From a phage: a stretch of 24,537 nucleotides of DNA. The stretch lies in NCBI GenBank assembly GCA_025881525.1, contig GCA_025881525.1_4849.1. The stretch is one strand, 5' to 3'. How positions within the stretch are numbered: the stretch's first letter is position 1; each line of letters opens with the position of its first letter. This document shows, piece by piece, positions 1 to 24,537 of this stretch. Both the position numbers and the translations under genes were made by a program. Under the pieces are notes generated by a model. The model had not been told where the DNA came from, made no database searches, and saw only the letters and a program-made list of their open reading frames with translations.

Positions 1-8
1 CCCTTTTT

Positions 9-123
9 ACCCACGAAAAATAAAAACATTCAAATCAATGATTTACGATGAAAAACGTGGGGCAACCAACCTTCCCCACGACCTGCCCCACGGGCAAAAA
101 TTTACCCCACGAGCACGTTTTTA
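9..123. repeat. Cluster of CCCCACG heptamer repeats (about 5 copies, direct and inverted), including hairpin CGTGGGG-N11-CCCCACG at 56-80
   Basis: Read directly: cccacga 10-16, cgtgggg 56-62 (inverted), ccccacg 74-80, 86-92, 105-111; non-coding leader upstream of first gene. Confidence 0.55.
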
Positions 124-134
124 ACTCATTCCTG

Positions 135-163
135 TTGACGTAGAATCGCAGCTGATGTAGATT
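135..163 (+). promoter_or_regulatory. sigma70-like promoter candidate TTGACG-17bp-TAGATT for early plus-strand block
   Basis: TTGACG 135-140, 17 bp spacer, TAGATT 158-163; about 30 bp upstream of first ATG; overlaps conserved TTGACGTAGAAT motif. Confidence 0.4.
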
Positions 164-193
164 GAACTCATCGAAACAAACGAGGGTGAAGAG

Positions 194-379
194 ATGAAAG
201 AAGAAAGCACGTACAGTATCGACCAGATGAAATTGTTCAGCGATATATGCATGGCATTGTCACAACAGGTTCCAAGCCTTCCTGCTGACACGCGTTCAAA
301 TGCCATCATTGATGCAGCAAACATGATTTGCGAGGCTTATGCGATGAGTGAAGATGAATACAAGGCTTTGAAGAAATGA
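194..379 (+). CDS. hypothetical small protein (61 aa)
   Basis: ORF with GAGGG RBS upstream; first gene of co-directional early-type block. Confidence 0.5.
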   Translation: MKEESTYSIDQMKLFSDICMALSQQVPSLPADTRSNAIIDAANMICEAYAMSEDEYKALKK

Positions 380-471
380 CAGGCGCAGCATTCGAGCTTA
401 TCGCCAGTCTGGTTATTGTGGCGTTCATTATCATTGCAGTGGCAGTTTCTATATCAGGGTATAAGGAGTGA
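376..471 (+). CDS. hypothetical small hydrophobic peptide (31 aa)
   Basis: ATG overlaps upstream stop (ATGA); translation MTGAAFELIASLVIVAFIIIAVAVSISGYKE, single TM-like segment; below ORF-track cutoff. Confidence 0.3.
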   Translation: MTGAAFELIASLVIVAFIIIAVAVSISGYKE

Positions 472-475
472 CAGA

Positions 476-559
476 ATGAGCAACTGGCATAACGAGCACA
501 TCATGCGATGGTATCGTCGCCGCATTAAGGCAATCATTAACTCTTACGAGGTGCAATAA
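476..559 (+). CDS. hypothetical small basic peptide (27 aa)
   Basis: AAGGAG RBS 8 nt upstream of ATG; fills gap between neighbouring genes. Confidence 0.25.
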   Translation: MSNWHNEHIMRWYRRRIKAIINSYEVQ

Positions 560-742
560 ATGGCAAAGACTATCTATCGTCGCGAGAAACTGGAACAAGA
601 ACTCGGTCACGTTGGCGCTCAGAACTTCATGAGCAAGCAGGCACGCAATGCAATGGAATCTATCCGCGTAAATCGCGTTGTGCGCGTGTTTAATGGTGAA
701 GGAAAGCGAAGAGTAATTGATGAGCTGATTATCGTATTCTGA
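560..742 (+). CDS. hypothetical protein (60 aa)
   Basis: ORF starts immediately after previous stop; GAGGTG RBS. Confidence 0.45.
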   Translation: MAKTIYRREKLEQELGHVGAQNFMSKQARNAMESIRVNRVVRVFNGEGKRRVIDELIIVF

Positions 743-778
743 CATCGATTCAGCAGGCTTATTTCTAATGGTGATGAT

Positions 779-1012
779 ATGGAAAAAGTGAAAACATACG
801 AGTTCTGGTTTGCTCAGAACAAAATGTATTCGATCAAGACAATCAAGCAGGTGCGATGGTGGAATAAATGGTTAATCCTGTCAGGATGCATTGTGCTGGC
901 AAAGTGCAAATTCAAAGCGGTTGACATCACAGATGATGATGCGCTCAAAATCGCAAAGATTGAGTTTGAAGAAGATGGTTATTACGAAGAAATAATGGGG
1001 GTTAGGGTATGA
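779..1012 (+). CDS. hypothetical protein (77 aa)
   Basis: ORF in co-directional block. Confidence 0.5.
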   Translation: MEKVKTYEFWFAQNKMYSIKTIKQVRWWNKWLILSGCIVLAKCKFKAVDITDDDALKIAKIEFEEDGYYEEIMGVRV

Positions 1013-1089
1013 GTGAAGTTAAAACATACGCAGTAAACTTCAACATCAGTGAATTTGCAGCCCAGCTTCACAAAGGAGTGCAGTCATGA
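1009..1089 (+). CDS. hypothetical small peptide (26 aa)
   Basis: ATG overlaps previous stop; N-terminus MSEVKTY resembles MEKVKTY of the preceding gene; ends in ATGA overlap with next gene. Confidence 0.25.
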   Translation: MSEVKTYAVNFNISEFAAQLHKGVQS

Positions 1090-1472
1090 ATAGAGAGCTT
1101 AAAAAAATTGTGAAGATTAAGCGTTCCCGCCACTCGCTTGATTTTTTCATCGGTGATTACGTCGAGTGCGAAGTTGGCAATGGATTCATCTACGAAATGC
1201 AGTTTCGCCTTGAGGCATGGTATCTGATGGGGAAATATTACGATTATATGGATGAGCAGTGGTACGTGGATCATAGAAAATCATTCCGGCTGGAATGCCC
1301 AGCTGAAGCCTTTATTGCTCTTGGTAATAGCCTAACGAAGCTTAGCAGACTTCACAACTGTGACAACCTGGCTGAACACCTAACTAAACTGATGAAAGAC
1401 GTTGCTTCGCACGCTGCTATTAGTGAATCAGAGGGAAACGCCAAACTTCGCAAAGGAGGTGAGCAAAAATGA
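1086..1472 (+). CDS. hypothetical protein (128 aa)
   Basis: ORF with AAGGAG RBS; overlapping stop/start with neighbours. Confidence 0.6.
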   Translation: MNRELKKIVKIKRSRHSLDFFIGDYVECEVGNGFIYEMQFRLEAWYLMGKYYDYMDEQWYVDHRKSFRLECPAEAFIALGNSLTKLSRLHNCDNLAEHLTKLMKDVASHAAISESEGNAKLRKGGEQK

Positions 1473-1771
1473 CAATCACAAAACAACGAGTAGAAGAAAT
1501 CATATCGCGCATTGAAATGTATGGACATGGTGCAGGGTATACCGCTGATGAGGTTTATGACCTTGCTGTACTGGCGCTGAATTTATCGAATATCGCAAAA
1601 CTCAAGCGATACGAGCTTGATATGAGTGGTTGTGACTCATGCGGTCAGGATTGTGGCGCTGATATGACTGAAGACCCTGATGGCGAATTTGTCATGTTCT
1701 ACGATGTTGTCAATCTTGTTCAGTTTGACACCACCAACCAGCAATTCGAAAGCCTGGCTAAAAGTGAATAG
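1469..1771 (+). CDS. hypothetical protein (100 aa) with CDSCGQDC cysteine cluster
   Basis: ORF with GGAGG RBS; ATGA overlap with upstream gene. Confidence 0.6.
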   Translation: MTITKQRVEEIISRIEMYGHGAGYTADEVYDLAVLALNLSNIAKLKRYELDMSGCDSCGQDCGADMTEDPDGEFVMFYDVVNLVQFDTTNQQFESLAKSE

Positions 1772-1834
1772 CTACACGTTCATATTAGTTATCAGTGCGC
1801 TCTATGTGGCGCACGCTTTAGTGGAGATATTGAG

Positions 1835-1942
1835 ATGACCAGACATCAACGACGCCGATACACCACTGGCGCTAAAATTTTCCTTGCTGTTTATGCGCTG
1901 GCACTTGTAGCGGCTATTGCAGGAGTTGTGCATTATGTTTAA
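1835..1942 (+). CDS. hypothetical small membrane peptide (35 aa)
   Basis: Translation MTRHQRRRYTTGAKIFLAVYALALVAAIAGVVHYV: basic N-terminus plus one TM segment. Confidence 0.3.
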   Translation: MTRHQRRRYTTGAKIFLAVYALALVAAIAGVVHYV

Positions 1943-2114
1943 CGACATTAGCGACGCAATGGAATTCATGTGGAAACGATACCGGGACAGCATGAAGACG
2001 TGTCACTACATGATGGTGCAGATAGGTAATTACATTGAGGTTGTGCCTGATAACGGCATGCATAACATCAAGTGCATGTGCTCAACGAGGGATTATGCTA
2101 ATGCAAACCACTAA
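1935..2114 (+). CDS. hypothetical protein (59 aa)
   Basis: ORF track 1917-2114; internal ATG at 1935 preceded by GGAG preferred as start. Confidence 0.45.
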   Translation: MFNDISDAMEFMWKRYRDSMKTCHYMMVQIGNYIEVVPDNGMHNIKCMCSTRDYANANH

Positions 2115-2274
2115 GCAAAAAGTTTGGCAACTAGCCAAACAGCACGAGCTGGATGACTTTATCGCGAAGGTTGCAAAGACATTCCCTGATGCGCTTGAAA
2201 TCGTTCATGTGCAGACGCGAAATGAAAATGCATGGTGCTATGCTGGCAAGCGTGATAATGATGGTGTACAATAA
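2101..2274 (+). CDS. hypothetical protein (57 aa)
   Basis: ORF track 2035-2274; ATG at 2101 preferred; last gene before terminator. Confidence 0.45.
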   Translation: MQTTKQKVWQLAKQHELDDFIAKVAKTFPDALEIVHVQTRNENAWCYAGKRDNDGVQ

Positions 2275-2319
2275 GCGCATAATCACTATTGCTTTCACTC
2301 ATATCATCACCCAACCTTT

Positions 2320-2347
2320 AACCCGCCTTGTGCGGGTTCTTTTTTAT
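2320..2347 (+). terminator. Rho-independent terminator (CCCGC-cttgt-GCGGG followed by TTCTTTTTT)
   Basis: Stem 2322-2326/2332-2336 and T-run read directly; ends early block. Confidence 0.6.
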
Positions 2348-2392
2348 CTGTGTTAAACTAACGATATCGAAATACGAAAAGACGAAAACAGA

Positions 2393-2839
2393 ATGGCTAA
2401 TCCAAACCCTGTCATGAAATTTTCCTCTGAGTACCAGCCTGCTGGTAGAGGATTAAGCTACAGAAACAGGCTGATTGAGGCACTAAAGCGTTGCGGGCTT
2501 GGCGAGGAGGAATTCCTTGACGCATTCATCAGGACGTCAATCAGAATGACGGAGGAAAACCCGACTCAGGGCGTGCAGATGCTGAAGGAAATATTCCTGC
2601 GCATCAGTCCCGTGCAAAAAAGTATGGCACCTCCGGTTAATTTTAAATACCGCAAAGATGCCACGCCAGTTGAGCAGATAGAGGACGTCATTCAATCTGT
2701 CTCCAGTGGTGAGCTTCCAATTGATGTTGCGTCTCAGGTTGTGTCTATGATTAAGGTTGGCCTTGACGTAAAAGAATTAACCGAACTCGCCGCGCGACTT
2801 GAGCGACTGGAGAAATTGCTGGAGCAGCAGAATGCGTGA
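2393..2839 (+). CDS. putative terminase small subunit (148 aa)
   Basis: Position immediately upstream of large terminase; small protein with helical C-terminus; no motif-level confirmation. Confidence 0.45.
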   Translation: MANPNPVMKFSSEYQPAGRGLSYRNRLIEALKRCGLGEEEFLDAFIRTSIRMTEENPTQGVQMLKEIFLRISPVQKSMAPPVNFKYRKDATPVEQIEDVIQSVSSGELPIDVASQVVSMIKVGLDVKELTELAARLERLEKLLEQQNA

Positions 2840-2969
2840 CTTTGCGTTTACTATTGGCGGCATGATGGCAATGGCTGGATTCTTTGCTGCCGATAATATT
2901 ATCTCACATGTCATTTGTTGGCTGTTTATTCTGTCGATGGCTATCTACTCTCAATTTAAGCCGAGGTGA
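2832..2969 (+). CDS. hypothetical small membrane peptide (45 aa)
   Basis: Translation MRDFAFTIGGMMAMAGFFAADNIISHVICWLFILSMAIYSQFKPR; start overlaps upstream stop. Confidence 0.3.
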   Translation: MRDFAFTIGGMMAMAGFFAADNIISHVICWLFILSMAIYSQFKPR

Positions 2970-3128
2970 ATGATGCTTAAGCTAGCCCTCTCAAATATGG
3001 CGCTCGCAATGTTGATGTTTATCGCTGGCGGGGCTTCAGGAGCCGCCGCTTTCGCGATATGGGGATGCATGTTCATGCTGACGGCAACAATAATTACTAT
3101 TGTTGGAACTTCGCGTTATGGCTCGTAA
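2970..3128 (+). CDS. hypothetical small membrane peptide (52 aa)
   Basis: Translation MMLKLALSNMALAMLMFIAGGASGAAAFAIWGCMFMLTATIITIVGTSRYGS; overlaps terminase start. Confidence 0.3.
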   Translation: MMLKLALSNMALAMLMFIAGGASGAAAFAIWGCMFMLTATIITIVGTSRYGS

Positions 3129-4542
3129 ACGCCTGTCCGCTCTGGCAATCGAAAAGCTGGAAGCGCAGATTGATGACGCGATGACAGATGTTGCAGAGTC
3201 AGCTATCTTTGGCATCTGCGATATGCAGAAGAACGTCATAAAGCGGTTAAGGATGACTGCCACTGGCGTTGATGACGTGACCAATGCAACAACTCATGCT
3301 GACCACCTTATTCCGGCAAAACTTGAGAGACTGCTTTACCCCAAACGATTCAAGTTTGTCTACGGTGGCCGTGGGTCAGGGAAAACGAGAACGATTATCA
3401 CCATCCTTACTGAGCGCGCAAGGTTTCGACCTGACCGCTTTGCATGCTTTCGTGAGATTCAGCAATCCATTGAGGATTCAAGCTATCAGGAGCTTGTTGA
3501 TGAGATAGCCCGCAAGGGTGAATCGGCAGAGTTCCGTGTTATCAACAACGAGATAACACACAAGAAGACCAAAGCTAAATTTCGCTTTAAGGGTCTGTAT
3601 CGCAACCAGACTACGGTTAAAGGTTTTGCTGGCATCACCGTAGGCTGGGTAGAGGAAGCTGAGAACGTCAGCCAGACAAGCTGGGATATTCTTGTGCCTA
3701 CCATCCGTGCCGCCAATTCCGAACTGTGGTGTTCATTCAACCCCAACAAGGAAACAGACCCAACATGGAAAAACTGGATTGCCCCCTATCACTCACAGAT
3801 GGTTGATGGCATATTCGAAAATGATGAAATTCTGATTATCGAATGTAACTATTCAGACAACCCGTGGTTCTGGGATACGCCTCTGCCATCCGCTATGGAG
3901 CAAATGAAGCGCGTCGATTTCGACCGCTACATGTGGATATGGGAAGGCAAATTTAATAAACGCAGCGACGAGCAGGTCTTCGGCGGCAAATGGCGCATTG
4001 ATAACTTTGAGGTTAAACCTGAATGGCATGGCCCATACTTCGGGATGGACTTCGGATTCTCCACGGATCCTACCGCGATGGTTGAGGTTTATATCGAAGA
4101 GTTACCGGGTGGGCGGCGCAACATTTATATTAATCGCGAGTACGGCAAAGTTGGTCTTGAGATTACCGATACACCAGCCGCGATGGAGCAATCATTTCCG
4201 ATGGCTAAGCGCGCACGATGGTATGCCGACTGTGCGCGCCCAGAAACCATCAGTCACATCAAGCGCTCTGGATTTGATATTCACCCGTGCACAAAATGGC
4301 CAGGGAGTGTTGAGGATGGCGTAACGTGGCTGCGTGGGTGCGACAGCATCATCATCCACAATCGATGCAAGGAAATGCAGAATGAAGCGACAATGTACAG
4401 CTACAAGGTTGATAAACTGACTGGGAACGTGCTGACTGATATTGTTGATGCATTTAACCACTTCTGGGATGCAGTTCGCTACGCACTTAATGACCATATC
4501 GTTCAGCGTGGCAGTGGAATGCTCATCCGGCGCAGGCGATAA
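3118..4542 (+). CDS. terminase large subunit
   Basis: Walker A motif FVYGGRGSGKT near N-terminus, C-terminal nuclease-like region, about 475 aa; ORF track starts at TTG 3100, ATG 3118 preferred. Confidence 0.9.
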   Translation: MARKRLSALAIEKLEAQIDDAMTDVAESAIFGICDMQKNVIKRLRMTATGVDDVTNATTHADHLIPAKLERLLYPKRFKFVYGGRGSGKTRTIITILTERARFRPDRFACFREIQQSIEDSSYQELVDEIARKGESAEFRVINNEITHKKTKAKFRFKGLYRNQTTVKGFAGITVGWVEEAENVSQTSWDILVPTIRAANSELWCSFNPNKETDPTWKNWIAPYHSQMVDGIFENDEILIIECNYSDNPWFWDTPLPSAMEQMKRVDFDRYMWIWEGKFNKRSDEQVFGGKWRIDNFEVKPEWHGPYFGMDFGFSTDPTAMVEVYIEELPGGRRNIYINREYGKVGLEITDTPAAMEQSFPMAKRARWYADCARPETISHIKRSGFDIHPCTKWPGSVEDGVTWLRGCDSIIIHNRCKEMQNEATMYSYKVDKLTGNVLTDIVDAFNHFWDAVRYALNDHIVQRGSGMLIRRRR

Positions 4543-4558
4543 ATCCGCATCGCCACAC

Positions 4559-4590
4559 TTGACCAATCTACACCGAGCGCATAGTATAAT
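4559..4590 (+). promoter_or_regulatory. promoter-like element TTGACC then TAGTAT (17 bp spacer) or TATAAT (20 bp spacer)
   Basis: Read directly; shares gcatagtat...tctacatca with the minus-strand reading of the 9781-9800 region. Confidence 0.3.
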
Positions 4591-4618
4591 CTACATCAGG
4601 CTTACCGGAGATATCACT

Positions 4619-4825
4619 ATGCGCAGCTATGCAGGATTTACACAGGAGGAAAAAGAGCAGGTCTATTCACTGGCGCGGGCTGGCGTGCCTGATGATGTGA
4701 TTTGCCGTAGGTATGACATCGACGAGGATTTCCTGCTGCGCGTTATTGATGATGTTTTCGTTAACCTGCAAGAGAAACGCGGGTACAAGGGTATCTGCTG
4801 CAAGAATGATTTTTTGAGAGGGTGA
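4619..4825 (+). CDS. hypothetical protein (68 aa)
   Basis: ORF track 4442-4825; ATG 4619 with GGAG RBS preferred since upstream part overlaps terminase. Confidence 0.5.
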   Translation: MRSYAGFTQEEKEQVYSLARAGVPDDVICRRYDIDEDFLLRVIDDVFVNLQEKRGYKGICCKNDFLRG

Positions 4826-4829
4826 AAAC

Positions 4830-5027
4830 ATGAAAAGCATAATGAAAAGAATGGTCCGGGCATATGATAAAGAACTGTGCGTATTCAGAGATATGCGTAA
4901 TAACAAGAAAAAGCGCAGAGCTACGGCGCGCCAGTTAGCATCATATTACGATGAGGACGTTGCGATTGAATGCCAGGAGGATGCCGATGAATTTGCTCGT
5001 GATGATATTTACTATATGGTTAACTGA
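4830..5027 (+). CDS. hypothetical basic protein (65 aa)
   Basis: ORF with GAGAGGGTG RBS. Confidence 0.5.
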   Translation: MKSIMKRMVRAYDKELCVFRDMRNNKKKRRATARQLASYYDEDVAIECQEDADEFARDDIYYMVN

Positions 5028-5044
5028 TTTTGAGAGGGTGATGG

Positions 5045-5215
5045 ATGATTGTTATTGAAGACGAAACAAAAACGCCAATGTGCACGATAGCGATTGACTT
5101 TAACTCTGACCCTATGATCACTCAGGGTCATGACACTATTATTATTGACAAACATCAAGCAGCACAGCTAATCGAAGTCCTGCAACGCTGGGTTAATGGT
5201 GAGGAGATTGAGTGA
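5045..5215 (+). CDS. hypothetical protein (56 aa)
   Basis: GAGAGGGTG RBS (13-nt duplicate of the RBS region at 4812-4824); below ORF-track cutoff; TGATG overlap with next gene. Confidence 0.4.
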   Translation: MIVIEDETKTPMCTIAIDFNSDPMITQGHDTIIIDKHQAAQLIEVLQRWVNGEEIE

Positions 5216-5400
5216 TGAGCGTTTATTTTATTCATGCTGAAGTTATGTGGGCTGGTGATACCATCAAGAAGATTTCATGTATGGCCTCTACAAGTAATGC
5301 CATTGAAGCGTTTAACTCATTTATGATTTGCAGTGAGGTTAATGAGTTTAAATCTGGCGGGTATGATGTTGTCATTGATAAACTAGAAAAGGTAGAGTGA
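5215..5400 (+). CDS. hypothetical protein (61 aa)
   Basis: ORF track 5212-5400 (GTG); ATG 5215 with GGTGAGGAG RBS preferred. Confidence 0.5.
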   Translation: MSVYFIHAEVMWAGDTIKKISCMASTSNAIEAFNSFMICSEVNEFKSGGYDVVIDKLEKVE

Positions 5401-5876
5401 TGATTGATTGGGTATCTTTATTTGATTATGATGGAGTGTCTTTGGTGTGGAAGCATGGAAGGGGAGGTGTTTCCGTTGGCAGCATTGCGGGAACGGTTAA
5501 TGCTGGCGGGTACATTCAACTCAAAGCTAACGGAAGATTTTATTATGCCCACAGAATTATATGGGAAATGCATAACGGGCAAATACCTGACGACATGGAG
5601 ATTGATCATATAAACCACAACAAGGCGGACAACAGGATTGAGAATTTGCGTCTTGTTCGACACAAAACTAACACTAAAAACGCGCCTAAATACAAAAATA
5701 ACACCAGCGGCGTTACTGGTGTGAGTTGGTATAAGAGAGATAAAAAATGGCTAGCACAAATAATGGTTGATGGCAATTACATACGTCTTGGTCTTTTTGA
5801 TAATTTCGAAGCAGCAGTCGCCGTAAGAAAGGAAGCAGAACTAAGGTATGGATTTCACAAGAACCACGGCACTTGA
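5400..5876 (+). CDS. HNH homing endonuclease with AP2-type DNA-binding domain
   Basis: HNH motif EIDHINHNKADNRIENLRLV followed by AP2-like GVTGVSWYKRDKKWLAQIMVDGNYIRLGLFDNFEAAVAVRKEAE. Confidence 0.85.
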   Translation: MIDWVSLFDYDGVSLVWKHGRGGVSVGSIAGTVNAGGYIQLKANGRFYYAHRIIWEMHNGQIPDDMEIDHINHNKADNRIENLRLVRHKTNTKNAPKYKNNTSGVTGVSWYKRDKKWLAQIMVDGNYIRLGLFDNFEAAVAVRKEAELRYGFHKNHGT

Positions 5877-5885
5877 TGATATAAT
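5877..5885 (+). promoter_or_regulatory. extended -10 promoter element TGATATAAT upstream of portal gene
   Basis: Perfect TGnTATAAT directly after HNH stop codon, about 30 bp before portal ATG. Confidence 0.35.
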
Positions 5886-5913
5886 GACCCTTGCAGAAAT
5901 GTGAGGGTTTTTT

Positions 5914-7329
5914 ATGAGCGACAAAATCGCAGTATTGAATGCGTACATTAAGGATAGAGTGGCGAACAACAACCGGGCGATTCAGCAACAGCGGCTTTGT
6001 GCTGGCGGGAAGAATCTTGACCAGAAGCACGATCGTCTCTGGACGGAGTGCGGGTACCCACAGGAAATCACTGCCGAGATGTTCCGCTATGCCTATGAGC
6101 GACACCCAGCCGCCGCCGCTGGCATTAACCGCATTATTAATAAATGCTGGCAGAAATACCCTGAAGTGGTAGAAGATGGCGAGGATGACAAGAATTCTAC
6201 ACCGTGGGAGTTGTCCATCAACGACATGATGAAGCGTGCTTATCCGTTCATCAAAGAGGCTGACAAGCGCAACGCCATCAACCGCTATTCCGCTGTTATC
6301 CTGCAAATCCGTGACGGCAAGCAATGGAGTGAGCCAGTAGACATCACCAAAACCCGCCGCATTAAAGATAAATCCATTGTTCGATTCATTCCGGTATGGG
6401 AAGAACAACTACGAGTCAGCGCATGGAATAATGACGAAACCAGCGAAGACTACGGAATGCCAGAGATGTACGAATACCAGGAAAGCGCCGTAGAGGATTT
6501 CGATAGCGACGGAAAGCCTGAACGTTCCGTGCAGATTCATCCTGACCGCATCATTATTCTGGCTGAGGGTAGTTTTGATGGCAGCATGTTCAGCGGCATC
6601 CCAATGTTGCGTGCTGGCTACAACAGTCTTATCGACATGGCTAAAGTTTCAGGAAGTTCTGCGGAAGGCTTCCTGAAGAATGCAAGCCGACAACTGGCTG
6701 TTAACTACACGAAGGATAACGTAACGCCAGCAAGCCTCGCACAGTCGATGGGTGTCGATATTGAAGAACTAACCGACATCATGAATGAGAACATCGAAGC
6801 GCTGAACTCAGGTATCGACGCCGCTATGTTCACAATGGGAGCTGATGCAAAAGTTCTCGCTGTGACGCCAGCCGACCCGAAACCAACATGGGAAGTAGCC
6901 GCCAACCAGTTCGCTGCATCAATGGCGCTTCCGTTCACCGTCATCTTTGGTCAGCAAACCGGGCGCCTTGCAAGCGATGAGGACAAGATGCAGGAGGCGA
7001 TGACTGCCAAGCAGCGCCGAGAAACATGGGTTGATTATGTCATCTCAATGTTCGTTGAGCGCATGATTCAGTTCGGCATTGTCGATAAAGCACCGGCAAA
7101 TGGCTACAAGGTTAAGTGGGATGACCTGCTTGCCCCATCTGAACTGGATAAAGCTGAATTGCTGTCTAAGCTCGCCACTGCCAACAAGTCGTTCTTTGAT
7201 GCTGGTCAATCTGCGTTGCTGACCGTCGATGAAGCTCGCGGCATGGTTGGCATGGAGCCGATTGAACTTGACGAGAGTTATCGCGAAGACATGCCACCGG
7301 AAGATGAAAATGAAGATATTCCGGTTTAA
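5914..7329 (+). CDS. portal protein (putative)
   Basis: 471 aa, acidic C-terminus, sits between terminase and Mu F-like gene; GAGGG RBS; assignment by size and synteny. Confidence 0.7.
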
Positions 7330-8260
7330 CGCAAGGCTTCCACAGCCGCGCATATCGCAGAGTCTGACTGACCCGTTAGGAGCTGCAACTCGCCTGTCGA
7401 AGATGGACAAGGTGATAACGCGCAAATACAAACAACTAAGGACTCGTGCGCTTGAGTTGTTTCGATCTATTCCTCATAGTCAGGCTAACGCAGAATCGAG
7501 CGGCCTGTATTTCTACGATTTCAGCAGCGCGCGAGCTGCCACTTTCATGGATGAGCTACAGGCGCTGATTGACGAGATTCTGCTTGAAGGTGATGATTTC
7601 GGTCACGGCAGAATGTGGGCCAATGTGTTCATCGGTGATGCATACCAGGCTGGAACGCAGAAGGCCAACTCAGAGCTGTCAAGTCTTTCTCCGGTTTATG
7701 CTGAGCAAAGACCTATTGCTGCGATACTCTACAGTGAGCCTTACCTGAATCGACTCCAACTGGCTTATACGCAGGGATATTCAGACTGGCGCGGATTGAG
7801 TGATTATTCCCGCCAGCAACTGGCATCTGTCATTATGGAAGGCATTGCCCGTGGTGCTAATCCTCGCGATGTTGAAGCTGACATTGTTAAGCGTTTGGAT
7901 GTGTCACATAGTTACGCGAAACAGATAGCGCAAACCGAAATCACCGGAACGCTCAGGCAGGCTAACAGGCGAGAAGTTATTGAGGCGCGCGAAGAGTTAG
8001 GTATTGAAACGGTGATGCTGTGGCAGTCGGCATTAATGCGCACAACCCGCCAGACGCACGGGTCTAAACATGGACGGTTTTTTACTCCAGAGCAGATTGA
8101 TGATTTCTACTCTCGTGATGGCAATAAATATAATTGTCACTGCGCACAGGTACCAACACTGCTAATGGATGGCAAGCCAGTCATTCTTGAGTCATCGCAG
8201 GAAAGGCTCGATAAGCAGCGCGAGGCGTGGCAGGCGAGCAATAAAAAAGCCACCAAGTAG
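7310..8260 (+). CDS. head morphogenesis protein, Mu F-like / SPP1 gp7 family
   Basis: C-terminal conserved region [15 protein letters not shown] and YNCHCA typical of the family; ORF track start 7229 lies inside portal, ATG 7304/7310 preferred. Confidence 0.8.
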
Positions 8261-8275
8261 GTGGCTTTATATTAT
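8241..8275. terminator. bidirectional hairpin terminator (AGCCACC-aagta-GGTGGCT) with A-run upstream and T-rich tract downstream
   Basis: Read directly; convergent transcription units meet here; Mu F-like gene stop codon lies in the loop. Confidence 0.55.
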
Positions 8276-8400
8276 TTCGATGCCAGAATGAAACTTGCTG
8301 CCATCCAGATATTGGCGATTATCATGTTTGTATCACTATTAGTGATTATCGATAAAATTAACCAGCAAACACCAAGAGCAAATGCAAGCAACCATCGCAT
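8272..8400 (-). CDS. hypothetical small membrane peptide (42 aa)
   Basis: Minus-strand translation MRWLLAFALGVCWLILSIITNSDTNMIIANIWMAASFILASK; start 1 nt after upstream stop; last gene before terminator. Confidence 0.3.
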   Translation of the reverse strand: MRWLLAFALGVCWLILSIITNSDTNMIIANIWMAASFILASK

Positions 8401-8401
8401 A

Positions 8402-8947
8402 TTAATCATCCAGTTTCACGCCGGGAATCTTGCCTGCTGCGATGGCGTCGTAAATGAATGTGGCATCATTAATTCTCGGGTCGTCACCATAATCAAACAT
8501 TAACAATTCTTTTATCTTCTCCACTGCTGCATCTCGCTTCTTTTCTGCTTCTGTGCGAAGTGGGATGAAAACATCCTTATTGGATGGGGTTATTGCGTAG
8601 TAAATTTCACCAGATGGTCTGATAACTATTTTTTCGCCATCAATACCAATAACCTTGACTTTTCCCCATGACGTTCCGTTGCCGATATACTCACATTCAC
8701 ACCCAGCTGGCGGGACCCCTTCGCCGTTCCATGCTGGCTTTTGTAATGCGGCGAGTGCGGATTCGTATTGCTGCTTAGTAACCACATCCGCAATCCAGTC
8801 ATCGCATTTTTTGAGTTTAAAGTCACTGCAATAGTCAGATTCCATTTCAAACAACTGGCCCTCACTATCTTGCTCTACAGCATCAACTCCATCAGGCCAA
8901 CCACCACGCTTAGGCAATTCTTGAACTAACAGGTCGATAAGTTTCAT
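8402..8947 (-). CDS. hypothetical protein (181 aa)
   Basis: Long ORF in minus-strand operon with overlapping start/stop to neighbours. Confidence 0.65.
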   Translation of the reverse strand: MKLIDLLVQELPKRGGWPDGVDAVEQDSEGQLFEMESDYCSDFKLKKCDDWIADVVTKQQYESALAALQKPAWNGEGVPPAGCECEYIGNGTSWGKVKVIGIDGEKIVIRPSGEIYYAITPSNKDVFIPLRTEAEKKRDAAVEKIKELLMFDYGDDPRINDATFIYDAIAAGKIPGVKLDD

Positions 8948-9168
8948 TTTGTTTCTCCATCAGAAAGTATTTCTTTATATTCACCCTCAACCTCGTACAG
9001 ATCACCCAGCTTAAATACCTCATACGAGTTTTGGCCTCCTTCTCGCCATGAGTGAACCTCATTCAGTTTTTCAGCCACCGCATTAGCCTCCTGTTCAGTT
9101 GGGTAAACAGCAACCACATTTGATGAAACGCCGCATTCGATACACCCAATATTAAATACAAGCCACAT
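8944..9168 (-). CDS. hypothetical protein (74 aa)
   Basis: ORF in minus-strand operon. Confidence 0.55.
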   Translation of the reverse strand: MWLVFNIGCIECGVSSNVVAVYPTEQEANAVAEKLNEVHSWREGGQNSYEVFKLGDLYEVEGEYKEILSDGETK

Positions 9169-9170
9169 GA

Positions 9171-9485
9171 TTATTCTCCCAGTGCCTTATTAACCGCCGC
9201 ACGCGCATTATCCAGAACGCGACGCTTGCTTGATGTTGTCCAGACTTTGCCGTCTGCAGAATCGTAACATTCAATCATTTGCTGCATAGCAGCAATTAAT
9301 TCGGAAATAATCATGTCACGATAACCTAACTCCGCAGCAATGGCTGACTTTGGGTGTAAAGACTCAGATGTCATGGCGGATACATGCTTTAAGTAAAGCC
9401 CACCAAAATTATCAAGAGCCTCTATGTCACGCTCTGCATACAAATTGTTACTGTCAGTCATTTGATATACTCCATAATCTCGCAT
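9171..9485 (-). CDS. hypothetical protein (104 aa)
   Basis: ORF in minus-strand operon. Confidence 0.6.
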   Translation of the reverse strand: MRDYGVYQMTDSNNLYAERDIEALDNFGGLYLKHVSAMTSESLHPKSAIAAELGYRDMIISELIAAMQQMIECYDSADGKVWTTSSKRRVLDNARAAVNKALGE

Positions 9486-9601
9486 TCACGCATCTGCACC
9501 AGACCAAATGGTGCAACCACCTTGCCGCACGGACGGACTTTGATTTGCTCAAGACCGAACATTCCGCATCGTCCGTTCTCTTTGAATTTTACCATCACCA
9601 T
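9458..9601 (-). CDS. hypothetical small Cys-containing protein (47 aa)
   Basis: Translation MVMVKFKENGRCGMFGLEQIKVRPCGKVVAPFGLVQMRECEIMEYIK; fills gap in operon; overlaps next gene by 28 nt. Confidence 0.25.
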   Translation of the reverse strand: MVMVKFKENGRCGMFGLEQIKVRPCGKVVAPFGLVQMRECEIMEYIK

Positions 9602-9603
9602 GA

Positions 9604-9762
9604 TTAATGCCCGTTCTTCTTGGCTAATTGTTGCGCGCGCTTCTTCGTGTACCCGCAGGCCATCAGGCGCTTGACCTCGTTGCGGCGCTTTGCGAAATGG
9701 TACTCACGAGAATTAAATGCGCATTCGTTGCTAAAGGTAACATTACGTGGATTCATCTTCAT
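9604..9762 (-). CDS. hypothetical small basic protein (52 aa)
   Basis: Translation MKMNPRNVTFSNECAFNSREYHFAKRRNEVKRLMACGYTKKRAQQLAKKNGH; GAGTGAGGTG RBS; first gene of the minus block. Confidence 0.35.
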   Translation of the reverse strand: MKMNPRNVTFSNECAFNSREYHFAKRRNEVKRLMACGYTKKRAQQLAKKNGH

Positions 9763-9780
9763 CACCTCACTCATCGTTTG

Positions 9781-9836
9781 ATGTAGATACTATGCACCAC
9801 CACTCAATCTACGTCAACAGTCATTGTGATAGAATT
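9781..9836. promoter_or_regulatory. divergent promoter region: TTGACG -35 (minus, 9812-9817) and extended -10 TGaTAGAAT (plus, 9827-9835), built around the 15-mer AATCTACGTCAACAG
   Basis: Read directly; located between divergently oriented gene blocks. Confidence 0.45.
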
Positions 9837-9861
9837 AATCATTATTTGAACAGGAGGCAGA

Positions 9862-10140
9862 ATGAAGCTATCGCAACGCGGCGCGGAGGCTCTCGGAATC
9901 ACCGATGCCGTGGATATATCGCCTTACATCACCACTGAGACAACGCAGAATCAGTTTGATGCACTGACAAGTCTTGCTGCCGACATCGGCATTGACTCGT
10001 TCCGCAAATCAACGCTTCTGAAGAAACACAATCTCCGCTGCTTCTCATGTGTCGTTGCTCATTTCATCGTGTGGGGCGAGAAGACTGGCGACAAAGCAAA
10101 ACGCAAAGCTGAAAAAGAGGTTTACTGGTATGGCTATTAG
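9862..10140 (+). CDS. GH24 (T4/P22-type) lysozyme-like remnant lacking the catalytic N-terminal core (92 aa)
   Basis: C-terminal half QNQFDALTSLAADIGIDSFRKSTLLKKHNL resembles P22 gp19 NQNQYDALCSLIFNIGKSAFAGSTVLRQLNL (from memory); no E-x8-D-x5-T catalytic block; GGAGG RBS. Confidence 0.5.
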   Translation: MKLSQRGAEALGITDAVDISPYITTETTQNQFDALTSLAADIGIDSFRKSTLLKKHNLRCFSCVVAHFIVWGEKTGDKAKRKAEKEVYWYGY

Positions 10141-10594
10141 CAAAAACATGAAAGCGTTTCTGGATATGCTGGCATACAGCGAGGGCACGGATAACGGGCG
10201 ACAGAAAACCAATAATCATGGCTATGATGTGATTGTTGGTGGCTCGTTGTTTACCGACTACTCAGACCACCCGCGCAAGCTGATTAGCCTGCCTAAGCTG
10301 GGCATCAAATCCACCGCCGCCGGTCGCTATCAGGTGCTGGCTAAATTTTATGATGCATACAAAAAGCAGTTGCGTCTGCCTGACTTCTCTCCCGCATCTC
10401 AGGATGCTATTGCAATGCAGCTAATCCGTGAATGCAAGGCCACCGCTGATATTGAGGCTGGTCGCATTGCTGATGCCATCCATAAATGCCGCTCCCGCTG
10501 GGCTTCATTGCCGGGCGCTGGTTATGGTCAGCATGAGCAGAAACTGGATAAGCTGATTCAGGTATACAAAGAGGCTGGCGGAGTTGTGGCATGA
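10130..10594 (+). CDS. R: endolysin, lambda R-type lytic transglycosylase
   Basis: KAFLDMLAYSEGTDNGRQKTNNHGYDVIVGG...DYSDHPRKL...AGRYQ closely matches lambda R as recalled; ATG 10130 with AAAGAGG RBS preferred over track start 10049. Confidence 0.9.
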   Translation: MAISKNMKAFLDMLAYSEGTDNGRQKTNNHGYDVIVGGSLFTDYSDHPRKLISLPKLGIKSTAAGRYQVLAKFYDAYKKQLRLPDFSPASQDAIAMQLIRECKATADIEAGRIADAIHKCRSRWASLPGAGYGQHEQKLDKLIQVYKEAGGVVA

Positions 10595-10830
10595 AAAAGC
10601 TAAGCAACTGGCTGCTCGGCGCGTGGATTTCATTCTGCTCACTATTGCAGCTATGGCCTGATGCAATGATGCATGTGTGGGTAATGATGCCGGATGACCT
10701 GAAAGCAGCGCTACCGCCAATCGTGGTTAAAGGTGTGAGCTACTCAATCATGCTTGTTGGCATCCTCGGCAAAATGCACGGCATGAGGAAGGAAAACCGG
10801 AGGCTGCGCAATGATGTCAATTCTCGCTAA
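10591..10830 (+). CDS. putative holin (two TM segments, highly basic C-terminus)
   Basis: Hydrophobic WLLGAWISFCSLLQLW and VSYSIMLVGILG with C-terminal KMHGMRKENRRLRNDVNSR; sits between endolysin and spanins. Confidence 0.45.
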   Translation: MKKLSNWLLGAWISFCSLLQLWPDAMMHVWVMMPDDLKAALPPIVVKGVSYSIMLVGILGKMHGMRKENRRLRNDVNSR

Positions 10831-11302
10831 ATACTGGCGACCGCTGGCAATTATTATAATTGCTGCTGCTGGTGCGTTGTGGGTGCGTGGCGAAATTATC
10901 AGCTACGGCGACCAGCGATACGCAGAAGGCAAAGCTCAAGCAATCGCAGACCAGAAGGCCGCAGACGAACAAGAGGAGCAACGACGCAATGCAGAACTGC
11001 AAAAAATTCAGGCCGACGCACAGCAAAGAATTGATGCTGCGCGCAATGATGCTGTTAATGCTGCCGCTAAGTCTGGCAGGTTGCAGCAACAACTCACCAG
11101 TATCCGCAAGCAGCTCGTCGGATATTTCACCTCTGAGTCCATTGGCAACCCAGCCGCAGAAACCGGAGTTTTGCTTGGAGACGTGCTCAGCAAATCTGTC
11201 GAAAGAAATCGACAACTGGCAGATTATGCTGACAGGGCGAGAGAAGCGGGATTAGCGTGTGAGGCGCAGTACAATTCGCTGCGTAATAAAAAAGCCCCGT
11301 AA
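10811..11302 (+). CDS. Rz: i-spanin (Rz-like)
   Basis: N-terminal TM (LAIIIIAAAGALWV) followed by charged coiled-coil periplasmic domain; GGAGG RBS; hosts an embedded lipoprotein ORF. Confidence 0.7.
   Translation: MMSILAKYWRPLAIIIIAAAGALWVRGEIISYGDQRYAEGKAQAIADQKAADEQEEQRRNAELQKIQADAQQRIDAARNDAVNAAAKSGRLQQQLTSIRKQLVGYFTSESIGNPAAETGVLLGDVLSKSVERNRQLADYADRAREAGLACEAQYNSLRNKKAP
11034..11255 (+). CDS. Rz1: o-spanin (Rz1-like), embedded in +1 frame within Rz
   Basis: Lipoprotein signal with lipobox MLRAMMLLMLPLSLAG-C, Pro/Ser-rich mature part; fully nested in i-spanin gene. Confidence 0.6.
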   Translation: MLRAMMLLMLPLSLAGCSNNSPVSASSSSDISPLSPLATQPQKPEFCLETCSANLSKEIDNWQIMLTGREKRD

Positions 11303-11318
11303 TGGGGCTTGTGTTTAA
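11285..11318. terminator. bidirectional hairpin terminator (GCCCC-gtaat-GGGGC) flanked by A-run and T-rich tract
   Basis: Read directly; spanin stop codon in loop; convergent gene blocks meet here. Confidence 0.6.
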
Positions 11319-11441
11319 TTGCTTTGCTCAGAATCTTCTCTCTGCTTCCACATCTGCTTCAGCTGAAAATAAGCATATGCCTCATCACCATCCTTCGCAT
11401 TGCGTTCCATTTGTTCACACCATGCTGATGGTTTTGGTGGC

Positions 11442-11750
11442 TCACTCTGCTGGCACTGTTGCTGGCTCATCAACAGATTCCTCAGTTGCAGTTTCAACGA
11501 TGCGCACCAACGAACATTCAAGGTTCGGCGCATTGTAATTACCAGCCAGAAACAGAACGCTGCCGGTGCTAATCAGCACCTGTTTCGCGTTTGCCTGCGA
11601 CAGGTTCTGCACGATGAATTGCGCCGTTTCCGTGCCGATTTTTAGCACTGCGCTGCCGTCGCTATTCAGTGACACCAGTTGTGCGGAAGTGTCGGTAATG
11701 TTGGTATAGCTCGCGTTTCGTTGCGCGATGGTGATGTCGCAGAATGCCAT
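11442..11750 (-). CDS. hypothetical protein (102 aa)
   Basis: ORF in minus-strand operon; 3-prime end and the 140 bp between it and the terminator are unresolved. Confidence 0.5.
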   Translation of the reverse strand: MAFCDITIAQRNASYTNITDTSAQLVSLNSDGSAVLKIGTETAQFIVQNLSQANAKQVLISTGSVLFLAGNYNAPNLECSLVRIVETATEESVDEPATVPAE

Positions 11751-11947
11751 TATTTAATCTCTCCATTCAGTTCATTAACAATTAACGTTGCATAGCCAGC
11801 AATATCCTTCCAGCTATCGTCATATGTCGGGTCGCCATTCAGAATGCGCCCAATCTTGTGCTGAATCATGTCGAGCGCCTCGCGTTGGCTTGGTGTCATG
11901 TTATGCCAGCCATCCACTTCGCGCATGACAGTTTTCAGTTCCTGCAT
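11750..11947 (-). CDS. hypothetical protein (65 aa)
   Basis: ORF in minus-strand operon. Confidence 0.55.
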   Translation of the reverse strand: MQELKTVMREVDGWHNMTPSQREALDMIQHKIGRILNGDPTYDDSWKDIAGYATLIVNELNGEIK

Positions 11948-12001
11948 GATTTCAGCACCGTCTTTGAATTTGCCGTATCGACTACCGCGTTCGGTGATGA
12001 G

Positions 12002-12271
12002 TTACTCAGTAGTATCAGCTTCCGGCGCGCCAATGCAATCATTGAGGTCTTGCTCGTCATTTTCAAAAACGAACGACCACGATGGGTATTCGGCGAAAAA
12101 TTTATACCCATACTTATCAATCCCCTCTATTCTCGCGCATCTGCCAGCATCAACTTTTTTCAGTGTCATTGACTCAAATTGAATGTCATCATATGACTGC
12201 TCGATGCTTTGCGATTTATATATACGCACCGGACCGCCAGTACCAGAGTAAACCAGTTTGCCTTTAATCAT
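12002..12271 (-). CDS. hypothetical protein (89 aa)
   Basis: ATG 12271 overlapping upstream stop (ATGA) with GGAGAGAG RBS preferred over track start 12283. Confidence 0.55.
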   Translation of the reverse strand: MIKGKLVYSGTGGPVRIYKSQSIEQSYDDIQFESMTLKKVDAGRCARIEGIDKYGYKFFAEYPSWSFVFENDEQDLNDCIGAPEADTTE

Positions 12272-12492
12272 TTCTCTCTCCACTTAATCATCTCGCGTCG
12301 CGGCATTGTGACGCGGTTGTATTCATCAACATTAAAATTGGCCCGAATCAAATCATACATCTCATCCTTTGGCATATCAGCCAGCGCCACATAGCAACGG
12401 GCAAAGTAGCGAACATCACGGAGTGTCAGCGGCTGCCGCTTCTCCACAATGCTGGTGATAATGTCCATCGGCTCGCGTCGTGGTCTTGGCAT
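12268..12492 (-). CDS. hypothetical protein (74 aa)
   Basis: First ORF of minus block, AAGGAG RBS on minus strand. Confidence 0.55.
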   Translation of the reverse strand: MPRPRREPMDIITSIVEKRQPLTLRDVRYFARCYVALADMPKDEMYDLIRANFNVDEYNRVTMPRREMIKWREK

Positions 12493-12519
12493 ATTTACTA
12501 CTCCTTTTTCGAAATTTAT

Positions 12520-12575
12520 TATTGACGAATCTACGTCACTTAGTCAATACTGTTGGTGTAGAATGATTCTACCAC
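12520..12575. promoter_or_regulatory. divergent regulatory region with TTGACG, AATCTACGTCA motif, inverted repeat TGACG-N6-CGTCA and 15-bp palindrome GTAGAATgATTCTAC (12558-12572)
   Basis: Read directly; between divergently transcribed blocks. Confidence 0.4.
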
Positions 12576-12596
12576 AACGGAAAAGGTGATGTGGAA

Positions 12597-12794
12597 ATGC
12601 AATATAAAGAAATAGCAGCGAGATACCAGAAGGAAGTTCGCGAGGTTATGGAAATCCTTAATGTTCGCGAGGATACCATTAAGTTTGTGGAAACTGCCAT
12701 GTGCTCACTGGCACTTGAAGCGGAGGTTGCAGGTCGTGAAAAGGCTGACGAACTTATATCTGCGGTGGTTTATAGTTCAACCAGTAACGGTTGA
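12597..12794 (+). CDS. hypothetical protein (65 aa)
   Basis: ORF track starts at GTG 12591; ATG 12597 with AAGGTG RBS preferred. Confidence 0.5.
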   Translation: MQYKEIAARYQKEVREVMEILNVREDTIKFVETAMCSLALEAEVAGREKADELISAVVYSSTSNG

Positions 12795-12854
12795 GGATGA
12801 AGGTTATCTGTGCGTTGAGCACGTTGTTATCAAGTTCTACGGGAGAAATTATAA

Positions 12855-13049
12855 ATGGCGCATGACGAGCTGTACGAAGAATCGTTAATCCAGCGACTGA
12901 ATGAAGTTGAACGCACTCGCGAATGGCTGGAGTGCGAATTGCGAGAAGTGCGTAACCGACTGCAACGTAAGCGCAGTCAACAGAAGGATGTTATCGACTG
13001 GTCTGGCGATGCGCCTAAATTTAACAACATTGGAGAATGGTTGAAATGA
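12855..13049 (+). CDS. hypothetical protein, predicted coiled coil (64 aa)
   Basis: ORF in plus block. Confidence 0.5.
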   Translation: MAHDELYEESLIQRLNEVERTREWLECELREVRNRLQRKRSQQKDVIDWSGDAPKFNNIGEWLK

Positions 13050-13258
13050 GAAAGCTCAGTACGATACACGAATTGGTTTTAGCTGACATTCGTGAGTTAA
13101 ATGCCAGAAGCAAGAAACACAGAAATCAGCGGGAAAGTCATGCTACTCGCGACTTTATCAAGCAGATCTCACAGAACAACAAACGAAACAGTTATAGACG
13201 CGATAGAGTTTTGTTAAGGCTCTGTGATTTAAATATGAAAAGATACTTAAGGATATGA
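13046..13258 (+). CDS. hypothetical basic protein (70 aa)
   Basis: ATG 13046 overlapping upstream stop (ATGA) preferred over track start 13037. Confidence 0.45.
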   Translation: MRKLSTIHELVLADIRELNARSKKHRNQRESHATRDFIKQISQNNKRNSYRRDRVLLRLCDLNMKRYLRI

Positions 13259-13262
13259 CAAA

Positions 13263-13514
13263 ATGAGCGCACCATATATGCCGATGATGAATGACGAAAT
13301 GCTGCTTGAGTGTCCGTTTTGTGGAGATGCTCATGCGTATATAGATAACGATGGTCCTGGCGCGTTTTATGTCGCTTGCTCGCAGTGTGGGTGTGGTACT
13401 GATGAGTGGCCTCACCAAGCATCAGCAGTGAAGTCATGGAATACTCGCAACGGTCACCTCTACACCGCAGGCGACTTCAATCAGGTAGCAGAGGAACGCG
13501 ATTATGGATTATAA
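13263..13514 (+). CDS. Lar-family restriction alleviation-like zinc-ribbon protein
   Basis: CPFCG ... CSQCGC ... WNTR arrangement typical of Lar family small proteins (from memory). Confidence 0.55.
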   Translation: MSAPYMPMMNDEMLLECPFCGDAHAYIDNDGPGAFYVACSQCGCGTDEWPHQASAVKSWNTRNGHLYTAGDFNQVAEERDYGL

Positions 13515-13992
13515 GTCACAAATCATGCGCGTGATTGTCAATCATCCTGGAGCAACGCGTGCATATATTGAGAAGCATTGCGGCGGAAAGCATTCAAGCA
13601 CCACAACGCACCGTCTGCATGAAATGCTTGCGCTTGGCTTCATTCGTCGCGAGAAGTCAGTGATTCGTGGTGGTAAGTGGCAGTATAAATATTTCATCTC
13701 TGATGATGCGCCTGGAATTGATGATGCGATTAAGTGCCATTTGCTTGATAACGCTGGCGCAGAAGTGAAAGATATTAGCTCAGCCACTGGCATTGATTAT
13801 CGCATCGTGAAAAGCCGCATTCGCATCATGTTTCATAACGGAGATGTGACGCGAAGCTATGATCATCATAAGAAGTTTTGGCGTTATTCATGGAAGGAGA
13901 AGGAAGTAAATGTGAGCAACCTTTTTAATTCACTCCTTCGCAACGTAAGAGGTCAGCATGGGGAAAACCAAACGCAAGAAGCAAGAGTATGA
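13504..13992 (+). CDS. putative DNA-binding protein with two winged-helix-like repeats (162 aa)
   Basis: Two similar segments (around NHPGATRAYIEKH and DNAGAEVKDISSATGIDYRIVKSRI); inferred from pattern only. Confidence 0.5.
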   Translation: MDYKSQIMRVIVNHPGATRAYIEKHCGGKHSSTTTHRLHEMLALGFIRREKSVIRGGKWQYKYFISDDAPGIDDAIKCHLLDNAGAEVKDISSATGIDYRIVKSRIRIMFHNGDVTRSYDHHKKFWRYSWKEKEVNVSNLFNSLLRNVRGQHGENQTQEARV

Positions 13993-14134
13993 AACGCTGC
14001 CACCATGCGAAATGTCAGGAATGCCGCAGCATGAGGATGTGATTCTCACCGAAGCTGAGTGGCGCAAAGTGGCAAGAGTGCAAATCATGTTCCGCAAACT
14101 TGCTGAGGACGTACTAAATGAGATGGGCTATTAA
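13958..14134 (+). CDS. hypothetical small protein (58 aa)
   Basis: ATG with GTAAGAGG RBS; overlaps 3-prime end of previous gene in another frame; below ORF-track cutoff. Confidence 0.25.
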   Translation: MGKTKRKKQEYETLPPCEMSGMPQHEDVILTEAEWRKVARVQIMFRKLAEDVLNEMGY

Positions 14135-14501
14135 GCATAAATCCGGCAGAACTCTGTTTATTACATCTGATGAGTTTATTGCCAATAACCGTAGAGAGAT
14201 GGGGTGGATAGTGGAGGAAGTGAAGATGACGAGTAGAGAGCAGTTTGAAGCAAGCTGGTTGCGACGCGGAGGTGAGGAGTCAGACCTTGTCCGTTACCAT
14301 GAAAATCACCACGAGGTTGGCAGTGGTAATGTTGGTGGTCAGTATGTGATTGATGATGTTCAAGGTCACTGGCAAACATGGCAGGCATCACGCACAGAAA
14401 TTGAGATTCAAGCGTGCCCATGCCCAAACGATCATGGACCGAATGTTGATGACCATTATCGCGAGCAAATTAATAACGCAGGCTTAAAGGTGAAAAAATG
14501 A
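14118..14501 (+). CDS. hypothetical protein (127 aa)
   Basis: ORF in plus block. Confidence 0.55.
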   Translation: MRWAIKHKSGRTLFITSDEFIANNRREMGWIVEEVKMTSREQFEASWLRRGGEESDLVRYHENHHEVGSGNVGGQYVIDDVQGHWQTWQASRTEIEIQACPCPNDHGPNVDDHYREQINNAGLKVKK

Positions 14502-14824
14502 TTATCCCATTAAACGACATCATGAAAGCAGACATCATCCAGCTTGAAAATTATGACATGCAACTGGCGTTTGAGATCGAAACTGTTGAACGTCAACTGC
14601 AATATGCGGATAAGAAGAATGATCGCATCTGGCATGAGAAAGCACTTAAGGCGCGTGACCACATGAAGCGCACGCGAGCACTTATTAAAACCCGTCTGGA
14701 TAAGCTGTATTTTGGCGAAGAGCGCATGCTGCATGGCGCGATACTGGCGCAAATCCGAAAGGAAATGCCAATTGGCAAATTCATGACATACGTTCACCGA
14801 GCAAAGCAGGAGGCTGGGTTATGA
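14498..14824 (+). CDS. hypothetical protein (108 aa)
   Basis: ORF with ATGA overlap to upstream gene. Confidence 0.55.
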   Translation: MIIPLNDIMKADIIQLENYDMQLAFEIETVERQLQYADKKNDRIWHEKALKARDHMKRTRALIKTRLDKLYFGEERMLHGAILAQIRKEMPIGKFMTYVHRAKQEAGL

Positions 14825-14967
14825 TTCCATTACTGTGGATATTATCGGCCTACTCATTCGCAAGGGTATTTGAGGCTGACACTCTGTACCAGATGATTTG
14901 CTATGGTGCTCTGTTCTGCCTGTCAGGTGCTGCGCTAGCATTTATGGATGATGTGATTTCAGACTAA
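14821..14967 (+). CDS. hypothetical small membrane peptide (48 aa)
   Basis: Translation MIPLLWILSAYSFARVFEADTLYQMICYGALFCLSGAALAFMDDVISD; start overlaps upstream stop. Confidence 0.3.
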   Translation: MIPLLWILSAYSFARVFEADTLYQMICYGALFCLSGAALAFMDDVISD

Positions 14968-15022
14968 CTCCGTATATCTTTTGTTCATCATGGGCTGCTA
15001 TCATTTAATCAGGAGGTAGCCC

Positions 15023-15145
15023 ATGAATATGATCCCTATCACTTACTTTCTCACGCTATACGCACTCACCAATTCGCCACTGTTTGCACTGGCTACCGCC
15101 TCATGGTGTTATATCTCCCTGTGTTATAATTCGACCACAAACTAA
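15023..15145 (+). CDS. hypothetical small hydrophobic peptide (40 aa)
   Basis: Strong AGGAGGT RBS 6 nt upstream; translation MNMIPITYFLTLYALTNSPLFALATASWCYISLCYNSTTN. Confidence 0.3.
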   Translation: MNMIPITYFLTLYALTNSPLFALATASWCYISLCYNSTTN

Positions 15146-15161
15146 CCGTGGAGAGTTAACC

Positions 15162-17065
<1,904 letters not shown>

Positions 17066-17067
17066 TA

Positions 17068-18138
17068 ATGGAAAAGATTATTTTTACCAAAGACCTGGTA
17101 GCCAACTCCGCAGTGGTGGCTGACCAGTGGAAACATCTCACCATCGACCGCAAGGTGTTCTGCAACGCAGAAGCTGAGCTGGCTAAAACCTATGGTGTTA
17201 ACGCCACTGCACTGGTAACGAAAGATTACTGGCGCGACGTGGACAACGTCACGACCCGTGTTTTCCGCAACGAGGCTGGTCAGGATATGATGGCTGACCT
17301 GATGGGTATCGCGGCAAACATCAATATCGGTAAGACTGTGGCAATCAGCCGTATCGCTTCCGATGCTGGCAAGGTCGTCCGCACCCTGTCTGGTCAGGAG
17401 CCGGAAGATTTGGATAAAACTCGCTACGATTACACTGGCGATGTGATTCCAATCTTCAAGACTGGCTACAGCCGCGAATGGCGCGAACTGCTGGGTATGC
17501 AGTCCGAAGGTTTTGACCCGCTGCTGGACGATCAGGCTAACGTCACCTTTAACCTGCGTTCAGATATGGCACAATACCTGCTGACTGGCGACCAGACTCT
17601 GAACGTGAATGGCGTTTACACTGGCTACGGTATCACCAACCACCCGAACACTGTTCAGGTTAACCTGAATGCTTCCGGCGGTCTGAATATCGACCTGCAA
17701 ACTGCAACGCCAGACGAAATCGTGACCTTCTTCAATCAGGATTTCCAGGCTATTCTGGATGCACAGAACGTATTTGAGCAGGTTACTCTGTGGGTTTCCC
17801 CGGCAGTACGTCGCAGCTTCATGCGTCCGTATTCTAACGCGGCAGGCTTCAAAGGTGGCACTGTTGAGCAGTACATCACGCAGTTCGGCAATGGTCGCAT
17901 CGGCAAGATTGGCACCAACTTCCTGCTGACTGGTAACCATTTCGTTGGCTATGTTCGCAACGACATGTACATCCGTCCGCGTGTTGCTCAGCCAGTTTCC
18001 ACCTATGCGGCAGCCCGTGACAATCCGCACGATAACTTTAACTTTATGGTGTGGTCTGCTTTTGGTCTGCAGATTCGCAAGGATGCCGCTGGAAAAAGCC
18101 GCGTCTTTAATGGCTATGGTAGCCAGGAAGCTAAATAA
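17068..18138 (+). CDS. major capsid protein (putative)
   Basis: 356 aa, position after scaffold/decoration genes, followed by strong terminator; synteny-based. Confidence 0.6.
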   Translation: MEKIIFTKDLVANSAVVADQWKHLTIDRKVFCNAEAELAKTYGVNATALVTKDYWRDVDNVTTRVFRNEAGQDMMADLMGIAANINIGKTVAISRIASDAGKVVRTLSGQEPEDLDKTRYDYTGDVIPIFKTGYSREWRELLGMQSEGFDPLLDDQANVTFNLRSDMAQYLLTGDQTLNVNGVYTGYGITNHPNTVQVNLNASGGLNIDLQTATPDEIVTFFNQDFQAILDAQNVFEQVTLWVSPAVRRSFMRPYSNAAGFKGGTVEQYITQFGNGRIGKIGTNFLLTGNHFVGYVRNDMYIRPRVAQPVSTYAAARDNPHDNFNFMVWSAFGLQIRKDAAGKSRVFNGYGSQEAK

Positions 18139-18170
18139 TAAAAAAGGGGGTTTATCCCCCTTCTTTGTAT
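18136..18170. terminator. bidirectional hairpin terminator (AAGGGGG-tttat-CCCCCTT) flanked by A-run and T-tract
   Basis: Read directly; minus-strand HNH gene stop codon lies in the loop. Confidence 0.65.
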
Positions 18171-18958
18171 CTAATTTCACCGTAAACCATGTACTGTAAC
18201 ATGTAACAAAACTCCCATTCCGTCATATCTGTCCGTAGCCACTTCCTGTTCTTCTTGTAATTGTACTCCGCCGGCTCCGCTTTTAAATTGTGAAGAGCAT
18301 TAACCAGTTCTGGATATACGAGGTTATTCTTAACAAACCAGTTGACAGATAAAATATGGTCAATATGCCAATTATTGCGGTCATCAAAACTCATCCATGG
18401 AAGCATGGTTGATTTTATATGCTTAATGAAATCATCCTTTGAGTACCCGAGAACATCATCTACCGTTCTATCAAGCGCAATGTCAGATACTCTCATATCA
18501 AGCCGCTCAAGCATTTTTCTTAGGAACACGTGGTGTGGGTGCTTCTTTTGCCATTGCCTGACATTATCCAGAGCCTTTTTATTGCCTTTCTCTGAGTAGT
18601 ACCATCTGCGATAAGCTTCCCTTTTCTTTTGTAAAAACTCCTCCTTTTTCTCTGGATTCTCGTTAAGCCTTTGCATCTTCCTTTTGTTGTACTCCTGTTG
18701 TGATTGTTTTCTTTTCTTTTTGTACTCGCTGTTATCCTTGTTTTTCTGCCACTCCTTTTTTCTGTACTCACTTTCCTTGCGTTTGCGCTCCTCTGTTGTT
18801 CTCTGCTTCCTTGTTCTTTCGTATACGCAATGCTTGCACCCACATGATGCCGTAAAAAACACAGTTCCACCACATACAGAGCATGGGACCCATTCACATA
18901 TAAATTGCTTCAATCCAGCAACTCTTGCTTCTCGCGCGGCTTCTTTTCTTGTTTTCAT
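18152..18958 (-). CDS. HNH homing endonuclease with N-terminal Cys cluster and long Lys/Arg/Glu-rich linker
   Basis: C-terminal NWHIDHILSVNWF...N motif; N-terminal CEWVPCSVCGG...CGCKHC; AT-rich coding region; opposite strand to flanking structural genes; ATG 18958 preferred over GTG 18967. Confidence 0.8.
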   Translation of the reverse strand: MKTRKEAAREARVAGLKQFICEWVPCSVCGGTVFFTASCGCKHCVYERTRKQRTTEERKRKESEYRKKEWQKNKDNSEYKKKRKQSQQEYNKRKMQRLNENPEKKEEFLQKKREAYRRWYYSEKGNKKALDNVRQWQKKHPHHVFLRKMLERLDMRVSDIALDRTVDDVLGYSKDDFIKHIKSTMLPWMSFDDRNNWHIDHILSVNWFVKNNLVYPELVNALHNLKAEPAEYNYKKNRKWLRTDMTEWEFCYMLQYMVYGEIRYKEGG

Positions 18959-19045
18959 AAAAGTCACTCCTAATTTGGTTCTATATTACTACAGGTGTAA
19001 TGAGTGTGCTACAATTGACCTGCATTAACTCATGAGGATATTTAA

Positions 19046-19243
19046 ATGGCTAAATACGAAGTCATCGCACGCGGAATCTTTGTTAAAGAGAAAGGCAAGA
19101 TTCGTGAATTGCAGCTTGGCGAGGTGATTACCGAACCAGATGAGCATCTGCTGCCAAAACTGCGCGTTATGCCAGAACTGGAAAAGTCTTTCGAAGTCGC
19201 AACCCCGCAAGAAAAGACGACAAAGAGAAAGAAAGCAGAGTAA
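19046..19243 (+). CDS. hypothetical protein (65 aa)
   Basis: GAGGA RBS; immediately followed by terminator. Confidence 0.5.
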   Translation: MAKYEVIARGIFVKEKGKIRELQLGEVITEPDEHLLPKLRVMPELEKSFEVATPQEKTTKRKKAE

Positions 19244-19244
19244 A

Positions 19245-19272
19245 CTGAACCCGCATAATGCGGGTTTTTTAT
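19245..19272 (+). terminator. Rho-independent terminator (CCCGC-ataat-GCGGG followed by TTTTTT)
   Basis: Read directly. Confidence 0.65.
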
Positions 19273-19283
19273 TGGGGGTTTCT

Positions 19284-20102
19284 ATGGCTGTCAGGTACGA
19301 AATAAACACAACTCCGGCTGATGGAGAGGTTTTGCTTAGCGAAACCATGTCAGCAGACTGGTCAGCACTGCAGGTACAGATTGTGCCGCTAAATTCTTCC
19401 GGTGGCTATGAGCCATTAACAAGCGGAACCGTGTCCGTGAAGGTGTCGCCATTTGAATCTGGCAACTACTGGATTGACGTCAACAATAATAATTATTATG
19501 GCGTGGCGCTGCGACTGAAGGTGATCAAGTCACAGATACCTGCTGGCATTGCATCTCTGAAAGTCCTGGTATGGCGAACTGCTACATCAGTACCATCAAG
19601 TCAGGTTGTCGCGCAGTCCTATGCAGAGTTTGCCAACAAGCAAGGCAAGCTGTTCACTGCGTCTCGCAGAGTAACTGATGTTGCTGGCGGAGCCAGCCTT
19701 GACAGCATATTTATCACCGGAACAAAGCAGGTGATATTCAACCAGCGCATTATTGGTTACACAGGGAAAGGTGTTGTTGCATCAATCTATCGCGGTGCTG
19801 TTGCCACTGGTGGCACGGCGGCAGAGATTAACAACCCAAACGACATAACGCCACAGGCAGCCACTGCGCAGTTAATTACTGGCGCCACCGTGACAAACAT
19901 CGGGCAGCTGACGGTAGCAGCAACATACAGTGAGGGAAACGCATCGAATCAGGGGCAGGGTAACTCTCAGGCGAAGCTCGGCGAGCAGATTATCATGGCA
20001 CCAAATACGACGTATTTGCTTCGCATAACATCACTGGATACTGCGGTGCAGAATATCAATGCGTACGTTTCATGGTTTGAGGATGATACTTATCTGGCGT
20101 GA
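19284..20102 (+). CDS. hypothetical protein, Ala/Thr/Gly/Ser-rich (272 aa), possibly structural
   Basis: ATG 19284 with GGGGGT RBS; track ORF 19140-20102 would read through the terminator, so the shorter form is preferred. Confidence 0.6.
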   Translation: MAVRYEINTTPADGEVLLSETMSADWSALQVQIVPLNSSGGYEPLTSGTVSVKVSPFESGNYWIDVNNNNYYGVALRLKVIKSQIPAGIASLKVLVWRTATSVPSSQVVAQSYAEFANKQGKLFTASRRVTDVAGGASLDSIFITGTKQVIFNQRIIGYTGKGVVASIYRGAVATGGTAAEINNPNDITPQAATAQLITGATVTNIGQLTVAATYSEGNASNQGQGNSQAKLGEQIIMAPNTTYLLRITSLDTAVQNINAYVSWFEDDTYLA

Positions 20103-20104
20103 TA

Positions 20105-20135
20105 AAAGAAAAGCCCCGTGAAGGGGCTTTTTATT
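20105..20135. terminator. bidirectional hairpin terminator (AGCCCC-gtgaa-GGGGCT) flanked by A-run and T-run
   Basis: Read directly; convergent genes on both sides. Confidence 0.65.
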
Positions 20136-20136
20136 G

Positions 20137-20673
20137 CTACAGACGCATCGGCATAACAACAATCTTCGCAGCCTCGCCAGTTGGCGCACTAAGGCAGCAA
20201 ACTGCGGCATTTGTATTTCCGTTTAGTTCAAACTTAACGCTGCAGAATTTAGGATTGAACAGCTTCGTGGCTTTCTCAATATCAACAAGGTAGCCAGCAT
20301 TGAAGCCAATTTCCTCTGCTGGCAAGGTCTGATTCGGAATGACGCGATCAATATCAGGGAATCGGCCATCAATCTCTTCGCAGATACCAGCACCAACCAT
20401 TACACCAGCTTCATGATGATACGTTGCAATTTTCGAATTTGTATCAATAATGGCGTAGTCATAGCGTTTTGTTGGAGATTTCCCAATCTTGATGATCGCA
20501 TTTTCTGTCAGCTTATTGTCATGGTTGCCACCAATAAATGCGCGATGACCGTCAGTTGATGCAATGCGACCATCAGGCATGAAGCAAATACCATTCAGGT
20601 AATATCGCACATCATTGCGCGCCTGAAATATTAACGCTGATTCAAGTAATAATTTGCTGATTTTTAGTTTCAT
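20137..20673 (-). CDS. truncated beta sliding clamp (DnaN) homolog: domain II plus C-terminal part of domain III, no domain I
   Basis: Blocks DVRYYLNG, TDGHR, DGRFPD..RV.P, EIGFN and C-terminal VVMPMRL match E. coli DnaN residues about 130-366 as recalled; 178 aa versus 366 aa. Confidence 0.75.
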   Translation of the reverse strand: MKLKISKLLLESALIFQARNDVRYYLNGICFMPDGRIASTDGHRAFIGGNHDNKLTENAIIKIGKSPTKRYDYAIIDTNSKIATYHHEAGVMVGAGICEEIDGRFPDIDRVIPNQTLPAEEIGFNAGYLVDIEKATKLFNPKFCSVKFELNGNTNAAVCCLSAPTGEAAKIVVMPMRL

Positions 20674-20846
20674 CACTTCATCTTAATCATATGTTGTTTT
20701 GCAACCTTCAGGCATTCTTCAAAAATGCCACCCTTCTTTGCGCTCTGGTGACGCTTGTAATACTTAATTGCCGCATCAATTGCCATCTGGTCGATATCTG
20801 GCAGCTTGGCGCGCAGCTGTTTTTCGATAAATTGTTCAGCGTTCAT
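20673..20846 (-). CDS. hypothetical small protein (57 aa)
   Basis: Fills gap in minus operon; ATGA overlap with downstream DnaN-like gene; below ORF-track cutoff. Confidence 0.35.
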   Translation of the reverse strand: MNAEQFIEKQLRAKLPDIDQMAIDAAIKYYKRHQSAKKGGIFEECLKVAKQHMIKMK

Positions 20847-21090
20847 GATTTATCTTCACCCATCCTTTGCTTGCACCGTGCGATAAGATAAGACCTTTCT
20901 TGCGCAACGCCTGAAGGCGACGATCAAGGACTCGAAATCCCTCATGTGGTTTTGTTGATAACTTTCTGCATACAGAATGAATACCGTTACCACCAATGCC
21001 GCCATAAAAGTGGATCTCAGCGAATGTTTTTGGCTTGTTAAAATCCAACGCATTCATAATCATTGCGTCGAGTTCTTCATACTTACTCAT
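20836..21090 (-). CDS. putative winged-helix DNA-binding protein (84 aa)
   Basis: C-terminal VLDRRLQALRKKGLI resembles winged-helix recognition region; pattern-based. Confidence 0.45.
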   Translation of the reverse strand: MSKYEELDAMIMNALDFNKPKTFAEIHFYGGIGGNGIHSVCRKLSTKPHEGFRVLDRRLQALRKKGLILSHGASKGWVKINHER

Positions 21091-21899
21091 TTCATCTTCT
21101 CCAGAATTGCCATAACTTCGTGAATGTCAGCAACAGGAATCTGAATAAATTCCTCATCCTCTGCCACCACATGACCAGCAGGTAGAATTACATGGTCGGC
21201 TGGCTTCAATAACTCAATCAGGCGGTCTACTGGCTTAATCTTTTTCGACTTCAGCACTTTGGCTGTGACCTTGTCCTTGCCTTGCGCTTTGGCTTCTTCG
21301 ACTGCCTCGTCGATAACTTTAACCGCATCATCGCCATGTTCACGCGTTACTGCTACGGCATTTGCATAGCTGATTTGTCCTGCACTGATGCGCGCTTTTA
21401 CTTCTGCTGGCACATCACCCAGCGACAGGTGCATTTGCACGTCAGATACTGAGCGGCCTACCTTCTTGGCGATTTCTTCATTTGTCCAGCCAAATCCTTT
21501 CAATCGCGTGTAAGCCTTTGCACGCTCAAACGGGTCAAGCTGCTTGCCCTGACTGGATGACACCATGAAGGCGATTTTGTCCGCCTCGTCGCCAGTGAAA
21601 TCCTTGCACTCAATGCGAACGATTGGTGCGCCGCGTTCAATGGCTCGTAGTGCACCAAGATAGCGATGCTGACCATCAAGAATGCGGATTCCTTTGTCGT
21701 CAGGGATAACTGTTAATGCTGGCAATGGCTGACCTGATTCCCAGCACTGAGCGAAATATTCAACGTGTTGCTCATCTGCTTCACGGATGTTATATCCCGG
21801 CTCCAGATAGATTCGCTCCACTGGCACGAGATAGGTTTTGTTAACAGCAATACCGTTGCGCGTTTCTTTGTCTGAATAGATTTTGCTTAGTGTTTTCAT
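21087..21899 (-). CDS. ParB-like nuclease-domain protein (ParB/Srx fold with DGQHR motif) plus HTH region
   Basis: IRILDGQHRYLGAL motif; downstream segment VQMHLSLGDVPAEVKARISAGQISYANAVAV resembles ParB HTH region. Confidence 0.75.
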   Translation of the reverse strand: MKTLSKIYSDKETRNGIAVNKTYLVPVERIYLEPGYNIREADEQHVEYFAQCWESGQPLPALTVIPDDKGIRILDGQHRYLGALRAIERGAPIVRIECKDFTGDEADKIAFMVSSSQGKQLDPFERAKAYTRLKGFGWTNEEIAKKVGRSVSDVQMHLSLGDVPAEVKARISAGQISYANAVAVTREHGDDAVKVIDEAVEEAKAQGKDKVTAKVLKSKKIKPVDRLIELLKPADHVILPAGHVVAEDEEFIQIPVADIHEVMAILEKMK

Positions 21900-22222
21900 T
21901 GTTTCTTTCCTAATGCTTTCTTGATAGATTCTTCAGCTAACAGCAATTCTTCTGGGTATTGCTCATTCCAGTTTTGTTTGTATGCCTTGCCAAGCATTTT
22001 TTGCAGAGCTTCAAGCAACTCAGGTGCTGCGGCTATTAACTTTGCATTTGCACGCGTTTCATCAGCCTCTCTGGCATGAACATTTTCATAAACAGGTGTT
22101 AATACATTTGCCACCTTATATCGATGACCAATAATTGCGCCTCTGATTCTGATGTATGGCTTATCTACTTCTTCTGGTAAAACCTGCCACGGACCTTTTG
22201 TACCTTTGAATTCATCTTTCAT
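21896..22222 (-). CDS. Ead/Ea22-like phage protein
   Basis: Motif ANAKLIAAAPELLEALQKM characteristic of Ead/Ea22-like proteins (from memory); ATG 22222 with GAGGTGAGTG RBS preferred over 22240. Confidence 0.5.
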   Translation of the reverse strand: MKDEFKGTKGPWQVLPEEVDKPYIRIRGAIIGHRYKVANVLTPVYENVHAREADETRANAKLIAAAPELLEALQKMLGKAYKQNWNEQYPEELLLAEESIKKALGKKQ

Positions 22223-22249
22223 ATCACTCACCTCTAACATTTATTGTTG

Positions 22250-22310
22250 TTTCTACGTCACTAACTATAAACACGCCATCAATCTACGTCAACAGGAATA
22301 TGCTAAAATC
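22250..22310. promoter_or_regulatory. divergent promoter region with two direct copies of TCTACGTCA (22252-22260, 22283-22291); minus: TTGACG-17-TATAGT; plus: extended -10 TGcTAAAAT (22301-22309)
   Basis: Read directly; 15-mer AATCTACGTCAACAG identical to the copy at 9806-9820. Confidence 0.45.
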
Positions 22311-22339
22311 ATGCTAATCAAACAACAGGAGATTTAAAC

Positions 22340-22459
22340 ATGGGTTCCACCAATTCGCCTTCTCGTTCACGCGCTACTGGCAACACCAAAACTGGCGGCA
22401 AAACTGGCGCTGTGAAGCCAAACGGCTCCACTCGTTCACCATCACGCGGTAAAAAATAA
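22340..22459 (+). CDS. hypothetical small basic Ser/Thr/Gly/Lys-rich peptide (39 aa)
   Basis: GGAG RBS 8 nt upstream; TAATG overlap with next gene; low complexity. Confidence 0.3.
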   Translation: MGSTNSPSRSRATGNTKTGGKTGAVKPNGSTRSPSRGKK

Positions 22460-22899
22460 TGTTCGGCGCAGACGTTGCCATCATGATCATGTATGTGCTT
22501 GGTTTCGCCTGCACTGGCATGGTTGCGTTTCTGGTGTTCATTCCGGCAATGGTGATGTCTGTGTATCTTGGATGGGTGCTTGTTGATTCATTTCCCGCCG
22601 AATATCTGTATTACCTTGCGCAGTCTATGGTCTGGTTGTTTCCGGCTATTGCGCTGCGCAAAAGTACAAAGATGGCGCTCTGCGTGCTGACGATGAGCCT
22701 TTACGAATGGCTGGTAGCGATAGAGTCATTCGTATGGGAATTTATCACGCCTGTAGAAACGCCGCTTCATGCGCAGTACGCATTTATTATTATCGGCATC
22801 CATCTGTTCATCCTTTCCATCACTTTTAAATGGGGCGGCGAAATTGGACATTATTCTTGGCGTGGTCGCCATTGTTTTTTCGCTGATTCAAATCTATAA
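22459..22899 (+). CDS. hypothetical polytopic membrane protein (146 aa)
   Basis: Several hydrophobic segments; possible frame problem near 3-prime end. Confidence 0.5.
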   Translation: MFGADVAIMIMYVLGFACTGMVAFLVFIPAMVMSVYLGWVLVDSFPAEYLYYLAQSMVWLFPAIALRKSTKMALCVLTMSLYEWLVAIESFVWEFITPVETPLHAQYAFIIIGIHLFILSITFKWGGEIGHYSWRGRHCFFADSNL

Positions 22900-22931
22900 G
22901 TGCTGGAAACATATCATCAGCGAGACACGCA

Positions 22932-23216
22932 ATGAACGGAGCACTAAGGCAAGTCGCAGAGCAGATTATAAGCGGAACGGCGGGACAGGTGATTGACAAG
23001 GCTGGATATGCTTCTATTGGCACTGGCATCGGCCTGAAAGTCGCAGAGCAAACACCTGTCACGCAATCTTATTTTGAGGCTATGATTCCACACAGCCTGA
23101 CAGAGTGGGCGGCAGTAGCATCAATACTTGGTGCGCTATCTCTGGTAATAAAGAACCTGTTTGAAATGTGGTGGAAGGTACGGGAGTCTAAAAAAAATGG
23201 CAGCACCAACACCTGA
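22932..23216 (+). CDS. hypothetical protein with C-terminal TM segment (94 aa)
   Basis: Hydrophobic AAVASILGALSLVI followed by basic tail. Confidence 0.45.
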   Translation: MNGALRQVAEQIISGTAGQVIDKAGYASIGTGIGLKVAEQTPVTQSYFEAMIPHSLTEWAAVASILGALSLVIKNLFEMWWKVRESKKNGSTNT

Positions 23217-23589
23217 AGAATTAGTAAGCCAGATGGCATCCCGTGGGATGACTATCACCACGACGGATGCGTCCGGTATTCTGTGCCTTGTGGCGTCAAT
23301 CAGCGAATGCCTTGAGCTGAACTATCCAAACGATGAATGCCGACAAAATGCGATCATGTTGTGGGCTTCCATCCTGATTAGCGCAAATACCGCTGGTCGC
23401 TACGTTACCAGCCAAAGCGCACCATCTGGAGCATCACAATCATTCGCGTATGGCAGTAAGCCGTGGGTGGCGCTGTACAATCAGATGAAACTACTGGATA
23501 CAGCAGGATGCACTGGTGATTTGGTGGAAGACCCTGACGGAAGCGGTAAGCCGTGGTTTGCTGTTGTGCGTGGGAGTAAGTGCAAATGA
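23197..23589 (+). CDS. putative head-tail connector/adaptor protein (130 aa)
   Basis: ATG 23197 with GGGAG RBS preferred over TTG 23161; position at start of late joining block; synteny only. Confidence 0.45.
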   Translation: MAAPTPEELVSQMASRGMTITTTDASGILCLVASISECLELNYPNDECRQNAIMLWASILISANTAGRYVTSQSAPSGASQSFAYGSKPWVALYNQMKLLDTAGCTGDLVEDPDGSGKPWFAVVRGSKCK

Positions 23590-23927
23590 CTTCGCTGGCT
23601 AACTGGAGCTACACGCAACCATGCACAATCTGGCACAAAAGCGGCACTGACAAGTACGGAAAGCCGACTTTTGGCGCACCAGTGAGCATCATGTGCGATT
23701 ATGGCTTTAACGATGATATATCGACCGATGCGAAAGGCAATGAGATTGTGCAGAAGAACACTTTCTGGACAGAATACACTGTCGCGAAGGTTGGTGATTA
23801 CATCATGATTGGCACAGTGACAGAAGTTGACCCGCTGGTGGCTGGCGCAAATCAGATTCTGAATGTGATTAATTACGGCAACACGTTAAATCGTGCTGAG
23901 CCGCCTGACTTTGCGCTGGTGACATGA
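23586..23927 (+). CDS. putative head-tail joining protein (113 aa)
   Basis: ATG 23586 with GGGAG RBS; ATGA overlap with upstream gene. Confidence 0.45.
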   Translation: MTSLANWSYTQPCTIWHKSGTDKYGKPTFGAPVSIMCDYGFNDDISTDAKGNEIVQKNTFWTEYTVAKVGDYIMIGTVTEVDPLVAGANQILNVINYGNTLNRAEPPDFALVT

Positions 23928-24325
23928 TGCCAGCGAAATTAAGGGGCGTCAGGCAGGCCGTAGAGAGAACCTCGCAAATCGTGGATGAGATAATCGCCAC
24001 GAAAGCGGTGCGTGCTCTGAAGTCAGCGACATACATCATCCGCACCGAATCAGCTACGTTGACGCCGATTGATACATCAACGCTGATTAACAGTCAGTTT
24101 GATACCGTGGAAGTTAGCGGAACTCGAATCACTGGCAAGGTTGGTTACTCTGCAAAATATGCGCTGTACGTCCACAATGCCAGCGGTAAACTTGCAGGTA
24201 AACCACGCAGCAACGGCAATGGCACGTATTGGAGTCCGGGAGGGGAACCACAATTCCTGACCAAAGCGGCGCAGCGCACAAAAGAACTTGTTGATAGCGC
24301 GATTAAGAAGGAGATGACACTCTAA
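23924..24325 (+). CDS. putative HK97 gp10-like head-tail joining / tail completion protein (133 aa)
   Basis: Size and motif GYSAKYALYVHNASG reminiscent of gp10-like family; tentative. Confidence 0.45.
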   Translation: MMPAKLRGVRQAVERTSQIVDEIIATKAVRALKSATYIIRTESATLTPIDTSTLINSQFDTVEVSGTRITGKVGYSAKYALYVHNASGKLAGKPRSNGNGTYWSPGGEPQFLTKAAQRTKELVDSAIKKEMTL

Positions 24326-24537
24326 TGAATATGCTTGAGCTGGTTGATGCATATCTTCAGGATGCCGGATTGTATGATGGCTGGACTTCGCAGTTGCAGT
24401 TCTGGAATGATACCGGAGATGGCAACGAGCAGTTTATTGTTCTGCAAACCAACGGCGGCACACAGGTGATGGATGGCCTCGGCGGTGACTTCTATTTCTC
24501 GCTGTATATTGTCGGCAAACATGGACAGTATAACGTG
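24325..24537 (+). CDS. hypothetical structural protein, 5-prime partial (runs off window end)
   Basis: ATG overlapping upstream stop (TAATG), GGAG RBS; 71 codons without stop to window end. Confidence 0.45.
   Translation, partial: MNMLELVDAYLQDAGLYDGWTSQLQFWNDTGDGNEQFIVLQTNGGTQVMDGLGGDFYFSLYIVGKHGQYNV

Follow-up and report, generated by a model that had tools for sequence, protein, structure and literature searches.

A cluster of CCCCACG heptamers at the left end of the window

The window (the whole 24,537-bp stretch of DNA analysed here) originates from a T1-like siphophage, and its best DNA matches were Shigella phage DS8, EcoIv28_Lewi, IME207, Akira and Vi II-E1. A non-coding region at its left end carries a cluster of the heptamer CCCCACG in both orientations, followed by a rightward early promoter. 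The small terminase gene, TerS, lies at 2393-2839 and thus about 2.3 kb downstream of the cluster, where an earlier inspection of the letters alone (the sequence-only reading) had placed it. Four exact copies of the heptamer were found between 56 and 111, and these are the only ones in the window, compared to 1.2 expected from shuffles. The sequence-only reading had counted at least five; four of these are exact, but the fifth, at 9-15, is ACCCACG and agrees with the heptamer at only six of the seven positions. The inverted repeat CGTGGGG-N11-CCCCACG at 56-80 was correct as described there. The flanking A5 tract was also found where it had been given, at 51-55, but the T5 tract is located at 118-122 and not at 116-120.

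The grouping of the copies was not random. Three or more heptamers within 60 bp did not occur in any of 1000 first-order Markov simulations of the window, and two or more within 60 bp occurred in 0.5% of 1000 such simulations. With up to one mismatch allowed, CCCCACG was not enriched across the window (30 seen, 36.9 expected), showing that the signal is a local cluster and not a genome-wide word. The features of this region are as follows.

1-15, plus strand: innermost degenerate copies, truncated by the window edge; CCC at 1-3 is what remains of a TGCCCC half-site found whole in relatives, and ACCCACG is at 9-15
16-55, unstranded: A/T-rich spacer between the inner degenerate copies and the main cluster, with A-tracts at 16-20, 22-26 and 51-55
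51-122, unstranded: right-hand cluster of putative iterons, framed by a 9-bp outer inverted repeat, AAAAACGTG (51-59) and CACGTTTTT (114-122)
56-62 (minus strand), 74-80 (plus), 86-92 (plus) and 105-111 (plus): exact copies of CCCCACG
56-80, unstranded: inverted pair CGTGGGG-N11-CCCCACG, in which TGGGG.A and T.CCCCA are invariant among 17 distinct relatives
69-92, plus strand: 12-bp tandem ACCT(T/G)CCCCACG, ACCTTCCCCACG followed by ACCTGCCCCACG, containing copies 2 and 3
84-96, unstranded: small palindrome TGCCCCACGGGCA, in which copy 3 stands opposite a partial inverted half-site, GGGCA
105-111, plus strand: outermost copy, part of TTTACCCCACG (101-111), with TACCCCA invariant in all relatives
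135-163, plus strand: rightward early promoter TTGACG-17-TAGATT, outside the candidate origin cassette and at the right border of what behaves as an exchangeable module

In relatives, the sequence runs on across the position of the window start as ...ATCTGCCCCTTTTTACCCACG. The spacer at 16-55 was kept in the closest relatives and was replaced or shortened in loci of the L012, L018 and L020 types. Within the tandem at 69-92, the alignment of relatives showed that CCT.CCCCA is conserved, and the palindrome at 84-96 was retained as TTACCCACAGGGGTAA or TGCCCCAGGGGCA in relatives of the Klebsiella/Aeromonas type. From the end of the cluster to the -35 element of the promoter at 135-163 the distance is 23 bp. 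The sequence-only reading had mentioned neither the tandem, nor the palindrome, nor the outer inverted repeat, nor that the element continues past the left edge of the window.

A separate motif, TTGACGTAGA, overlaps the start of this promoter. It is the reverse complement of what the sequence-only reading had called the ATCTACGTCA family, and it occurs seven times in the window with up to one mismatch (1.1 expected), at 135-144, 2763-2772, 9778-9787, 9808-9817 (minus strand), 12530-12539 (minus), 22252-22261 (minus) and 22283-22292 (minus). Because the copy at 135 forms the -35 part of TTGACG-17-TAGATT, the family appears to be an extended promoter motif of the -35 type.

The repeats flank the most AT-rich DNA of the DS8 genome

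The left arm of the element and the helicase gene are situated beyond the left edge of the window and were read from relatives. In DS8 and Vi II-E1, position 1 of the window falls within a divergent intergenic region of approximately 460 bp, with a leftward operon on one side and the rightward early genes on the other. Directly to the left of the window start, both phages have about 150 bp of DNA at 12-18% GC, and beyond this AT-rich centre there is a second cluster, GGGGTAAATTGGGTTAACGTGGGGCAACCAACCTGCCCCACG. The second cluster consists of three direct TGGGG-type copies at a spacing of about 10 bp, followed by a twin of the inverted pair; overall, the left arm has 3-4 copies of TGGGG(C/T/A)A and ends in the inverted pair CGTGGGGCA-N7-TGCCCCACG. 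Read from left to right, the order is the leftward helicase operon, the TGGGG copies, the AT-rich centre, the cluster seen in the window and the rightward early promoter. Thus the window holds the right-hand arm, and the relatives show repeats on both sides of the 12-18% GC centre in opposite orientations, the two arms being about 230 bp apart around one AT-rich segment. Besides DS8 and Vi II-E1, another 20 distinct relatives had the full element. The Vi II-E1 record annotates both 25-bp copies as repeats, with no function given.

The complete DS8 genome (44.6 kb) contains six copies of CCCCACG, and all six are in this one intergenic region. The density of the heptamer is therefore not similar across the genome; it is absent elsewhere in both the window and the DS8 genome. 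The AT-rich centre is the 120-bp stretch with the lowest GC content in DS8, at 14%, and the next lowest has 27%. The cumulative GC skew of DS8 has its global minimum at 24134, about 30 bp to the left of the left-hand CCCCACG cluster, a position at which the skew is confounded by divergent transcription.

Sequences in IMG/VR and GenBank gave 22 distinct versions of the region, which we aligned. TGGGG or CCCCA was invariant at each repeat position across these versions, and the bases between and around the repeats varied. The CG of the heptamer is specific to the DS8-like subgroup, and the general core is (T)(G/T/A)CCCCA. In phages of Aeromonas, Vibrio and Klebsiella, the DNA matched the window over the repeat core only. 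The question raised with the original observation, whether the region would be conserved at all in related phages, was thus answered by the TGGGG/CCCCA core, which is its most conserved part even where the flanks cannot be aligned.

The AT-rich centre was strongly conserved in sequence as well, with CTAAGTATATGTAATATAATA..., TATTATTATTCATATTATAG and TTAACA-N-TTAACAAA. This conservation goes far beyond the needs of an unwinding element, so the centre must hold something more, for example promoters or a priming site. Hexamers resembling those of sigma-70 promoters were seen on both strands of the centre. In addition, a segment CTAAGTATATGTA...ATTATTATT is common to loci with CCCCA-type repeats and to loci with GGATAA-type repeats (3850-3990 of L001 and 4190-4250 of L007). 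Possible roles for this conserved AT-rich segment are those of a priming site, an origin promoter or a host-factor site.

Two readings of the repeat DNA as something other than a set of protein-binding sites were discarded. A structured RNA was rejected, as the sole Rfam match, STnc290 (E = 0.95), scored 19.5 bits where the gathering score is 60, and the RNA fold of the minus strand was unremarkable (z = -0.69). A coding reading was rejected as well, since the open reading frame of 44-46 aa across the repeats is limited to the closest relatives and broken elsewhere. In DS8 it is annotated as a 44-aa 'hypothetical protein' (QCQ57315, 3990-4124 of L001), and it was also called in Bas78, Bas79 and AB4P2. 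This 44-aa frame is probably spurious because it is absent or frameshifted in most relatives.

A DUF3987 helicase is encoded next to the repeats

In relatives, a protein of 517 aa is encoded by the first sizeable gene on the left; it matched Pfam DUF3987 (E 1e-34) and PHROG 2373, 'DNA helicase'. DUF3987 proteins have been described as SF6 replicative helicases that are related to MCM, bear a C-terminal wHTH and usually have a primase encoded beside them (PMC4889955), and 5'-3' helicase activity was demonstrated for one of them (PMC11724360). The next-but-one gene in DS8 encodes a primase of the DnaG/P4-alpha type with the P4-alpha zinc-binding domain.

An AlphaFold model of a 99% identical protein had a mean pLDDT of 89.9 and a pTM of 0.87. 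The best fold matches of the model in the PDB were subunits of eukaryotic MCM2-7 and archaeal MCM; all of the 50 best fold matches listed were MCM proteins, and the Rep helicase of Staphylococcus pathogenicity islands (SaPI Rep) was not among these 50. When the helicase was compared with PDB sequences, both as a single protein and as a profile, no match was obtained, SaPI Rep included. In the predicted structure, residues 442-512 follow the winged-helix-like order H-S-H-H-S-S at a pLDDT of about 90, and a separate PHROG covers residues 442-516. We therefore predict, on the basis of the model, that the 517-aa helicase carries a C-terminal winged-helix DNA-binding domain. A motif in the C-terminal domain, YDSxKxxRPFKGxP, was common to the helicases found with CCCCA-type repeats and differed in T1 and Jahat, a difference that is not separable from the overall divergence of these proteins.

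The type of repeat follows the type of helicase

Many relatives are about 90% identical to the window over the rightward promoter and early genes, with the similarity setting in abruptly at window positions 133-135, just before the -35 element. Upstream of this point, they have another helicase-type protein and another short repeat, again in clusters by an AT-rich stretch. The cassettes were as follows.

Window/DS8: 517-aa DUF3987 helicase; repeat CCCCA(CG)
Seszw_1 (L007 4100-4430): 495-aa protein; repeat GGATAA
Bas80 (L008 4050-4440): 526-aa protein; repeat TTTACCGG
Sf11 (L009 180-430): 777-aa PrimPol-helicase; repeat GGGAAGC
Sf11 subtype (L059, upstream region): PrimPol-helicase, 93% identical; repeat TTTGCCA

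The helicases of the Seszw_1, Bas80 and Sf11 types were unrelated to the DS8 helicase in BLASTP. Four helicase types correspond to four repeat types at one locus, and the right border of the alternative cassettes is exactly the -35 of the common early promoter. In IMG/VR, all 24 loci with a DS8-type helicase (86-100% identity) had 3-10 copies of CCCCAnn within 1.3 kb upstream, compared to 0-1 copies over the same distance at loci of the three other helicase types. Phages with a 99% identical TerS but another helicase had other repeats (GGATAA, TTTACCGG or GGGAAGC) in the same place. These comparisons suggest that the type of repeat follows the type of helicase, although the two are adjacent and linkage could explain part of the pattern, and that the helicase gene and its repeats behave as one exchangeable cassette.

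The two PrimPol-helicases of L056 and L059 are 93% identical to each other, yet their repeats are GGGAAGC and TTTGCCA, respectively. Among the 54 differences between the two proteins, 25 are located in the N-terminal ~50 and C-terminal ~45 residues (17-65 and 724-766), and these two stretches are candidate specificity determinants. The presence of 93% identical proteins beside different repeats means that a small subdomain, or else a different factor, could determine specificity.

Other proteins encoded at the locus were considered as the binder of the repeats and rejected. A MarR-like wHTH protein is 89-95% identical in Bas80, Sf11 and Seszw, whose repeats differ, and is 36-39% identical in Klebsiella/Aeromonas phages of the CCCCA type. 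A small AP2/HNH-associated-like protein of 90 aa is encoded between the helicase and the repeats; phages of the CCCCA group have small ORFs of three unrelated types there, and in Vi II-E1 the gene is a pseudogene. The 90-aa protein of DS8 (3457-3729 of L001) resembles the AP2-type DNA-binding modules of phage HNH endonucleases, with a Pfam AP2 match at E 7e-4 and matches to PHROG HNH families down to 1e-13.

Repeat clusters persist beside distant helicase orthologues

Since adjacency of the helicase gene and the repeats could give co-inheritance, distant orthologues of the helicase were examined, and clusters of the same core were found as follows.

L073 (helicase 62% identical): 13 TGGGG/CCCCA in the 565-bp gap upstream, with 2 more across the other 4.9 kb
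Pectobacterium phage Ymer (49%): CGTGGGGAAC...GTCCCCACGGTTCCCCACGGTTCCCCAC where the helicase operon begins, with the helicase itself six genes away
L078 (42%): ACCCCA/TGGGGT around AT-rich DNA, downstream of the helicase gene
L079 (39%): (A)CCCCCA/TGGGGG around TATATA-rich DNA, on a 78-kb contig with different neighbour genes

In Ymer, a second cluster, of CCCCAC, lies across AT-rich DNA from CGTGGGGAAC...GTCCCCACGGTTCCCCACGGTTCCCCAC. The density of CCCCA/TGGGG in the gaps of the orthologues was 11-25 per kb, compared to 0.4-0.8 per kb outside. The clusters thus persist, on either side of AT-rich DNA, down to 39% helicase identity, though the flanking genes and the gene order differ. The contexts in Ymer, L078 and L079 weaken the linkage objection without removing it. 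In Escherichia phage Jahat_MG145, which has a 35% identical orthologue, no CCCCA cluster was found within 3 kb of the gene.

The orthologue in coliphage T1, ST9, is a 34% identical DUF3987 helicase. At about 110-430 of the T1 record (L076, NC_005833), GATTAACA/TGTTAATC repeats occur in both orientations around AT-rich DNA at 205-300. This is the same genomic position as in DS8, between the leftward operon that bears ST9 and the rightward early genes. The sole annotation over this stretch in the T1 record is the 2.8-kb terminal repeat, and both the record and the terminal repeat start about 100 bp from the T1 repeat/AT-rich region.

A candidate bipartite origin of replication

We consider it likely, from comparison of the sequences, that positions 1-122 of the window are the right arm of a bipartite, iteron-type replication origin with a self-loading DUF3987 initiator-helicase. 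An array of iterons was one of the options named in the sequence-only reading, and it is now well supported by the bipartite repeats around the most AT-rich DNA of the genome, by their position beside the helicase operon and by the repeat following the helicase. An iteron origin is favoured because the cluster is non-random and unique, has an origin-like layout, a helicase partner and a repeat that co-varies with that partner, because the motif persists in distant orthologues, and because there is a precedent in the SaPIs. In the proposed mechanism, the 517-aa helicase with its MCM-like SF6 fold would recognise (T)GCCCCA(CG) through the C-terminal winged helix, assemble on both repeat arms, melt the AT-rich centre and load itself, without a separate initiator or loader, and the neighbouring primase of the DnaG/P4-alpha type would prime synthesis. 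Each of these steps (binding to the repeats, melting, self-loading and priming by the neighbouring primase) is one that we infer. An oriC-type origin dependent on DnaA was rejected, as DnaA boxes (TTATNCACA) were at chance level in the locus, with no exact box and 11 one-mismatch boxes compared to 12.1 expected.

The repeats could instead be operators for two divergent early promoters, bound by the helicase or by another protein of the cassette, with no role in the initiation of replication. Inverted repeats are typical of dimeric regulators, the right cluster stops a short distance before the -35 of the rightward promoter, and the left cluster is placed just to the right of a leftward promoter, TTGCAA-17-TAGTAT, which was read by eye and is absent from the list of the promoter scan. 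Autorepression of the initiator promoter through iterons is common in plasmids and phages, and an added autoregulatory role of the repeats, beside the origin, is likely. Operators without an origin are unlikely, however. The rightward promoter and the early genes are about 90% identical in phages with entirely different repeats, and since that similarity starts at 133-135 the promoter works independently of the repeat type. Furthermore, the MarR-like protein and the small ORFs, as candidate regulators, do not co-vary with the repeats, the cluster in L078 is downstream of the helicase gene and away from its promoter, and a regulator would leave the bipartite layout around the most AT-rich DNA of the genome unexplained. 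Another reading takes the inverted repeat at 56-80, together with its T-run, as an intrinsic terminator or an insulator hairpin against leftward transcription; the twin in the left arm would then serve rightward transcription, and the AT-rich centre would be shielded between the two. Both hairpins were called terminator-like in DS8, each with its T-run toward the AT-rich centre, and the upstream hairpin shows some compensatory exchange, of C-G for A-T at one inner pair, with the observed values reached in 0 of 500 and 6 of 500 shuffles, a weak signal that is not separable from phylogeny. In the window, the terminator scan called none. The A-run (the T-run of the minus strand) is missing in 7 of 22 distinct relatives, and the hairpin at 56-80 shows no covariation, its stem pairing being 84.3% compared to 83.6% in shuffles, 196 of 500 of which reach the observed value. 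Without excess stem pairing at 56-80, two protein half-sites are favoured over a selected stem. There is no leftward gene to the right for about 8 kb, and three further direct copies would be left unexplained, making a terminator extremely unlikely; taken as a terminator, the hairpin and T-run named in the sequence-only reading were neither conserved nor accompanied by covariation.

A further option, also named in that reading, was that the cluster is a pac site or part of one, where the small terminase recognises the DNA and headful packaging starts. The cluster is upstream of the terminase genes, and pac of T1-like phages has been assigned to untranslated DNA separating the two early gene blocks (PMC7718038). 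In T1, the 2.8-kb terminal repeat with which the record opens starts close to the T1 repeats, and the Akira, Sf11 and Ymer records likewise have their break within this region, although the start point of a record is often the authors' choice. Against a packaging site, repeat type and TerS are uncoupled from each other in both directions. The window and Sf11 have a 99.3% identical TerS with CCCCACG and GGGAAGC, respectively, and Seszw and pIS4-A have a 96.6% identical TerS with GGATAA and CCCCA, respectively; conversely, the window and pIS4-A both have the CCCCA core, with only 51% identity between their TerS proteins. Thus a pac function of the repeats themselves is very unlikely and was not supported, but the pac site may be nearby, in DNA outside the repeats. 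A variant that we regard as quite unlikely is that the origin region also starts the headful packaging series, with the terminase guided by an origin-associated structure or complex and not by a TerS-specific sequence. If true, such origin-directed packaging would couple the initiation of replication to packaging.

Comparison with known origins

The candidate origin most resembles the Rep/ori system of the SaPIs. In a SaPI ori, iterons of 5-6 nt are divided equally between the two sides of an AT-rich region, with opposite orientations; a self-loading helicase binds them through its WH domain, each island having its own specificity (PMC9371898). The element described here is alike in having short repeats (5-7 nt) in 6-12 copies, half on each side of central AT-rich DNA and in opposite orientations, in adjoining the helicase gene, in a repeat that is specific to the helicase variant, in the predicted C-terminal winged helix and in having no known separate loader. 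It differs in that the helicase belongs to DUF3987, with matches to the MCM-like fold and no detectable sequence similarity to SaPI Rep. The ori is just downstream of rep in the SaPIs, whereas in most of the phages here it is upstream of the helicase operon, and the centre here is longer, at about 150 bp, with a highly conserved sequence. For SaPI Rep, both binding and melting have been demonstrated, whereas the element here is known from sequence comparison. By analogy, the element would thus resemble SaPI Rep/ori in mechanism and not be a member by descent.

In phage P4, the alpha protein has a primase, a helicase and a C-terminal DNA-binding domain in one polypeptide, and its short repeats are in two clusters, ori and crr, kilobases apart. 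A replication protein of the primase/helicase type with a C-terminal DNA-binding domain and short repeats in two separate clusters are the common points. In contrast to P4, helicase and primase here each have a gene of their own, and about 230 bp separates the two clusters. The lambda ori and the iteron plasmids (RepA, TrfA, pi) are alike in that initiator-binding repeats adjoin an AT-rich unwinding element and that the initiator and iterons are exchanged as a module among related phages. Lambda differs in that its iterons are 18-19 bp long, are found inside the O gene and are bound by a non-helicase initiator that depends on P and on the DnaB of the host; the repeats of the present element lie between genes and have a core of 5-7 nt, and the helicase itself is the candidate initiator. 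Coliphage T1 has the same genomic position and layout, but another repeat sequence, and its helicase gene is 2.7 kb away with eight genes between.

In the papers on T1-like phages that the search covered, no origin of replication was identified (TLS, PMC11447400; SU57, PMC7718038), and iterons were likewise reported as not found (PMC11447400, PMC7718038). Iteron origins are well known as a kind, and the added value here, which is of some weight, is a candidate origin for the widely used T1-like phages together with a natural set of helicase/iteron cassettes. The candidate can be tested in many T1-like siphophages of Escherichia, Shigella, Salmonella and Klebsiella and, judged by layout, in T1 too. 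It carries the proposal that an MCM-like (DUF3987) helicase of a bacterial virus may recognise its own origin. The phages also offer a natural swap, in that genomes about 90% identical elsewhere have at least four helicase/repeat cassettes at a single locus, which makes the specificity determinants easy to map. This is relevant for engineering these phages, several of which are candidates for therapy or biocontrol, and for their annotation, as short ORFs across the repeats are probably spurious.

Several database records have an end in the origin-like region. These include Akira (1-50 of L003) and Ymer (position 1 of L077 and of L072), and the start of the Sf11 record (1-340 of L039) is duplicated at the record end; position 1 of the window, too, falls in this region. 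Such breaks could be a matter of convention or could be physical ends.

Follow-up and report, generated by a model that had tools for sequence, protein, structure and literature searches.

A variable islet of small genes between the terminase and portal genes of a Swiduovirus-like siphophage, ending in a probable homing endonuclease

Why do four small open reading frames and an HNH endonuclease gene lie between the terminase and portal genes of this phage? The window that we analyzed, a stretch of phage DNA of 24,537 nucleotides (contig GCA_025881525.1_4849.1), carries the gene for the terminase large subunit (TerL) at 3118..4542, with Pfam matches to Terminase_3 (E 5e-35) and Terminase_3C, and the gene for the portal protein at 5914..7329 (Phage_portal_3, E 1.4e-20). 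The bounds of TerL were set by comparison with relatives, to whose TerL genes the stretch 3118-4543 is 82-92% identical in nucleotide sequence. Between TerL and portal are ORF1 to ORF4 (4619-5400) and then an HNH_3+AP2 endonuclease (5400-5876), an arrangement that had been predicted from the letters alone and is confirmed by the ORF layout, by Pfam and, for the AP2 part, by fold. The genes, the insertion, the repeats, the promoter-like parts, the hairpin and the portal tract described below all lie on the + strand. From ORF1 to the HNH gene, neighboring genes are separated by gaps of 4-17 nt or share TGATG overlaps; judged by this spacing, they are one translationally coupled unit. The reading that we favor, and consider probable, is that the interval is a recombinational hot spot of small accessory genes ending in a selfish homing HNH endonuclease that is dispensable for packaging.

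The original prediction held that terminase and portal genes are normally adjacent, which is not the case in this lineage. In the ~60 loci from Swiduovirus, Skatevirus, and Macdonaldcampvirus that we compared, the TerL-portal interval measures 0.5-2.7 kb and is never zero. Its gene set varies in almost every relative, with ORF1 in first place in all ~60 loci, and the identities within it are mosaic: ORF1 is 93-95% identical in nucleotide sequence to all relatives, ORF3 is ~90% identical to its counterpart in SeSz-2, and ORF4 is 93% identical to that in ZCEC08. Judged by these comparisons, what separates TerL from portal in this Swiduovirus-like siphophage is a variable islet with a conserved anchor on each side. 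The left anchor consists of a promoter and ORF1 module, with TerL lying to the left of the islet and outside it; the right anchor consists of the motif TGnTATAAT, a hairpin, and a T-run just before the portal gene. Synteny with relatives, the check that had been proposed, revealed the expected variable accessory content; it also revealed ORF1 to be core and ORF3 and ORF4 to be members of families that recur, so that the small genes are not simply cargo. Each of the four ORFs falls in a PHROGs family of unknown function. ORF1, ORF2, and ORF4 have no Pfam match even at E <= 10, and ORF3 has only a sub-threshold match to DUF7189. An Rfam search of 4300-6200 returned no RNA family, and there is no terminator-like site on the + strand from 4542 to 5886.

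ORF1 (4619..4825, 68 aa; phrog_13301, E 1e-47) is found in every relative examined, with 93-100% amino acid identity in enteric relatives and 50-53% in Klebsiella phages. Its conservation and constant position mark it as a core syntenic gene and not as cargo. The conserved start is the ATG at 4619, with GGAG 8 nt upstream. A longer ORF at 4442-4825, annotated in this form in VIP0003 and as gene 63 of seszw, was rejected, as the extra N-terminal part lacks conservation and runs into TerL. The AlphaFold model of the ORF1 product (pLDDT 79) is built of three helices; the best-ranking folds, all of them weak matches (E >= 0.33), are without exception helix-turn-helix domains (NarL, GerE, CENP-B, ArdK, IstA). 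On the strength of this model, ORF1 probably encodes a small helix-turn-helix protein that may bind DNA.

The region upstream of ORF1 (4538..4618) is almost invariant in eight enteric relatives, and its conservation begins at GATAAATCC irrespective of the sequence that precedes it. Within this module is a promoter-like element, P1, composed of a -35 box TTGACC (4559-4564), a -10 box TAGTAT (4582-4587) with an overlapping TATAAT (4585-4590), and the ribosome binding site GGAG (4607-4610). A promoter-like element had been predicted at 4559-4590; it is indeed present and conserved across the lineage, but its TTGACC and TATAAT are 20 nt apart, a spacer too long for sigma-70, and promoter motifs are not more numerous than expected by chance. 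We therefore rejected TATAAT as the primary -10 in favor of TAGTAT, which lies 17 nt from TTGACC, the pair matching the consensus at 9 of 12 positions. A scan for consensus promoters found 18 sites, as against 19.3 +/- 4.6 in shuffled sequences, with no enrichment; because motif counts are at chance, our promoter readings rest on conservation instead. The module also holds two copies of the motif AATCTACNNC (4565-4574 and 4588-4597), which occurs six times in the window compared with 0.44 expected, and AATCTACGTCAA, with sites at 9806 and 22281, is a possible lineage-specific promoter motif. An inverted repeat, GCGCATAGT...ACTATGCGC (4577..4624), covers the -10 of P1 as well as the start codon of ORF1, with a predicted RNA fold of -16.9 kcal/mol (z = -2.6).

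How do genes enter the islet? The clearest case is that of ORF2. An exact 14-nt direct repeat, TTTTGAGAGGGTGA, is found at 4812-4825 and 5028-5041; it had been described as a duplicated 13-nt RBS region, and the duplication is real, although the repeat is 14 nt long and the second coordinate was off by one. Copy 1 (4812..4825) comprises the final codons and stop codon of ORF1 and also provides the following gene with its RBS. The same 14-mer terminates ORF1 in ~50 loci, where at least 12 different genes come next. In the window, what follows is a 216-bp insertion (4826..5041) made up of ORF2 (4830-5027, 65 aa) and copy 2 of the repeat (5028-5041). Phage INT55 has the empty site, with ORF1 joined straight to ORF3 (L012, 2769-2790), and ORF2 is without a counterpart in 11 loci. 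Homologues of ORF2 occur in eight phage records only, each of which belongs to a phage group other than this one, for example Sashavirus (~67% amino acid identity); the order ORF1-ORF2-ORF3 is also present on one IMG/VR contig (L020, 92.5% nucleotide identity). Taken together, these comparisons identify ORF2 as a true sporadic insertion. Its arrival would have duplicated the 14-nt end of ORF1, such that an RBS was retained by both ORF2 and ORF3.

The next two genes belong to recurrent small-gene families. ORF3 (5045..5215, 56 aa; phrog_13627) has homologues in the same place in relatives, with 46-95% amino acid identity. ORF4 (61 aa; phrog_26739), which starts at ATG 5215 or GTG 5212 and ends at 5400, is 95% identical in amino acid sequence to its homologue in phage ZCEC08 and 39-61% identical to those of other relatives; it is translationally coupled at both ends through TGATG overlaps. 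A further junction repeat, GAGTGATGA, is found at 5205-5218 and 5390-5403.

At the right end of the islet, an extended -10-like element, TGATATAAT, abuts the HNH stop codon (5877..5885). Its presence after the HNH gene and before the portal gene had been correctly predicted, together with the idea that it was an element of the cassette itself; it is instead found across the lineage before the portal gene, with or without HNH. The motif TGnTATAAT is invariant in 67 loci representing 20 distinct sequence variants, in HNH+ and HNH- loci alike, and homology among relatives starts exactly at this motif and breaks down leftward. These features make TGnTATAAT a candidate promoter of the portal and structural genes. 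The original prediction did not include the terminator-like hairpin that comes next, GACCCTTGCA-GAAA-TGTGAGGGTT with a T-run (5886..5913). It has a 10-bp stem and a GAAA loop, its predicted folding energy is -13.4 to -14.5 kcal/mol (z = -4.1), and the RBS of the portal gene (GAGGG) lies inside its 3' arm. Relatives have a different hairpin in the same place, where the stem is kept through two-sided changes (CCCATC/GATGGG, CCCTC/GAGGG, CCCC/GGGG).

The last gene of the islet, which starts at ATG 5400 or GTG 5397 and ends at 5876, encodes a free-standing endonuclease of 158 aa. It matches Pfam HNH_3 (PF13392) with 75.6 bits against a cut-off of 24.8, and PHROGs assigns it to phrog_99, HNH endonuclease (E 2e-66); its only other Pfam match, to AP2 at 26 bits, is below the cut-off of 33.3. 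A sequence search of the PDB gave only a marginal match to I-HmuI (E 0.068), and we therefore turned to a structure model and a fold search. The AlphaFold model (pLDDT 87) has as its top PDB match I-HmuI (1U3E; probability 0.99, E 3e-3), and its C-terminal residues ~104-150 match plant AP2/ERF domains (WRI1, TEM1, AtERF1) with an rmsd of 1.2-1.4 A and a probability of ~1.0. Among 45 homologues, H70, N82, N91, and N94 are invariant and D69 is nearly so. By family and modeled fold, the protein is an I-HmuI-like free-standing homing endonuclease. Its relatives are found in 3857 phage records, with up to six copies per genome. Only two are close (98% and 87%), and metagenome or Logan assemblies are the sole source of both; the rest are at most ~56-57% identical in amino acid sequence over the full length, and identity to Seszw_1 is 50%.

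The gene is rare at this site. We find an HNH gene between TerL and portal in ~5% of relatives: ~6 natural phages among ~190 related records, and 2 of 38 IMG/VR relatives. Where it occurs, its position relative to the portal gene is fixed. On 15 metagenomic contigs the 98% allele invariably lies 37 nt upstream of portal, whatever precedes it, and on one of these contigs (L023) it sits beside an unrelated TerL of the Terminase_6 family. The same 37-nt spacing recurs in at least four portal backbones and is specific to this allele group and the Seszw-type allele. We looked for a clean HNH-empty left side, in which an ORF4-like gene directly precedes TGnTATAAT, and found none in ~30 loci; in HNH- loci the slot holds other small genes. 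Not all copies are intact, as that of RSU-F4K5 has an in-frame stop codon.

The presence of HNH is linked to the sequence on its right. All natural HNH+ loci have the junction TGATGATATAATGACCCTTrCAGAAATGTGAGGGTTTTTTATG and a portal protein that begins MSDKIA..., and all HNH- loci (~45) have the junction CCATGnTATAAT, another hairpin, and a portal protein that begins MSKIDA... The linkage of HNH presence, junction type, and portal 5' type is perfect in ~65 loci. In the window, the first 15 codons of the portal gene (5914..5958) are recoded: they are ~96% identical to those of other HNH+ phages and ~57% identical to those of the nearest HNH- portal, and the remainder of the gene is ~92% identical to that same HNH- portal, with the switch at portal nt 39-45. 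Likewise, in at least four backbones, the HNH+ portal gene is 89-96.5% identical to an HNH- portal apart from its start. The diverged start comes in two lengths, ~45 nt in the window and in L023, L025, and L031, and ~150 nt in L005, L007, L016, and L069. Together, the diverged junction and the recoded portal 5' end look like a co-conversion tract.

Could the endonuclease instead be part of the packaging machinery? The original prediction had raised the possibility that it is a packaging cofactor. The terminase would then need it to mature or package DNA, in the manner of HK97 gp74, the HNH proteins of staphylococcal cos phages, or Skunavirus HrdP. The gene does lie near TerL and portal, and HNH proteins associated with packaging are known, some of them essential (PMC3592412; PMC12967558). 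The present protein is of the wrong family, however, being an HNH_3+AP2 protein of the I-HmuI-like kind; its 158 residues include no cysteine, and hence no [CxxC]2 or CxxH zinc site of the sort used as a criterion for packaging HNH proteins (PMC3592412). It is encoded downstream of TerL, whereas the packaging proteins are encoded upstream of TerS beside cos (PMC3592412, Table 2). The gene is missing from ~95% of relatives with 82-92% identical TerL and ~90% identical portal genes, is pseudogenized in one relative, and as the same allele accompanies the unrelated Terminase_6 TerL. Moreover, CiPGr mutants of phage seszw with a precise deletion of the HNH coding sequence at the same site are viable (PMC9825161), as read from the deposited mutant genomes; the deleted allele, in another phage, is 50% identical in amino acid sequence to the one studied here. 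A role as a packaging cofactor is very unlikely. A different alternative is that HNH, junction, and portal 5' block form an old haplotype spread by general homologous recombination, the nuclease being inactive or domesticated, for example for AP2-mediated regulation at the adjacent promoter. The same 3' flank is found on two HNH alleles that are only 50% identical; the whole islet shuffles at gene boundaries, for which a nuclease is unnecessary; and selection could bind together the functional elements of the junction (-10, hairpin, RBS, portal N-terminus). Against it, the catalytic D-H...N...N residues are kept in the 45 homologues, the family is multi-copy and sporadic across thousands of phages, and the linkage of HNH to junction type has no exception. 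The right breakpoints, too, cluster within 45 or 150 nt from HNH in at least four backbones and are not spread along the portal gene. We regard the old-haplotype explanation as unlikely.

The small ORFs and the right-hand element have alternative readings of their own. The ORFs had been suggested as possible moron-like cargo; morons are independent transcription units, each with its own promoter and terminator, that benefit the host or lysogen. ORF2 fits in part: it alone interrupts a pair of genes that stand side by side in a relative (INT55), its homologues come from unrelated phages, and a promoter-like element precedes the cassette. Yet no single ORF is bracketed by a promoter/terminator pair. 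On either side of ORF2 there is only the duplicated 14-nt RBS/stop junction, and ORF1 to HNH are one coupled unit as judged by their layout; ORF1 is core, ORF3 and ORF4 recur in relatives, and the parts examined showed neither an integrase nor any other sign of lysogeny. What stands of the cargo idea is the insertion of ORF2, and as an account of the small genes it is improbable. At the right anchor, TGnTATAAT and the hairpin might not be a promoter at all: the hairpin and T-run would end transcription of the cassette (or have a part in RNA stability or in translation), TATAAT would be the A/T-rich flank of the terminator, and expression of portal would depend on read-through or on a promoter farther away. 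The hairpin with its T-run matches the pattern of an intrinsic terminator, its stem is preserved by two-sided changes, no -35 is conserved, and the motif occurs twice in the window against 0.92 expected, which is not above chance. However, extended -10 promoters work without a -35. All eight specified bases of TGnTATAAT are invariant in the 20 variants while the adjacent stem is free to change, which would be unexpected for a mere A/T-rich flank, and it is exactly at this motif that the homology of relatives begins. On balance, we find the non-promoter interpretation possible but somewhat doubtful.

If the islet is a hot spot with a homing endonuclease at its right end, as we favor, its history may be reconstructed as follows. 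Genes of the islet would be swapped or inserted at gene boundaries, with short conserved RBS/stop junctions serving as crossover points. During co-infection, the HNH protein would nick or cut the DNA of relatives that lack it, in or close to the promoter and 5' coding region of portal. Repair from the HNH+ genome would then bring in the HNH gene and, along with it, a junction resistant to cleavage and the opening 45 or 150 nt of portal. Within its own genome, the HNH gene would share the transcript of the cassette and be coupled to it in translation, and would not be needed for packaging. A more specific and more tentative version, to which we give somewhat less than an even chance, adds a function for the right anchor. 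The extended -10 and the terminator hairpin would act as an insulator, in which transcripts of the cassette stop at the hairpin and those from the -10 begin inside the stem and escape; jointly with this, HNH would target the portal promoter/terminator and first codons of HNH-less phages, and this regulatory element, along with 15-50 portal codons, would be overwritten repeatedly by a recoded, cleavage-immune allele.

Several known systems resemble parts of this locus. I-HmuI and I-HmuII of Bacillus phages SPO1 and SP82 (PDB 1U3E) have the beta-beta-alpha-Me HNH (H-N-N) core also found in the present protein. Like I-HmuI and free-standing homing endonucleases such as T4 mobE, it is small with a separate C-terminal DNA-binding module, sporadic in close relatives, and encoded next to an essential gene. 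I-HmuI differs in that it is intron-encoded and has a helix-turn-helix module, whereas the present gene is free-standing in an intergenic slot and encodes an AP2 module. Free-standing HNH homing with co-conversion of flanks has been described, and for T4 mobE the flank is replaced along with the gene, as it appears to be here (PMC2790892; PMC2988022). The closest architecture is that of the HNH_3-AP2 endonucleases (phrog_99) of Drexlerviridae and other enterobacterial siphophages, of ~158 aa and 45-57% amino acid identity; these are multi-copy, sporadic, and annotated as homing endonucleases, and the site 37 nt before portal sets the present allele group and the Seszw type apart from the others. 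Homing endonuclease genes adjoining essential genes and at recombination boundaries, as 'HEG islands', are known from ICP1 and other phages (Barth, Dunham & Seed 2023, PMC10448857). There, too, the endonuclease gene lies next to an essential gene exactly where nucleotide identity switches; the ICP1-type islands exceed 10 kb, however, and the present tract is short (the junction and 45-150 nt of portal) with one bounding endonuclease gene only. The packaging HNH proteins (HK97 gp74, the N.phiGamma group, Skunavirus HrdP) share the HNH-superfamily fold and nearness to terminase and portal genes, but they have CxxC/CxxH zinc motifs, belong to another Pfam family, and are encoded upstream of TerS at cos, none of which holds for the present protein, which is also not conserved (PMC3592412; PMC12967558).

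The islet as a whole is a well-documented example of the already known mosaicism of phage genomes. In hyperplastic regions, for example the promoter/stem-loop (PeSL) cassettes of T4-type phages, small genes are shuffled at conserved boundary elements. Those regions likewise hold tiny ORFs without an assigned function that vary among close relatives, with exchange at short conserved junctions. They differ in having repeated promoter-stem-loop units; here the junctions take the form of RBS/stop overlaps and the 14-nt end of ORF1, with a single promoter-like element on the left.

For annotation, the locus implies that an HNH gene by a terminase gene should not be taken for a packaging factor by default; the two kinds can be distinguished by their family, zinc motifs, position, and distribution. 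In Swiduovirus, Skatevirus, and Macdonaldcampvirus, the islet between TerL and portal is a natural, tolerated insertion site, with the end of ORF1 as its left anchor and TGnTATAAT as its right one. In engineering, ORF1 (core, helix-turn-helix-like) and the element upstream of portal should stay, and ORF2-ORF4 and HNH are probably dispensable. If the more specific version of the homing interpretation is true, then in several genera, Klebsiella phages included, it is a selfish gene that drives the replacement of a core structural gene's control region and N-terminus. The loci also make up a compact natural data set on homing in virulent enterobacterial siphophages, with two tract lengths, at least four backbones, and one decaying copy.

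The stretch is part of the genome of a virulent-type siphophage, itself absent from the phage collection we searched, whose closest deposited relatives are Escherichia phage swi2 (Swiduovirus; 75% coverage, 91% identity), C1, DS8, SeSz-2 (Skatevirus), and Vi II-E1 (Macdonaldcampvirus). Gene calls and Pfam identification of TerL (3118-4542; Terminase_3/3C) and the portal (5914-7329; Phage_portal_3) bear out the original prediction that four small genes and an endonuclease lie between them: ORF1 (4619-4825), ORF2 (4830-5027), ORF3 (5045-5215), ORF4 (5215-5400), and the HNH gene (5400-5876), all on the plus strand like TerL and portal. Because ORF1 to HNH share one strand and are separated by gaps of 4-17 nt or overlap at TGATG, they form one translationally coupled block.

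We compared the TerL-portal interval with that of 11 relatives in GenBank and of about 55 contigs from IMG/VR, ENA, and Logan. What emerges is an islet of small genes with hypervariable content; its last gene encodes a free-standing HNH-AP2 homing endonuclease, to which a recoded portal 5' end is linked. This kind of feature is already known; the comparative documentation here is good. The premise of a usual terminase-portal adjacency fails for this lineage: in every relative compared the two genes are separated, by a gap of about 0.5-2.7 kb that holds from 2 to about 10 small ORFs. Its left part is constant, comprising an 81-nt upstream region and ORF1 (4538-4825), 93-95% identical in nucleotides and 93-100% in amino acids to all enteric relatives (50-53% in amino acids to Klebsiella relatives); ORF1 is the first plus-strand gene of the interval in every relative. 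The right constant part is TGnTATAAT followed directly by a hairpin, a T-run, and the portal start, found at 67 loci in 20 sequence variants. At least 12 different genes follow the 14-mer that ends ORF1, and homology among relatives is lost left of TGnTATAAT; the islet therefore consists of fixed anchors around a shuffled interior. By sequence comparison the window's own interior is a mosaic, with ORF3 about 90% identical in nucleotides to SeSz-2, ORF4 93% identical to ZCEC08, ORF2 missing from 11 loci, and an HNH protein only 50% identical to its counterpart at the same place in Seszw_1. The idea of an accessory cassette with conserved promoter-like elements is partly right: the interior varies, but the ORF1 module and the extended -10 are lineage-wide. 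A second site of variation, a small one, lies between the TerL stop and the ORF1 module: in many relatives this gap holds one or two small ORFs on the minus strand (2948-3305, 2946-3303, and 3269-3421 in loci L001, L002, and L005), with no counterpart in the window, where the module directly follows the TerL stop (junction 4538-4543).

The duplicated ribosome-binding region that had been described as 13 nt exists, but it is 14 nt long, TTTTGAGAGGGTGA, at 4812-4825 and 5028-5041, the second coordinate having been off by one. In phage INT55, ORF3 directly follows the TTTTGAGAGGGTGA that ends ORF1, and at exactly this point the window has 216 bp extra (4826-5041), consisting of ORF2 and the second 14-mer copy. 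From this alignment, the repeat marks an insertion that left a ribosome-binding site for both ORF2 and ORF3. Only 8 phage records contain an ORF2 homolog, and each belongs to another group (e.g., Sashavirus and a lambdoid phage; 49-68% amino acid identity), and one IMG/VR relative shares the order ORF1-ORF2-ORF3. Of the small genes proposed as moron-like cargo, ORF2 is the sole one that fits inserted cargo, but neither a promoter nor a terminator comes with it, and so it is not a classical moron.

The HNH protein (158 aa) matches Pfam HNH_3 at 75.6 bits and AP2 at a sub-threshold 26 bits. An AlphaFold model built on 45 homologs (pLDDT 87) is closest in the PDB to the HNH homing endonuclease I-HmuI (probability 0.99), and plant AP2/ERF domains fit its C-terminal domain at 1.2-1.4 A. 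Among the 45 homologs the D-H...N...N motif does not vary (the D hardly does), and the protein has no cysteines. Its relatives span 3857 phage records, often several per genome and usually annotated as homing endonucleases. Only two, each known from metagenome or Logan assemblies, are close to the window's allele, at 98% and 87% identity; the rest reach at most about 56-57% over full length.

Among about 190 related records, HNH occupies the portal-upstream site only in Seszw_1/seszw, LPST49, and three Klebsiella phages; of 38 IMG/VR relatives, only 2 have it there. The 98% allele lies on 15 contigs, always 37 nt upstream of the portal whatever the upstream content, one of them with a Terminase_6 TerL. 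All natural HNH+ loci share the junction TGATGATATAATGACCCTTrCAGAAATGTGAGGGTTTTTTATG and the portal start MSDKIAxLNAYI; all HNH- loci have CCATGnTATAAT, a different hairpin, ATTGGTGACATATG, and the portal start MSKIDALNAYIR. In phages with HNH proteins 50% and portals about 66% identical, junction identity is about 96%. For at least four portal backbones, an HNH- phage has a counterpart 89-96.5% identical outside the 5' tract, within which identity is 50-60%. This tract spans about 45 nt in the window, L023, L025, and L031, and about 150 nt in Seszw_1, LPST49, L016, and L069; in the window, identity switches at about 5953-5959. Many viable mutants of the seszw genome-reduction series lack exactly the HNH CDS (PMC9825161), and their genome sequences retain TGATATAAT, the hairpin, and the portal. 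In Klebsiella phage RSU-F4K5 (L010 2974-3450), codon 115 is an in-frame stop, so that the AP2 domain is lost; the copy is decaying or the sequence contains an error. Distribution, site, linkage, tracts, dispensability, and decay argue for a mobile, dispensable HNH, and we consider this explanation as a whole probable. It agrees with free-standing phage homing endonuclease genes that co-convert flanking DNA (PMC2790892, PMC2988022) and with homing endonuclease genes that adjoin essential genes at genetic-exchange boundaries (PMC10448857).

The alternative, that HNH is a packaging cofactor, is very unlikely. HNH proteins that take part in packaging have a zinc site of the type [CxxC]2/CxxH, their genes adjoin cos upstream of TerS-TerL-portal (PMC3592412), and those that have been tested proved conserved and essential (PMC12967558); in contrast, the window's HNH has neither the zinc site nor the cos-side upstream position, is not conserved among relatives, and has a dispensable counterpart in seszw.

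Several relatives carry another HNH_3-AP2 endonuclease directly upstream of, and overlapping, the TerL start (L002 205-708, L012 300-824, L024 1281-1805, L025 621-1145), a second homing endonuclease hot spot flanking TerL; the window has no HNH there. An ENA contig (ERZ929308, L023) has a Terminase_6N/6C TerL (1448-2755) in place of Terminase_3 yet keeps ORF1, the islet, the 98% allele, and the portal; the packaging ATPase has apparently been exchanged wholesale between families within one lineage. In Salmonella phage ST46 (L003 148-2667; also ST44 and ST65), the annotated TerL gene measures 2520 nt instead of ~1425 nt, with homology to the window's TerL beginning only at window position 3379, which suggests an insertion in the N-terminal part, e.g., an intein or fused nuclease.

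Directly after the HNH stop, the anticipated extended -10 is present (TGATATAAT, 5877-5885). The original prediction overlooked a hairpin between it and the portal ATG (5886-5913; 10 bp, GAAA loop, T-run; fold z = -4.1). None of the eight specified bases of TGnTATAAT varies; the adjoining stem does, by two-sided substitutions (CCCATC/GATGGG, CCCTC/GAGGG, CCCC/GGGG), with a longer GNRA hairpin in HNH+ phages. The case for a promoter appears stronger here than for P1, the promoter-like element upstream of ORF1. Transcripts starting 6-8 nt past the -10 would begin within the stem and so lack the terminator hairpin, which read-through RNA from the cassette would form, making an insulator arrangement plausible. 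Elsewhere in the window, strong bidirectional terminator-like hairpins with T-runs on both strands follow a Mu-F-like head gene (8246-8268) and the lysis-gene block (11292-11310). In L065 (IMGVR_UViG_3300029190_000002), two inserted genes, one of them HNH, lie downstream of the portal and of the lysis genes, each preceded by TGATATAAT and a similar leader (..TGCAGCTAG..CGAAAAG..CTGCTGCATC..); promoter and leader may travel with inserted nuclease genes.

At P1, the expected motifs are present (TTGACC, 4559-4564), but the -10 at 17-nt spacing is TAGTAT, and the perfect TATAAT (4585-4590) would require a 20-nt spacer. P1 is conserved among relatives, but since the whole module is equally so and sigma-70-like motifs showed no enrichment, its function as a promoter is something we infer. 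P1 contains two copies of AATCTACNNC (mostly AATCTACGTCAA), a motif for which the window has 6 occurrences where 0.44 are expected (none of 100 shuffles reaches 6): at 154-163 (minus strand), 4565-4574, 4588-4597, 9806-9815, 12528-12537, and 22281-22290. The copies at 9806 and 22281 lie 11-12 nt upstream of an extended -10 (TGATAGAAT, TGCTAAAAT) and RBS+ATG, and that at 154 lies 11 nt upstream of the A/T-rich hexamer TAAAAA; all three -10-like hexamers stand in front of gene blocks. AATCTACNNC also lies upstream of the ORF1 homolog in Klebsiella phage 6991. This arrangement suggests a lineage-specific promoter box that would stand in for the -35, as in the MotA-box promoters of T4.

The exact ORF1 protein is recorded on 60 contigs, under cluster names that stem from seszw mutant genomes, and the smallest seszw mutant (37.7 kb) retains the gene. 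Its AlphaFold model has three helices (pLDDT 79), and every one of its best fold matches, statistically weak, is a helix-turn-helix DNA-binding domain. That ORF1 acts as a regulator is no more than a reasonable guess; a 9-bp inverted repeat flanks the P1 -10 and the ORF1 ATG on either side.

Follow-up and report, generated by a model that had tools for sequence, protein, structure and literature searches.

A recurrent asymmetric 11-mer in the promoter regions of a Skatevirus-like phage, a probable operator of a phage-encoded regulator

The operators of phage P1 that are read by C1 are 17 bp long and asymmetric, and occur in many copies in either orientation, sometimes paired, all of them recognized by one phage protein; in P1, which is a temperate phage, lysogeny is maintained by C1. 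KorB of RK2, with its operator OB, as well as VirB and Noc, represent ParB-family HTH global regulators, with a dozen operators near most promoters, including their own; OB, parS, NBS, and virS are palindromes of 13-16 bp that are bound by dimers. The MotA box of phage T4, TTTGCTTTA, is asymmetric and ~9 bp long; centred at -30, it takes the place of the -35 element and precedes by ~12 bp a good -10 element, which is often an extended one. At the divergent promoters A2b/A3 of phage phi29, one site for p4 represses a -35-dependent early promoter and activates a late promoter devoid of a -35 element. Finally, in the PeSL "mobile regulatory cassettes", known from T4-type phages, a promoter is combined with a stem-loop, and recombination has been proposed as their mode of action. 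The set of motifs described here, AWTCTACRYCA, appears by its sequence and placement to be closest in mode to P1 C1, KorB/OB, T4 MotA, and phi29 p4, although it fits none of them fully. A phage regulon operator is in itself a known kind of element; what is new is AWTCTACRYCA as the putative regulon operator of this phage group. No description of the motif, or of promoters of Skatevirus-like phages, was found in the literature that was searched, the coverage of which was incomplete, and exact-string matches were limited to unrelated, primer-type sequences.

The stretch of DNA that was analysed (24,537 nucleotides of contig GCA_025881525.1_4849.1, assembly GCA_025881525.1, referred to below as the window) covers roughly half the genome of a virulent Skatevirus-like siphophage. 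The records nearest to it are those of Escherichia phages swi2 and C1, which are ~90% identical over 75% of its length. The group consists of relatives of Salmonella Vi phage E1 and is split by ICTV into Swiduovirus, Deseoctovirus, and Skatevirus; in the BASEL paper, it was handled as Skatevirus, with Roufvirus as the root. The window starts with small early-type genes, followed by terminase, further small genes, and the portal and head morphogenesis genes. In its middle part, the lysis cassette is located between two leftward blocks, the first of which consists of small genes. The last part includes Lar, a MarR-like gene, other small genes, and head genes, then a leftward block with RusA and ParB-like genes, and finally the head-tail genes.

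AWTCTACRYCA is an asymmetric 11-mer present in ten copies in the window, two in each of five non-coding promoter regions (in the order of the sequence R1, R5, R2, R3, and R4; Table 1), three of which are large divergent junctions and the other two unidirectional promoter gaps. The consensus was derived from 17 paralogous copies, ten from the window and seven from the remainder of the swi2 genome. The flanks on both sides are unconserved, and the RY positions are occupied by GT, AT, or AC, never by GC. A first-pass annotation of the window had described the motif as a 15-mer, AATCTACGTCAACAG, and an exact-match check confirmed identical copies at 9806-9820 and 22281-22295. The reverse complement that it placed at 131-146 is present, although it spans 132-146 and carries one mismatch (ATTCTACGTCAACAG). 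Its shorter related copies were all found, two of them with coordinates that had to be corrected by one nucleotide (to 4588-4598) and by about two (to 9779-9789), whereas the reverse copy ATTCTACACCA of R3 and the degenerate copy next to it had been overlooked.

The claim that the copies are confined to non-coding gaps was borne out by a motif search. A PWM scan of the window returned ten sites of at least 14.7 bits, with the next best match at 12.3 bits; all ten are non-coding, compared to 11.4% of the window (P=4e-10). The 2.8 kb of non-coding DNA contain ten matches to WWTCTACRYC versus 0.11-0.13 expected, a ~75-fold excess over composition, and coding DNA of the window contains a single one (6194-6205). 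The TCTACRYC core occurs 13 times in the window, ten of which are in the five regions. The assertion that the motif marks every inter-operon region is slightly too broad, with two places that lack a copy: the divergent junction 18968-19046, created by a window-specific insertion of an HNH-like homing endonuclease, and the extended -10 promoter TGtTATAAT (15121-15129) ahead of head genes.

Table 1. Copies of the motif, predicted promoter elements, and candidate reader proteins in the window (centres are relative to the assumed start of transcription)
Feature	Sequence	Coordinates	Strand	Location or role
Copy R1a	ATTCTACGTCA	136-146	-	Overlaps -35 TTGACG (135-140) of rightward promoter; centre ~-29
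Copy R1b	AATCTACATCA	153-163	-	Complement supplies -10 TAGATT (158-163); centre ~-12
Copy R5a	AATCTACACCG	4565-4575	+	In spacer, directly 3' of -35 TTGACC; centre ~-24
Copy R5b	AATCTACATCA	4588-4598	+	Directly 3' of -10 TAGTAT; centre ~-1
Copy R2a	TATCTACATCA	9779-9789	-	At start site of leftward promoter; centre ~-2
Copy R2b	AATCTACGTCA	9806-9816	+	-35 region common to both promoters: -29 leftward, -31 rightward
Copy R3a	AATCTACGTCA	12528-12538	+	Within spacers of both overlapping divergent promoters (-25, -22)
Copy R3b	ATTCTACACCA	12554-12564	-	At +2 of rightward promoter
Degenerate copy		12566-12576		Makes a near-palindrome with R3b
Copy R4a	TTTCTACGTCA	22250-22260	+	At ~+3 of leftward promoter
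Copy R4b	AATCTACGTCA	22281-22291	+	Shared -35 region: -29 leftward, -30 rightward
Predicted sigma-70 promoter, R1	TTGACG-17-TAGATT	135-163	+	Drives small-gene operon 194-2356
Predicted promoter, R5	TTGACC-17-TAGTAT	4559-4587	+	Drives 4619-5876
Predicted promoter, R2	TTGACG-17-CATAGT	9789-9817	-	Drives small leftward genes 9774-8402
Extended -10, R2	TGaTAGAAT	9827-9835	+	Lysis-cassette promoter, without -35; 7/9 columns invariant in relatives
Two fully overlapping divergent promoters, R3	TTGACG-18-AATACT (rightward); TTGACT-18-AATAAT (leftward)	12518-12551
Predicted promoter, R4	TTGACG-17-TATAGT	22264-22292	-	Drives operon 22240-20137, including ParB-like gene
Extended -10, R4	TGcTAAAAT	22301-22309	+	Rightward structural-gene promoter; conserved as TGnTAAAAT
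ParB/Spo0J/KorB-like HTH protein		21087-21899	-	Best candidate reader
MarR-like winged-helix protein		13504-13992	+	phrog_1687; disfavoured candidate
68-aa three-helix protein		4619-4825	+	Weak alternative candidate

A consensus scan places six -35/-10 matches (9-10/12) in the regions that carry the motif, each facing appropriate genes, and these include the three pairs claimed in the first-pass annotation, in which TTGACG is followed at 17 bp by TAGATT, CATAGT, or TATAGT; such matches are to the consensus only, and their total in the window is not above that in shuffled sequence. When the centres of the copies are computed with +1 placed 7 nt after the -10 element, one copy falls between -24 and -29 and the other between -12 and +3 at five of the six promoters. 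At the sixth, the leftward promoter of R3, the copies are found at -22 and ~-48. The paired copies, whose centres are 17 to 31 bp apart, form direct, inverted, or everted repeats. Two arrangements recur: in one, the motif complement TTGACGTAGAWT overlaps the -35 element, and in the other TTGACS is directly followed by AATCTACRYC, so that the motif occupies the start of the spacer.

In the modules R2 and R4, the promoters are arranged back to back, a leftward one with a good -35 element being opposed by a rightward one with an extended -10 element only. Both extended -10 elements are present as claimed, with no -35 match 16-18 bp upstream of either. Copies R2b and R4b have the same orientation and lie 12-13 bp upstream of TGnTAnAAT, on the strand opposite to TTGACG. 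The tail and major-tail promoters of swi2 are also arranged back to back, TTGACA-17-TAGATT, with the -10 element supplied by the motif, facing TGaTATAAT on the opposite strand.

In the complete genome of swi2 (RefSeq annotation), all 17 copies of WWTCTACRYC are intergenic, compared to 9.9% of the genome (P ~1e-17). They are present at all seven major divergent junctions, as well as in three unidirectional gaps, which precede the major tail gene, the terminase operon, and the recombination genes; the motif is lacking from just two divergent junctions, both of them insertions of homing endonucleases. The operons preceded by the motif include lysis, tail, structural, and replication genes, and the motif is thus not specific to early genes. 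Of the two interpretations offered initially, an operator or a strong early promoter class, the former is favoured over the latter.

The motif extends well beyond close relatives. In Klebsiella phage VLCpiS13b, in which protein identity to the window is only 35-86%, an annotation-based, motif-blind count of 8-mers returned AATCTACG, TCTACGTC, and CTACGTCA as the words most enriched in intergenic DNA. The same words rank first in Roufvirus pYD38-A, where 11 of the 16 core matches fall in the 9.3% of DNA that is intergenic (P=1e-8). A third clade, represented by IMG/VR contigs, carries the motif at promoter-like places; in turn, an IMG/VR scan for paired copies yielded mostly unrelated matches, which are probably due to chance. 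Across phages of Escherichia, Salmonella, Klebsiella, and, as labelled, Vibrio, the motif is unchanged.

The alignments of R4 and R2 separate the motif from its surroundings. Two alignments of R4 were used, one with 57 distinct sequences and, since that set had been chosen via the motif, another with 44 distinct sequences anchored on the 5'UTR. The conserved elements are the 5'UTR of the leftward gene with its ribosome-binding site, copy A, ACTATA (the leftward -10 element), TCAATCTACGTCAACA (copy B with the -35 element), and TATGnTAAAAT, which comprises the extended -10 element. Freely variable are the remaining 9 nt of the promoter spacer and the 3-4 nt that follow GTCAACA, as well as the 2-3 nt that separate copy A from the -10 element and include a 1-nt indel that alters the distance between copies A and B. 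Changes within copies in the 44-sequence set are mostly G to A at R, matching the degeneracy among paralogues. The R2 alignment (34 sequences anchored on the endolysin start) reveals the same trend, although weaker, since the whole region is well conserved. In the relative L019, the leftward module of R2 was replaced, and the second copy is found at the same place in a flipped orientation. At R2 as at R4, the first leftward gene has been swapped for many unrelated genes, with the cassette of promoter, 5'UTR, and ribosome-binding site conserved up to the start codon. All intergenic sites are kept in the genome-reduced seszw mutant whose deletions were mapped from GenBank records; as that study (the CiPGr paper) did not target regulatory elements, their retention carries no information on the motif.

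The early proposal that conservation exceeds the sigma-70 hexamers is upheld by these footprints, in which the motif positions outside the hexamers are invariant and the promoter spacers vary among relatives. They demonstrate, at the level of sequence, that the motif is under purifying selection beyond the hexamers. Since the motif contains the -35-like TGACG and the -10-like TAGAWT, conservation at three or four copies could in part reflect ordinary promoter constraint. The invariant TCTAC and CA fall mostly outside sigma-70 contacts, the placement of the copies varies, and paralogues have only the 11-mer in common, all of which points to the site of a separate DNA-binding protein. Since both orientation and spacing vary, independent binding, by a monomer or at half-sites, is favoured over a fixed dimer on a palindrome, and two sites bracketing a core promoter represent the classical geometry of repression.

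We thus consider it probable, from the sequence and geometry of the sites, that AWTCTACRYCA is the operator of one trans-acting, sequence-specific regulator, most probably encoded by the phage, which would repress -35-dependent promoters. The regulon would comprise ~17-19 sites over ~10 promoter regions genome-wide. The bound protein would occlude RNA polymerase, shutting off or throttling the -35/-10 promoters, and the operon of the ParB-like gene, the promoter of which is among the targets, would then be autoregulated if its product were the regulator. In R2 and R4, occupancy could remove the divergent promoter that competes with the extended -10 promoter and might also activate the latter, resulting in a switch from early to late transcription of the lysis and structural genes. 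The head promoter at 15121-15129, which is devoid of the motif, indicates that late expression does not generally depend on it. We take the activation or switch step to be weakened by this promoter, as well as by the variable distance of the copies at the tail promoters.

Such an operator would resemble those of P1 C1 in the presence of many asymmetric sites over phage promoters, in both orientations. It differs from them in its length of 11 bp and its unrelated sequence, as well as in belonging to a phage group reported to be lytic, and no C1-family repressor is found among the annotations of the relatives. In turn, the location of a site between back-to-back promoters, one -35-dependent and the other without a -35 element, is reminiscent of phi29 p4. 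However, phi29 has a single such region, with a p4 dimer bound together with p6 to inverted repeats, whereas the modules described here are repeated and their sites are asymmetric.

An unlikely reading, although the one that survives best after that of a repressor operator, is an activator site similar to the MotA box, in which the motif would mainly replace a missing -35 element by recruiting RNA polymerase via a phage activator of middle or late genes, and the copies on the -35/-10 promoters would be secondary. The geometry of R2-right and R4-right is indeed that of MotA: the two copies are in the same orientation at -31 and -30, the promoters drive lysis and structural genes, and relatives from Klebsiella and Roufvirus have retained this arrangement. 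R1-left, facing replication genes, is a possible third case. This geometry is, however, restricted to two, perhaps three, of the ten copies in the window; most of the remaining ones are not at -30, and they are found in both orientations, inside or downstream of core elements. The copies at the swi2 tail promoters lie at ~-40 and -49 (counted on the sequence), and the motif-free head promoter speaks against such an activator as well. Moreover, the sequence is unrelated to the MotA box, and no homologue of MotA or AsiA was detected among the proteins scanned (about 30 from the window and ten from relatives with Pfam, and 20 with PHROGs, a subset of all ORFs).

It is slightly less probable that the motif is an intrinsic promoter module, read by the host RNA polymerase alone as composite -35/-10-like words and conserved as part of strong promoters that spread by duplication. 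In its favour, TTGACGTAGAWT serves as the -35 element at three promoters and TGATGTAGATT as the -10 element at R1 and at two promoters of swi2, and the three copies of the 15-mer resemble recent paralogues. Yet several copies are located in the spacer or past the -10 element, in either orientation, where they are not read by sigma-70, and the invariant TCTAC and CA are outside the hexamers. The forward motif cannot act as a -10 element, since TACRYC lacks the essential T at -7, and the similarity between paralogous copies is limited to the 11-mer.

Much less probable still is the role of a recombination linker, or mobile regulatory cassette, in which the cassettes would persist by mediating the exchange of adjacent variable genes. 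The replacement of the first leftward gene by many unrelated ones at R2 and R4 agrees with it, and the similarity to PeSL is apparent in that highly variable small genes are bordered by conserved promoter cassettes, at which the boundaries of mosaicism lie. Nevertheless, 11 bp are too few for homologous exchange, the 11-mer recurs in otherwise unrelated cassettes, and conservation within a cassette is patchy, with the motif and hexamers fixed and the spacer variable. Unlike in PeSL, the common unit resembles an 11-bp protein site, and there is no conserved stem-loop. The linker and operator readings can both apply.

Least probable of all is the site of a conserved host transcription factor exploited by the phage, which is conceivable since the hosts are all Gammaproteobacteria, and against which stand the unchanged motif in phages of Escherichia, Salmonella, Klebsiella, and Vibrio (as labelled) and the lack of a match to the consensus sequences of CRP, FNR, Fur, LexA, IHF, MetJ, NarL, and DnaA, the nearest being the DnaA box (6/9, with a critical C to T change). 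Sites of DnaA, IHF, LexA, MetJ, and NarL, as well as a sigma-dependent pause element, were dismissed on sequence. An element acting at the RNA level was also set aside, as an Rfam scan of the window gave no match at the gathering score and the orientation of the motif relative to transcription is not constant.

The first candidate for a reader of AWTCTACRYCA is the ParB-like protein encoded at 21087-21899, although this assignment is rather doubtful. Some other phage protein is a somewhat better, still tentative, supposition, and the remaining probability falls to a host factor or to there being no dedicated reader. The ParB-like protein matches HTH_ParB (44.0 bits, cut-off 22.6) and KorB (26.3 bits, cut-off 22.3) in Pfam, and Spo0J (1vz0, E=5e-13), KorB (8qa8, E=4e-3), and structures of Noc in the PDB. 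It is the best conserved non-structural protein, with identities of 98-99%, 80-81%, and 68-72% in the three clades that bear the motif, and its HTH segment GWTNEEIAKKVGRSVSDVQMHLSL is identical across them. This segment differs in homologues of 44-47% identity encoded by prophage-like contigs, from which the motif is absent and in which no analogous multi-copy motif was found in the 14-20 kb around the gene. The similarity to KorB/OB lies in a ParB/KorB-like HTH protein whose own operon, driven by the leftward promoter of R4, has two copies of the motif at that promoter. Asymmetric sites with variable pairing, in turn, differ from the palindromes of that family. No conserved palindrome was found that could serve as a conventional parS for this protein; two perfect 16-bp palindromes in coding DNA (16331 and 17654), considered as a rival parS, were rejected, being conserved only in close relatives.

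Several features count against the ParB-like reader or set the protein apart from its family. The CTP-binding boxes, unlike the ParB norm, are only partly kept, with DGQHRY in the place of GERRY and SSSQG in the place of ENLQR in the alignment with Spo0J. The protein scores below all NCBIfam cut-offs (39 bits versus 58 for TIGR00180). A role of ParB as an activator of thymine dioxygenase was considered and set aside; no dioxygenase is annotated in the relatives listed. We can speculate, with more doubt than attaches to binding itself, that this protein is a KorB-style global regulator that would act at ~18 sites, on every major promoter, and flip the modules from -35-dependent early to extended -10 late transcription.

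The first-pass annotation had proposed three binders, among which the ParB-like protein is still an attractive candidate and the other two are disfavoured. Most of the gene of the MarR-like protein is missing from seszw_300S, a viable genome-reduced mutant, and only 32 of the records with at least 99% identity to Seszw_1 contain this gene, compared to 72 for the capsid gene and 70 for the ParB-like gene. The identity of the protein in the Roufvirus relatives is 35-38%, with a different predicted recognition helix though the motif is identical, and a MarR-type operator requires a palindromic site, whereas the motif is asymmetric. The ORF 20836-21090 is present, among the genomes compared, only in swi2 and thus cannot read a family-wide motif. 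An additional candidate is the 68-aa protein encoded at 4619-4825, which was never lost in the mutant set, is 50-53% conserved, and is net acidic by residue count. Its single-sequence AF2 model consists of three helices (pLDDT 76), and the best matches of this model in the PDB are HTH domains, none of them significant (E at least 0.25).

Skatevirus- and Roufvirus-like phages are very frequent among isolates, with more than 150 genomes in GenBank of phages on Escherichia, Salmonella, Shigella, and Klebsiella, and are used as candidates for therapy and biocontrol and as chassis for genome reduction. A conserved operator on nearly all promoters would define the promoter set of these phages and would predict one master regulator, together with the bases to mutate, and the cassettes of promoter and 5'UTR would be well-delimited, ready-made parts for phage engineering. 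If the ParB-like protein is the reader, the theme of KorB and VirB as transcription regulators would extend to lytic phages and to asymmetric sites, and, should the regulator act as the switch outlined above, a ParB-family protein bound to a non-palindromic site would run the temporal programme of a lytic phage.

Two of the motif-bearing promoter regions border on variable genes. At 22241-22263 (in region R4) and at 9775-9790 (in region R2), the promoter, the 5'UTR and the ribosome-binding site are conserved as far as the start codon in the aligned loci (L005-L037 and L161-L235), and the first leftward gene beyond each cassette is replaced in the relatives by many unrelated substitutes. Judged from these alignments, both sites are mosaic boundaries located at regulatory cassettes.

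For the 271-aa ORF at 18152-18967, neither the seven complete relatives used for comparison nor the clade-3 contig segments contain a counterpart. With its zinc-finger and HNH-like motifs, this ORF resembles a homing-endonuclease gene that was inserted between the capsid gene and the one that follows. At the divergent junction created by it (18968-19046), the AWTCTACRYCA motif is absent.

The extended -10 element TGtTATAAT in front of the head genes, which is preceded by a near-duplicate, TGTTATAT, is likely a late promoter that lacks the motif. Within region R3 (12518-12551), two predicted divergent promoters overlap completely, with the -35 element of each one placed on the -10 element of the other, and RNA polymerase could presumably occupy only one of them at a time. 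Where genes converge, the junctions hold hairpins that resemble intrinsic terminators acting in both directions, which would bound the transcription units.

Further sequence features of the window
Feature	Position	Strand	Description
Hydrophobic ORF	15023-15145		40 codons; strong ribosome-binding site
TGtTATAAT	15121-15129		extended -10; in the 3' end of the hydrophobic ORF, directly upstream of the head-gene operon
GC-rich hairpins	8246-8268, 11292-11310, 18140-18166, 20109-20131		T runs on one strand or on both; convergent gene junctions
(C)CCCACG copies	10-16, 56-62 (reverse), 74-80, 86-92, 105-111		repeat array in a large non-coding region
GTTGACAGCTGTCAAC and TTCAGGTTAACCTGAA	16331-16346 and 17654-17669		perfect 16-bp palindromes; inside head genes
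ORF, 271 aa	18152-18967	(-)	zinc-finger and HNH-like motifs

Five copies of (C)CCCACG lie inside 110 bp of a large non-coding region, which in relatives faces the helicase/primase genes; the array is kept in phage C1. Since this arrangement looks like a set of iterons, it may be an array of initiator-binding sites or an origin of replication. Close relatives retain the two palindromes in the head genes, whereas the Roufvirus clade lacks them. In Klebsiella phage VLCpiS13b (locus L158), a second 8-mer, TTCTCCGA/TCGGAGAA, is enriched between genes, with five intergenic copies versus one coding.

The ParB-like protein (21087-21899, (-) strand), the best candidate for a reader of the motif, shows stronger conservation within the family than either the capsid or the portal protein. 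It carries DGQHR where the CTP-binding motif GERR would be expected, and in this respect resembles the DndB-type relatives of ParB, which have DGQHR too. About 60 public genome-reduced derivatives of a close relative (the seszw mutants, GenBank MZ375295-MZ375354, locus L160) are usable as a map of dispensability: their deletions remove the genes of the MarR-like protein and RusA, while the genes of the ParB-like protein and of the 68-aa protein are always kept.

Follow-up and report, generated by a model that had tools for sequence, protein, structure and literature searches.

The lysis operon at positions 9862-11302 of the phage DNA analysed here (the window: contig GCA_025881525.1_4849.1 of assembly GCA_025881525.1, 24,537 nucleotides) begins with a short open reading frame that resembles only one part of a GH24 lysozyme and runs into a complete gene for a lambda R-type endolysin. 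The question raised by this locus is whether the first gene is the relic of a replaced enzyme or encodes a protein with a task of its own. An initial annotation had left both possibilities standing, describing a decayed lysozyme that was either a pseudogene or repurposed. In the following, the product of this ORF is called the mini-lysozyme. The features of the operon are as follows.

9827..9835, plus strand: promoter-like extended -10 element TGaTAGAAT in the divergent promoter region upstream of the lysis operon (found by eye; putative function)
9852..9857, plus strand: Shine-Dalgarno sequence AGGAGG, 4 nt 5' of the mini-lysozyme ATG and conserved in relatives
9862..10140, plus strand: mini-lysozyme, 92 aa, a GH24 derivative of helix A and C-lobe with an ATG start (partial PF00959 match, alignments, custom HMM, PHROG 10457)
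10115..10120, plus strand: ribosome-binding site AAGAGG of R, inside the 3' end of the mini-lysozyme ORF and 9 nt 5' of the ATG at 10130
10130..10594, plus strand: R, a lambda R-type endolysin of the lytic transglycosylase family, 154 aa (3d3d/1am7 match; PHROG 90, endolysin)
10591..10830, plus strand: holin candidate, 79 aa, with hydrophobic segments at about 4-22 and 41-62 (DUF7940, E=1e-9; PHROG 13249, holin, E=3e-52)
10811..11302, plus strand: Rz-like i-spanin, 163 aa, with an N-terminal transmembrane domain (TMD) (DUF2514, E=8e-30; PHROG 312; 19-residue Kyte-Doolittle (KD) value of 2.0 from residues 11-13)
11034..11255, plus strand: Rz1-like o-spanin within Rz in the +1 frame (ORF 10860-11255; PHROG 11621, E=1e-34; o-spanin in the Skate record)
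11292..11310, both strands: bidirectional intrinsic-terminator-like hairpin at the end of the lysis operon (terminator at the same place in the Skate record)

Pfam PF00959 (Phage_lysozyme) matched ORF 9862-10140 with an E-value of 3.1e-10 and 40.9 bits against a gathering cut-off of 22.3, and the alignment was confined to profile positions 55-114 of 125. Likewise, an HMM custom-built from full-length relatives aligned only at its positions 69-144 of 146, and the PDB sequence matches were C-terminal halves of GH24 lysozymes only, such as residues 70-126 of 146 of P22 lysozyme (2anv). The C-lobe was 47-50% identical to those of the GH24 proteins of phage Bas81 and Klebsiella phage ZCKP2. Residues 1-7 were identical to the full-length Bas81 protein and were followed by a gap of approximately 54 residues, which the alignments show as an in-frame loss of the N-lobe bearing the catalytic Asp and Thr; a C-lobe loop of 5 residues had also been deleted in frame. 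ORF 9862-10140 is a GH24 lysozyme derivative without the catalytic lobe, and the initial annotation was right in recognising a C-terminal lysozyme signature that lacks the N-terminal catalytic core.

The deletion junction was placed by MAFFT after residue 8. A collinear alignment of residues 1-23 with helix A and strand beta1 was equally plausible, with weak support from HMMER for the Skate copy only (3.2 bits). Since no DNA similarity was found past codon 7 between the mini-lysozyme gene and the full-length GH24 gene, the junction is ambiguous within residues 8-24; under either placement, the sheet with the Asp and Thr is, judging from the alignments, absent. Furthermore, the loop preceding the RR motif is shortened in the mini-proteins, and a Y-N pair of the full-length relatives on the cleft side of the C-lobe is changed to A/T-D/S in all of them. 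The matching positions in T4 lysozyme are F104 and Q105, which we take to be substrate-contacting residues. The mini-lysozyme is a basic protein of 10.3 kDa (pI 8.6) in which a hydropathy scan detected no signal peptide, suggesting that it would reach the envelope only at lysis.

In structure prediction, the mini-lysozyme took the form of helix A joined to the C-lobe of a lysozyme. The AF2 model (pLDDT 91, pTM 0.85) was compact and all helical with no beta-sheet, and did not have the two lobes and the inter-lobe active-site cleft of GH24 enzymes. For the KFS-SE2 homologue, BFVD contains an independently made model, which agreed with the AF2 model at a TM of 0.98. When the AF2 model was compared by Foldseek, GH24 structures were matched with a TMq of approximately 0.7 and a TMt of approximately 0.35-0.45 at about half target coverage. 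Engineered mT4L fusions were among the matches of the mini-lysozyme, as was SpmX (structure 6h9d; NCBIfam NF051871).

The second gene encodes a full-length R protein that matched 3d3d_A/1am7_A with an E-value of 4e-62 (residues 3-153 vs 4-153). Its catalytic Glu is kept (YSEGT, E18, vs WSEGT, E19, in lambda) and is conserved in Flyfo siphovirus Tbat1_6 and the metagenomic contig L072. R has no SAR or signal segment (maximum 19-residue Kyte-Doolittle hydropathy, 0.38), which indicates that it is holin-dependent. The overlap of 11 nt with the mini-lysozyme gene was as first described: the R ATG lies at 10130 and the mini-lysozyme TAG ends at 10140, the stop codon being 8 nt beyond the R start codon. 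The junction GAGGTTTACTGGTATGGCTATTAG hardly varied among 37 relatives and had a similar form in Flyfo, and the Skate record has a ribosome-binding site annotated at the same place as AAGAGG. Because the mini-lysozyme stop lies past the R start and the R ribosome-binding site lies within the last codons of the mini-lysozyme, translation of R is probably coupled to that of the mini-lysozyme. A fusion of the two proteins by frameshifting was also considered, R being in the +1 frame, but R has its own Shine-Dalgarno sequence and ATG, and no slippery site was seen by eye at the junction.

The signals in front of the operon are shared with relatives. The extended -10 element was nearly invariant in the 37 relatives and occurs as TGATAAAAT in ZCKP2 and Flyfo; a consensus promoter scan left this plus-strand element uncalled and reported only a minus-strand site at 9817-9789. 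The AGGAGG sequence is common to the mini-lysozyme gene and the full-length GH24 gene of Bas81. Downstream of R, segment 41-62 of the holin candidate exceeds a KD value of 1.6, and segment 4-22 averages approximately 1.15. The Skate record labels the homologue a class II holin. The homologue of Escherichia phage vB_EcoS_swi2 has two TMDs by TMHMM, and no holin lethality was observed for it (PMC8185280). The o-spanin has a signal peptide and a lipobox (MLRAMMLLMLPLSLAG/C; lipobox LSLAGC), and an alternative upstream ATG at 10989 is the start in the Skate annotation. The two spanin genes form an embedded two-component pair, in which an i-spanin with an N-terminal TMD contains a lipoprotein o-spanin in the +1 frame. 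These assignments (PHROG 13249, PHROG 312, and PHROG 11621) agree with the cassette order proposed at the outset, namely remnant, R, holin, and Rz with embedded Rz1. The position of the holin after the endolysin had been called atypical, which is true relative to lambda only; the order endolysin-holin-spanin is conserved in the whole phage group, including members with a full GH24 gene.

A search of related phages for a full-length GH24 gene at this locus was successful. Bas81 and ZCKP2 have one such gene, of 145-146 aa, at precisely this position and lack R, which supports the lysis-module replacement that had been suspected. Nucleotide homology between the window and Bas81 stops at 9881 and restarts at 10591. 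Between Flyfo and ZCKP2, whose holins are 100% identical, it stops 3 nt 5' of the start codon and restarts 5 nt 5' of the holin start. Flyfo and L072 encode versions of 93 aa with the same boundaries (53-67% identical), followed by R (80-85% identical) and then by a DUF7940 holin, so that three mini-lysozyme lineages keep the architecture of 92-93 aa, each beside an R gene. Among GenBank phages, 140 records had the mini-protein at an identity of at least 80% and 143 had this type of R. The mini-lysozyme and R are co-inherited, and as a pair they form one allele of the module, the other being a lone full-length GH24 gene. By these comparisons the pair is an old composite module, found as a unit on different backbones, and not a local scar. 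In GenBank phages, no full-length protein closely related to the mini-lysozyme lineage was found at 60-80% identity, and in BFVD this family represents the only mini-lysozymes at full coverage. A search of 1.8 billion proteins retrieved a few short ORFs consisting of the C-lobe only (P0056, P0089, and P0114), which could be fragments.

The description of the gene as decayed was not supported. All 37 sampled copies were 279 nt long, without stop codons or frameshifts. The dN/dS ratios across the 37 genomes were 0.118 for the mini-lysozyme, 0.033 for R, and 0.098 for the holin, and that of the C-lobe core of the mini-lysozyme, distant from the R junction, was 0.065-0.09. Variable sites at codon positions 1, 2, and 3 numbered 27, 17, and 70, and the most divergent pair differed by 29 synonymous and 15 non-synonymous changes (Fisher p=1e-11). 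Selection on another frame or strand was rejected, as only the annotated one of the forward frames had a low dN/dS and the antisense frame with the same wobble positions had a value of 0.177. The motifs TTQNQFDA, SLA, LLKKHN, and CFxC as well as W71 were invariant across the three lineages at 53% identity. These results show that the amino-acid sequence of the mini-lysozyme is under purifying selection. The constant length, the low dN/dS, and the presence in more than 100 related phages point to a protein with a new job and not a dead gene; of the two options first offered, repurposing fits the selection, conservation, and predicted fold, whereas a pseudogene is at odds with the intact ORF and its dN/dS of 0.12. 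In two metagenomic variants (P0029 and P0033), part of the C-terminal third was out of frame and the end of the ORF was kept. These resemble compensated frameshifts and may instead be assembly errors.

The mini-lysozyme of the window contains a literal E-x8-D-x5-T string at E9/D18/T24; the annotators of the Skate record also remarked on an E..D..T motif and labelled the gene endolysin_glycosidase. It could be argued from this string that the protein is a minimal muramidase and serves beside R as another active endolysin, which we consider very unlikely. Among 63 unique mini-proteins residue 9 was E in 55, D in 7, and H in 1, and in the Flyfo and L072 copies it was K, with K or A at residue 24. 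Moreover, the string appeared in 3.2% of shuffles of the mini-lysozyme sequence. A true triad was ruled out by this chance frequency, by the non-conservation, and by the profile alignment, in which these positions are not homologous to the catalytic ones; the match is probably due to chance, and the absence of an intact triad, on which the initial reading depended, stands. Position 15, which is collinear with the catalytic Glu of Bas81 in the N-terminal alignment, is occupied by E in the lineages of Flyfo and L072 and would favour an enzyme there, yet among the 63 unique proteins it was D in 56, as in the window, N in 5, G in 1, and Y in 1. The conserved helix-A catalytic Glu of GH24 enzymes is lacking, as are the Asp and Thr at the homologous N-lobe sheet positions, since this segment is deleted under every alignment, and the model spans only some 0.35-0.45 of GH24 structures. 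The one experimental result concerns swi2, the closest relative of the window overall, whose copy (L033) is approximately 90% identical. Its product 'lysin2' (orf51) was expressed as a TF-tagged protein of 62 kDa (tag plus 10 kDa) and reduced E. coli by approximately 1 log in vivo and in vitro, and this weak antibacterial activity was read by the authors as enzymatic (PMC8185280). However, the effect was small (0.01<P<0.05), EDTA-insensitive, and obtained with a 52-kDa tag, and killing was reported whereas a peptidoglycan hydrolysis assay was not. Cationic C-terminal helices of lysozymes are said to kill non-enzymatically, as During et al. reportedly found in 1999, which offers an alternative explanation for the 'lysin2' effect.

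It is also unlikely that the ORF is a functionless remnant maintained purely for a cis effect, in which it would serve as a leader, couple ribosomes to R and hold the ribosome-binding site of R. Such a leader would account for the stop/start overlap, the R Shine-Dalgarno sequence inside the ORF, and the near-invariant junction, and P0029 and P0033 could be read as compensated frameshifts that preserve only the ends of the ORF. The mini-lysozyme has, in addition, evolved about three times faster than R and the full-length GH24 proteins (53% vs 85% identity at comparable backbone divergence). A pure leader, however, should have a dN/dS of approximately 1, in contrast to the values and the strong third-position bias given above; the core lysozyme motifs would not be expected to stay invariant over three lineages, nor a fold predicted with high confidence to be kept; and a leader of 279 nt could easily be shortened, whereas 92-93 codons are always kept. 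Recruitment to a task other than lysis, with the gene merely residing in the lysis operon, appears distinctly unlikely; the protein might act as a decoy or inhibitor of lysozymes or of defence systems, whether these belong to competitors or to the host, or in superinfection. Lysozyme-fold domains with non-lytic roles have precedent, as the match to SpmX illustrates, the substrate-facing residues have diverged, and the protein is selected yet dispensable to sister phages with the same holin. Against this stand the strict linkage to R, the late-operon position, the coupled translation, and the lack of a signal peptide, by which the protein would be at the envelope only upon lysis.

Taken together, a non-enzymatic accessory action of the mini-lysozyme, translationally coupled to R, is most likely. 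According to our proposal, the GH24 endolysin gene that headed the lysis operon lost approximately 54 codons of its N-terminal catalytic lobe and the 5-codon C-lobe loop in frame, and R, between the mini-lysozyme and holin genes, would now carry out cell-wall cleavage. The shortened gene would still be served by the original promoter region and the strong ribosome-binding site, and its product would be a cytoplasmic protein of helix A and C-lobe that assists lysis non-enzymatically. Our best guess is that an old binding role of the C-lobe has been kept, toward murein or toward a lysis partner (the holin or R), with an added cis role in setting the translation of R. That murein binding was simply retained is made less likely by the changes at the presumed substrate contacts and by the shortening of the loop in front of the RR pair. 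As a whole, the reading of a GH24 remnant under selection as a non-enzymatic lysis accessory coupled to R, with R as the working enzyme, seems to us rather likely; the narrower suggestion that a stand-alone lysozyme C-lobe has become a new non-catalytic partner of the holin or R, which tunes the timing or efficiency of lysis and travels with R, is offered only tentatively. Two side observations point the other way: lambda R needs no helper in lambda, and P0029 and P0033, if real, fit a translation-only requirement better than a protein function.

PHROG 10457, to which the family belongs, carries the label 'endolysin', and in our literature searches the truncation was nowhere described; the mini-lysozyme had not previously been identified as a selectively maintained protein that has lost its catalytic part. 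If the accessory reading is true, it is mislabelled as a second endolysin in one experimental paper and in over 140 phage genomes. The annotation 'endolysin x2', present in over 140 genomes of Skate/swi2/Vi II-E1-like phages, would need correction; several of these phages have been proposed for biocontrol, and the published claim of two active lysins in these phages would be affected. The locus would also be a natural example of lysis-enzyme replacement, in which a new enzyme was inserted, the old one lost precisely its catalytic lobe, and the foldable rest came under selection, and it provides a small, easily tested candidate for a novel accessory function in Gram-negative phage lysis.

Precedents for reuse of such proteins exist. 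In SpmX of Caulobacterales, a GH24 muramidase domain has been recruited to act as a localisation factor; SpmX is a precedent for binding-type reuse and, unlike the mini-lysozyme, retains the whole two-lobe domain. Separately made non-catalytic subunits occur in endolysins such as PlyC and, through internal starts that yield cell-wall-binding domains, in CD27L, CTP1L, and Lys170. These are precedents for endolysin-derived binding polypeptides, in some cases encoded next to or inside the catalytic gene, but they belong to Gram-positive systems and are cell-wall-binding subunits, not half of a catalytic domain. The GH24 lysozymes themselves (T4 gpe, P22 gp19, and the Bas81 and ZCKP2 endolysins) share with the mini-lysozyme the C-lobe homology, slot, promoter region, ribosome-binding site, and CxxC motif; the mini-lysozyme differs in having about two-thirds of their length, in lacking the N-lobe Asp/Thr and the conserved catalytic Glu, and in the changes that affect the cleft. 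R is a full-length homologue of lambda R that has kept the catalytic Glu and lacks an export signal; the lambda gene, by contrast, comes after the holin gene S and has no lysozyme-derived ORF upstream. The 'lysin2' of swi2 belongs to the same protein family (PHROG 10457), but its authors regard it as a working muramidase and leave the missing catalytic lobe unremarked (PMC8185280); we read it, from its sequence, as probably non-catalytic. Finally, the engineered minimal T4 lysozyme mT4L, in which the N-lobe was removed from helix A and the C-lobe, is stable (Thorsen et al. 2014, PDB 4u15/4u16; PMC4379943). Like mT4L and the autonomously folding C-terminal subdomain of T4 lysozyme, the mini-lysozyme would be a compact helical domain, its stability being predicted and that of mT4L shown. 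mT4L is a laboratory crystallisation aid, whereas the mini-lysozyme would be its natural counterpart, arisen in a P22-like GH24 lineage and kept by selection.

The closest relative over the whole window was Escherichia phage vB_EcoS_swi2 (90.9% identity, 75% coverage), and 184 GenBank phage records, among them Skate, Vi II-E1, DS8, KFS-SE2, and Bas77-80, matched the cassette, with nucleotide identities mostly between 88 and 93%. Positions 9862-11302 make up a virulent siphophage's lysis operon, in which the five genes named in the initial annotation were all present and family searches agreed with their assignments.

9862-10140: 92-aa ORF, matching PF00959 with the C-terminal half of the profile only
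10130-10594: 154-aa gene, R-type endolysin (R), overlapping the 92-aa ORF by 11 nt
10591-10830: 79-aa membrane protein, putative holin (DUF7940 / PHROG 13249)
10811-11302: 163-aa Rz-like gene, i-spanin (DUF2514 / PHROG 312)
Embedded in Rz, +1 frame: o-spanin ORF (PHROG 11621), lipoprotein signal MLRAMMLLMLPLSLAG-C
11292-11310: hairpin terminator closing the operon

The 154-aa protein is, as anticipated, homologous to lambda lysozyme over its full length (3d3d/1am7, E=4e-62), with the catalytic Glu aligned (YSEGT versus WSEGT in lambda), and the 11-nt overlap was also correct. A hydrophobic export segment was looked for in this protein and none was found. The holin had been considered atypically placed after the endolysin; however, this order is the norm in this phage group and is not a by-product of lysozyme replacement. 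The holin and Rz genes overlap by 20 nt in the window, whereas in several relatives a small additional ORF of 53 or 68 aa lies between them, with 142-187 nt of DNA inserted, at 3450-3611 in locus L011 and 3450-3656 in L034, equivalent to ~10811-10830 of the window. The 68-aa ORF of KFS-SE2 ends in RLRNDVDSR, as the window's holin similarly does at its C-terminus, suggesting an insertion that duplicated the holin 3' end. The match in Salmonella phage LPST10 (H27/H28, homologous to 9765-11400) covers ~540 nt more than its counterpart in the window, and the annotation beneath it includes an HNH homing endonuclease gene, pointing to mobile-element traffic around the cassette. ZCKP2 has a second small gene annotated as a holin (L004 4723-4923), encoded on the other strand ~1.2 kb past the end of its cassette.

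The 92-aa product (the mini-protein) had been described as the C-terminal part of a GH24 lysozyme without its catalytic core, and comparison with relatives bears this out. Escherichia phage Bas81 and Klebsiella phage ZCKP2 have the promoter region, holin, and spanin in common with the window, but lack an R-type gene; in exactly this slot they carry one full-length GH24 endolysin (145-146 aa), with the holin directly after it. Residues 1-7 of the mini-protein (MKLSQRG) are identical to those of the Bas81 enzyme; ~54 residues of the Bas81 and ZCKP2 enzymes are then absent, and the C-lobe is 47-50% identical to them (TTQNQFDAL, SLA, IG, KSTLLKKHN, CFxC, W), with five further residues absent from the loop before the RR motif. 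Consistently, the mini-protein aligned only to positions 69-144 of the 146 in a profile from full-length relatives, and its PDB sequence matches were confined to the C-terminal halves of GH24 enzymes. The deletion junction is ambiguous within residues 8-24: MAFFT placed the gap after residue 8, and an alternative collinear alignment matches residues 1-23 with helix A plus the first strand. The sheet bearing the catalytic Asp and Thr is missing whichever reading is adopted. The mini-protein is clearly GH24-derived, yet it departs from active GH24 enzymes in three defining features. All three mini-protein lineages keep an invariant CxxC motif (C-F-S-C; Cys60 and Cys63; 10039-10050), which may have a redox or metal role; the full-length enzymes of Bas81 and ZCKP2 have it too, whereas P22 and T4 lysozyme lack it.

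Catalytic residues were also checked. An E..D..T motif is noted in the Skate record, and the mini-protein has a literal E-x8-D-x5-T string at E9/D18/T24, which we judged not to be a catalytic triad. Residue 9 varies among 63 distinct proteins (E 55, D 7, H 1), positions 9 and 24 are K and K or A, respectively, in two divergent lineages, the three residues do not fall on the catalytic columns of the profile alignment, and 3.2% of shuffles of the sequence yield the same string. The collinear alignment assigns position 15 to the catalytic-Glu column, and the window's clade has D, N, G, or Y there.

The AlphaFold2 model of the mini-protein is a compact, all-helical domain (pLDDT 91, pTM 0.85). Its Foldseek matches were the GH24 lysozymes AbLys1, PHAb11, R21, P22, and T4, with good coverage of the query (TMq ~0.7) but of only about half of the targets (TMt 0.35-0.45); the sole full-coverage match in BFVD was the independently modelled KFS-SE2 homologue (TM 0.98). 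The predicted fold and these matches indicate that the deletion took one structural lobe, leaving a remainder that plausibly folds on its own.

The mini-protein gene had been proposed to be either a pseudogene or repurposed. We examined the window and 36 related copies (L001-L003, L006-L038; 37 sequences, 35 distinct at the nucleotide level). All 37 were 279 nt long, with no stop codon or frameshift, and the pairwise Nei-Gojobori dN/dS was 0.118 (dS 0.35), as compared with 0.033 for R and 0.098 for the holin; within the mini-protein's C-lobe core it was 0.065-0.09. Among forward frames, a low value was found in the annotated frame only; the antisense frame sharing its wobble positions gave 0.177. 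Variable sites were distributed 27/17/70 over the codon positions, and the most divergent pair differed by 29 synonymous and 15 non-synonymous changes (Fisher p=1e-11). The gene is under purifying selection on its amino-acid sequence and is not a pseudogene; decay can be dismissed, while repurposing stands as likely. Furthermore, Flyfo siphovirus Tbat1_6 and metagenomic contig L072 encode 93-aa versions with the same boundaries (53% identical to the window's copy, 67% to each other); in both, an R gene (80-85% identical) comes next and then a DUF7940 holin. At comparable backbone divergence, the mini-protein is 53% identical across two backbone types versus 85% for both R and full-length GH24, evolving ~3x faster than either. 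Constraint is relaxed relative to an enzyme, yet far from absent.

Co-occurrence in GenBank phages was near one to one: 140 records had the mini-protein (at least 80% identity) and 143 this R type, a difference that includes the Flyfo records. Flyfo and ZCKP2 have 100% identical holins and 93% identical spanins, with the gene pair in the slot of the former and the single GH24 gene in that of the latter; their nucleotide homology breaks 3 nt before the start codon and restarts 5 nt before the holin start. Between the window and Bas81, it breaks at 9881 and restarts at 10591. The pair and the GH24 gene are therefore exact allelic alternatives for a single slot, with the pair moving as a unit, a mobile two-gene module. 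The suspected footprint of lysis-module replacement is supported.

The mini-protein ORF keeps a conserved extended -10-like element, TGaTAGAAT (9827-9835), and an AGGAGG site, both of which putatively drive expression of the full-length GH24 gene in Bas81. Nearly invariant across relatives, the junction GAGGTTTACTGGTATGGCTATTAG holds the ribosome-binding site and ATG of R and the upstream TAG, an arrangement suggesting that R translation is coupled to that of the mini-protein. A predicted divergent promoter region (9785-9835) separates the leftward genes from the operon; it contains a minus-strand TTGACG-17-CATAGT site (9817-9789), the plus-strand extended -10, an imperfect inverted repeat (GATGTAGAT...ATCTACGTC), and a block, CAATCTACGTCAA, whose conservation extends as far as the Klebsiella-type backbone. 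Starting at a GTG at 10049, the R frame stays open over the 27 codons that precede its ATG (10049-10129); this holds for L011 too, though not for L034. Inspection by eye showed no frameshift signal in this stretch, and the opening is probably incidental.

We infer that the mini-protein would act non-enzymatically as a lysis accessory. Since sister phages with the same holin manage on a single GH24 enzyme, an attractive reading is that the C-lobe had, or gained, a capacity to bind the holin, R, or murein that R is unable to provide; the changed cleft residues (Y-N to A/T-D/S) and the shortened neighbouring loop argue against simple murein binding. A second active muramidase, which annotation habit and the swi2 paper favour, is very improbable. 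TF-tagged swi2 'lysin2' (62 kDa) gave ~1 log killing (0.01<P<0.05), which was unaffected by EDTA, and a murein assay was not reported (PMC8185280). This fusion is the tag plus 10 kDa, i.e. the mini-protein. Cationic lysozyme helices can kill bacteria non-enzymatically, which offers an alternative explanation.

That the ORF serves purely as a translational leader for R is unlikely, as its dN/dS and its conserved motifs contradict this. Two 92-aa metagenomic variants (P0029, P0033) lend the leader reading weak support; in them, part of the C-terminal third is swapped for translated R reading frame before returning in frame; these look like compensated frameshifts and could be assembly errors or real variants tolerating loss of the last helices. 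A role outside lysis for this first gene of the operon seems quite doubtful. The accessory role in lysis remains our preferred reading.

Already listed as PHROG 10457 ('endolysin'), the family has been annotated in >140 genomes and expressed once, and we found no paper on it noting the missing catalytic lobe or the purifying selection. The finding corrects the annotation and the published two-lysin claim, its weight being limited in that the element is widespread and was recorded before. A search of 1.8 billion proteins also gave GH24 proteins with tandem duplicated lysozyme domains and several C-lobe-only ORFs of 91-103 aa that keep the GL..RR loop (jointly P0044, P0045, P0047, P0056, P0089, and P0114); the latter could represent either independent mini-lysozymes or fragments of genes. 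Among the Foldseek matches of the mini-protein were GPCR fusions containing the engineered 'minimal T4L'; the mini-protein is itself a natural, selected 'half-lysozyme' paired with an R-type endolysin.

Follow-up and report, generated by a model that had tools for sequence, protein, structure and literature searches.

Two palindromes between divergent gene blocks of a virulent siphophage appear as by-products of packed promoters and a dispersed, asymmetric motif

Introduction

Are the two palindromes that lie between divergent blocks of small genes in a lytic siphophage the operators of a dimeric repressor, or does their symmetry arise from other control elements of the same region? The question was raised by a stretch of phage DNA of 24.5 kb (the whole stretch analysed, hereafter the window), which falls in the Skate/swi2/SeSz-2 group, virulent siphophages that infect Salmonella, E. 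coli and Shigella, and shows about 90% identity to vB_EcoS_swi2, C1, DS8 and others. In the window, a gap of 104 nt separates the two divergent small-gene blocks, and both palindromes are found inside it. This divergent arrangement is kept in the annotated relatives.

12268..12492, minus strand: 74-aa protein, first gene of the leftward block, start at 12492
12523..12538: palindrome 1, TGACG-aatcta-CGTCA
12558..12572: palindrome 2, GTAGAATgATTCTAC
12597..12794, plus strand: 65-aa protein, first gene of the rightward block, start at 12597

An earlier note on this DNA had described the inverted repeat TGACG-aatcta-CGTCA at 12523-12538 and the palindrome GTAGAAT-g-ATTCTAC at 12558-12572, placed between the gene starts at 12492 (minus) and 12597 (plus), and had taken their symmetry as typical of dimeric repressor operators that may control a switch between the two blocks. 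The sequences and coordinates of both repeats were found to be correct, as was the placement of the two gene starts; the 65-aa reading frame on the plus strand has an alternative in-frame GTG at 12591. The rightward block also includes a Lar-like protein and a double winged-HTH protein of 162 aa. Searches of Pfam, PHROGs and PDB sequences returned no informative family for the 74-aa and 65-aa proteins, nor for a 68-aa protein considered below, and the literature on Skatevirus, Swiduovirus and the BASEL collection contained no discussion of promoters.

Results

Frequency of the palindromes

The frequency of repeats of both kinds was compared with that in shuffled sequences. Repeats with 5-nt arms and a 6-nt spacer, such as palindrome 1, occurred 25 times in the window and 28.0 +/- 5.8 times in the shuffles, which is the background level, and the palindrome 1 pattern with at most one mismatch was present in 49 of 100 shuffles. 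For perfect repeats with 7-nt or longer arms and spacers of 0-3 nt, such as palindrome 2, the count was 15 in the window and 7.5 +/- 3.2 in the shuffles. For the 104-nt intergenic region alone, one repeat of this class was observed and 0.04 were expected (P ~0.03), and it was only when the test was restricted to this region that palindrome 2 appeared unusual. This palindrome can be extended imperfectly to arms of 13 nt (12552-12578). No second copy of either palindrome was found elsewhere in the window. Additionally, a repeat finder returned a third symmetry, TATTGACGAA/TTAGTCAATA, which coincides with two opposed -35-like hexamers.

Predicted promoters and composition of the palindromes

Each of the two repeats covers at least part of a predicted -35, spacer, -10 or start position. 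The elements recognised in the gap comprise promoters in both directions and two copies, here called site 1 and site 2, of a motif of strict form TGRYGTAGAWT:

12518..12547, minus strand: PE-, candidate second leftward promoter (TTGACT at 12547-12542, 18 nt, AATAAT at 12523-12518)
12522..12527, plus strand: -35 hexamer of P+, TTGACG
12528..12539, minus strand: motif site 1, GTGACGTAGATT (strict 11-mer TGACGTAGATT), inside the P+ spacer
12546..12551, plus strand: -10 hexamer of P+, AATACT, after an 18-nt spacer; predicted start near 12558
12553..12564, plus strand: motif site 2, TTGGTGTAGAAT (strict 11-mer TGGTGTAGAAT, 12554-12564), over the predicted P+ and PL- starts
12566..12574, minus strand: extended -10 of PL-, TGGTAGAAT, facing the 74-aa gene; predicted start near 12559

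These promoters and starts, and the others named in this work, are consensus predictions. P+ (TTGACG, 18 nt, AATACT) would be of the sigma-70 type, with 9 of 12 consensus positions matched, and the PL- element is nearly the same as the promoter of the lysis genes, TTGTGATAGAAT at 9824-9835. PE- reached the best promoter score in the region, with 10 of 12 matches; its -35 is conserved, and its -10 is poor in many relatives. In the common variant of the region, site 2 shares several bases with the -10 of PL-. RNA polymerase at P+ and at PL- would occupy fully overlapping footprints, so use of one promoter should preclude use of the other.

The two palindromes can be taken apart into these elements. 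Palindrome 1 consists of the plus-strand -35 hexamer overlapping the inverted motif copy of site 1. Because the motif starts with TGACG, like the -35 hexamer TTGACG, an inverted copy placed right after the -35 automatically reads TGACG-N6-CGTCA, and the symmetry decays where the motif has T for C or where the -35 ends in C or T. Palindrome 2 joins site 2 to the minus-strand extended -10: its left arm (TGGTGTAGAAT) is one of the seven strict motif copies of the window, and its right arm reads TTGTGGTAGAAT on the minus strand, a predicted extended -10 promoter. TAGAAT forms the end of the motif and is also part of the extended -10, so that the two, head to head and 1 nt apart, produce GTAGAAT-g-ATTCTAC. 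Judged from the sequence, both palindromes are by-products of how promoter elements and motif copies are packed.

Conservation of the region

A set of 28 distinct variants of the region was compiled from IMG/VR contigs and complete genomes. A scan of IMG/VR for the exact 15-mer had yielded mostly unrelated chance hits, with only about five from related contigs of 45-48 kb. Palindrome 1 was intact in 9 of the 28 variants and palindrome 2 in 6. At the position of palindrome 2, 19 variants are 5 bp shorter than the window and read TTATTGACGTAGATTGTACC, with the motif copy TGACGTAGATT, and one Klebsiella phage reads CTGGTGTAGATTGTAAC.

The constituent elements behaved differently from the palindromes. 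The plus-strand -35, TTGAC(G/C/T), the site 1 sequence that follows it, (A/T)TCTACRTCA, and an invariant -10, CAATACT, were each kept in 28/28 variants. The minus-strand element TGnTA(C/G)AAT was likewise present in all 28, in the forms TGGTACAAT, TGGTAGAAT, TGATACAAT, TGATAGAAT and TGTTACAAT, and its substitutions hit only positions that an extended -10 leaves free. Site 2, a motif copy or near-copy over the start site, was kept across the variants with one diverging, and reads TGACGTAGATT or TGGTGTAGATT in the relatives. In Vi II-E1 (L019), a C-to-T change breaks palindrome 2 and leaves the extended -10 form TGATAGAAT; this substitution and that of variant L010 respect the extended -10 consensus and not the dyad. 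Furthermore, Citrobacter phage K1M has the element spacing of the window (TGGTGTAGATT-g-ATTGTATCA) with neither palindrome present, and carries site 1 on the opposite, plus strand, as TTGACGTAGATA. A lack of conservation in relatives had been named by the earlier note as refuting its proposal; judged in this way the palindromes, intact in a minority of variants, fail, and the elements that compose them hold up.

A motif repeated across the genome

What the earlier note had called a shared motif was resolved as an asymmetric 11-12-mer, TTGAYGTAGATT. It lies in five non-coding regions of the window, usually in pairs (135-163, 4565-4599, 9778-9817, 12528-12577 and 22250-22292), and is strongly enriched: the window holds seven copies of the strict form against 0.11 expected, four of TTGACGTAGATT with at most one mismatch against 0.09, and five of GACGTAGA against 0.28. 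In swi2, SB28, Klebsiella phage BUCT541 and pYD38-A the strict motif was counted 12, 12, 12 and 9 times, respectively, where 0.16-0.18 copies would be expected, and K1M has 10 copies. Almost all copies of the motif lie between genes, and they overlap core promoter elements regardless of orientation; in swi2, a genome that is 90% coding, no copy with at most one mismatch falls inside a gene. An unbiased count of 8-mers in the intergenic DNA of K1M recovered the same motif, ranked right after Shine-Dalgarno words. Phages of Escherichia, Salmonella, Klebsiella and Citrobacter share an identical motif, which was not found in a bacterial or phage context in the literature searched.

The other motif-bearing promoters predicted in the window were the following:

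135..163, plus strand: P1; TTGACGTAGAAT gives the -35 and, 17 nt later, cTGATGTAGATT gives the -10
4559..4599, plus strand: P2; TTGACC, 17 nt, TAGTAT, with inverted motif copies after the -35 and after the -10
9778..9817, minus strand: P3; TTGACGTAGATT as -35, 17 nt, CATAGT, then the inverted copy ATCTACATCAA
22250..22292, minus strand: P5; TTGACGTAGATT as -35, 17 nt, TATAGT, then GTGACGTAGAAA

P2 is predicted to drive a gene for a 68-aa HTH protein, and P5 an operon with a ParB/KorB-like gene. P3 stands back-to-back with the lysis promoter, and its second site is retained between lineages with its orientation inverted. At P5, phages from Escherichia to Klebsiella share the motif, the -10 and the second site unchanged, and the 11-nt spacer between these elements drifts.

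The promoter register of 81 motif sites from six genomes was then classified. At 21 of them the TTGACG of the motif itself serves as -35, with a TAnnnT hexamer 17 nt downstream, and at 18 its TAGAWT serves as -10, 17-18 nt after a TTGACA-like hexamer. The remaining 42 of the 81 fall in neither register on their own strand and are inverted in spacers or lie across start sites. Motif positions include the -35, the spacer, the -10 and +1, with both orientations and at least three registers represented, and all lie between about -35 and +10. Conservation is equally strong in the half of the motif required by polymerase and in the other half. The distances between paired sites (10, 17, 21, 24, 26, 28 and 31 nt) followed no helical phasing and thus give no indication of cooperative binding. 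The conservation of the whole motif, its placement from -35 to +10, its free orientation and the variable spacing of its pairs are best explained if a protein binds there and occludes RNA polymerase, and an operator-like function of this kind is rather probable on these sequence grounds. Part of the conservation could nevertheless stem from RNA polymerase, since the motif holds -35-like and -10-like hexamers and is used as one of them at 39 of the 81 sites.

Two promoter classes were distinguished. The small-gene and replication blocks are headed by promoters with a strong -35 (TTGACG/TTGACA), and the lysis and structural genes by TGnTAnAAT elements without a recognisable -35. In four genomes these extended -10 elements precede the lysis, portal, scaffold/capsid, head-tail, tail and major-tail genes and occur at about twice the chance frequency. 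Any timing assigned to the two classes is taken from gene content only.

Candidate motif-binding proteins

Besides the 74-aa protein of the leftward block, three proteins of the window were considered as binders:

4619..4825, plus strand: 68-aa predicted helix-turn-helix protein, candidate binder
13504..13992, plus strand: 162-aa protein with two winged-HTH-like segments, phrog_1687 'MarR family', candidate binder in the P+ operon
21087..21899, minus strand: 270-aa protein with ParB-HTH/KorB domain

The leading candidates are the 74-aa protein, a predicted winged helix, and the 68-aa HTH protein. The 74-aa family comprises 76 clusters with the invariant MPRPRR...KRQPLsLRDVRYfArCY and a mean column identity of 75%, and its gene is always syntenic with the 12.5-kb region. 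Its AlphaFold model (pLDDT 83) is a winged helix with a basic N-terminal arm, for which the top matches in a fold search were all forkhead, MarR or winged-helix domains, none of them significant (E >=0.25). A winged helix that binds as a monomer would be well matched to an asymmetric site of 11 bp, which is offered as a lead and not as a result. The reading frame of the 68-aa protein was hidden in the list of open reading frames, within a longer TTG-initiated frame, and the promoter of the gene itself carries two motif copies. The homologue of this protein in K1M is 66% identical and annotated as 'sigma-70 region 4'. The AlphaFold model (pLDDT 82) is a three-helix HTH whose best fold matches, the DNA-binding domains of NarL/GerE/DosR, CENP-B/paired and ArdK, were non-significant; over both fold searches the best E was 0.25-0.27.

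The 162-aa double winged-HTH protein is a further candidate for the binder. It has counterparts of only 36-38% identity in Klebsiella phages (BUCT541), in which the motif is identical and the first recognition helix differs. The 270-aa protein had been considered as a global binder by analogy with KorB of RK2, and was set aside as unlikely to be the sole binder because Salmonella phage SB28 lacks the gene and yet keeps 12 motif copies. A 138-aa protein conserved in all genomes was also rejected, since its alignment, judged by eye, suggests a nuclease and not a regulator; it had no Pfam match and matched only a PHROG of unknown function.

Discussion

The idea that the 12.5-kb region is a control point stands in part. 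A dense divergent regulatory region, with overlapping promoters and operator-like sites, was indeed found, but dyad symmetry as its mechanism was not upheld. Locus-specific symmetric operators, through which a dimeric repressor would switch the two blocks, now seem very unlikely. In their favour, both repeats are real and fall within core promoter elements or adjoin them, the 7-nt-arm palindrome is unusual within the intergenic region, and a predicted DNA-binding protein is encoded next door. Nevertheless, palindrome 1 occurs at chance frequency, neither palindrome recurs in the window, and the poor retention of the symmetry among the variants largely refutes the proposal; the L019 and L010 substitutions follow the promoter consensus, and K1M achieves the same layout without symmetry. 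The unit that does recur is an asymmetric 11-mer in either orientation and at variable spacing, which is a poor fit to a classic dimeric repressor on a symmetric operator. Even less credible is a role of palindrome 2 in RNA, where a 5' stem-loop would lend stability to the rightward or leftward transcript or control its translation. A 29-nt segment folds to -9.9 kcal/mol (z = -2.9), but z is only -1.45 in the transcript context and the hairpin is missing in 22 of the 28 variants; Rfam gave no match at gathering score in the window and none at E <=1 in 12400-12700. This hairpin was rejected for its modest stability and lack of conservation.

The main rival to the operator reading concerns the motif itself, which could be a promoter-intrinsic module, a fused -35-like (TTGAYG) and -10-like (TAGAWT) sequence read only by host RNA polymerase with no dedicated regulator. 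The 39 sites that use one half as a genuine hexamer at the canonical spacing of 17-18 nt speak for it, as does the invariance of the motif across hosts with essentially identical sigma-70 while the phage regulators diverge. Against it, the unused half is conserved just as strictly, with TAGATT following a -35 and TGAYG preceding a -10 at a position other than the TGn of an extended -10; more than this, 42 sites stand in no promoter register on their own strand, and sites are retained despite flips of orientation between lineages. We regard such a module as unlikely. A conserved enterobacterial host protein exploited by the phage is a still less probable binder. The identity of the motif in phages of four host genera, while the candidate regulators diverge to 36-54% identity, would also fit a conserved host factor, but the searched literature did not place the motif in a bacterial context. 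To our knowledge, no host factor consensus matches it, the boxes of RcsAB, DeoR, FNR, Fur, ArgR and the OmpR family differing in half-site or spacing; nor do we know the P22 Arc operator to match in both half-site and spacing.

The model that is favoured here, and that we consider probable, is that the 104 nt form a compact control region for both directions, in which the palindromes are incidental and the motif is the operator of a trans-acting protein, most likely encoded by the phage. The binder, acting as a monomer or flexible oligomer, would sit in either orientation on the -35, spacer, -10 or start site of some ten promoters heading the small-gene and replication blocks, and repression would follow from occlusion of RNA polymerase. 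At the 12.5-kb locus, P+ would start near 12558 and drive the rightward block, PL- would start near 12559 and run left into the 74-aa gene, and the two would exclude each other sterically; a protein on site 1 would sit in the P+ spacer, and one on site 2 over both predicted starts.

Dispersed operators of global repressors are known from the P1 C1 repressor and from the RK2 KorA/KorB and R388 ArdK regulons, the operators of P1 C1 being asymmetric and those of KorA/KorB palindromic. As in these systems, the motif is present in many copies per genome, each overlapping a promoter, single or paired and including inverted overlapping pairs, and one short sequence ties scattered transcription units together. 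Its asymmetry recalls the P1 C1 operators. The sequence is short, enriched, confined to promoter regions and conserved beyond what a promoter needs, as is expected of dispersed operators. It differs from these regulons in being only 11 nt long and in doubling as a -35 or -10 hexamer. In contrast to them, the binders here are candidates, and no lysogeny module was seen in this virulent phage. The ParB/KorB-like protein of the phage is dispensable for retention of the motif, as SB28 indicates. The position between divergent promoters, the overlap with core elements and the small putative DNA-binding protein encoded next door are reminiscent of the Cro/cI or Arc/Mnt operators, from which the region differs in that its symmetry is not conserved and its repeated unit is asymmetric.

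Two further kinds of element were compared and discarded. Like the MotA box of T4 middle promoters, the motif is a short, phage-specific sequence around -30 that replaces or overlaps the -35; the MotA box, however, is fixed in position and orientation, and the several registers and both orientations of the motif led to the rejection of an activator site of this type. Bidirectional promoters that arise from -10 symmetry were reportedly described by Warman and colleagues in 2021. The variant in the window resembles them in having two TAGAAT hexamers that face each other on opposite strands, but these are adjacent and not overlapping, only the one on the minus strand has a TGn, the one on the plus strand has no usable -35, and the facing arrangement is lineage-specific. 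A bidirectional promoter with a shared -10 was rejected on this geometry.

A more far-reaching reading, which is put forward tentatively and which we judge to be rather doubtful, is that a single small phage protein, either the 74-aa winged helix or the 68-aa HTH resembling sigma region 4, runs a genome-wide switch from early to late transcription through TGRYGTAGAWT. Such a protein might bind as a monomer, in either orientation, to a site that imitates the -35 and -10 hexamers of sigma-70. With about ten -35-dependent promoters occupied by it at the same time, early transcription would be turned off and the overlapping -35-less extended -10 promoters of the lysis and structural genes would be freed, and the 12.5-kb region would be the control point of the gene for the regulator itself. 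T4 AsiA and gp39/gp76 of Thermus phage P23-45 bring about a switch from -35-dependent early to extended -10 late promoters via RNA polymerase. The same two classes, strong -35 and extended -10, are distinguished here, with the difference that those proteins act on RNA polymerase itself whereas in the present phages a DNA motif marks the -35-dependent class.

For scans that rely on sequence, the locus holds a caution: head-to-head promoter hexamers readily yield perfect, operator-like palindromes. The palindromes themselves matter little, and dispersed operator or promoter motifs are a known kind of element in phages. What is new is an undescribed 11-nt promoter-associated motif, together with a two-class promoter architecture, in lytic siphophages of Salmonella, E. 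coli, Klebsiella and Citrobacter. This group is large and increasingly used, with candidates for therapy and biocontrol and members in the BASEL collection, and the motif provides a concrete handle on its temporal gene control along with a short list of small candidate regulators. The finding would gain further interest if one small protein were to run a genome-wide early-to-late switch through the motif in virulent siphophages of the Skate/Rouf type.

Predicted Extended -10 Promoters and Gene Blocks

Five predicted extended -10 elements with the sequence TGnTAnAAT were found in the window:

5877-5885, +, predicted extended -10 element
9827-9835, +, predicted extended -10 element
15122-15130, +, predicted extended -10 element
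19007-19015, +, predicted extended -10 element
22301-22309, +, predicted extended -10 element

The portal, lysis, scaffold/capsid, post-capsid and head-tail gene blocks were located directly downstream of these elements, none of which was preceded by a recognisable -35, and the same pattern ahead of these blocks was common to swi2, SB28 and BUCT541. Judging from sequence, these elements look like a distinct "late-type" promoter class.

Additionally, the first gene past an extended -10 promoter was in one case a 39-aa ORF (22340-22459, +), which is very basic, rich in Ser, Thr, Gly and Lys (MGSTNSPSRSRATGNTKTGGKTGAVKPNGSTRSPSRGKK), and conserved at 97% in swi2 and 90% in SB28. The endolysin appeared as a pair of ORFs, approximately 92 and 154 aa long, that overlap one another (9862-10140 and 10130-10594, +), an annotation shared by swi2, SeSz-2 and SB28. 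The first of them matched the middle of the Phage_lysozyme domain, and the pair could represent a lysin in two parts, a gene that has been split, or a frameshift. At 8246-8268, 11292-11310 and 18140-18166, where convergent gene blocks meet, there were strong hairpins, rich in GC and flanked on each strand by a T-run; by their structure they appear to be bidirectional terminator-like elements.

Non-coding Region at the Left Edge

The window begins inside a large non-coding region carrying a (C)CCCACG repeat cluster (window 1-125), with copies at 10-16, 74-80, 86-92 and 105-111 and an inverted copy at 55-61, upstream of the motif promoter P1. The equivalent region of swi2 (~500 nt) has other repeats instead, CCGGTAAC. 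Possible roles for the cluster region are as an origin, as a set of iterons or in packaging.

Genes for Predicted DNA-Binding Proteins

Two genes encoding proteins with DNA-binding features were located as follows:

4619-4825, +, conserved 68-aa HTH-like gene
21087-21899, -, ParB-HTH/KorB-domain protein

The former did not show up among the listed ORFs, since a longer ORF in the same frame, beginning with TTG (4442-4825), covered it; its true start is the ATG at 4619, ~32 nt downstream of a good predicted promoter (TTGACC, 17 nt, TAGTAT). Conservation of the ParB-HTH/KorB-domain protein was 98-99% within the Skate group and 81% among Klebsiella phages; in Salmonella phage SB28 (L107 14409-15357) it was cleanly absent, with only a C-terminal remnant.

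The Motif at Divergent Promoters

In the control region near 12.5 kb, comparison of window positions 12553-12577 with relatives such as L005 and L007 revealed an indel polymorphism of 5 bp that splits the region into two families, a palindromic type (6 variants) and a motif type (19 variants plus BUCT541). This indel decides whether site 2, the second copy of the TGRYGTAGAWT motif in this region, abuts or overlaps the leftward -10.

An exact 10-bp tandem of two motif copies, TGACGTAGAT-TGATGTAGATT, was also detected in swi2 (L022 44981-45001) and K1M (L109 7176-7196), at a position upstream of the exonuclease/recombinase genes where it overlaps the stop codon of the gene for a conserved protein of 138 aa.

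In two further divergent regions (9806-9835 and 22281-22309), the motif supplied the -35 of the leftward promoter. In both, 7-9 nt separated it from the downstream TG of the extended -10 promoter facing right, and hence it lay at about -30 of that promoter, an arrangement likewise observed in swi2, SB28, BUCT541 and K1M. A putative protein bound to such a motif could act on both promoters, repressing one of them and influencing its partner.

Follow-up and report, generated by a model that had tools for sequence, protein, structure and literature searches.

A small gene on the plus strand of a phage contig (13263-13514 of the 24,537-nucleotide GCA_025881525.1_4849.1, referred to below in its entirety as the window) encodes a single-domain, four-cysteine zinc ribbon of the Lar family (PF14354 / TIGR03655), and comparison with its relatives indicates that old, functionally constrained core alleles have been swapped by recombination inside the conserved frame of this protein. 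The family assignment is correct but already public, and a finding that reproduces RefSeq and BASEL annotation matters little; the internal mosaic is the sole aspect that goes beyond existing annotation and is worth following up. The label itself calls for caution: hundreds of phages bear the name ‘restriction alleviation protein’ on the strength of one experiment from 1995, performed on a protein only 26% identical to the one described here and whose function was later disputed, and relatives that carry this gene stay sensitive to restriction.

A four-cysteine zinc ribbon of the Lar family

The open reading frame starts with ATG, preceded at a distance of 9 nt by a Shine-Dalgarno-like AAGGA read from the sequence (13249-13253, plus strand), and its product in the list of open reading frames is the 83-residue MSAPYMPMMNDEMLLECPFCGDAHAYIDNDGPGAFYVACSQCGCGTDEWPHQASAVKSWNTRNGHLYTAGDFNQVAEERDYGL. 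It is packed tightly between its neighbours, the upstream gene stopping at 13258, 4 nt ahead of the start, and the downstream gene beginning at 13504, an overlap of 11 nt. Exactly as the first-pass annotation had described, the 83-aa protein carries a CPFCG...CxxCG...WNTR pattern, comprising a first zinc knuckle, CPFCG, at residues 17-21 (13311-13325), a second, CSQCG, at residues 39-43 (13377-13391), and WNTR at residues 59-62 (13437-13448), all on the plus strand. Our comparison set consisted of 66 related IMG/VR loci (L002-L067) with 62 distinct proteins, and among these 62 orthologues C17, C20, C39, C42, W59, N60, T61 and R62 are invariant. Between the first knuckle and WNTR lies a zinc-ribbon core (residues 22-58, 13326-13436, plus strand), made up of the second knuckle, a beta-hairpin and a helix, that is hypervariable by entropy and by its division into core types; after WNTR follows a conserved, lineage-specific C-terminal tail, NGHLYTAGDFNQVAEERDYGL (13449-13511, plus strand), which lies beyond the Pfam domain.

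This pattern is far beyond chance (PF14354 E 1.1e-11; phrog_599, ‘Lar-like restriction alleviation protein’, E 2.2e-16 in PHROG). A Pfam scan matches residues 14-63 to PF14354 (Lar_restr_allev) at 45.2 bits against a gathering score of 28.6, and the NCBIfam model TIGR03655 (anti_R_Lar) is passed marginally, at 40.1 bits against a cut-off of 39.6, so that the earlier Lar-family call survived the profile search proposed as its check in both curated models, in the second of them narrowly. The founding member of the family is b1348 of the Rac prophage in E. coli K-12 MG1655, formerly Lar and now ralR, which itself scores 53.5 bits against PF14354. Pairwise BLASTP aligns it to the window protein at 26% identity over 54 aa, and a profile built from the 62 orthologues recovers it at 32.7 bits, with C17/C20/C39/C42/W59/N60/R62 in register with C9/C12/C30/C33/W50/N51/R53 of Rac Lar and WNTR 59-62 aligned to RalR W50-N51-K52-R53. 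As far as sequence can speak, we regard membership of the Lar family as sound, because the curated models are passed and RalR is recovered with its cysteines and WNxR in register. The protein is likewise small and single-domained (83 aa) and phage-encoded, the window holding terminase, portal, endolysin, spanin and capsid genes. With Rac Lar/RalR it has in common the PF14354 family, the CPFCG...CxxC...WNxR layout, the small single-domain size and a phage origin; it differs in being longer than RalR at both ends, by 8 residues at the N-terminus and by a conserved tail of 21 residues at the C-terminus, in a Thr where RalR has K52, and in its setting, a virulent siphovirus in which the gene lies beside structural genes, whereas ralR lies beside recET in a lambdoid prophage.

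The AF2 model (mean pLDDT 86) is a plain zinc ribbon with a hairpin at residues 25-39 and a helix at 52-59, to which a low-confidence helix at 69-80 is added in the C-terminal tail; no nuclease site is recognisable in it. The nearest solved folds are zinc ribbons of the Elf1 type, with scores below significance, and the resemblance to Elf1/ELOF1 is that of generic zinc ribbons and does not imply homology. A search of solved structures by sequence gave chance-level matches only (E at least 0.15) and no Lar-family structure.

Phage group and genomic neighbourhood

The window belongs to a Skatevirus-like small siphovirus with a virulent lifestyle. Phages of Salmonella, Escherichia, Klebsiella and Shigella account for the 182 records that match the 2.6 kb around the Lar-like gene, with nucleotide identities of 80-95%. 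By tblastn, 202 phage records contain a relative of the protein (42-92% identity). Bas77-81, the E. coli isolates closest to the window, are grouped as a Skatevirus cluster in the BASEL paper (PMC11990801). Orthologues in these Skatevirus-like phages (swi2, Bas77-81, DS8, IME207, Skate, VSt472, KFS-SE2 and others, 42-92% protein identity) occupy the same place, between a small upstream gene and a winged-helix gene, and differ from the window protein chiefly in core type. Many RefSeq and BASEL records label the orthologue ‘Lar-like restriction alleviation protein’, and in ASO78B it is a ‘restriction alleviation protein, Lar family’; since the relatives already bear this label, the assignment is not new.

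Within the window the large terminase (3100-4542), portal (5914-7329) and head morphogenesis (7229-8260) genes are followed by an endolysin (10049-10594), an Rz-like spanin (10811-11302) and a block of small minus-strand genes (11442-12492). The Lar-like gene was said to stand upstream of the capsid genes and it does, with the head decoration gene at 16598-17065, itself preceded by a gene for a phrog_760 protein, and the major capsid gene at 17068-18138. The head module is thus split, a lysis cassette and a mosaic accessory block of ~3.7 kb standing between the head-morphogenesis and the decoration/capsid genes (8300-15100), a gene order that is unusual and that the relatives have as well.

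The Lar-like gene itself sits in a tightly packed, co-directional block of small plus-strand genes (12591-14967, from the list of open reading frames), whose gene content is mosaic across the 66 related loci. The remaining genes there fall into PHROG families without an assigned function, in agreement with an earlier remark on unknown small proteins nearby, and scans of Pfam, NCBIfam and PHROG families found no known anti-defence gene among them. The broader suggestion of an anti-defence or host-interaction locus consequently finds no support beyond the Lar-like gene itself and its downstream neighbour, which weakly matches the Ren-like family phrog_142. Immediately upstream lies a gene for a 73-aa DUF7301 protein (13037-13258, plus strand; PF23975, 75.7 bits), whose relatives tblastn detects at just 29 of the 66 loci. 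The gene immediately downstream (13504-13992, plus strand), encoding a protein of 162 aa with two weakly winged-helix-like halves, is found together with the Lar-like gene in 65 of the 66. With relatives in 202 phage records, the Lar-like gene appears to be kept throughout the phage group although the surrounding block is mosaic.

The 162-aa protein matches phrog_1687 (‘MarR family’) at E 9e-57 and, weakly, Pfam MarR_2 over residues 6-52 (E 0.003) and TrmB over residues 80-125 (E 0.017), its second half also finding phrog_142 (‘Ren-like exclusion protein’) at E 1.3e-6. The two winged-helix-like repeats proposed for it at first reading are plausible, each half having a weak match of its own, but they are weakly supported, for the halves align in register with an hhalign E of 0.0012 and a probability of only 19%. 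One could read the Lar-like protein as the partner of this translationally coupled neighbour, serving phage or host transcription regulation in a phage-internal role unrelated to defence, a proposal that seems to us improbable.

Apparently exchanged cores inside a conserved frame

Variation along the protein is uneven. Mean column entropy is 0.86 bits over residues 1-21 and 0.64 bits over residues 59-83, against 2.27 bits over the core (22-58). The conservation of the tail, whose 21-residue consensus is NGHLYTADDFNQAAEERDYGL, extends past the end of the Pfam match at residue 63, and the tail has a pN/pS of 0.29 with abundant synonymous change. Mean pairwise pS reaches 0.72 at the N-terminus and 0.51 at the C-terminus against a pN of ~0.14, so what is conserved in the termini is the protein and not the DNA. 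Grouped at 60% identity or more, the cores make up 23 types, four of which are paired with more than one C-terminal type, and among 271 pairs of proteins with termini at least 90% identical, 187 have cores less than 40% identical, the core being short and its alignment across types uncertain. The window protein’s own core type is common to eight other orthologues, swi2 among them. In the DNA, too, the core forms a local trough, with coverage in ~22 of 66 loci against 31-35 of 66 for the termini.

In the 56 pairs whose cores are unsaturated, core dN/dS is 0.30, and pS is lower in the core than in the termini (0.13 against 0.36). With dN/dS of 0.21 in the termini and 0.30 within core types, both parts are under purifying selection, and purifying selection on the termini and on each core type implies that the protein is functional. 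Positive selection in the core was considered and rejected, dN/dS being 0.30 within types and synonymous sites saturated between them. These patterns indicate neither ongoing positive selection nor decay, and instead the exchange, by recombination, of old core alleles that are each functionally constrained.

A swappable core fits a specificity module, proves nothing of the kind, and points to no particular target. One could go further and suppose a modular protein, with an exchangeable core set in a frame that stays constant (N-terminal segment, zinc ligands, WNTR and lineage-specific acidic tail). The core would come in ~23 old types, each under purifying selection, that recombine between phage backgrounds and match different host targets, perhaps including defences beyond type IA restriction-modification (RM); as one joint claim, this seems to us unlikely. 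Should the core prove to be a specificity module, the BASEL phages would offer a tractable system in which to learn what Lar-family proteins bind.

Candidate roles in counter-defence

Within the family, Rac Lar is the only member previously tested, and its role is disputed. In outline, King & Murray (1995) described Rac Lar as alleviating restriction by EcoKI and enhancing modification, in analogy with lambda Ral. Guo et al. 2014 (PMC4041452) later gave the Rac protein a new reading, under the name RalR: a toxin that acts as a non-specific DNase, depends on Mg/Ca and is controlled by an antisense sRNA, RalA. They stated that it ‘does not inhibit restriction modification’. Besides that paper and the PhageMaP preprint discussed below, the literature on the mechanism of Lar, RalR or PF14354 holds annotation-level mentions only. 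The anti-restriction role that we infer here thus comes from one distant and disputed precedent, and the phenotypes of close relatives lend it no positive support.

The reading we prefer, tentatively and at rather less than an even chance, is that of a partial Lar/Ral-like modulator of type IA RM. By analogy with Rac Lar and lambda Ral, the Lar-like protein would act as a small, protein-binding modulator of host DNA-targeting defence, its target being, as for those two, a type IA RM enzyme such as EcoKI, and unmodified phage DNA would be methylated instead of cut, combining restriction alleviation with enhanced modification. The functional face would probably be the invariant surface, to which the first knuckle and WNTR contribute together with the N-terminal segment and the tail; the exchangeable core types might tune specificity or stability. 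Protection would be partial, with restriction not blocked. Escherichia, Salmonella and Klebsiella, hosts of this phage group, carry type IA systems, and the window does not avoid EcoKI sites (AAC N6 GTGC), of which it has three (2480, 5071 and 12692) against 3.65 expected in 24.5 kb; a counter-measure against type I systems would therefore be useful to the phage. The BASEL relatives Bas77-80 have one such site each in ~46 kb.

The phenotypes of those relatives count against this reading. Bas77-81, all carriers of the orthologue, were described as ‘markedly sensitive to RM systems’ (PMC11990801). In the raw data of that study Bas77 plates with an efficiency (EOP) of 0.04-0.08 on EcoKI (one site), of 6e-4 to 1e-3 on EcoCFT_I, also a type I system (two sites), and of ~3e-5 on EcoRI, and Bas80 (one EcoKI site) at ~0.2 on EcoKI (5e7 vs 2.5e8 pfu). 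From these efficiencies it follows that the orthologue gives no strong protection; measured on a single EcoKI site and without a deletion control, they are nevertheless compatible with a partial Ral-like effect. Sensitivity to RM weakens the Lar/Ral-like reading without refuting it, because lambda carrying Ral is also still strongly restricted by EcoKI. The same reading is weakened by the low identity to Rac Lar, by the late structural genes adjoining the locus and by promoter matches at chance level.

A sequence relationship to lambda Ral is not detectable, the Ral family being absent from the Pfam matches of the window protein up to E = 1, and lambda Ral is not known to be a Cys4 zinc ribbon. 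Ocr of T7 and ArdA are likewise small proteins of mobile elements, directed against type I RM. As acidic DNA mimics that block the enzyme outright, they are unrelated to the Lar-like protein in fold and mechanism; phages with the Lar-like gene are still restricted.

A protein of the same fold might equally serve counter-defence or host takeover through a target other than type I RM, such as a type IV or other DNA-sensing defence, with the swapped core types matching different host targets, and we rate this reading, including that last element, as somewhat unlikely. It draws on a preprint (PhageMaP, PMC11482910) in which the Lar-like gene of the virulent phage Bas63, gene 32, shows host-dependent essentiality, a result that we count for counter-defence: its essentiality is lower in DH10B than in strains where type IV systems are present and no type I RM system is intact. 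Type I systems do not account for this difference, and the preprint suggests type IV systems instead. The Skatevirus isolates that bear the gene are, moreover, sensitive to both type I systems tested (EcoKI and EcoCFT_I), and ~23 old core types swapped between backgrounds are better explained by a variable target than by the conserved HsdM. Yet what Bas63 offers is a preprint's indirect inference about a protein that resembles Rac Lar more closely than the window protein does, and variability of the core could merely reflect low constraint on the hairpin.

That the gene should instead encode a RalR-like non-specific DNase, damaging host DNA as a toxin or host-shutoff factor, strikes us as very improbable. 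RalR does belong to the same Pfam family at 53.5 bits, and the purified protein is reported to cleave DNA in a Mg/Ca-dependent manner (PMC4041452). Changes at its positions 14, 37, 39, 49, 51 and 52 lower toxicity, and K52Q abolishes DNA cleavage (PMC4041452). Of these residues (C14, T37, Y39, R49, N51 and K52) the window protein keeps two of six, T37 as T46 and N51 as N60; C14, Y39 and R49 are not conserved and fall at positions that vary among the orthologues, and K52 is replaced by an invariant Thr (T61) in 62 of 62. The fold, as noted, is a plain zinc ribbon. In an Rfam scan of the window neither a RalA-like antitoxin RNA nor any other family reached its gathering score, a result that bears on RalA only if Rfam has a model of it, and the DNA flanking the Lar-like gene is taken up by coding genes on the same strand. 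The residue mapping and the missing RalA-like RNA together argue against a toxin of the RalR type.

Regulatory elements and minor features of the window

The minus- and plus-strand blocks of small genes diverge from an intergenic region (12493-12590) that is conserved at the DNA level in 48 of the 66 loci, above the flanking genes. Promoter-like hexamers occur in it on both strands, though across the scanned region such matches are no more numerous than chance predicts; in ASO78B a promoter is annotated at the matching position. The operon that includes the Lar-like gene is likely to have its promoter region here, and control of the accessory block is probably centred on this stretch; an early promoter for the operon was not demonstrable by promoter scan, the number of sites equalling the chance expectation.

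A GC-rich, terminator-like hairpin, AAGCCCCGTAATGGGGCTT, stands at 11292-11310, directly 3' of the spanin gene, where it divides the lysis cassette from the convergent small genes of the minus strand. It is found on both strands, with a clear T-run on the minus strand only, and ASO78B has terminators annotated there. Among the minus-strand genes, a 93-aa open reading frame (12002-12283) is covered at the DNA level in only ~5 of the 66 loci and partly matches phrog_17775, the PHROG family of the adjacent 65-aa gene (11750-11947); one possibility is a cassette that was gained or rearranged recently.

A second, stable hairpin, at ~14985-15025 (minimum free energy -21.2 kcal/mol over 14960-15060, z -2.06), extends as far as the ATG of a 40-aa open reading frame (15023-15145) and has the AGGAGG ribosome-binding site of that frame enclosed in it. 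It was rejected as a canonical terminator because it has no T-run, unlike the terminator annotated in ASO78B, and it may be an element of translational control. For the open reading frame at 15084-16598 the list gives 504 aa from a TTG at 15084. The true start is probably the ATG at 15162, which has GGAGAG ahead of it and yields 478 aa, a length close to the 470 aa of the orthologues in the ASO78B and Bas80 annotations.

What the first reader, a model, noticed from the sequence alone, without database searches (positions are those of the whole stretch)
18152..18958. Second HNH endonuclease inserted antisense after the capsid gene, ending inside the capsid terminator hairpin
This HNH protein differs in architecture from the AP2-HNH at 5400-5876: N-terminal Cys4-type cluster, a roughly 100-residue Lys/Arg/Glu-rich low-complexity linker and a C-terminal HNH motif. 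Its gene is AT-rich, lies on the opposite strand to the flanking structural genes, and its stop codon falls in the loop of the bidirectional terminator at 18136-18170. These are typical marks of a free-standing homing endonuclease insertion next to an essential gene.
Basis: partly seen in the sequence, partly recalled or inferred. Interest (0 to 1): 0.45.

Follow-up and report, generated by a model that had tools for sequence, protein, structure and literature searches.

The report
Mobile HNH nuclease gene after capsid gene
A nuclease gene of the HNH type sits backwards right after the phage's capsid gene as a roughly 0.9-kb cassette that most related phages lack; it looks like an ordinary selfish "homing endonuclease" gene, from a subfamily that standard domain libraries miss.

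Summary
ORF 18152-18958 (-) encodes a 268-aa protein. Its stop codon lies in the loop of a hairpin (18144-18162) that scores as a terminator on both strands, 13 nt after the capsid (MCP) stop. Its GC content (40.8%) is in the lowest 2% of the window.

Pfam, NCBIfam and PDB sequence searches give no HNH hit. The HNH assignment rests on other evidence:
- PHROG 1035, E=1.7e-17.
- A profile search finding 7082 related clusters, with D200-H201, N224, N233 and K236 invariant in a 73-sequence alignment of them.
- An AlphaFold model (pLDDT 93.6) with a beta-beta-alpha core.
- 23 significant fold matches to viral proteins, many of them named HNH.

The "low-complexity linker" is a confidently modelled helical region. 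In relatives it is a 15-residue tandem repeat.

Comparative data support a mobile cassette:
- Only 14 of about 206 related phage records carry the gene, always at this site; 149 have an intact empty site.
- Its synonymous divergence disagrees with that of the flanking MCP in both directions.
- A near-identical block of about 800 bp covers the MCP tail plus most of the gene.
- dN/dS is 0.08-0.16.
- Frameshifted copies exist.

Cleavage and homing are inferred, not shown. Verdict: a new member of a known kind, of modest interest.

The parts
18152..18958 (-). Gene for a 268-aa HNH-superfamily nuclease (stop codon at 18152-18154).
   Evidence: ORF list. PHROG 1035 at E=1.7e-17. Orthologues in 14 phage records. 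dN/dS 0.08-0.16.
18824..18958 (-). Residues 1-45: N-terminal helix plus a zinc ribbon with ligands C26, C29, C41 and C44.
   Evidence: The four Cys are conserved in the clade. C41 and C44 are invariant and C26 nearly so across 73 distant relatives, where the second ligand is usually His (PCxxGH). The model has strands at 18-20 and 34-36.
18494..18823 (-). It is the presumed DNA-binding module.
18251..18370 (-). Residues 197-236: beta-beta-alpha metal-finger core (WHIDH ... NLKAEP ... AEYNYKK).
   Evidence: Model elements: strand 197-201, strand 225-229, helix 230-236. D200, H201, N224, N233 and K236 are invariant in 73 sequences. Fold matches to proteins named HNH or HNHc. Profile match to the BrxU His-Me finger at E=0.067.
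18155..18241 (-). Residues 240-268: C-terminal extension specific to this clade, ending in ...EIRYKEGG. Its last codons form the terminator stem and tract.
   Evidence: Most distant relatives end near profile position 237. The KEGG or KEEGA(T) ending is conserved in the clade.
18139..18170 (.). Hairpin terminator shared by the convergent MCP and nuclease genes. The nuclease stop codon sits in its loop.
   Evidence: Terminator scan on both strands. Folding z-scores of -3.8 and -5.2. Conserved in 12 of 12 carriers with compensatory stem changes and three different stop codons.
18150..19044 (.). Extent of the cassette relative to empty-site relatives, about 895 bp. It replaces about 30 bp of spacer (the 3' half of the resident terminator plus the RBS of the 65-aa gene).
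   Evidence: Junction alignments with HC6, Bas78, Bas80 and PHA46_2. Synteny map against Bas78. No flanking direct or inverted repeats.
18959..19045 (.). Divergent intergenic region. It holds the Shine-Dalgarno AGGAG of the nuclease gene (18967-18971, minus strand) and the new RBS GAGGA for the 65-aa gene. No convincing sigma-70 promoter was found for the minus strand.
   Evidence: Sequence. The promoter scan found no more sites than the shuffles.
18049..18138 (+). 3' tail of the MCP gene, which travels with the cassette as a low-divergence block.
   Evidence: Window vs ST1UNAM: 2 mismatches over 18049-18838. Window vs CHRF: 4 mismatches over 18058-18886. The flanks show 4-19 mismatches per 100 bp. 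Identity to insert-free relatives collapses in the last 60-150 nt of MCP.
17068..18138 (+). Major capsid protein gene (left flank, essential).
   Evidence: PHROG 771 at 5e-134. Annotated as MCP or coat protein in relatives.
19046..19243 (+). Conserved 65-aa gene (right flank).
   Evidence: PHROG 2138 at 5e-25. Present in all relatives examined.

Best explanation
The ORF is a free-standing, selfish nuclease gene of the HNH (His-Me finger) superfamily.

The cassette. It is about 895 bp long (about 18150-19044). It sits between the major capsid gene and a conserved 65-aa gene, convergent with the capsid gene, and it shares the capsid gene's hairpin terminator.

The protein has three parts:
- an N-terminal zinc ribbon;
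- a basic array of helical repeats, which probably lies along DNA and supplies site recognition;
- a C-terminal beta-beta-alpha catalytic core, with H201 as the general base, N224 structural and N233 as the metal ligand.

Proposed mechanism (inferred). When a carrier phage and a cassette-free relative infect the same cell, the enzyme nicks or cuts the empty allele near the capsid-gene 3' end or its terminator. Recombinational repair then copies the cassette from the carrier, together with a short stretch of the capsid-gene tail. The occupied site is immune because the cassette replaces half of the resident terminator and the RBS spacer.

What is shown:
- the insertion polymorphism;
- strict site specificity across several genera;
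- a history that disagrees with that of the flanks;
- a recent block of exchange centred on the gene;
- purifying selection;
- conserved catalytic residues.

What is inferred: nuclease activity, the target, and nuclease-driven homing as opposed to passive spread.
For: Nuclease identity:
- PHROG 1035 at E=1.7e-17.
- 7082 related clusters at E<=1e-3, most sharing the whole architecture.
- D200, H201, N224, N233 and K236 invariant.
- hhalign probability 98.6% to P0018, which carries the classic WHIDHIxP...NLxPL...N..KG motif.
- Pfam HNH hit weakly by 16 of 73 distant members.
- AlphaFold model with pLDDT 93.6 and strand-strand-helix at 197-236.
- 23 BFVD fold matches at E<=1e-3, including 'HNH endonuclease', 'HNHc domain' and 'intron encoded endonuclease'.
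- The top PDB Foldseek hits are all HNH domains, though not significant.

Mobility:
- 14 carrier records against 149 intact empty sites, out of about 206 relatives.
- The same site is used in Skatevirus, Saltrevirus, Swiduovirus, Macdonaldcampvirus and Klebsiella phages, and in 4 metagenomic contigs.
- Among the close carriers the HNH dS is 0.04-0.17 while MCP dS is 0.24-0.37. Against sal3 and ZCEC08 the HNH pS is about 0.8 while MCP pS is 0.25-0.28.
- A near-identical block of about 800 bp covers the MCP tail and most of the gene.
- dN/dS is 0.08-0.16.
- Frameshifted copies occur at poly-A runs in three contigs.
- There are no TIRs or TSDs and no intron-like RNA.
- GC is in the lowest 2% of the window.

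Context:
- Distant homologues also sit next to essential genes. One is convergent after the major head gene in Jedunavirus, one lies between a likely portal gene and a head-morphogenesis gene in a Vibrio phage, and one is beside the DNA polymerase gene in Kolesnikvirus.
- This matches the published pattern for phage homing endonuclease genes (PMC10448857).
Against: - No curated library (Pfam, NCBIfam, PADLOC) and no PDB sequence search recognises the domain in this protein.
- No cleavage site is known.
- The capsid-tail polymorphism is not strictly linked to the cassette. The empty-site phages Bas80 and PHA46_2 have a similar tail, so it is not clean evidence of co-conversion.
- Phage genomes of this group are mosaic, and ordinary homologous recombination through the conserved flanks could produce the same distribution without any nuclease action.
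- The same spot holds an unrelated non-nuclease gene (Phage_gp49_66) in LPST10 and others. The site is therefore a general hotspot for accessory genes.
- No minus-strand promoter was identified.
Confidence: 0.7

Rival explanations
1. A passive accessory gene ('moron'). The nuclease serves the phage, for example by degrading host or competitor DNA or by excluding co-infecting phages. It spreads only by ordinary homologous recombination through the conserved flanks, not by cutting the empty allele.
For: The same intergenic spot holds an unrelated non-nuclease gene (Phage_gp49_66) in LPST10, Bas81, INT55 and STGO-35-1. A second variable gene lies about 300 bp away. The cassette has deviant GC and its own terminator. 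Purifying selection fits a useful function equally well.
Against: The whole clade is confined to this single site in every genome seen. Family members elsewhere also sit next to essential genes. Frameshifted copies and the low-divergence block centred on the gene fit a selfish life cycle better. There is no hit to defence-system models.
Confidence: 0.2
2. An endonuclease VII-type resolvase of branched DNA, as the PHROG 1035 label says, working in recombination or in packaging clean-up.
For: PHROG 1035 is annotated 'endonuclease VII'. T4 endonuclease VII also belongs to the His-Me finger superfamily and binds zinc through four Cys (from established knowledge).
Against: Pfam Endonuclease_7 does not appear even at E<=10. 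A family profile search of the PDB, which holds T4 endo VII structures, gives no such match at E<=1. The Cys cluster is N-terminal (residues 26-44) and far from the catalytic core, and there is no Cys in residues 190-240. A resolvase needed for packaging would not be missing from more than 90% of close relatives.
Confidence: 0.05
3. A packaging-associated HNH protein of the HK97 gp74 type, which assists terminase in cos cleavage.
For: It is an HNH-type protein encoded within the head-gene region.
Against: It is absent from most relatives. It is not adjacent to terminase. Relatives such as Bas78 already encode another HNH endonuclease upstream of the terminase genes. It is antisense to the structural operon.
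Confidence: 0.03
4. A decayed or non-functional ORF. The HNH-like motif is a relic or a chance resemblance.
For: No curated domain hit. Frameshifted copies exist.
Against: Full-length copies are conserved from 52% to 99% amino-acid identity, with dN/dS of 0.08-0.16 and pN far below pS. The catalytic residues are invariant across a family of 7082 clusters. The model is high-confidence.
Confidence: 0.02

Closest known systems
Free-standing HNH homing endonuclease genes of phages (T4 Mob genes, the T5 F-Tfl enzymes, and the HNH genes surveyed in ICP1 and other phages, PMC10448857)
   Same: A stand-alone nuclease gene inserted between conserved genes, next to an essential gene. It is sporadic among close relatives, has deviant composition, its history disagrees with that of its flanks, and it marks a boundary of genetic exchange (PMC10448857).
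   Different: The domain architecture differs: zinc ribbon, helical repeat array, then a long-insert HNH. It is not the AP2-HNH or HNH_3 types, and Pfam does not recognise it. No cleavage data exist for this clade.
PHROG 1035 ('endonuclease VII') phage protein family
   Same: The protein and all relatives tested match this family over most of their length (E 1.7e-17 to 4e-32).
   Different: The window's clade is a small, divergent branch: 14-19 clusters at 90% identity among 5.8 billion proteins. It has degenerate repeats and an extra C-terminal helix of about 29 residues. The family label is not supported by any direct match to endonuclease VII.
DUF1524 / GmrSD-type His-Me finger (BrxU 7p9k, SspE C-terminal domain 7dri)
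   Different: The matches are not significant. Those proteins are defence enzymes with DUF262 or other N-terminal domains. There was no PADLOC hit here.
STPR DNA-binding repeats (Bombyx FMBP-1, PDB 5d23; PMC4856987)

Membership tests
HNH / His-Me finger nuclease superfamily | Beta-beta-alpha metal-finger fold. | tested here: met
   AlphaFold model with pLDDT 93.6: strand 197-201, strand 225-229, helix 230-236. 23 BFVD matches at E<=1e-3, many named HNH or HNHc. Matches to solved HNH domains are only weak.
HNH / His-Me finger nuclease superfamily | Catalytic His (usually D-H) at the end of strand 1, a structural Asn, and an Asn or His metal ligand in the helix. | tested here: met
   D200, H201, N224 and N233 (plus K236) are invariant in a 73-sequence alignment of distant relatives.
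HNH / His-Me finger nuclease superfamily | Match to a curated HNH model (Pfam PF01844 or related) above the gathering score. | tested here: not met
   No HNH-clan family is listed for this protein even at E<=10. NCBIfam gives none. Only 16 of 73 distant relatives hit PF01844 weakly, with a best E of 1.7e-4.
HNH / His-Me finger nuclease superfamily | Divalent-metal-dependent DNA cleavage. | not testable with these tools
   Needs biochemistry.
Free-standing homing endonuclease gene | Present or absent among close relatives at one defined site between conserved genes. | tested here: met
   14 carriers against 149 intact empty sites among about 206 records. The same site is used in four or more genera and in 4 metagenomic contigs.
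Free-standing homing endonuclease gene | Evolutionary history independent of the flanking genes, or a co-conversion tract. | tested here: met
   Synonymous divergence disagrees with the flanks in both directions. A near-identical block of about 800 bp includes the MCP tail. Caveat: a similar MCP tail also exists at empty sites.
Free-standing homing endonuclease gene | Not inside an intron or intein. | tested here: met
   The MCP ORF is intact and contiguous. No Rfam intron match.
Free-standing homing endonuclease gene | The enzyme cuts the cassette-free allele, and the cassette is over-inherited in crosses. | not testable with these tools
   Needs cleavage assays and co-infection crosses.
T4 endonuclease VII family (Pfam PF02945) | Sequence match to Endonuclease_7 or to solved endo VII structures. 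| tested here: not met
   Not listed at E<=10. No endo VII chain appears at E<=1 in the PDB profile search.
T4 endonuclease VII family (Pfam PF02945) | Zinc-binding Cys residues interleaved with the catalytic motif. | tested here: not met
   The conserved Cys residues are at 26, 29, 41 and 44. There are none in residues 190-240.
HK97 gp74-type packaging HNH | Encoded next to the terminase genes and conserved throughout the lineage. | tested here: not met
   It lies after MCP and antisense to it, and is absent from more than 90% of relatives. A different HNH gene lies upstream of the terminase genes in Bas78.
Insertion sequence / transposon | Terminal inverted repeats and a target-site duplication. 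| tested here: not met
   No direct or inverted repeats flank the cassette. No transposase-like domain.
Moron (independent transcription unit between two phage genes) | Its own promoter and terminator, with deviant base composition. | tested here: inconclusive
   The terminator and low GC are present. No convincing minus-strand sigma-70 promoter was found upstream.
STPR DNA-binding repeat domain | Tandem repeats of 23 residues with conserved Glu1, Thr/Ser2 and Arg9. | tested here: not met

The most novel reading that the evidence does not exclude
The central region may be a modular DNA-reading array rather than a linker. In the wider family (7082 clusters at 50% identity) it is a variable-number array of 2-8 copies of a 15-residue helical repeat, with consensus E-x-x-[KR]-x-[YW]-[RY]-x-x-N-[KR]-[ED]-[KR]-[IV]-x. 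On this reading it tracks the DNA major groove the way STPR repeats do, each repeat reads a few base pairs, and repeat number and sequence set the target of the attached HNH nuclease. That would be an undescribed class of repeat-based DNA recognition in phage homing endonucleases.
Probability: 0.15. Interest if true: 0.65.

Novelty: new member of a known kind. Interest (0 to 1): 0.3.

Why it matters
- Annotation. Every GenBank record examined calls this gene 'hypothetical protein'. Identifying it as an HNH-superfamily, probably homing, nuclease corrects that for a group of Salmonella, E. coli and Klebsiella siphoviruses that are being developed for therapy and biocontrol.
- Recombination. The gene marks a recombination boundary at the end of the capsid gene, which bears on how capsid modules are exchanged between these phages.
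- Detection. HNH nucleases with a long insert in the catalytic finger escape Pfam and NCBIfam, so surveys of homing endonucleases that rely on those libraries undercount them.
- Terminator overlap. The stop codon lies in the loop, and the last Lys, Glu and Gly codons form the stem and the U-tract complement. This arrangement is conserved with three different stop codons. It is a neat example of dual coding constraint, though not a new principle.

Tried and rejected
- Curated libraries. Pfam, NCBIfam, PADLOC and a PDB sequence search with the single protein gave only composition-driven noise.
- First AlphaFold run. With the 15-sequence clade alignment the catalytic region came out at pLDDT below 50, so that model was unusable. 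Only the 73-sequence alignment with distant relatives gave a confident model.
- Capsid-tail polymorphism as proof of co-conversion or target immunity. I dropped this as strong evidence after finding empty-site phages (Bas80, PHA46_2) with a carrier-like tail.
- Transposon or IS origin. Rejected: no TIRs or TSDs.
- Intron-encoded ORF. Rejected: the MCP ORF is intact and there is no Rfam match.
- Packaging HNH and endonuclease VII resolvase. Rejected on distribution, position and failed sequence tests.
- Promoter. The promoter scan gave nothing above chance for the minus strand.
- Literature. Searches for the carrier phages and for links between HNH and STPR or repeat arrays found nothing about this gene.
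Full report
**1. The observation**

The window carries an ORF on the minus strand at 18152..18958 (268 aa from the ATG; an alternative GTG lies at 18967). AGGAG lies 8 nt upstream of the ATG (18967-18971, minus strand).

The ORF is convergent with the major capsid protein (MCP) gene at 17068-18138 (PHROG 771, 5e-134). A conserved 65-aa gene follows at 19046-19243 (PHROG 2138).

The TAA stop is the reverse complement of 18152-18154. It lies in the loop of the hairpin GGGGG-TTTAT-CCCCC, which starts 13 nt after the MCP stop. The scan calls this hairpin a terminator on both strands, with a TTTTTT tail on the minus strand. It folds far better than shuffled sequence, with z-scores of -3.8 and -5.2.

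GC is 40.8%, against 47.0% for the window and 51.8% for MCP. That puts the ORF in the lowest 2% of same-size windows.

**2. Is it an HNH nuclease?**

Curated libraries say nothing:
- Pfam lists no HNH-clan family even at E<=10.
- NCBIfam gives only composition-driven noise.
- PADLOC gives nothing.
- A PDB sequence search gives nothing.

Deeper evidence reverses it.

- The protein matches PHROG 1035 ('endonuclease VII') over residues 2-257 at E=1.7e-17. All relatives tested match it too.
- The close clade is tiny: 14-19 clusters at 90% identity in 5.8 billion proteins.
- A profile of that clade finds 7082 clusters at E<=1e-3 and 618 at E<=1e-10. Most are about 240 aa and align over the whole architecture.
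- In a 73-sequence alignment of these, C41, C44, D200, H201, N224, N233 and K236 are invariant. The consensus C-terminus reads GY[ST]..L..HIE..F..GMSW.N..EWHIDHI.P...F......IN.L.NL.PLW...N.SKG.
- hhalign links the clade to P0018, which carries this classic motif, at 98.6% probability.
- 16 of the 73 relatives touch Pfam HNH weakly.
- The best PDB profile match is the His-Me finger of BrxU, at E=0.067.

An AlphaFold model built on the clade alone was poor in the catalytic part. With the 73-sequence alignment it reached pLDDT 93.6 and shows strand 197-201 (WHIDH), strand 225-229 and helix 230-236, which is a beta-beta-alpha finger.

I conclude that the protein is an HNH/His-Me finger nuclease of a long-insert type that Pfam does not capture. 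The 'endonuclease VII' label is not supported. There is no Endonuclease_7 match, no endo VII chain in the PDB profile search, and the Cys cluster is N-terminal rather than interleaved with the catalytic motif.

**3. The rest of the protein**

The N-terminus has a conserved CxxC...CxxC (C26, C29, C41, C44). In the wider family the second ligand is usually His (PCxxGH).

It is nevertheless modelled as five to six helices at pLDDT of about 97.

In the wider family this region is a tandem repeat. The spacing between successive [YWF]xxxN motifs peaks sharply at 15 residues (142 cases), with further peaks at 30 and 45. There are 2-8 in-phase copies in 76 of 150 representatives, and the consensus is E-x-x-[KR]-x-[YW]-[RY]-x-x-N-[KR]-[ED]-[KR]-[IV]-x. 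In the window protein the repeats are degenerate.

**4. Comparative genomics**

The window belongs to a group of about 47-kb siphoviruses of Salmonella, E. coli and Klebsiella (Skatevirus and allies). About 205 phage records match the flanks.

Only 14 records carry the gene. It is always between MCP and the 65-aa gene and always antisense. The carriers are:
- VSt472 (Skatevirus);
- 64795_sal3 (Saltrevirus);
- CF-SP1 (Swiduovirus);
- CHRF_10023.1 (Macdonaldcampvirus);
- ZCEC08, ST1UNAM and KE08/12/13;
- Klebsiella phages BUCT610 and RCIP0071.

Four metagenomic contigs show the same arrangement.

An empty-site probe from Bas78 is matched over at least 80% of its length in 149 of 206 records. In these the MCP stop is followed by its own terminator (GGGGC-GAAA-GCCCC-TTT), an RBS and the 65-aa gene, a gap of about 42 bp.

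A third state exists. An unrelated plus-strand gene of the Phage_gp49_66 family occupies the same spot in LPST10, and an insert of about 340 bp is present in Bas81, INT55 and STGO-35-1.

Relative to empty sites the cassette spans about 18150-19044. The left junction lies inside the hairpin: homology with Bas80 runs through ...TAAATAATAAAAAAGGGG and then stops. The right junction lies just before the ATG of the 65-aa gene. There are no flanking repeats and no RNA family.

**5. Signs of independent movement**

- Synonymous divergence disagrees with the flanks in both directions. Against VSt472, ST1UNAM and CHRF the nuclease gene has dS of 0.04-0.17 while the adjacent MCP has 0.24-0.37. Against sal3 and ZCEC08 the nuclease gene is saturated (pS about 0.8) while MCP pS is 0.25-0.28.
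- Between the window and ST1UNAM there are 2 mismatches from 18049 to 18838. Between the window and CHRF there are 4 mismatches from 18058 to 18886. The flanks have 4-19 mismatches per 100 bp. This recently exchanged block covers the last roughly 90 nt of MCP, the terminator and about 85% of the nuclease gene.
- Identity to insert-free relatives is 90-100% over most of MCP but collapses over its last 60-150 nt.
- The gene is under purifying selection, with dN/dS of 0.08-0.16.
- Three contigs carry copies split by single-base changes in poly-A runs. One is a +1 change in a sal3-type allele. Two contigs share a -1 change in a BUCT610-type allele. This is consistent with occasional decay, although assembly error cannot be excluded.

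One caution applies. The carrier-type MCP tail (…SQEAK) has close counterparts at empty sites in Bas80 (…DQAAK) and PHA46_2. The tail polymorphism alone therefore does not prove co-conversion or target immunity.

**6. The terminator overlap**

In all 12 carriers examined the stop codon lies in the hairpin loop. The stop is TAA, TAG or TGA, and the stems differ in a compensatory way (GGGGG/CCCCC, GGGGGC/GCCCCC, GGGGCC/GGCCCC).

The last codons (AAA GAA GGG GGx) form the stem and the complement of the MCP terminator's U-tract. That explains why the C-terminus ...YKEGG is so conserved.

The final roughly 29 residues are a clade-specific extension beyond the point where most relatives end.

**7. 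Mechanism and rivals**

The best explanation is a free-standing homing-type HNH nuclease gene (confidence about 0.7). On this reading the zinc ribbon and the helical array bind DNA. The finger nicks or cuts the cassette-free allele near the MCP 3' end or terminator during co-infection. Repair then copies the cassette and a short MCP tail. Activity, target and drive are all inferred.

The rivals are:
- A passive accessory gene whose nuclease benefits the phage (0.2). This is favoured by the fact that the site also hosts a non-nuclease gene.
- An endonuclease VII-like resolvase (0.05).
- A gp74-type packaging HNH (0.03). Bas78 already has another HNH gene upstream of its terminase genes.
- A dead ORF (0.02).

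Distant family members also sit beside essential genes. One is convergent after the major head gene in Jedunavirus, one lies between a likely portal gene and a head-morphogenesis gene in a Vibrio phage, and one is beside the DNA polymerase gene and another HNH gene in a Kolesnikvirus. This is the published pattern for phage homing endonuclease genes (PMC10448857).

**8. Novelty**

HNH homing endonuclease genes next to capsid genes are well known, and the protein falls in an existing PHROG. This is a new member of a known kind.

It is of modest interest for three reasons: every record examined annotates it as hypothetical, curated domain libraries miss it, and its family carries a repeat array that has not been studied. 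Interest is 0.3.

The most novel reading still open is that the 15-residue repeats form a modular DNA-reading array (probability about 0.15).

Noticed in passing
It lies in a segment (4825-5959) with no counterpart in Bas78, immediately upstream of the block matching the portal gene. It therefore looks like a second sporadic nuclease insertion, of the HNH+AP2 type discussed in PMC10448857.
   Followed up: partly
window 19284-20102 (+): A 272-aa gene of unknown function (PHROG 5335, 8e-69) is a second present/absent gene, independent of the nuclease cassette. It is present in the window, ST1UNAM, HC6, BUCT610 and CF-SP1. It is absent in VSt472, Bas78, sal3, ZCEC08, LPST10 and PSM3377. In metagenomic relatives it is replaced by 123+465-aa or 120+524-aa genes, the last with a faint collagen hit. 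A strong terminator at 19247-19267 precedes it.
   Followed up: partly
L008 2682-3029 (Salmonella phage LPST10); also Bas81, INT55 and STGO-35-1: The same MCP/65-aa intergenic site holds a different, plus-strand 115-aa gene of the Phage_gp49_66 family (Pfam 1.5e-34) in LPST10. An insert of about 340 bp is present in the other three phages. The site is therefore a hotspot with at least three states.
   Followed up: partly
window 20137-20676 (-): Annotations of this 179-aa gene conflict. GenBank records call it 'DNA polymerase III beta subunit'. RefSeq and PHROG 3007 (7e-61) call it 'RusA-like Holliday junction resolvase'. It also matches a processivity-factor PHROG at 7.5e-10.
   Followed up: no
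L022 2501-3308; L023 1500-2296; L024 2157-2953 (metagenomic contigs): In these contigs the nuclease gene is split into two overlapping ORFs by a single-base change in a poly-A run. One has A7 to A8 in a sal3-type allele. Two have A6 to A5 in a BUCT610-type allele. This is either real decay or assembly error.
   Followed up: partly
L014 2680-3393 (Klebsiella phage KLPPOU148 gp53, Jedunavirus): A distant homologue (PHROG 1035, 4e-32) in an unrelated myovirus is also convergent with the major head protein gene and lies immediately downstream of it. I did not check whether it is sporadic there.
   Followed up: no
Family-wide (proteins P0020-P0167): The central region of the wider family is a 15-residue tandem repeat with a [YW]xxxN core. 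76 of 150 representatives have 2-8 in-phase copies. No Pfam model covers it, and the literature searches turned up no description of it.
   Followed up: partly

What the first reader, a model, noticed from the sequence alone, without database searches (positions are those of the whole stretch)
20137..20673. Phage-encoded half-length beta sliding clamp (DnaN) homolog lacking domain I
The 178-aa minus-strand protein aligns block by block with the C-terminal two thirds of E. coli DnaN as I recall it: DVRYYLNG, TDGHR, DGRFPD-x3-RV-P, EIGFN and the exact C-terminal VVMPMRL. Domain I and the first half of domain III appear to be absent. Because the clamp is a head-to-tail dimer whose C-terminal residues help form the partner-binding cleft, a fragment retaining domain II and the C-terminus could plausibly heterodimerise with or compete against host beta clamp (replication takeover or inhibition); that function is inference. 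It is co-transcribed with a ParB-like protein and a winged-helix protein. The high identity in conserved blocks suggests capture from an enterobacterial dnaN.
Basis: partly seen in the sequence, partly recalled or inferred. Interest (0 to 1): 0.85.

Follow-up and report, generated by a model that had tools for sequence, protein, structure and literature searches.

The report
Phage mini beta-clamp keeping only the partner pocket
This phage gene encodes a half-length relative of the bacterial DNA sliding clamp that has lost the parts needed to form a ring but keeps, almost residue for residue, the pocket where the host clamp docks its partner proteins. It therefore probably captures those host proteins rather than acting as a normal clamp. 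The family is widespread and already annotated, but its function has not been tested.

Summary
Window 20137..20673 (-) encodes a 178-aa protein homologous to DnaN (phmmer vs PDB E=1e-10; hhalign 99.3%, E=3e-20; AF2 pLDDT 93.5; Foldseek top hits all E. coli beta clamp). It consists of domain II plus only the second half of domain III, with one clean deletion of DnaN 255-313. That is 1.5 domains, not "two thirds".

They stay nearly invariant across 142 family representatives at about 32% identity.

Both sides of the head-to-tail dimer interface lie in the missing parts, and so do five of six DNA-contact residues. Heterodimerising with host beta is therefore unlikely. Competing for, or recruiting, CBM-bearing host proteins is the best reading.

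It is not a recent enterobacterial capture. The family is old and large (all top 150 representatives are short forms), occurs in many phage types, and often sits at the head of replication modules.

GenBank already calls it "DNA pol III beta subunit", PHROGs mislabels it "RusA-like resolvase", and a 2011 survey noted short phage homologs. I found no functional study. Verdict: a new variant of a known kind, with a sharp and testable hypothesis.

The parts
20137..20673 (-). Mini beta-clamp CDS (178 aa plus stop). The ATG at 20673 overlaps the TGA of the upstream gene (TGATG); an alternative GTG lies at 20676.
   Evidence: homology; structure
20527..20673 (-). aa 1-49, equivalent to the first half of DnaN domain II (strand, helix, three strands). 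It carries pocket residues R23, L26, T40, G42, H43, R44 (= R152, L155, T172, G174, H175, R176).
   Evidence: pocket list from PMC11139829
20371..20526 (-). aa 50-101, a degenerate second half of domain II. It is a four-strand meander, and the helix present in DnaN (about 197-209) is not predicted.
   Evidence: AF2 secondary structure; poorly conserved in the alignments
20326..20370 (-). aa 102-116, the DGRFPDIDRVIP inter-domain connector, carrying pocket residues P106, R110, V111 (= P242, R246, V247).
20140..20325 (-). aa 117-178, equivalent to the second half of DnaN domain III (314-366). It carries N125, Y128, V172, M174, P175, M176, R177 (= N320, Y323, V360, M362, P363, M364, R365). DnaN 255-313 is deleted just before it.
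   Evidence: hhalign shows a single gap
20109..20131 (-). Intrinsic-terminator-like hairpin (9-bp stem, 5 GC pairs, T run) starting 6 nt after the stop codon. It lies between convergent genes.
20673..20846 (-). Upstream 57-aa gene (phrog_4439, unknown function), translationally coupled to the mini-clamp.
20836..21090 (-). 84-aa gene (phrog_7185, unknown function). The winged-helix call is not significant.
21087..21899 (-). ParB-like protein, 270 aa (HTH_ParB E=2.6e-11; phrog_1033 E=6e-91).
21896..22240 (-). 114-aa first gene of the operon (phrog_1273, unknown function).
22264..22292 (-). Sigma-70-like promoter candidate (TTGACG, 17-nt spacer, TATAGT; 10 of 12 matches) upstream of the operon. 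This is a consensus match only.

Best explanation
The gene encodes a stand-alone "pocket module" of the bacterial beta sliding clamp. It is a compact 19.6-kDa protein made of the two half-domains that build the clamp-binding-motif (CBM) cleft in DnaN: the first half of domain II and the second half of domain III. A degenerate half-domain holds them together. It has no domain I, no ring-closing interface and almost none of the DNA-contact residues.

I propose that it works off the ring. It would be expressed early, in or near replication gene sets, and use the conserved cleft to bind the same short motifs (QLxLF / QLxLxF type) that host proteins use to dock on beta. Candidate ligands are Pol III alpha and epsilon, clamp-loader delta, Hda, MutS/MutL, Pol II/IV/V and ligase. 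Binding would either titrate them away from the host clamp or hold them for the phage.

Shown here: the homology, the architecture, selective conservation of the cleft, loss of the interface, the size of the family and the gene contexts.

Inferred: that the cleft binds CBM peptides, that the protein is not a ring, and which host partner and physiological outcome (sequestration versus recruitment) apply.
For: Architecture:
- hhalign aligns aa 9-178 to DnaN 138-366 with one deletion of 255-313.
- AF2 gives a confident self-contained fold (pLDDT 93.5, pTM 0.89).
- Its best PDB matches are all beta clamps.

Pocket:
- 16 of the 17 cleft residues I could map are identical to E. coli beta; L177 is A.
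- Within the family, pocket positions have mean entropy 0.79 against 2.06 for the rest (Mann-Whitney p=1.2e-7).
- Across 142 representatives at a median 32% identity: G174 and P242 are 143/143, R152 142, M362 140, L155/T172/H175 137, Y323 135, P363 132.

Losses:
- All dimer-interface residues lie in absent segments.
- Five of the six DNA-contact residues (Q15, G23, R24, R73, R80) lie in absent segments.

Other support:
- Review PMC11139829 reports that delta binds monomeric beta about 50-fold tighter than the dimer, so an off-ring pocket can be a strong ligand trap.
- It is a real, selected family. All 150 best 50%-identity representatives are short; most are complete proteins of 165-225 aa matching over their full length, and a few are partial fragments. 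280 phage records carry it. BFVD holds many short phage forms with TM 0.8-0.9.
- Context: between cII and the O-like initiator plus DnaB-type helicase in P22/lambda-like prophages; first gene after the repressor in an operon with exonuclease, ssDNA-binding protein and PolA; next to a lambda-P-like gene.
- The Swiduovirus-type relative encodes a primase, helicase, exonuclease and recombinase but no DNA polymerase, so it depends on host Pol III.
- There is no conserved phage neighbour across clades, and no canonical CBM in neighbouring phage proteins. This points to host ligands.
Against: - There is no binding or genetic experiment. Pocket residues also serve the fold, so their conservation alone does not prove ligand binding.
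- L177 is A here, and R176 and M364 vary across the family, so specificity may differ from beta.
- A general CBM sink would also hurt a phage that relies on host Pol III, so selectivity or recruitment must be assumed.
- A linker-fused tandem dimer was predicted with pTM 0.77 and gained strands at aa 121-125 and 145-149. The protein may therefore assemble into something larger.
- The family pI (median 7.7, against 5.25 for DnaN) is shifted toward that of DNA-binding non-ring clamps.
Confidence: 0.5

Rival explanations
1. It is a genuine processivity factor. The 1.5-domain protomers would assemble into a DNA-embracing structure, either a dimeric C-clamp or a tetrameric ring of six pseudo-domains, or bind DNA directly like herpesvirus UL42/UL44. 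That structure would tether host Pol III or a phage PolA to phage DNA through the conserved pocket, possibly without a clamp loader.
For: - The pocket is conserved exactly as a polymerase tether would need.
- The tandem-dimer AF2 model has pTM 0.77, well above the roughly 0.45 I would expect for two unplaced halves. New strands appear at the first strand of the half-domain, suggesting two half-domains could pair into a full one.
- pI is 7.6 (family median 7.7) against 5.25 for DnaN. PMC3201878 uses raised pI as a mark of non-ring, directly DNA-binding clamps.
- The gene sits in replication modules, including phages with their own PolA.
Against: - Interface residues and five of six DNA-contact residues are absent.
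- One of the three channel-lining helices expected for 1.5 domains is lost.
- The monomer model is already compact and confident.
- No CBM was found in the phage PolA or replication proteins examined.
- Linker-fused homodimer predictions that use duplicated alignments can turn intrachain signal into false interfaces. I could not inspect coordinates, and the Foldseek comparison of the dimer with beta was uninformative (TM 0.33).
Confidence: 0.22
2. It is a poison subunit. The fragment would pair head-to-tail with a host beta monomer, making dead or open clamps and so blocking host replication.
For: It shares the clamp fold. Beta-sheet edges can in principle pair. No experiment excludes it.
Against: - The fragment has neither domain I nor the domain III elements (helix with I272/L273, strand E298-E304) that form the only known interface.
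- The host dimer is extremely stable, with a picomolar Kd per PMC11139829.
- The phage itself needs host Pol III and beta.
Confidence: 0.05
3. It is a RusA-like Holliday-junction resolvase, as RefSeq and Pharokka-style annotation of relatives states.
For: The only support is the label of phrog_3007, which the protein matches over its full length (E=7e-61). That label has been copied into many RefSeq phage records.
Against: - There is no Pfam RusA hit even at E<=1.
- Sequence, profile and fold all identify a beta-clamp.
- Depositors of the same genes call them DNA pol III beta.
- The label is best explained as an annotation error attached to the PHROG.
Confidence: 0.01
4. The conserved cleft serves a ligand other than canonical CBM proteins. 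Examples are a single-stranded or primed-template 3' end (as seen for beta in PDB 3BEP), a phage protein with a non-canonical motif, or a host defence toxin that targets the clamp. In the last case the protein would be a protective decoy.
For: - The beta pocket binds ssDNA in the crystal (PMC11139829).
- In several virulent phages the gene is a lone antisense "moron" inside the head module, typical of accessory or anti-host genes.
- In the window it shares an operon with a ParB-like protein, and in relatives with a DNA methylase.
Against: There is no specific evidence for it. PADLOC gives no hits. No candidate phage ligand was found.
Confidence: 0.15

Closest known systems
Bacterial beta sliding clamp DnaN (E. 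coli beta; PDB 2POL/1MMI; TIGR00663; Pfam PF00712 + PF02767 + PF02768)
   Same: Homologous fold (hhalign 99.3%; Foldseek TMq 0.66-0.69). The clamp-binding-motif cleft is identical at 16 of 17 mapped residues, including the C-terminal VVMPMRL.
   Different: - 178 aa instead of 366 aa.
- Domain I and DnaN 255-313 are absent.
- No dimer-interface residues; five of six DNA contacts gone; one helix lost.
- Below every curated cutoff: TIGR00663 31 bits against 137.65, and Pfam 15 and 14 bits against 27.
- It cannot form the canonical head-to-tail ring.
Short phage polIII-beta homologs (phrog_3007), e.g. Bcep781 gp15 "DNA Pol III b subunit fragment", Sodalis phage SO-1 gp07, Kagunavirus FE3_005, Burkholderia phage AH2 gp20. 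Noted in Kazlauskas & Venclovas 2011 (PMC3201878).
   Same: This is the family the protein belongs to. It gives a full-length match (E=7e-61), has the same length class and the same conserved blocks.
   Different: Nothing essential. The literature describes these proteins as covering "the second and third domains" and assigns no function. Here the architecture is refined to 1.5 domains centred on the pocket.
E. coli beta* (the UV-inducible 26-kDa product of an internal dnaN start; Skaliter/Paz-Elizur/Livneh 1996). Recalled from memory, not checked here.
   Same: It is an N-terminally truncated clamp lacking domain I that starts near the same position and retains the pocket.
   Different: Beta* keeps the whole of domain III and was reported to oligomerise and stimulate Pol III. 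The phage protein lacks half of domain III and is a separate, ancient gene family.
Non-ring viral processivity factors HSV UL42 (monomer) and HCMV UL44 (C-shaped dimer)
   Same: They are clamp-fold proteins that do not close a ring yet use the equivalent partner-binding region, and they have a raised pI relative to ring clamps (as discussed in PMC3201878).
   Different: They have two full PCNA-like domains, are eukaryotic-virus proteins, and have demonstrated direct DNA binding. No homology beyond the fold was tested here.
Phage proteins that target the host clamp hub: Twort Gp168 and G1 gp240 (inhibitors), Mu MuC (uses a CBM to enlist beta for late transcription; PMC12867686), T4 gp45
   Same: They have the same strategic target, the network of clamp-partner interactions.
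   Different: Those are ligands of the clamp, or full clamps. This protein is a copy of the clamp's docking site itself.

Membership tests
DnaN / beta sliding clamp (TIGR00663 equivalog) | Three tandem clamp domains (N, central, C), about 366 aa, scoring above the curated cutoffs | tested here: not met
   178 aa. TIGR00663 scores 31 bits against a cutoff of 137.65. PF02767 scores 15.1 and PF02768 14.1 against 27, and there is no PF00712 hit.
DnaN / beta sliding clamp (TIGR00663 equivalog) | Homologous clamp-domain fold | tested here: met
   hhalign 99.3%, E=3.3e-20. AF2 pLDDT 93.5. Foldseek PDB top 50 are all beta clamps, E=4.5e-8.
DnaN / beta sliding clamp (TIGR00663 equivalog) | Head-to-tail dimer interface (I78, F106, K74, R96, R103, R105 with I272, L273, E298-E304) | tested here: not met
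   All of these residues fall in DnaN 1-129 or 255-313, which have no counterpart in the protein.
DnaN / beta sliding clamp (TIGR00663 equivalog) | Clamp-binding-motif pocket (subsites I and II) | tested here: met
   16 of 17 mapped residues are identical, and they are nearly invariant in the family. This is sequence-level evidence only; binding was not tested.
DnaN / beta sliding clamp (TIGR00663 equivalog) | DNA-contact residues of the loaded clamp (Q15, G23, R24, R73, R80, Q149) | tested here: not met
   Five of the six are in the absent domain I. Q149 corresponds to N20.
DnaN / beta sliding clamp (TIGR00663 equivalog) | Closed ring loaded on DNA by a clamp loader, conferring processivity | not testable with these tools
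   The only evidence is an indirect hint of self-association from a linker-fused AF2 dimer (pTM 0.77).
Short phage beta-clamp-like proteins (phrog_3007) | Full-length match to the family profile, length about 165-225 aa, phage or prophage origin | tested here: met
   phrog_3007 E=7e-61 over aa 1-178. 714 close and thousands of distant short homologs. 280 phage records.
RusA Holliday-junction resolvase (the label attached to phrog_3007) | RusA fold or Pfam RusA domain | tested here: not met
   No RusA hit at E<=1. The fold is a beta clamp.
E. coli beta* (internal-start DnaN) | Domain II plus a complete domain III, encoded within dnaN | tested here: not met
   The first half of domain III is deleted. 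The gene is an independent phage gene at 28% identity to DnaN.

The most novel reading that the evidence does not exclude
A very widespread class of phage proteins mimics the docking site of the host replication hub rather than the hub itself. It would be an off-DNA, pocket-only beta-clamp that captures clamp-binding-motif proteins (for example delta, Hda, MutS/L, translesion polymerases or Pol III alpha). The captured proteins would either be disabled as host functions or diverted to the phage replisome. This would be a host-takeover principle, "interaction-hub mimicry", not yet described for bacterial clamps.
Probability: 0.4. Interest if true: 0.8.

Novelty: new variant of a known kind. Interest (0 to 1): 0.6.

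Why it matters
The beta clamp is the central docking hub of bacterial replication and repair, and an antibiotic target. If phages routinely deploy a free copy of its docking cleft, three things follow:
- It would reveal a new way for viruses to rewire host DNA metabolism.
- It would provide a natural minimal scaffold (19.6 kDa, probably not ring-forming) for studying or screening clamp-pocket ligands.
- It would explain a gene that is annotated inconsistently ("DNA polymerase III beta", "DNA polymerase", "RusA-like resolvase") in hundreds of therapeutic-candidate phage genomes.

It also corrects a propagating annotation error.

Tried and rejected
- **Phage-encoded ligands with a clamp-binding motif.** I scanned window ORFs, the whole swi2 genome and the replication neighbours in prophage loci. 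The only hit in a real gene, QMHLSL in the ParB-like protein, lies in the HTH recognition-helix region of the ParB fold, so I rejected it as chance. The 57-, 84- and 114-aa operon proteins have no motif.
- **Tandem dimer against PDB.** This was meant to show whether two protomers rebuild a three-domain arc. TM was 0.33 with rmsd about 21 Å.
- **Defence or anti-defence libraries.** PADLOC gave no hits for any operon protein.
- **Literature.** Six searches found no functional study, only annotations and the 2011 survey remark.
- **E. coli prophage prevalence.** A blastn of a prophage variant against complete E. coli genomes found nothing.
- **Recent capture.** I rejected this on divergence.
- **Pseudogene or fragment.** I rejected this because of the constant length and deep conservation.

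Full report
**What the window is.** The 24.5-kb window is a siphophage genome segment. It is about 91% identical over 75% of its length to Escherichia phage vB_EcoS_swi2 (Swiduovirus) and its relatives C1, SeSz-2, IME207 and Sf11. It carries the terminase, portal, head and lysis genes. Small blocks of genes on the opposite strand interrupt them. The complete swi2 genome encodes a primase, helicase, exonuclease VIII and recombinase but no DNA polymerase, so this phage type must use host Pol III.

**The observation.**
- The ORF at 20137..20673 (-) is real and encodes 178 aa.
- Its ATG overlaps the stop of the upstream 57-aa gene (TGATG).
- Upstream lie an 84-aa gene, a ParB-like gene (HTH_ParB E=2.6e-11; phrog_1033 E=6e-91) and a 114-aa gene, all overlapping or abutting.
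- A sigma-70-like site sits at 22292..22264, and a 9-bp GC-rich hairpin with a T run starts 6 nt after the stop.
- Co-transcription as a five-gene operon is therefore plausible. The promoter is only a consensus match, and the winged-helix call for the 84-aa protein is not significant (E=0.18).

**Homology to DnaN.** The evidence is significant by every route:

| Method | Result |
|---|---|
| phmmer vs PDB | E=3e-11 to 1e-10 against enterobacterial beta clamps |
| BLASTP vs E. coli DnaN | two segments, E=3e-11 and 7e-6 |
| TIGR00663 | E=1.3e-7 |
| phrog_947 (processivity factor) | E=7e-10 |
| hhalign, 88-sequence family profile vs DnaN | 99.3%, E=3.3e-20 |

The two Pfam domain hits are individually below threshold. 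The hhalign alignment is decisive for architecture. Residues 9-178 align to DnaN 138-366 with a single gap that removes DnaN 255-313.

An AlphaFold2 model built on the family alignment is confident (mean pLDDT 93.5, pTM 0.89). Foldseek against the PDB returns only beta clamps at the top (E=4.5e-8, TMq 0.66-0.69).

The predicted secondary structure starts with a strand and a helix, exactly at the domain I/II boundary. It has only two long helices (aa 7-16 and 126-139). The stretch equivalent to the second helix of domain II is a short loop. So the protein is:
- the first half of domain II,
- a degenerate, helix-less second half of domain II,
- the DGRFPD..RV.P connector,
- the second half of domain III.

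That is 1.5 domains, not two thirds of DnaN.

**What is kept and what is lost.** I used the residue lists in the 2024 beta-clamp review (PMC11139829). I checked that my E. coli DnaN sequence carries the named residues at the named positions.
- Kept: 16 of the 17 clamp-binding-motif pocket residues that could be mapped are identical: R152, L155, T172, G174, H175, R176, P242, R246, V247, N320, Y323, V360, M362, P363, M364, R365. L177 is Ala.
- Lost: every residue of the head-to-tail dimer interface lies in the missing domain I or the missing DnaN 255-313. These are I78, F106, K74, R96, R103, R105 on one side and I272, L273, E298-E304 on the other.
- Lost: five of the six residues that contact DNA in the loaded clamp (Q15, G23, R24, R73, R80) are in domain I.

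The halves kept are exactly the two half-domains that face each other across that cleft.

**Is the cleft under selection in the phage family?** Yes.
- In the 88-sequence alignment, pocket positions have mean column entropy 0.79 against 2.06 for the rest (Mann-Whitney p=1.2e-7). Twelve of the 21 most conserved positions are pocket residues, and most of the others are their immediate neighbours.
- In 142 representatives of 50%-identity clusters, with median identity to the query of only 32%, conservation remains very high:

| DnaN position | Conserved in (of 143) |
|---|---|
| G174, P242 | 143 |
| R152 | 142 |
| M362 | 140 |
| L155, T172, H175 | 137 |
| Y323 | 135 |
| P363 | 132 |
| R365 | 119, plus 10 Lys |
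| N320 | 111 |

The middle half-domain and all loops vary freely.

**Size and age of the family.**
- A profile search of 1.84 billion cluster representatives gave 13,395 hits at E<=1e-3 and 3,751 at E<=1e-10.
- All of the best 150 are short. Most are complete proteins of 165-225 aa matching over their full length; a few are partial fragments.
- Word-indexed searches gave 714 close and more than 5,000 broader homologs.
- 280 of 50,697 phage records encode one. They include Swiduovirus-like phages, Dhillonvirus, Kagunavirus, Naesvirus (Bcep781), and Vibrio, Acinetobacter, Pantoea, Serratia and Klebsiella phages.
- BFVD holds many short phage forms with TM 0.8-0.9 to the model, plus looser 200-266-aa forms in Rhodococcus, Gordonia and Bacillus phages.
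- The Burkholderia phage member matches E. coli DnaN at E=6.5e-13, slightly better than the window protein does. Identity of the window protein to E. coli DnaN is 28%.

This is an old, diversified phage gene family of proteobacterial DnaN ancestry, not a recent enterobacterial capture and not a decaying fragment.

**Gene context elsewhere.**
- In P22/lambda-like prophages the order is repressor <- -> cro, cII, mini-clamp, DUF2740, O-like initiator (phrog_345, E=2e-64), DnaB-type helicase, then the nin region.
- In another temperate type it is the first gene after the repressor. It heads an operon with a PD-(D/E)XK exonuclease, an Enc34-type ssDNA-binding protein and a family-A polymerase.
- In metagenomic lambdoid contigs it follows a lambda-P-like gene.
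- In a Vibrio phage it lies among methylase and SSB genes.
- In Dhillonvirus SO-1, Kagunavirus and Bcep781 it is a lone antisense gene inside the head module. The SO-1 record calls it a possible moron.

There is thus a recurrent association with early and replication genes, but no conserved phage partner. It occurs in phages both with and without their own polymerase.

**Mechanism.** The simplest reading of [quoted passage not shown] is a free docking-site module that binds the same short motifs as host beta. The review notes that delta binds monomeric beta about 50-fold more tightly than the dimer, so an off-ring cleft can be a potent ligand trap.

Whether the outcome is sequestration (of Hda, MutS/L, translesion polymerases or delta) or recruitment of Pol III or the clamp loader to phage DNA cannot be decided here. 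A non-selective sink would harm a phage that depends on Pol III, which argues for selectivity or recruitment.

**The main rival.** The protein could self-assemble and be a real processivity factor. A linker-fused tandem dimer gave pTM 0.77, with the linker disordered. It also gained beta-strands at aa 121-125 and 145-149, the edge left bare by the missing half-domain. That is what one would expect if two half-domains pair into a full pseudo-domain. The family pI (median 7.7, against 5.25 for DnaN) leans toward the values PMC3201878 associates with non-ring, DNA-binding clamps.

However, duplicated-alignment dimers are prone to false interfaces. I could not inspect contacts, and the structural comparison of the dimer was uninformative. 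I put the off-ring pocket model at 0.5 and the clamp or C-clamp rival at about 0.2.

Heterodimerising with host beta is unlikely because neither side of the interface is present. The "RusA-like Holliday junction resolvase" label in RefSeq records comes from the phrog_3007 annotation and is contradicted by sequence and fold.

**Prior knowledge.**
- Depositors have long labelled these genes "DNA polymerase III beta subunit (fragment)".
- I found no experimental or structural study in the searchable library, and no PDB entry other than full clamps.

The existence of the gene is therefore known. The pocket-centred 1.5-domain architecture, the selective conservation of the cleft, the loss of both interface halves and the scale of the family are refinements that turn it into a testable hypothesis.

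**Verdict.** This is a new variant of a known kind, with interest 0.6.

Noticed in passing
window 20137-20673, and RefSeq relatives (e.g. NC_054649.1 gp73, NC_013600.1 gp07, NC_004333.2 gp15): PHROG family 3007 carries the label "RusA-like Holliday junction resolvase", although its members are beta-clamp homologs. The wrong name has propagated into many RefSeq and Pharokka-annotated phage genomes, while the original GenBank depositors wrote "DNA polymerase III beta subunit".
   Followed up: yes
window 18152-18967 (-): A 271-aa lysine- and arginine-rich ORF with Cys-rich N-terminal motifs matches phrog_1035 "endonuclease VII" (E=1.5e-17). It sits antisense directly after the major capsid gene. 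It looks like a mobile (homing) endonuclease insertion.
   Followed up: partly
window 21087-21899 (-), aa 155-160: The ParB-like protein contains QMHLSL, which fits the hexameric clamp-binding-motif pattern. It lies in the HTH recognition-helix region typical of ParB, so it is probably a chance match. It would be worth a look if the mini-clamp is ever tested against operon partners.
   Followed up: partly
L013 9708-11009 and 11535-12083; L014 10713-12017 and 12032-12580: In the Enc34-like prophages, the DUF2800 PD-(D/E)XK exonuclease and the Enc34-type ssDNA-binding protein end in near-identical acidic tails (DFDDVSDDALAADLI and DFDDISEGADADALI). These resemble the SSB C-terminal tip and suggest a shared docking partner.
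   Followed up: no
window 19284-20099 (+): A 272-aa protein of unknown function (phrog_5335, E=5.5e-69) converges on the mini-clamp gene and appears to share the hairpin at 20109-20131 as a bidirectional terminator. The longest ORF call (from 19140) probably starts too early.
   Followed up: partly
L001 (OQ469755.1) 13843-14640, compared with window 20836-21090: The slot between the ParB-like gene and the 57-aa gene is variable among close relatives. It holds a C-specific DNA methylase in ST1UNAM, HC6 and 6947, but an 84-aa protein in the window and in swi2. This is consistent with an accessory or anti-restriction gene cassette.
   Followed up: no
family members P0044, P0061, P0065 and others (192-193 aa): A subset of close homologs is called with a 14-residue N-terminal extension (MSEGCKTTHDKGEV...). 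This could be a start-codon miscall or a real variant, and was not resolved.
   Followed up: no

Follow-up and report, generated by a model that had tools for sequence, protein, structure and literature searches.

The locus studied here raises the question of what a group of genes facing away from the head and neck genes, and coding among others for a ParB-like protein, does in the middle of the structural region of a phage genome. The window, that is, the whole stretch of phage DNA analysed (24,537 nucleotides), has five ORFs on the minus strand, at 22240/22222..21896, 21899..21087, 21090..20836, 20846..20673 and 20676/20673..20137, all oriented opposite to the head and neck genes. They are preceded by a sigma-70-like promoter (TTGACG-17-TATAGT; 22264..22292, minus strand) and followed by an intrinsic terminator made up of a stem-loop and a T-run (20109..20131, minus strand). 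The GenBank record of phage ASO78B has a promoter and terminators annotated at the equivalent positions, and in relatives the terminator is annotated as bidirectional. Read from the sequence, the junctions between the ORFs are, in order, ATGA, ATGA, an 11-nt overlap and TGATG. Promoter, five overlapping ORFs and terminator form a single operon, as in the preliminary description, which had placed the promoter at 22250-22310 and had described gene overlaps of the ATGA/TGATG type; one junction is the longer overlap.

The module had also been regarded as non-structural and embedded among capsid and connector genes. Annotations in relatives support this view of an island within the structural region: the plus-strand genes on the upstream flank carry annotations as major capsid or virion structural protein, and those on the downstream flank as a lipoprotein, a membrane protein and an HK97 gp10-like connector. 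The region matches 201 phage records from enterobacterial siphophages of the Swiduovirus/Akiravirus type. Based on comparisons with three relatives (dS 0.34-1.14), dN/dS was 0.011-0.022 for the ParB-like gene, 0.04-0.07 for the gene of a 57-aa protein, 0.10-0.16 for the clamp-like gene and 0.13-0.25 for the gene of an 84-aa protein. Such low values, together with the number of matching records, argue against a chance set of ORFs. Purifying selection on the ParB-like gene is extreme, showing that its function is tightly constrained; the protein is 98-99% identical in relatives. Bas78 and Bas80, two sequenced E. coli phage isolates, carry the same module.

Across relatives, the ParB-like protein, the 57-aa protein and a short beta-clamp-like protein make up a constant core, whereas the first gene and the 84-aa gene occupy two exchangeable slots, filled elsewhere by an annotated anti-restriction gene, a C-5 methyltransferase or small ORFs. 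In Sa179lw, slot 1 holds the annotated anti-restriction gene, and Bas78 has, directly after ParB and in place of the 84-aa gene, a C-5 cytosine methyltransferase (PF00145, E 1.7e-21). Slot contents of this kind fit an early-acting island.

The first gene (21896..22222, minus strand) encodes a protein of 108 aa, or of 114 aa if translation starts at 22240. Since homologues begin at MKDEFKGT, translation probably starts at the ATG at 22222, which has GAGGTGA before it. This ATG coincides with the end coordinate that had been given to the module. A conserved N-domain of 80 aa (GPW...LPEE.DKPYIRIRG...ETRANA.LIAAAPELLEAL) is followed by roughly 30 hypervariable residues, and the AI.KALGE end is again conserved. 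The protein matches phrog_1273 (3e-23) and belongs to PF27050 ('Phage_P22_Y8K6'), a small phage family, and not to Ead/Ea22, the family named in the preliminary description. The Pfam model Ead_Ea22 (PF13935) gave no match at a reporting limit of E<=10, either for the window protein or for 38 homologues, and detected lambda Ea22 and two relatives, used as positive controls, at E 1e-28 to 3e-35. BLASTP against lambda Ea22 returned E 1.3, and hhalign against an Ead/Ea22 alignment a probability of 0.2% (0.2-5% over the comparisons). Membership was rejected on the Pfam search of these 39 family members and on both alignments. Like lambda Ea22 and P22 Ead, the gene is small and heads an accessory early-type operon, and its product has in common with an optional insert of some Ead/Ea22-like proteins an ANA.(L/F)IAAA.P motif of some 15-25 residues, but the conserved core of that family, MS.I..QALRE...QQYIKRRDQENEDIALTVGKLRVELE, is absent. 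Fold searches with the 108-aa protein found only uncharacterised phage proteins in BFVD and no matches in the PDB.

The other exchangeable gene (20836..21090, minus strand; phrog_7185) codes for the 84-aa protein, for which a winged-helix fold had been proposed. Its AlphaFold2 model (pLDDT 86.8) has helices at residues 5-14, 23-27, 37-44 and 48-64, a strand at 21 and two further strands at 68-71 and 76-79, a predicted helix-strand-helix-helix-hairpin topology as found in winged-helix domains, with the invariant RVLDRRLQ in the long helix preceding the beta-hairpin. All the best Foldseek matches in the PDB were winged-helix proteins (ETS, LexA, H1/H5, Z-alpha), but these were weak (E of at least 0.14, TM 0.45-0.63), as was the Pfam match to HTH_27 (E 0.18). 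The proposal is plausible as far as the predicted topology goes, whereas the similarity searches lend it little strength. As for the genomic neighbourhood, distant homologues of this gene lie among unrelated small early genes, with Ral, Lar, Dam, RecT and NinX as neighbours, and lack ParB or clamp, and we rejected the idea of a partner that travels with those two genes.

The second gene of the operon (21087..21899, minus strand) encodes an orphan ParB-family protein of 270 aa. Its N-domain is of the ParB/Srx type and is followed by a ParB HTH domain and a short domain at the C-terminus. Alone, the protein matched Spo0J (1vz0) in phmmer at E 4.7e-13 (residues 41-202), and 7bnk at 1e-9 (residues 25-184). 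The profile of its family reached Spo0J at 2.1e-16 and the ParB of M. xanthus at 1.3e-12, with Noc and KorB also matched, and phrog_1033 was hit at 6e-91. The helix-turn-helix WTNEEIAKKVGRSVSDVQMHLSL (residues 137-159; 21423..21491, minus strand) was recognised by Pfam HTH_ParB (2.6e-11; 44 bits, cut-off 22.6) and by Pfam KorB (PF08535; 7.3e-6; 26.3 bits, cut-off 22.3; residues 137-183), the latter match being precomputed for most close homologues. Thus, by sequence homology covering both N-domain and HTH, we regard the protein as a genuine member of the ParB family, in agreement with the earlier proposal of a ParB/Srx-fold protein with a DGQHR motif and an HTH. For the N-domain, PF02195 (ParBc) produced no match with E<=1, the reporting limit.

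The DGQHR motif (residues 75-79; 21663..21677, minus strand) aligns with GERR(x)R, the box II of Spo0J/ParB. In the alignments, both nucleotide-pocket motifs are non-canonical, with DGQHRYLGA in place of GERRxRA and SSSQGK in place of ENLQR. Within the family, the P-motif has the consensus DG(Q/H)HR; G76, H78 and R79 are invariant, S115, S116 and G118 are also conserved, and the HTH residues R149, S150 and D153 stay unchanged in homologues with as little as 37% identity. Nucleotide binding by this protein is only putative, because the catalytic-type residues of box III are replaced.

Databases label the protein 'ParB-like partition protein', and this label, together with a TIGR00180 match of E 5e-10, would suggest either a ParABS-like partition of the phage genome or a ParB-like nuclease that degrades host DNA. 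DG.HR motifs, of which the one found here is an example, typify the 'ParB-like nuclease' branch of this fold. Nevertheless, the TIGR00180 score of 39.4 bits is below the cut-off of 58.45, and the three-part layout with an HTH is that of a DNA-binding ParB, not of a stand-alone nuclease-type domain, and the previously suggested 'ParB-like nuclease domain' is not indicated. Annotations show no ParA gene, whether in the operon, in the relatives examined or in the genome of the close relative swi2, and the ParA-binding motif (L/I/F/V)G(K/R)G(L/I/F/V), for instance LG(K/R)GL, was not found in the N-terminus MKTLSKIYSDKETRNGIAVNK. A scan of 24.5 kb of the genome gave no match to the parS sequence TGTTTCACGTGAAACA at up to three mismatches, and none of the 15 perfect 7+7 inverted repeats in it recurs as a palindrome. 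Moreover, swi2 has been described as a virulent phage. Partition, which had been put forward before, is unlikely, and in either version this explanation of the operon appears hardly credible.

A different kind of site is suggested by the promoters. The 17-mer CTGTTGACGTAGATTGA of the operon promoter (22295..22279) is identical to the one heading a second antisense operon, at 9820..9804. A second copy of TGACGTAGA, at 22252..22260 (minus strand), lies 3 nt downstream of the -10 hexamer and is a candidate operator or promoter element. In the window, TGAYGTAGA occurs in 9 copies, against 0.32 expected, and about a dozen copies are present in the genome of swi2, where they lie in non-coding, promoter-like sequence ahead of operons, the primase/helicase region among them. 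The TGACGTAGA copy by the operon promoter is kept in ASO78B, Akira and swi2. Additionally, a ParB 55% identical to ours and placed in another genomic context has two GTAGATT copies flanking the -10 hexamer of its promoter. TGAYGTAGA, which is found at promoters throughout the clade, may be a candidate binding site for the ParB-like protein. On the other hand, GTAGAWT resembles a -10 hexamer, and the motif may be a mere promoter element. It is not palindromic, whereas the sites of ParB and KorB are; ECOO78 has a single copy, the Arya promoter has not kept it, and it was not found near the prophage homologues of ParB. The operon promoter at 22264 shares the CTGTTGACGTAGA type with other promoters.

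Taking these data together, we favour, with a probability of roughly 45%, the explanation that the ParB-like protein is an early, nucleotide-dependent HTH DNA-binding regulator or organiser of the KorB/DndB/VirB/HerB kind, with no part in partition, encoded by a conserved but accessory operon. In these virulent Swiduovirus/Akiravirus-type siphophages, the operon would be transcribed from a host-type promoter belonging to a phage-wide promoter family. The ParB-like protein would then act early in infection, without ParA or parS, on phage promoters or more generally on phage or host DNA. The 57-aa and the short beta-clamp-like proteins would form with it the constant core, next to two slots open to exchange. 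Gene structure, homology, motif content, selection and synteny are shown by the data, whereas nucleotide dependence, DNA targets, regulatory role and early timing are inferred, the last of these from the type of promoter and from the contexts of homologues: distant ParB homologues lie in early operons of lambdoid phages, in the order cro-cII-ParB-O-P or after N.

In three of the lambdoid contexts, the ParB-like gene stands immediately before the replication genes O and P, and on another contig it adjoins a primase/helicase/ERF module. Together with the two remaining genes of the operon, this brings in a possible role in replication. The 57-aa protein (20673..20846, minus strand; phrog_4439) is encoded directly upstream of the clamp-like gene in every examined relative of the clade. 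The last gene (20137..20673, minus strand) encodes a protein of 178 aa, or of 179 aa if the upstream GTG at 20676 is used, that aligns with residues 136-289 and 315-366 of the E. coli beta clamp at E 1e-10. It had been described earlier as a truncated clamp, and only parts of E. coli beta are covered. With domain II, the C-terminal part of domain III and an identical MPMRL C-terminus, it resembles the E. coli sliding clamp, but it amounts to about 1.5 domains instead of the three of DnaN (366 aa). TIGR00663 scored 31 bits against a cut-off of 137.65. The family of short clamps comprises 281 phage records, and the PHROGs label 'RusA-like resolvase' given to it is wrong.

These observations would fit a joint action of the ParB-like, 57-aa and clamp-like proteins in the replication of phage DNA. 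The three might, for instance, mark replication sites or load there, or they might capture host Pol III or clamp-binding proteins. In a distant relative, the order ParB-57aa-clamp is kept at 56%, 67% and 67% identity, respectively, while the adjoining slots differ, and this synteny and the position of ParB before O/P fit such a role equally well as they fit regulation. Furthermore, swi2 has an annotated primase, helicase, exonuclease and recombinase but no annotated DNA polymerase. However, its main replication genes are far from the operon. Among the prophages and Jilinviruses examined, the ParB-like gene had no clamp-like gene with it, and in Kagunavirus, Dhillonvirus and Naesvirus clamp-like genes occurred without ParB. 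This separate occurrence weakens the earlier idea, drawn from gene neighbourhood, of a module for replication or takeover of host DNA metabolism, which keeps in its favour the synteny and the cII-ParB-O-P operons. We consider a joint replication function unlikely, though far from negligible.

A bolder version can be imagined, in which the three proteins form one phage device. In it, GTAGAWT-type sites on the phage DNA would be where an NTP-gated ParB clamp loads; by way of the clamp fragment, which keeps the MPMRL pocket end, this ParB would capture host clamp-binding proteins (Pol III, the clamp loader) or couple replication to transcription, and the 57-aa protein would be an adaptor. T4 gp45 and the MuC protein of Mu use sliding clamps in a somewhat similar way. 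If true, this would be a new way of commandeering the host replisome, in a phage whose close relative has no annotated polymerase, but we regard it as a long shot.

The contents of the slots could point in another direction, that of a helper in anti-restriction or DNA modification: the ParB-like protein would track along DNA and recruit or activate modifying or anti-defence proteins encoded in the slots. Both the methyltransferase of Bas78 and the anti-restriction gene of Sa179lw agree with this, as does published work on phage ParBs, in which methyltransferases are the common fusion partners and some ParBs activate thymine dioxygenases. Likewise, the gene beside the clamp-like one in Dhillonvirus is Nmad5, in which an escape mutation evades the Tmn defence. 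Nevertheless, the operon studied here has no modification enzyme, and its ParB is still almost identical to that of relatives. The dioxygenase-linked ParBs have no HTH domain, unlike ours; Nmad5 is not homologous to the ParB-like protein, such homology having been rejected on comparison, and the PADLOC models of defence systems gave no matches. A modification helper thus seems rather improbable.

The module is ordinary in that it was already annotated, but it is uncharacterised; our search of the literature on swi2 and ASO78B, and of transcriptomes of such phages, found nothing specific to it. Orphan ParB-fold proteins of phages and plasmids are increasingly seen as versatile nucleotide switches that control transcription, reprogram the host or activate DNA modification, and almost none of those from virulent phages has a known role. 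The family described here is abundant in Salmonella, Escherichia and Klebsiella phages that are therapeutic candidates; being abundant, strongly constrained and located beside exchangeable slots, it makes a tractable test case. Our results also correct the annotation of three genes: the ParB is unlikely to serve in partition, the first gene falls outside Ead/Ea22, and 'RusA-like resolvase' is a misnomer for the clamp-like gene.

How the ParB-like protein compares with known systems is best seen by starting from the chromosomal proteins. Among solved structures, ParB/Spo0J and Noc are its best relatives, with an alignment extending from box I to the HTH, but it differs from them in boxes II and III, no match to their C-terminal domain was returned, and it has neither the ParA-binding motif nor parS. 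With DndB and other DGQHR-domain proteins (TIGR03187, PF14072) it shares a DGQHR P-motif on a ParB/Srx-type fold. However, it falls far under the thresholds of these families (TIGR03187, 16.9 versus 58.85 bits; PF14072, E 0.11 and 12 versus 29.1 bits), has a ParB HTH domain and has no dnd genes near its operon. In a preprint, DndB was described as an ATP-dependent repressor, and divergent orphan ParB folds of mobile elements as binding CTP, ATP or GTP; a survey reports that nucleotide specificity is not predicted by sequence or AlphaFold3.

A further parallel is HerB/YfjB of F-like plasmids, likewise an orphan ParB of a mobile element, which combines an N-domain with an HTH and has no ParA. 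It is expressed at entry and reprograms host transcription, and may serve as a precedent for an orphan ParB that acts at that stage. HerB differs in its length (652 aa), in the extra domains D3 and D4 and in its canonical CTP-binding boxes, and the survey of its homologues found phage members in cyanophages only. Plasmid relatives of our protein are mostly 26-33% identical to it, the best reaching 40.6%.

With KorB, the ParB-family global repressor of RK2/IncP, the differences lie in the apparent lack of a KorA/IncC partner here, in the non-canonical boxes II and III and in the non-palindromic candidate motif. Nevertheless, both proteins combine a ParB-type N-domain with an HTH, the KorB structures 8qa8 and 1r71 were matched, and a phage genome with about a dozen copies of one short promoter motif recalls the operators that KorB has at promoters.

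The operon lies on the minus strand between capsid and connector genes, as had been described, and consists of five overlapping ORFs. The first gene (22240 or 22222..21896) is followed by a ParB-like gene of 270 aa (21899..21087), an 84-aa gene (21090..20836), a 57-aa gene (20846..20673) and a clamp-like gene (20676 or 20673..20137), the junctions being, in order, ATGA, ATGA, an 11-nt overlap and TGATG. The start at 22222, the end coordinate of the preliminary description, was confirmed because homologues begin with MKDEFKGT. A sigma-70-like promoter site (TTGACG-17-TATAGT, 22292..22264, minus strand) and a terminator-like stem-loop with a T-run (20131..20109, minus strand) were found in the sequence, and a promoter and terminators are annotated at the equivalent positions of phage ASO78B. 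In relatives, the annotated neighbours on the opposite strand are capsid and decoration genes on the upstream side and lipoprotein, membrane and connector genes on the downstream side. In comparisons with three relatives (dS 0.34-1.14), the 270-aa gene had a dN/dS of 0.011-0.022, the 57-aa gene one of 0.04-0.07, the clamp-like gene 0.10-0.16 and the 84-aa gene 0.13-0.25; the operon genes are real.

Two near-identical GC-rich hairpins (AAAAGCCCCGTnAnGGGGCTT) lie where genes converge (20103-20131 and 11284-11310) and are probably bidirectional terminators, both orientations being annotated in relatives. At 19140-20102 (plus strand), the first 48 residues of the longest ORF are a Cys/Arg-rich extension (MSICCQNCALCQ...), the source of a spurious Tat-like match; the true start of the ORF is probably internal because the orthologue in swi2 has only 282 aa, and starting at the methionine of MAVRYE would give about 272 aa.

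The 24.5-kb window shares about 90% nucleotide identity with Escherichia phages swi2, C1 and ASO78B, Shigella phages Sf11 and DS8 and Salmonella phages Akira and IME207, siphophages of roughly 45-48 kb of the Swiduovirus/Akiravirus/Buchananvirus type; swi2 was published as virulent. Some 200 public genomes have the module annotated, under varying labels (ParB-like, DNA-binding protein, transcriptional regulator; DNA polymerase III beta subunit), but its function is uncharacterised.

Judged by its sequence, the 270-aa protein is a true ParB-family member with the DNA-binding ParB layout, in agreement with the ParB-like assignment (DGQHR motif and HTH) made before. In Pfam, HTH_ParB (E 2.6e-11) and KorB (E 7.3e-6) exceeded their gathering scores and PF02195 was not matched; PHROGs returned phrog_1033, 'ParB-like partition protein' (6e-91). 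The NCBIfam models TIGR00180 and Noc stayed under cut-off, as did TIGR03187 (DGQHR; 16.9 bits vs 58.85). Solved structures matched include Thermus thermophilus Spo0J (4.7e-13), M. xanthus ParB (1e-9), Bacillus subtilis Spo0J, Noc and KorB, in alignments spanning box I through the HTH, and a profile of 25 family members reached 2.1e-16 and 1.3e-12 with the first two. Down to 37% identity, the family never varies at G76, H78, R79, R126, Y130 and R132, nor at R149, S150 and D153 of the HTH, and hardly at D75, S115, S116 and G118. Features of a partition system are all absent: the N-terminus lacks the ParA-binding motif LG(K/R)GL, none of the relatives has an annotated ParA gene, and searches revealed neither a parS-like sequence, with up to three mismatches, nor a recurring palindrome. 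The partition role proposed earlier is thus most improbable, and a nuclease role equally so.

The first gene had been taken for an Ead/Ea22-like one, an identity that we reject. Its product and 38 homologues gave no match in the Pfam search even when hits up to E 10 were reported, while in the same library lambda Ea22 and two Ead/Ea22-like proteins were matched at 1e-28 to 3e-35. BLASTP against lambda Ea22 gave E 1.3, and when the family was compared by hhalign with six aligned Ead/Ea22 proteins the probability was 0.2%; the only likeness is a short ANA.(L/F)IAAA.P stretch resembling an optional insert of some Ead/Ea22-like proteins (probability 5%). Homologues carry PF27050 (Phage_P22_Y8K6) instead, and the protein also belongs to phrog_1273. 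In its AlphaFold2 model (pLDDT 79), three strands precede long helices; the matches of this model in BFVD were all to uncharacterised phage proteins, and the PDB gave none. Members of the PF27050 family (here 21896-22222, minus strand) have a conserved 80-residue N-domain and a conserved AI.KALGE end, with about 30 sharply hypervariable residues in between, the usual pattern of proteins under diversifying pressure, for instance those interacting with targets or defences.

The 84-aa protein, previously called winged-helix, plausibly but not provably is one: its model (pLDDT 86.8) has winged-helix topology, and the top Foldseek PDB matches are all winged-helix domains (ETS, LexA, H1/H5, Z-alpha, MotA), albeit weak ones (E >=0.14, TM 0.45-0.63). 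Its family has an invariant RVLDRRLQ inside a long helix, then a hairpin. Other phages and prophages have distant homologues surrounded by small early accessory genes, with Ral, Lar, Dam, RecT and NinX genes adjacent and both ParB and clamp absent. The 57-aa protein matched only a PHROG of unknown function.

Among six close relatives and a distant one (56% ParB identity), the ParB-like, 57-aa and clamp-like genes form a constant core with two exchangeable slots. The slot upstream of ParB holds a PF27050 member in the window, ASO78B and swi2, EaC in Akira, in Sa179lw an annotated anti-restriction gene (L025 2576-2836) together with a small ORF and, placed by position with family membership unchecked, a 114-aa ORF in Bas78. 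In the slot between ParB and the 57-aa gene, the window, ASO78B, Akira and swi2 have the 84-aa gene, joined in swi2 by an extra ORF, whereas Bas78 has a C-5 cytosine methyltransferase (PF00145, E 1.7e-21; L024 1045-1842) and Sa179lw two small ORFs; in the distant contig the slot is empty. With the methyltransferase and anti-restriction genes, the operon stands out as a hotspot at which accessory and possibly anti-defence genes are exchanged. These slot contents, along with known ParB-methyltransferase and ParB-dioxygenase partnerships, suggest a helper in DNA modification or anti-restriction, although we consider such a role for the ParB-like protein unlikely.

The last gene, described before as a truncated clamp, encodes a short DnaN-like protein. 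The protein aligns with residues 136-289 and 315-366 of Escherichia coli beta (E about 1e-10), therefore comprising about one and a half clamp domains, and shares its MPMRL C-terminus. PHROGs and RefSeq name its family, phrog_3007, 'RusA-like Holliday junction resolvase', which looks like an annotation error, because the protein aligns to DnaN and not to RusA, and one that seems propagated through many phage records. The short-clamp family comprises 281 phage records. Four unrelated phage groups, the window's clade, Dhillonvirus, Kagunavirus and Burkholderia Naesvirus, carry a short clamp (about 170-195 aa) antisense in the head-morphogenesis cluster, in the last three without ParB (other loci: L021 2956-3510, L022 2998-3579, L023 2962-3483). 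In Dhillonvirus the gene upstream is Nmad5, which is deletable and toxic when cloned, and an escape mutation in which evades Tmn defence.

Conserved synteny would suit a replication-linked trio in which the ParB-like protein acts together with the clamp-like one, as would those lambdoid early operons in which a distant ParB homologue immediately precedes O and P (gene order cro-cII-ParB-O-P; Morganella prophages and Erwinia phage EhrS_59); we regard this as possible, if rather doubtful. Another homologue adjoins a primase/helicase/ERF module, one, likewise in a lambdoid early operon, follows N and a small ORF in a Chimaeribacter prophage, and in Jilinviruses it is placed after tail genes. The annotated primase, helicase, RecE-like exonuclease and recombinase genes of swi2 are distant from the region studied, and its genome has no annotated DNA polymerase.

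The promoter offers indirect evidence for early expression. Its 17-mer CTGTTGACGTAGATTGA is identical in a second antisense operon within the structural region, which it heads (9820..8402, minus strand). For the core TGAYGTAGA, nine copies were counted in the window where 0.32 would be expected, most of them at intergenic promoter-like sites (132-165, plus; 4590-4598, minus; 9779-9820; 12530-12572; 22252-22295, minus), and copies of TGAYGTAGA(W)T form direct or inverted pairs around -35/-10 elements. The -35 of the ParB operon is overlapped by one copy and its -10 is closely followed by another; a ParB gene of 55% identity, found in other surroundings, also has its -10 between two copies of GTAGATT. 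Fourteen copies lie in non-coding, promoter-like DNA upstream of swi2 operons, including the primase/helicase region. The ParB operon thereby falls into one promoter class with the replication and small-gene operons. The motif is missing near prophage ParB homologues and not conserved in Arya; its core is not palindromic and resembles a -10 hexamer, and it may be an operator or a phage-wide promoter element. Positions 12558-12572 form a perfect palindrome (GTAGAATGATTCTAC).

In the second antisense operon, a 104-aa ORF (9485..9171) has an unrelated N-terminus and a C-terminal tail (YDSADGKVWTTSSKRRVLDNARAAVNKALGE) identical to that of some PF27050 members (P0135, P0136), which suggests that such tails are modular and exchangeable. 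At the equivalent position swi2 has a full PF27050 paralogue.

We favour, with a probability of about 0.45, a reading in which the ParB-like protein would act early as a regulator or organiser that binds DNA in a nucleotide-dependent way, like KorB, DndB, VirB or HerB. A recent survey indicates that orphan divergent ParB folds of phages and plasmids, a class that exactly matches our protein, may bind CTP, ATP or GTP. Unlike Spo0J and ParB, in which boxes II and III read GERRYRAA and ENLQRE, our protein has DGQHRYLGA and SSSQGK at the aligned positions, a non-canonical phosphate motif whose DGQHR resembles that of DndB, an ATP-dependent repressor according to the same survey. As an orphan ParB on a mobile element it is also similar to HerB, which acts at entry and reprograms transcription.
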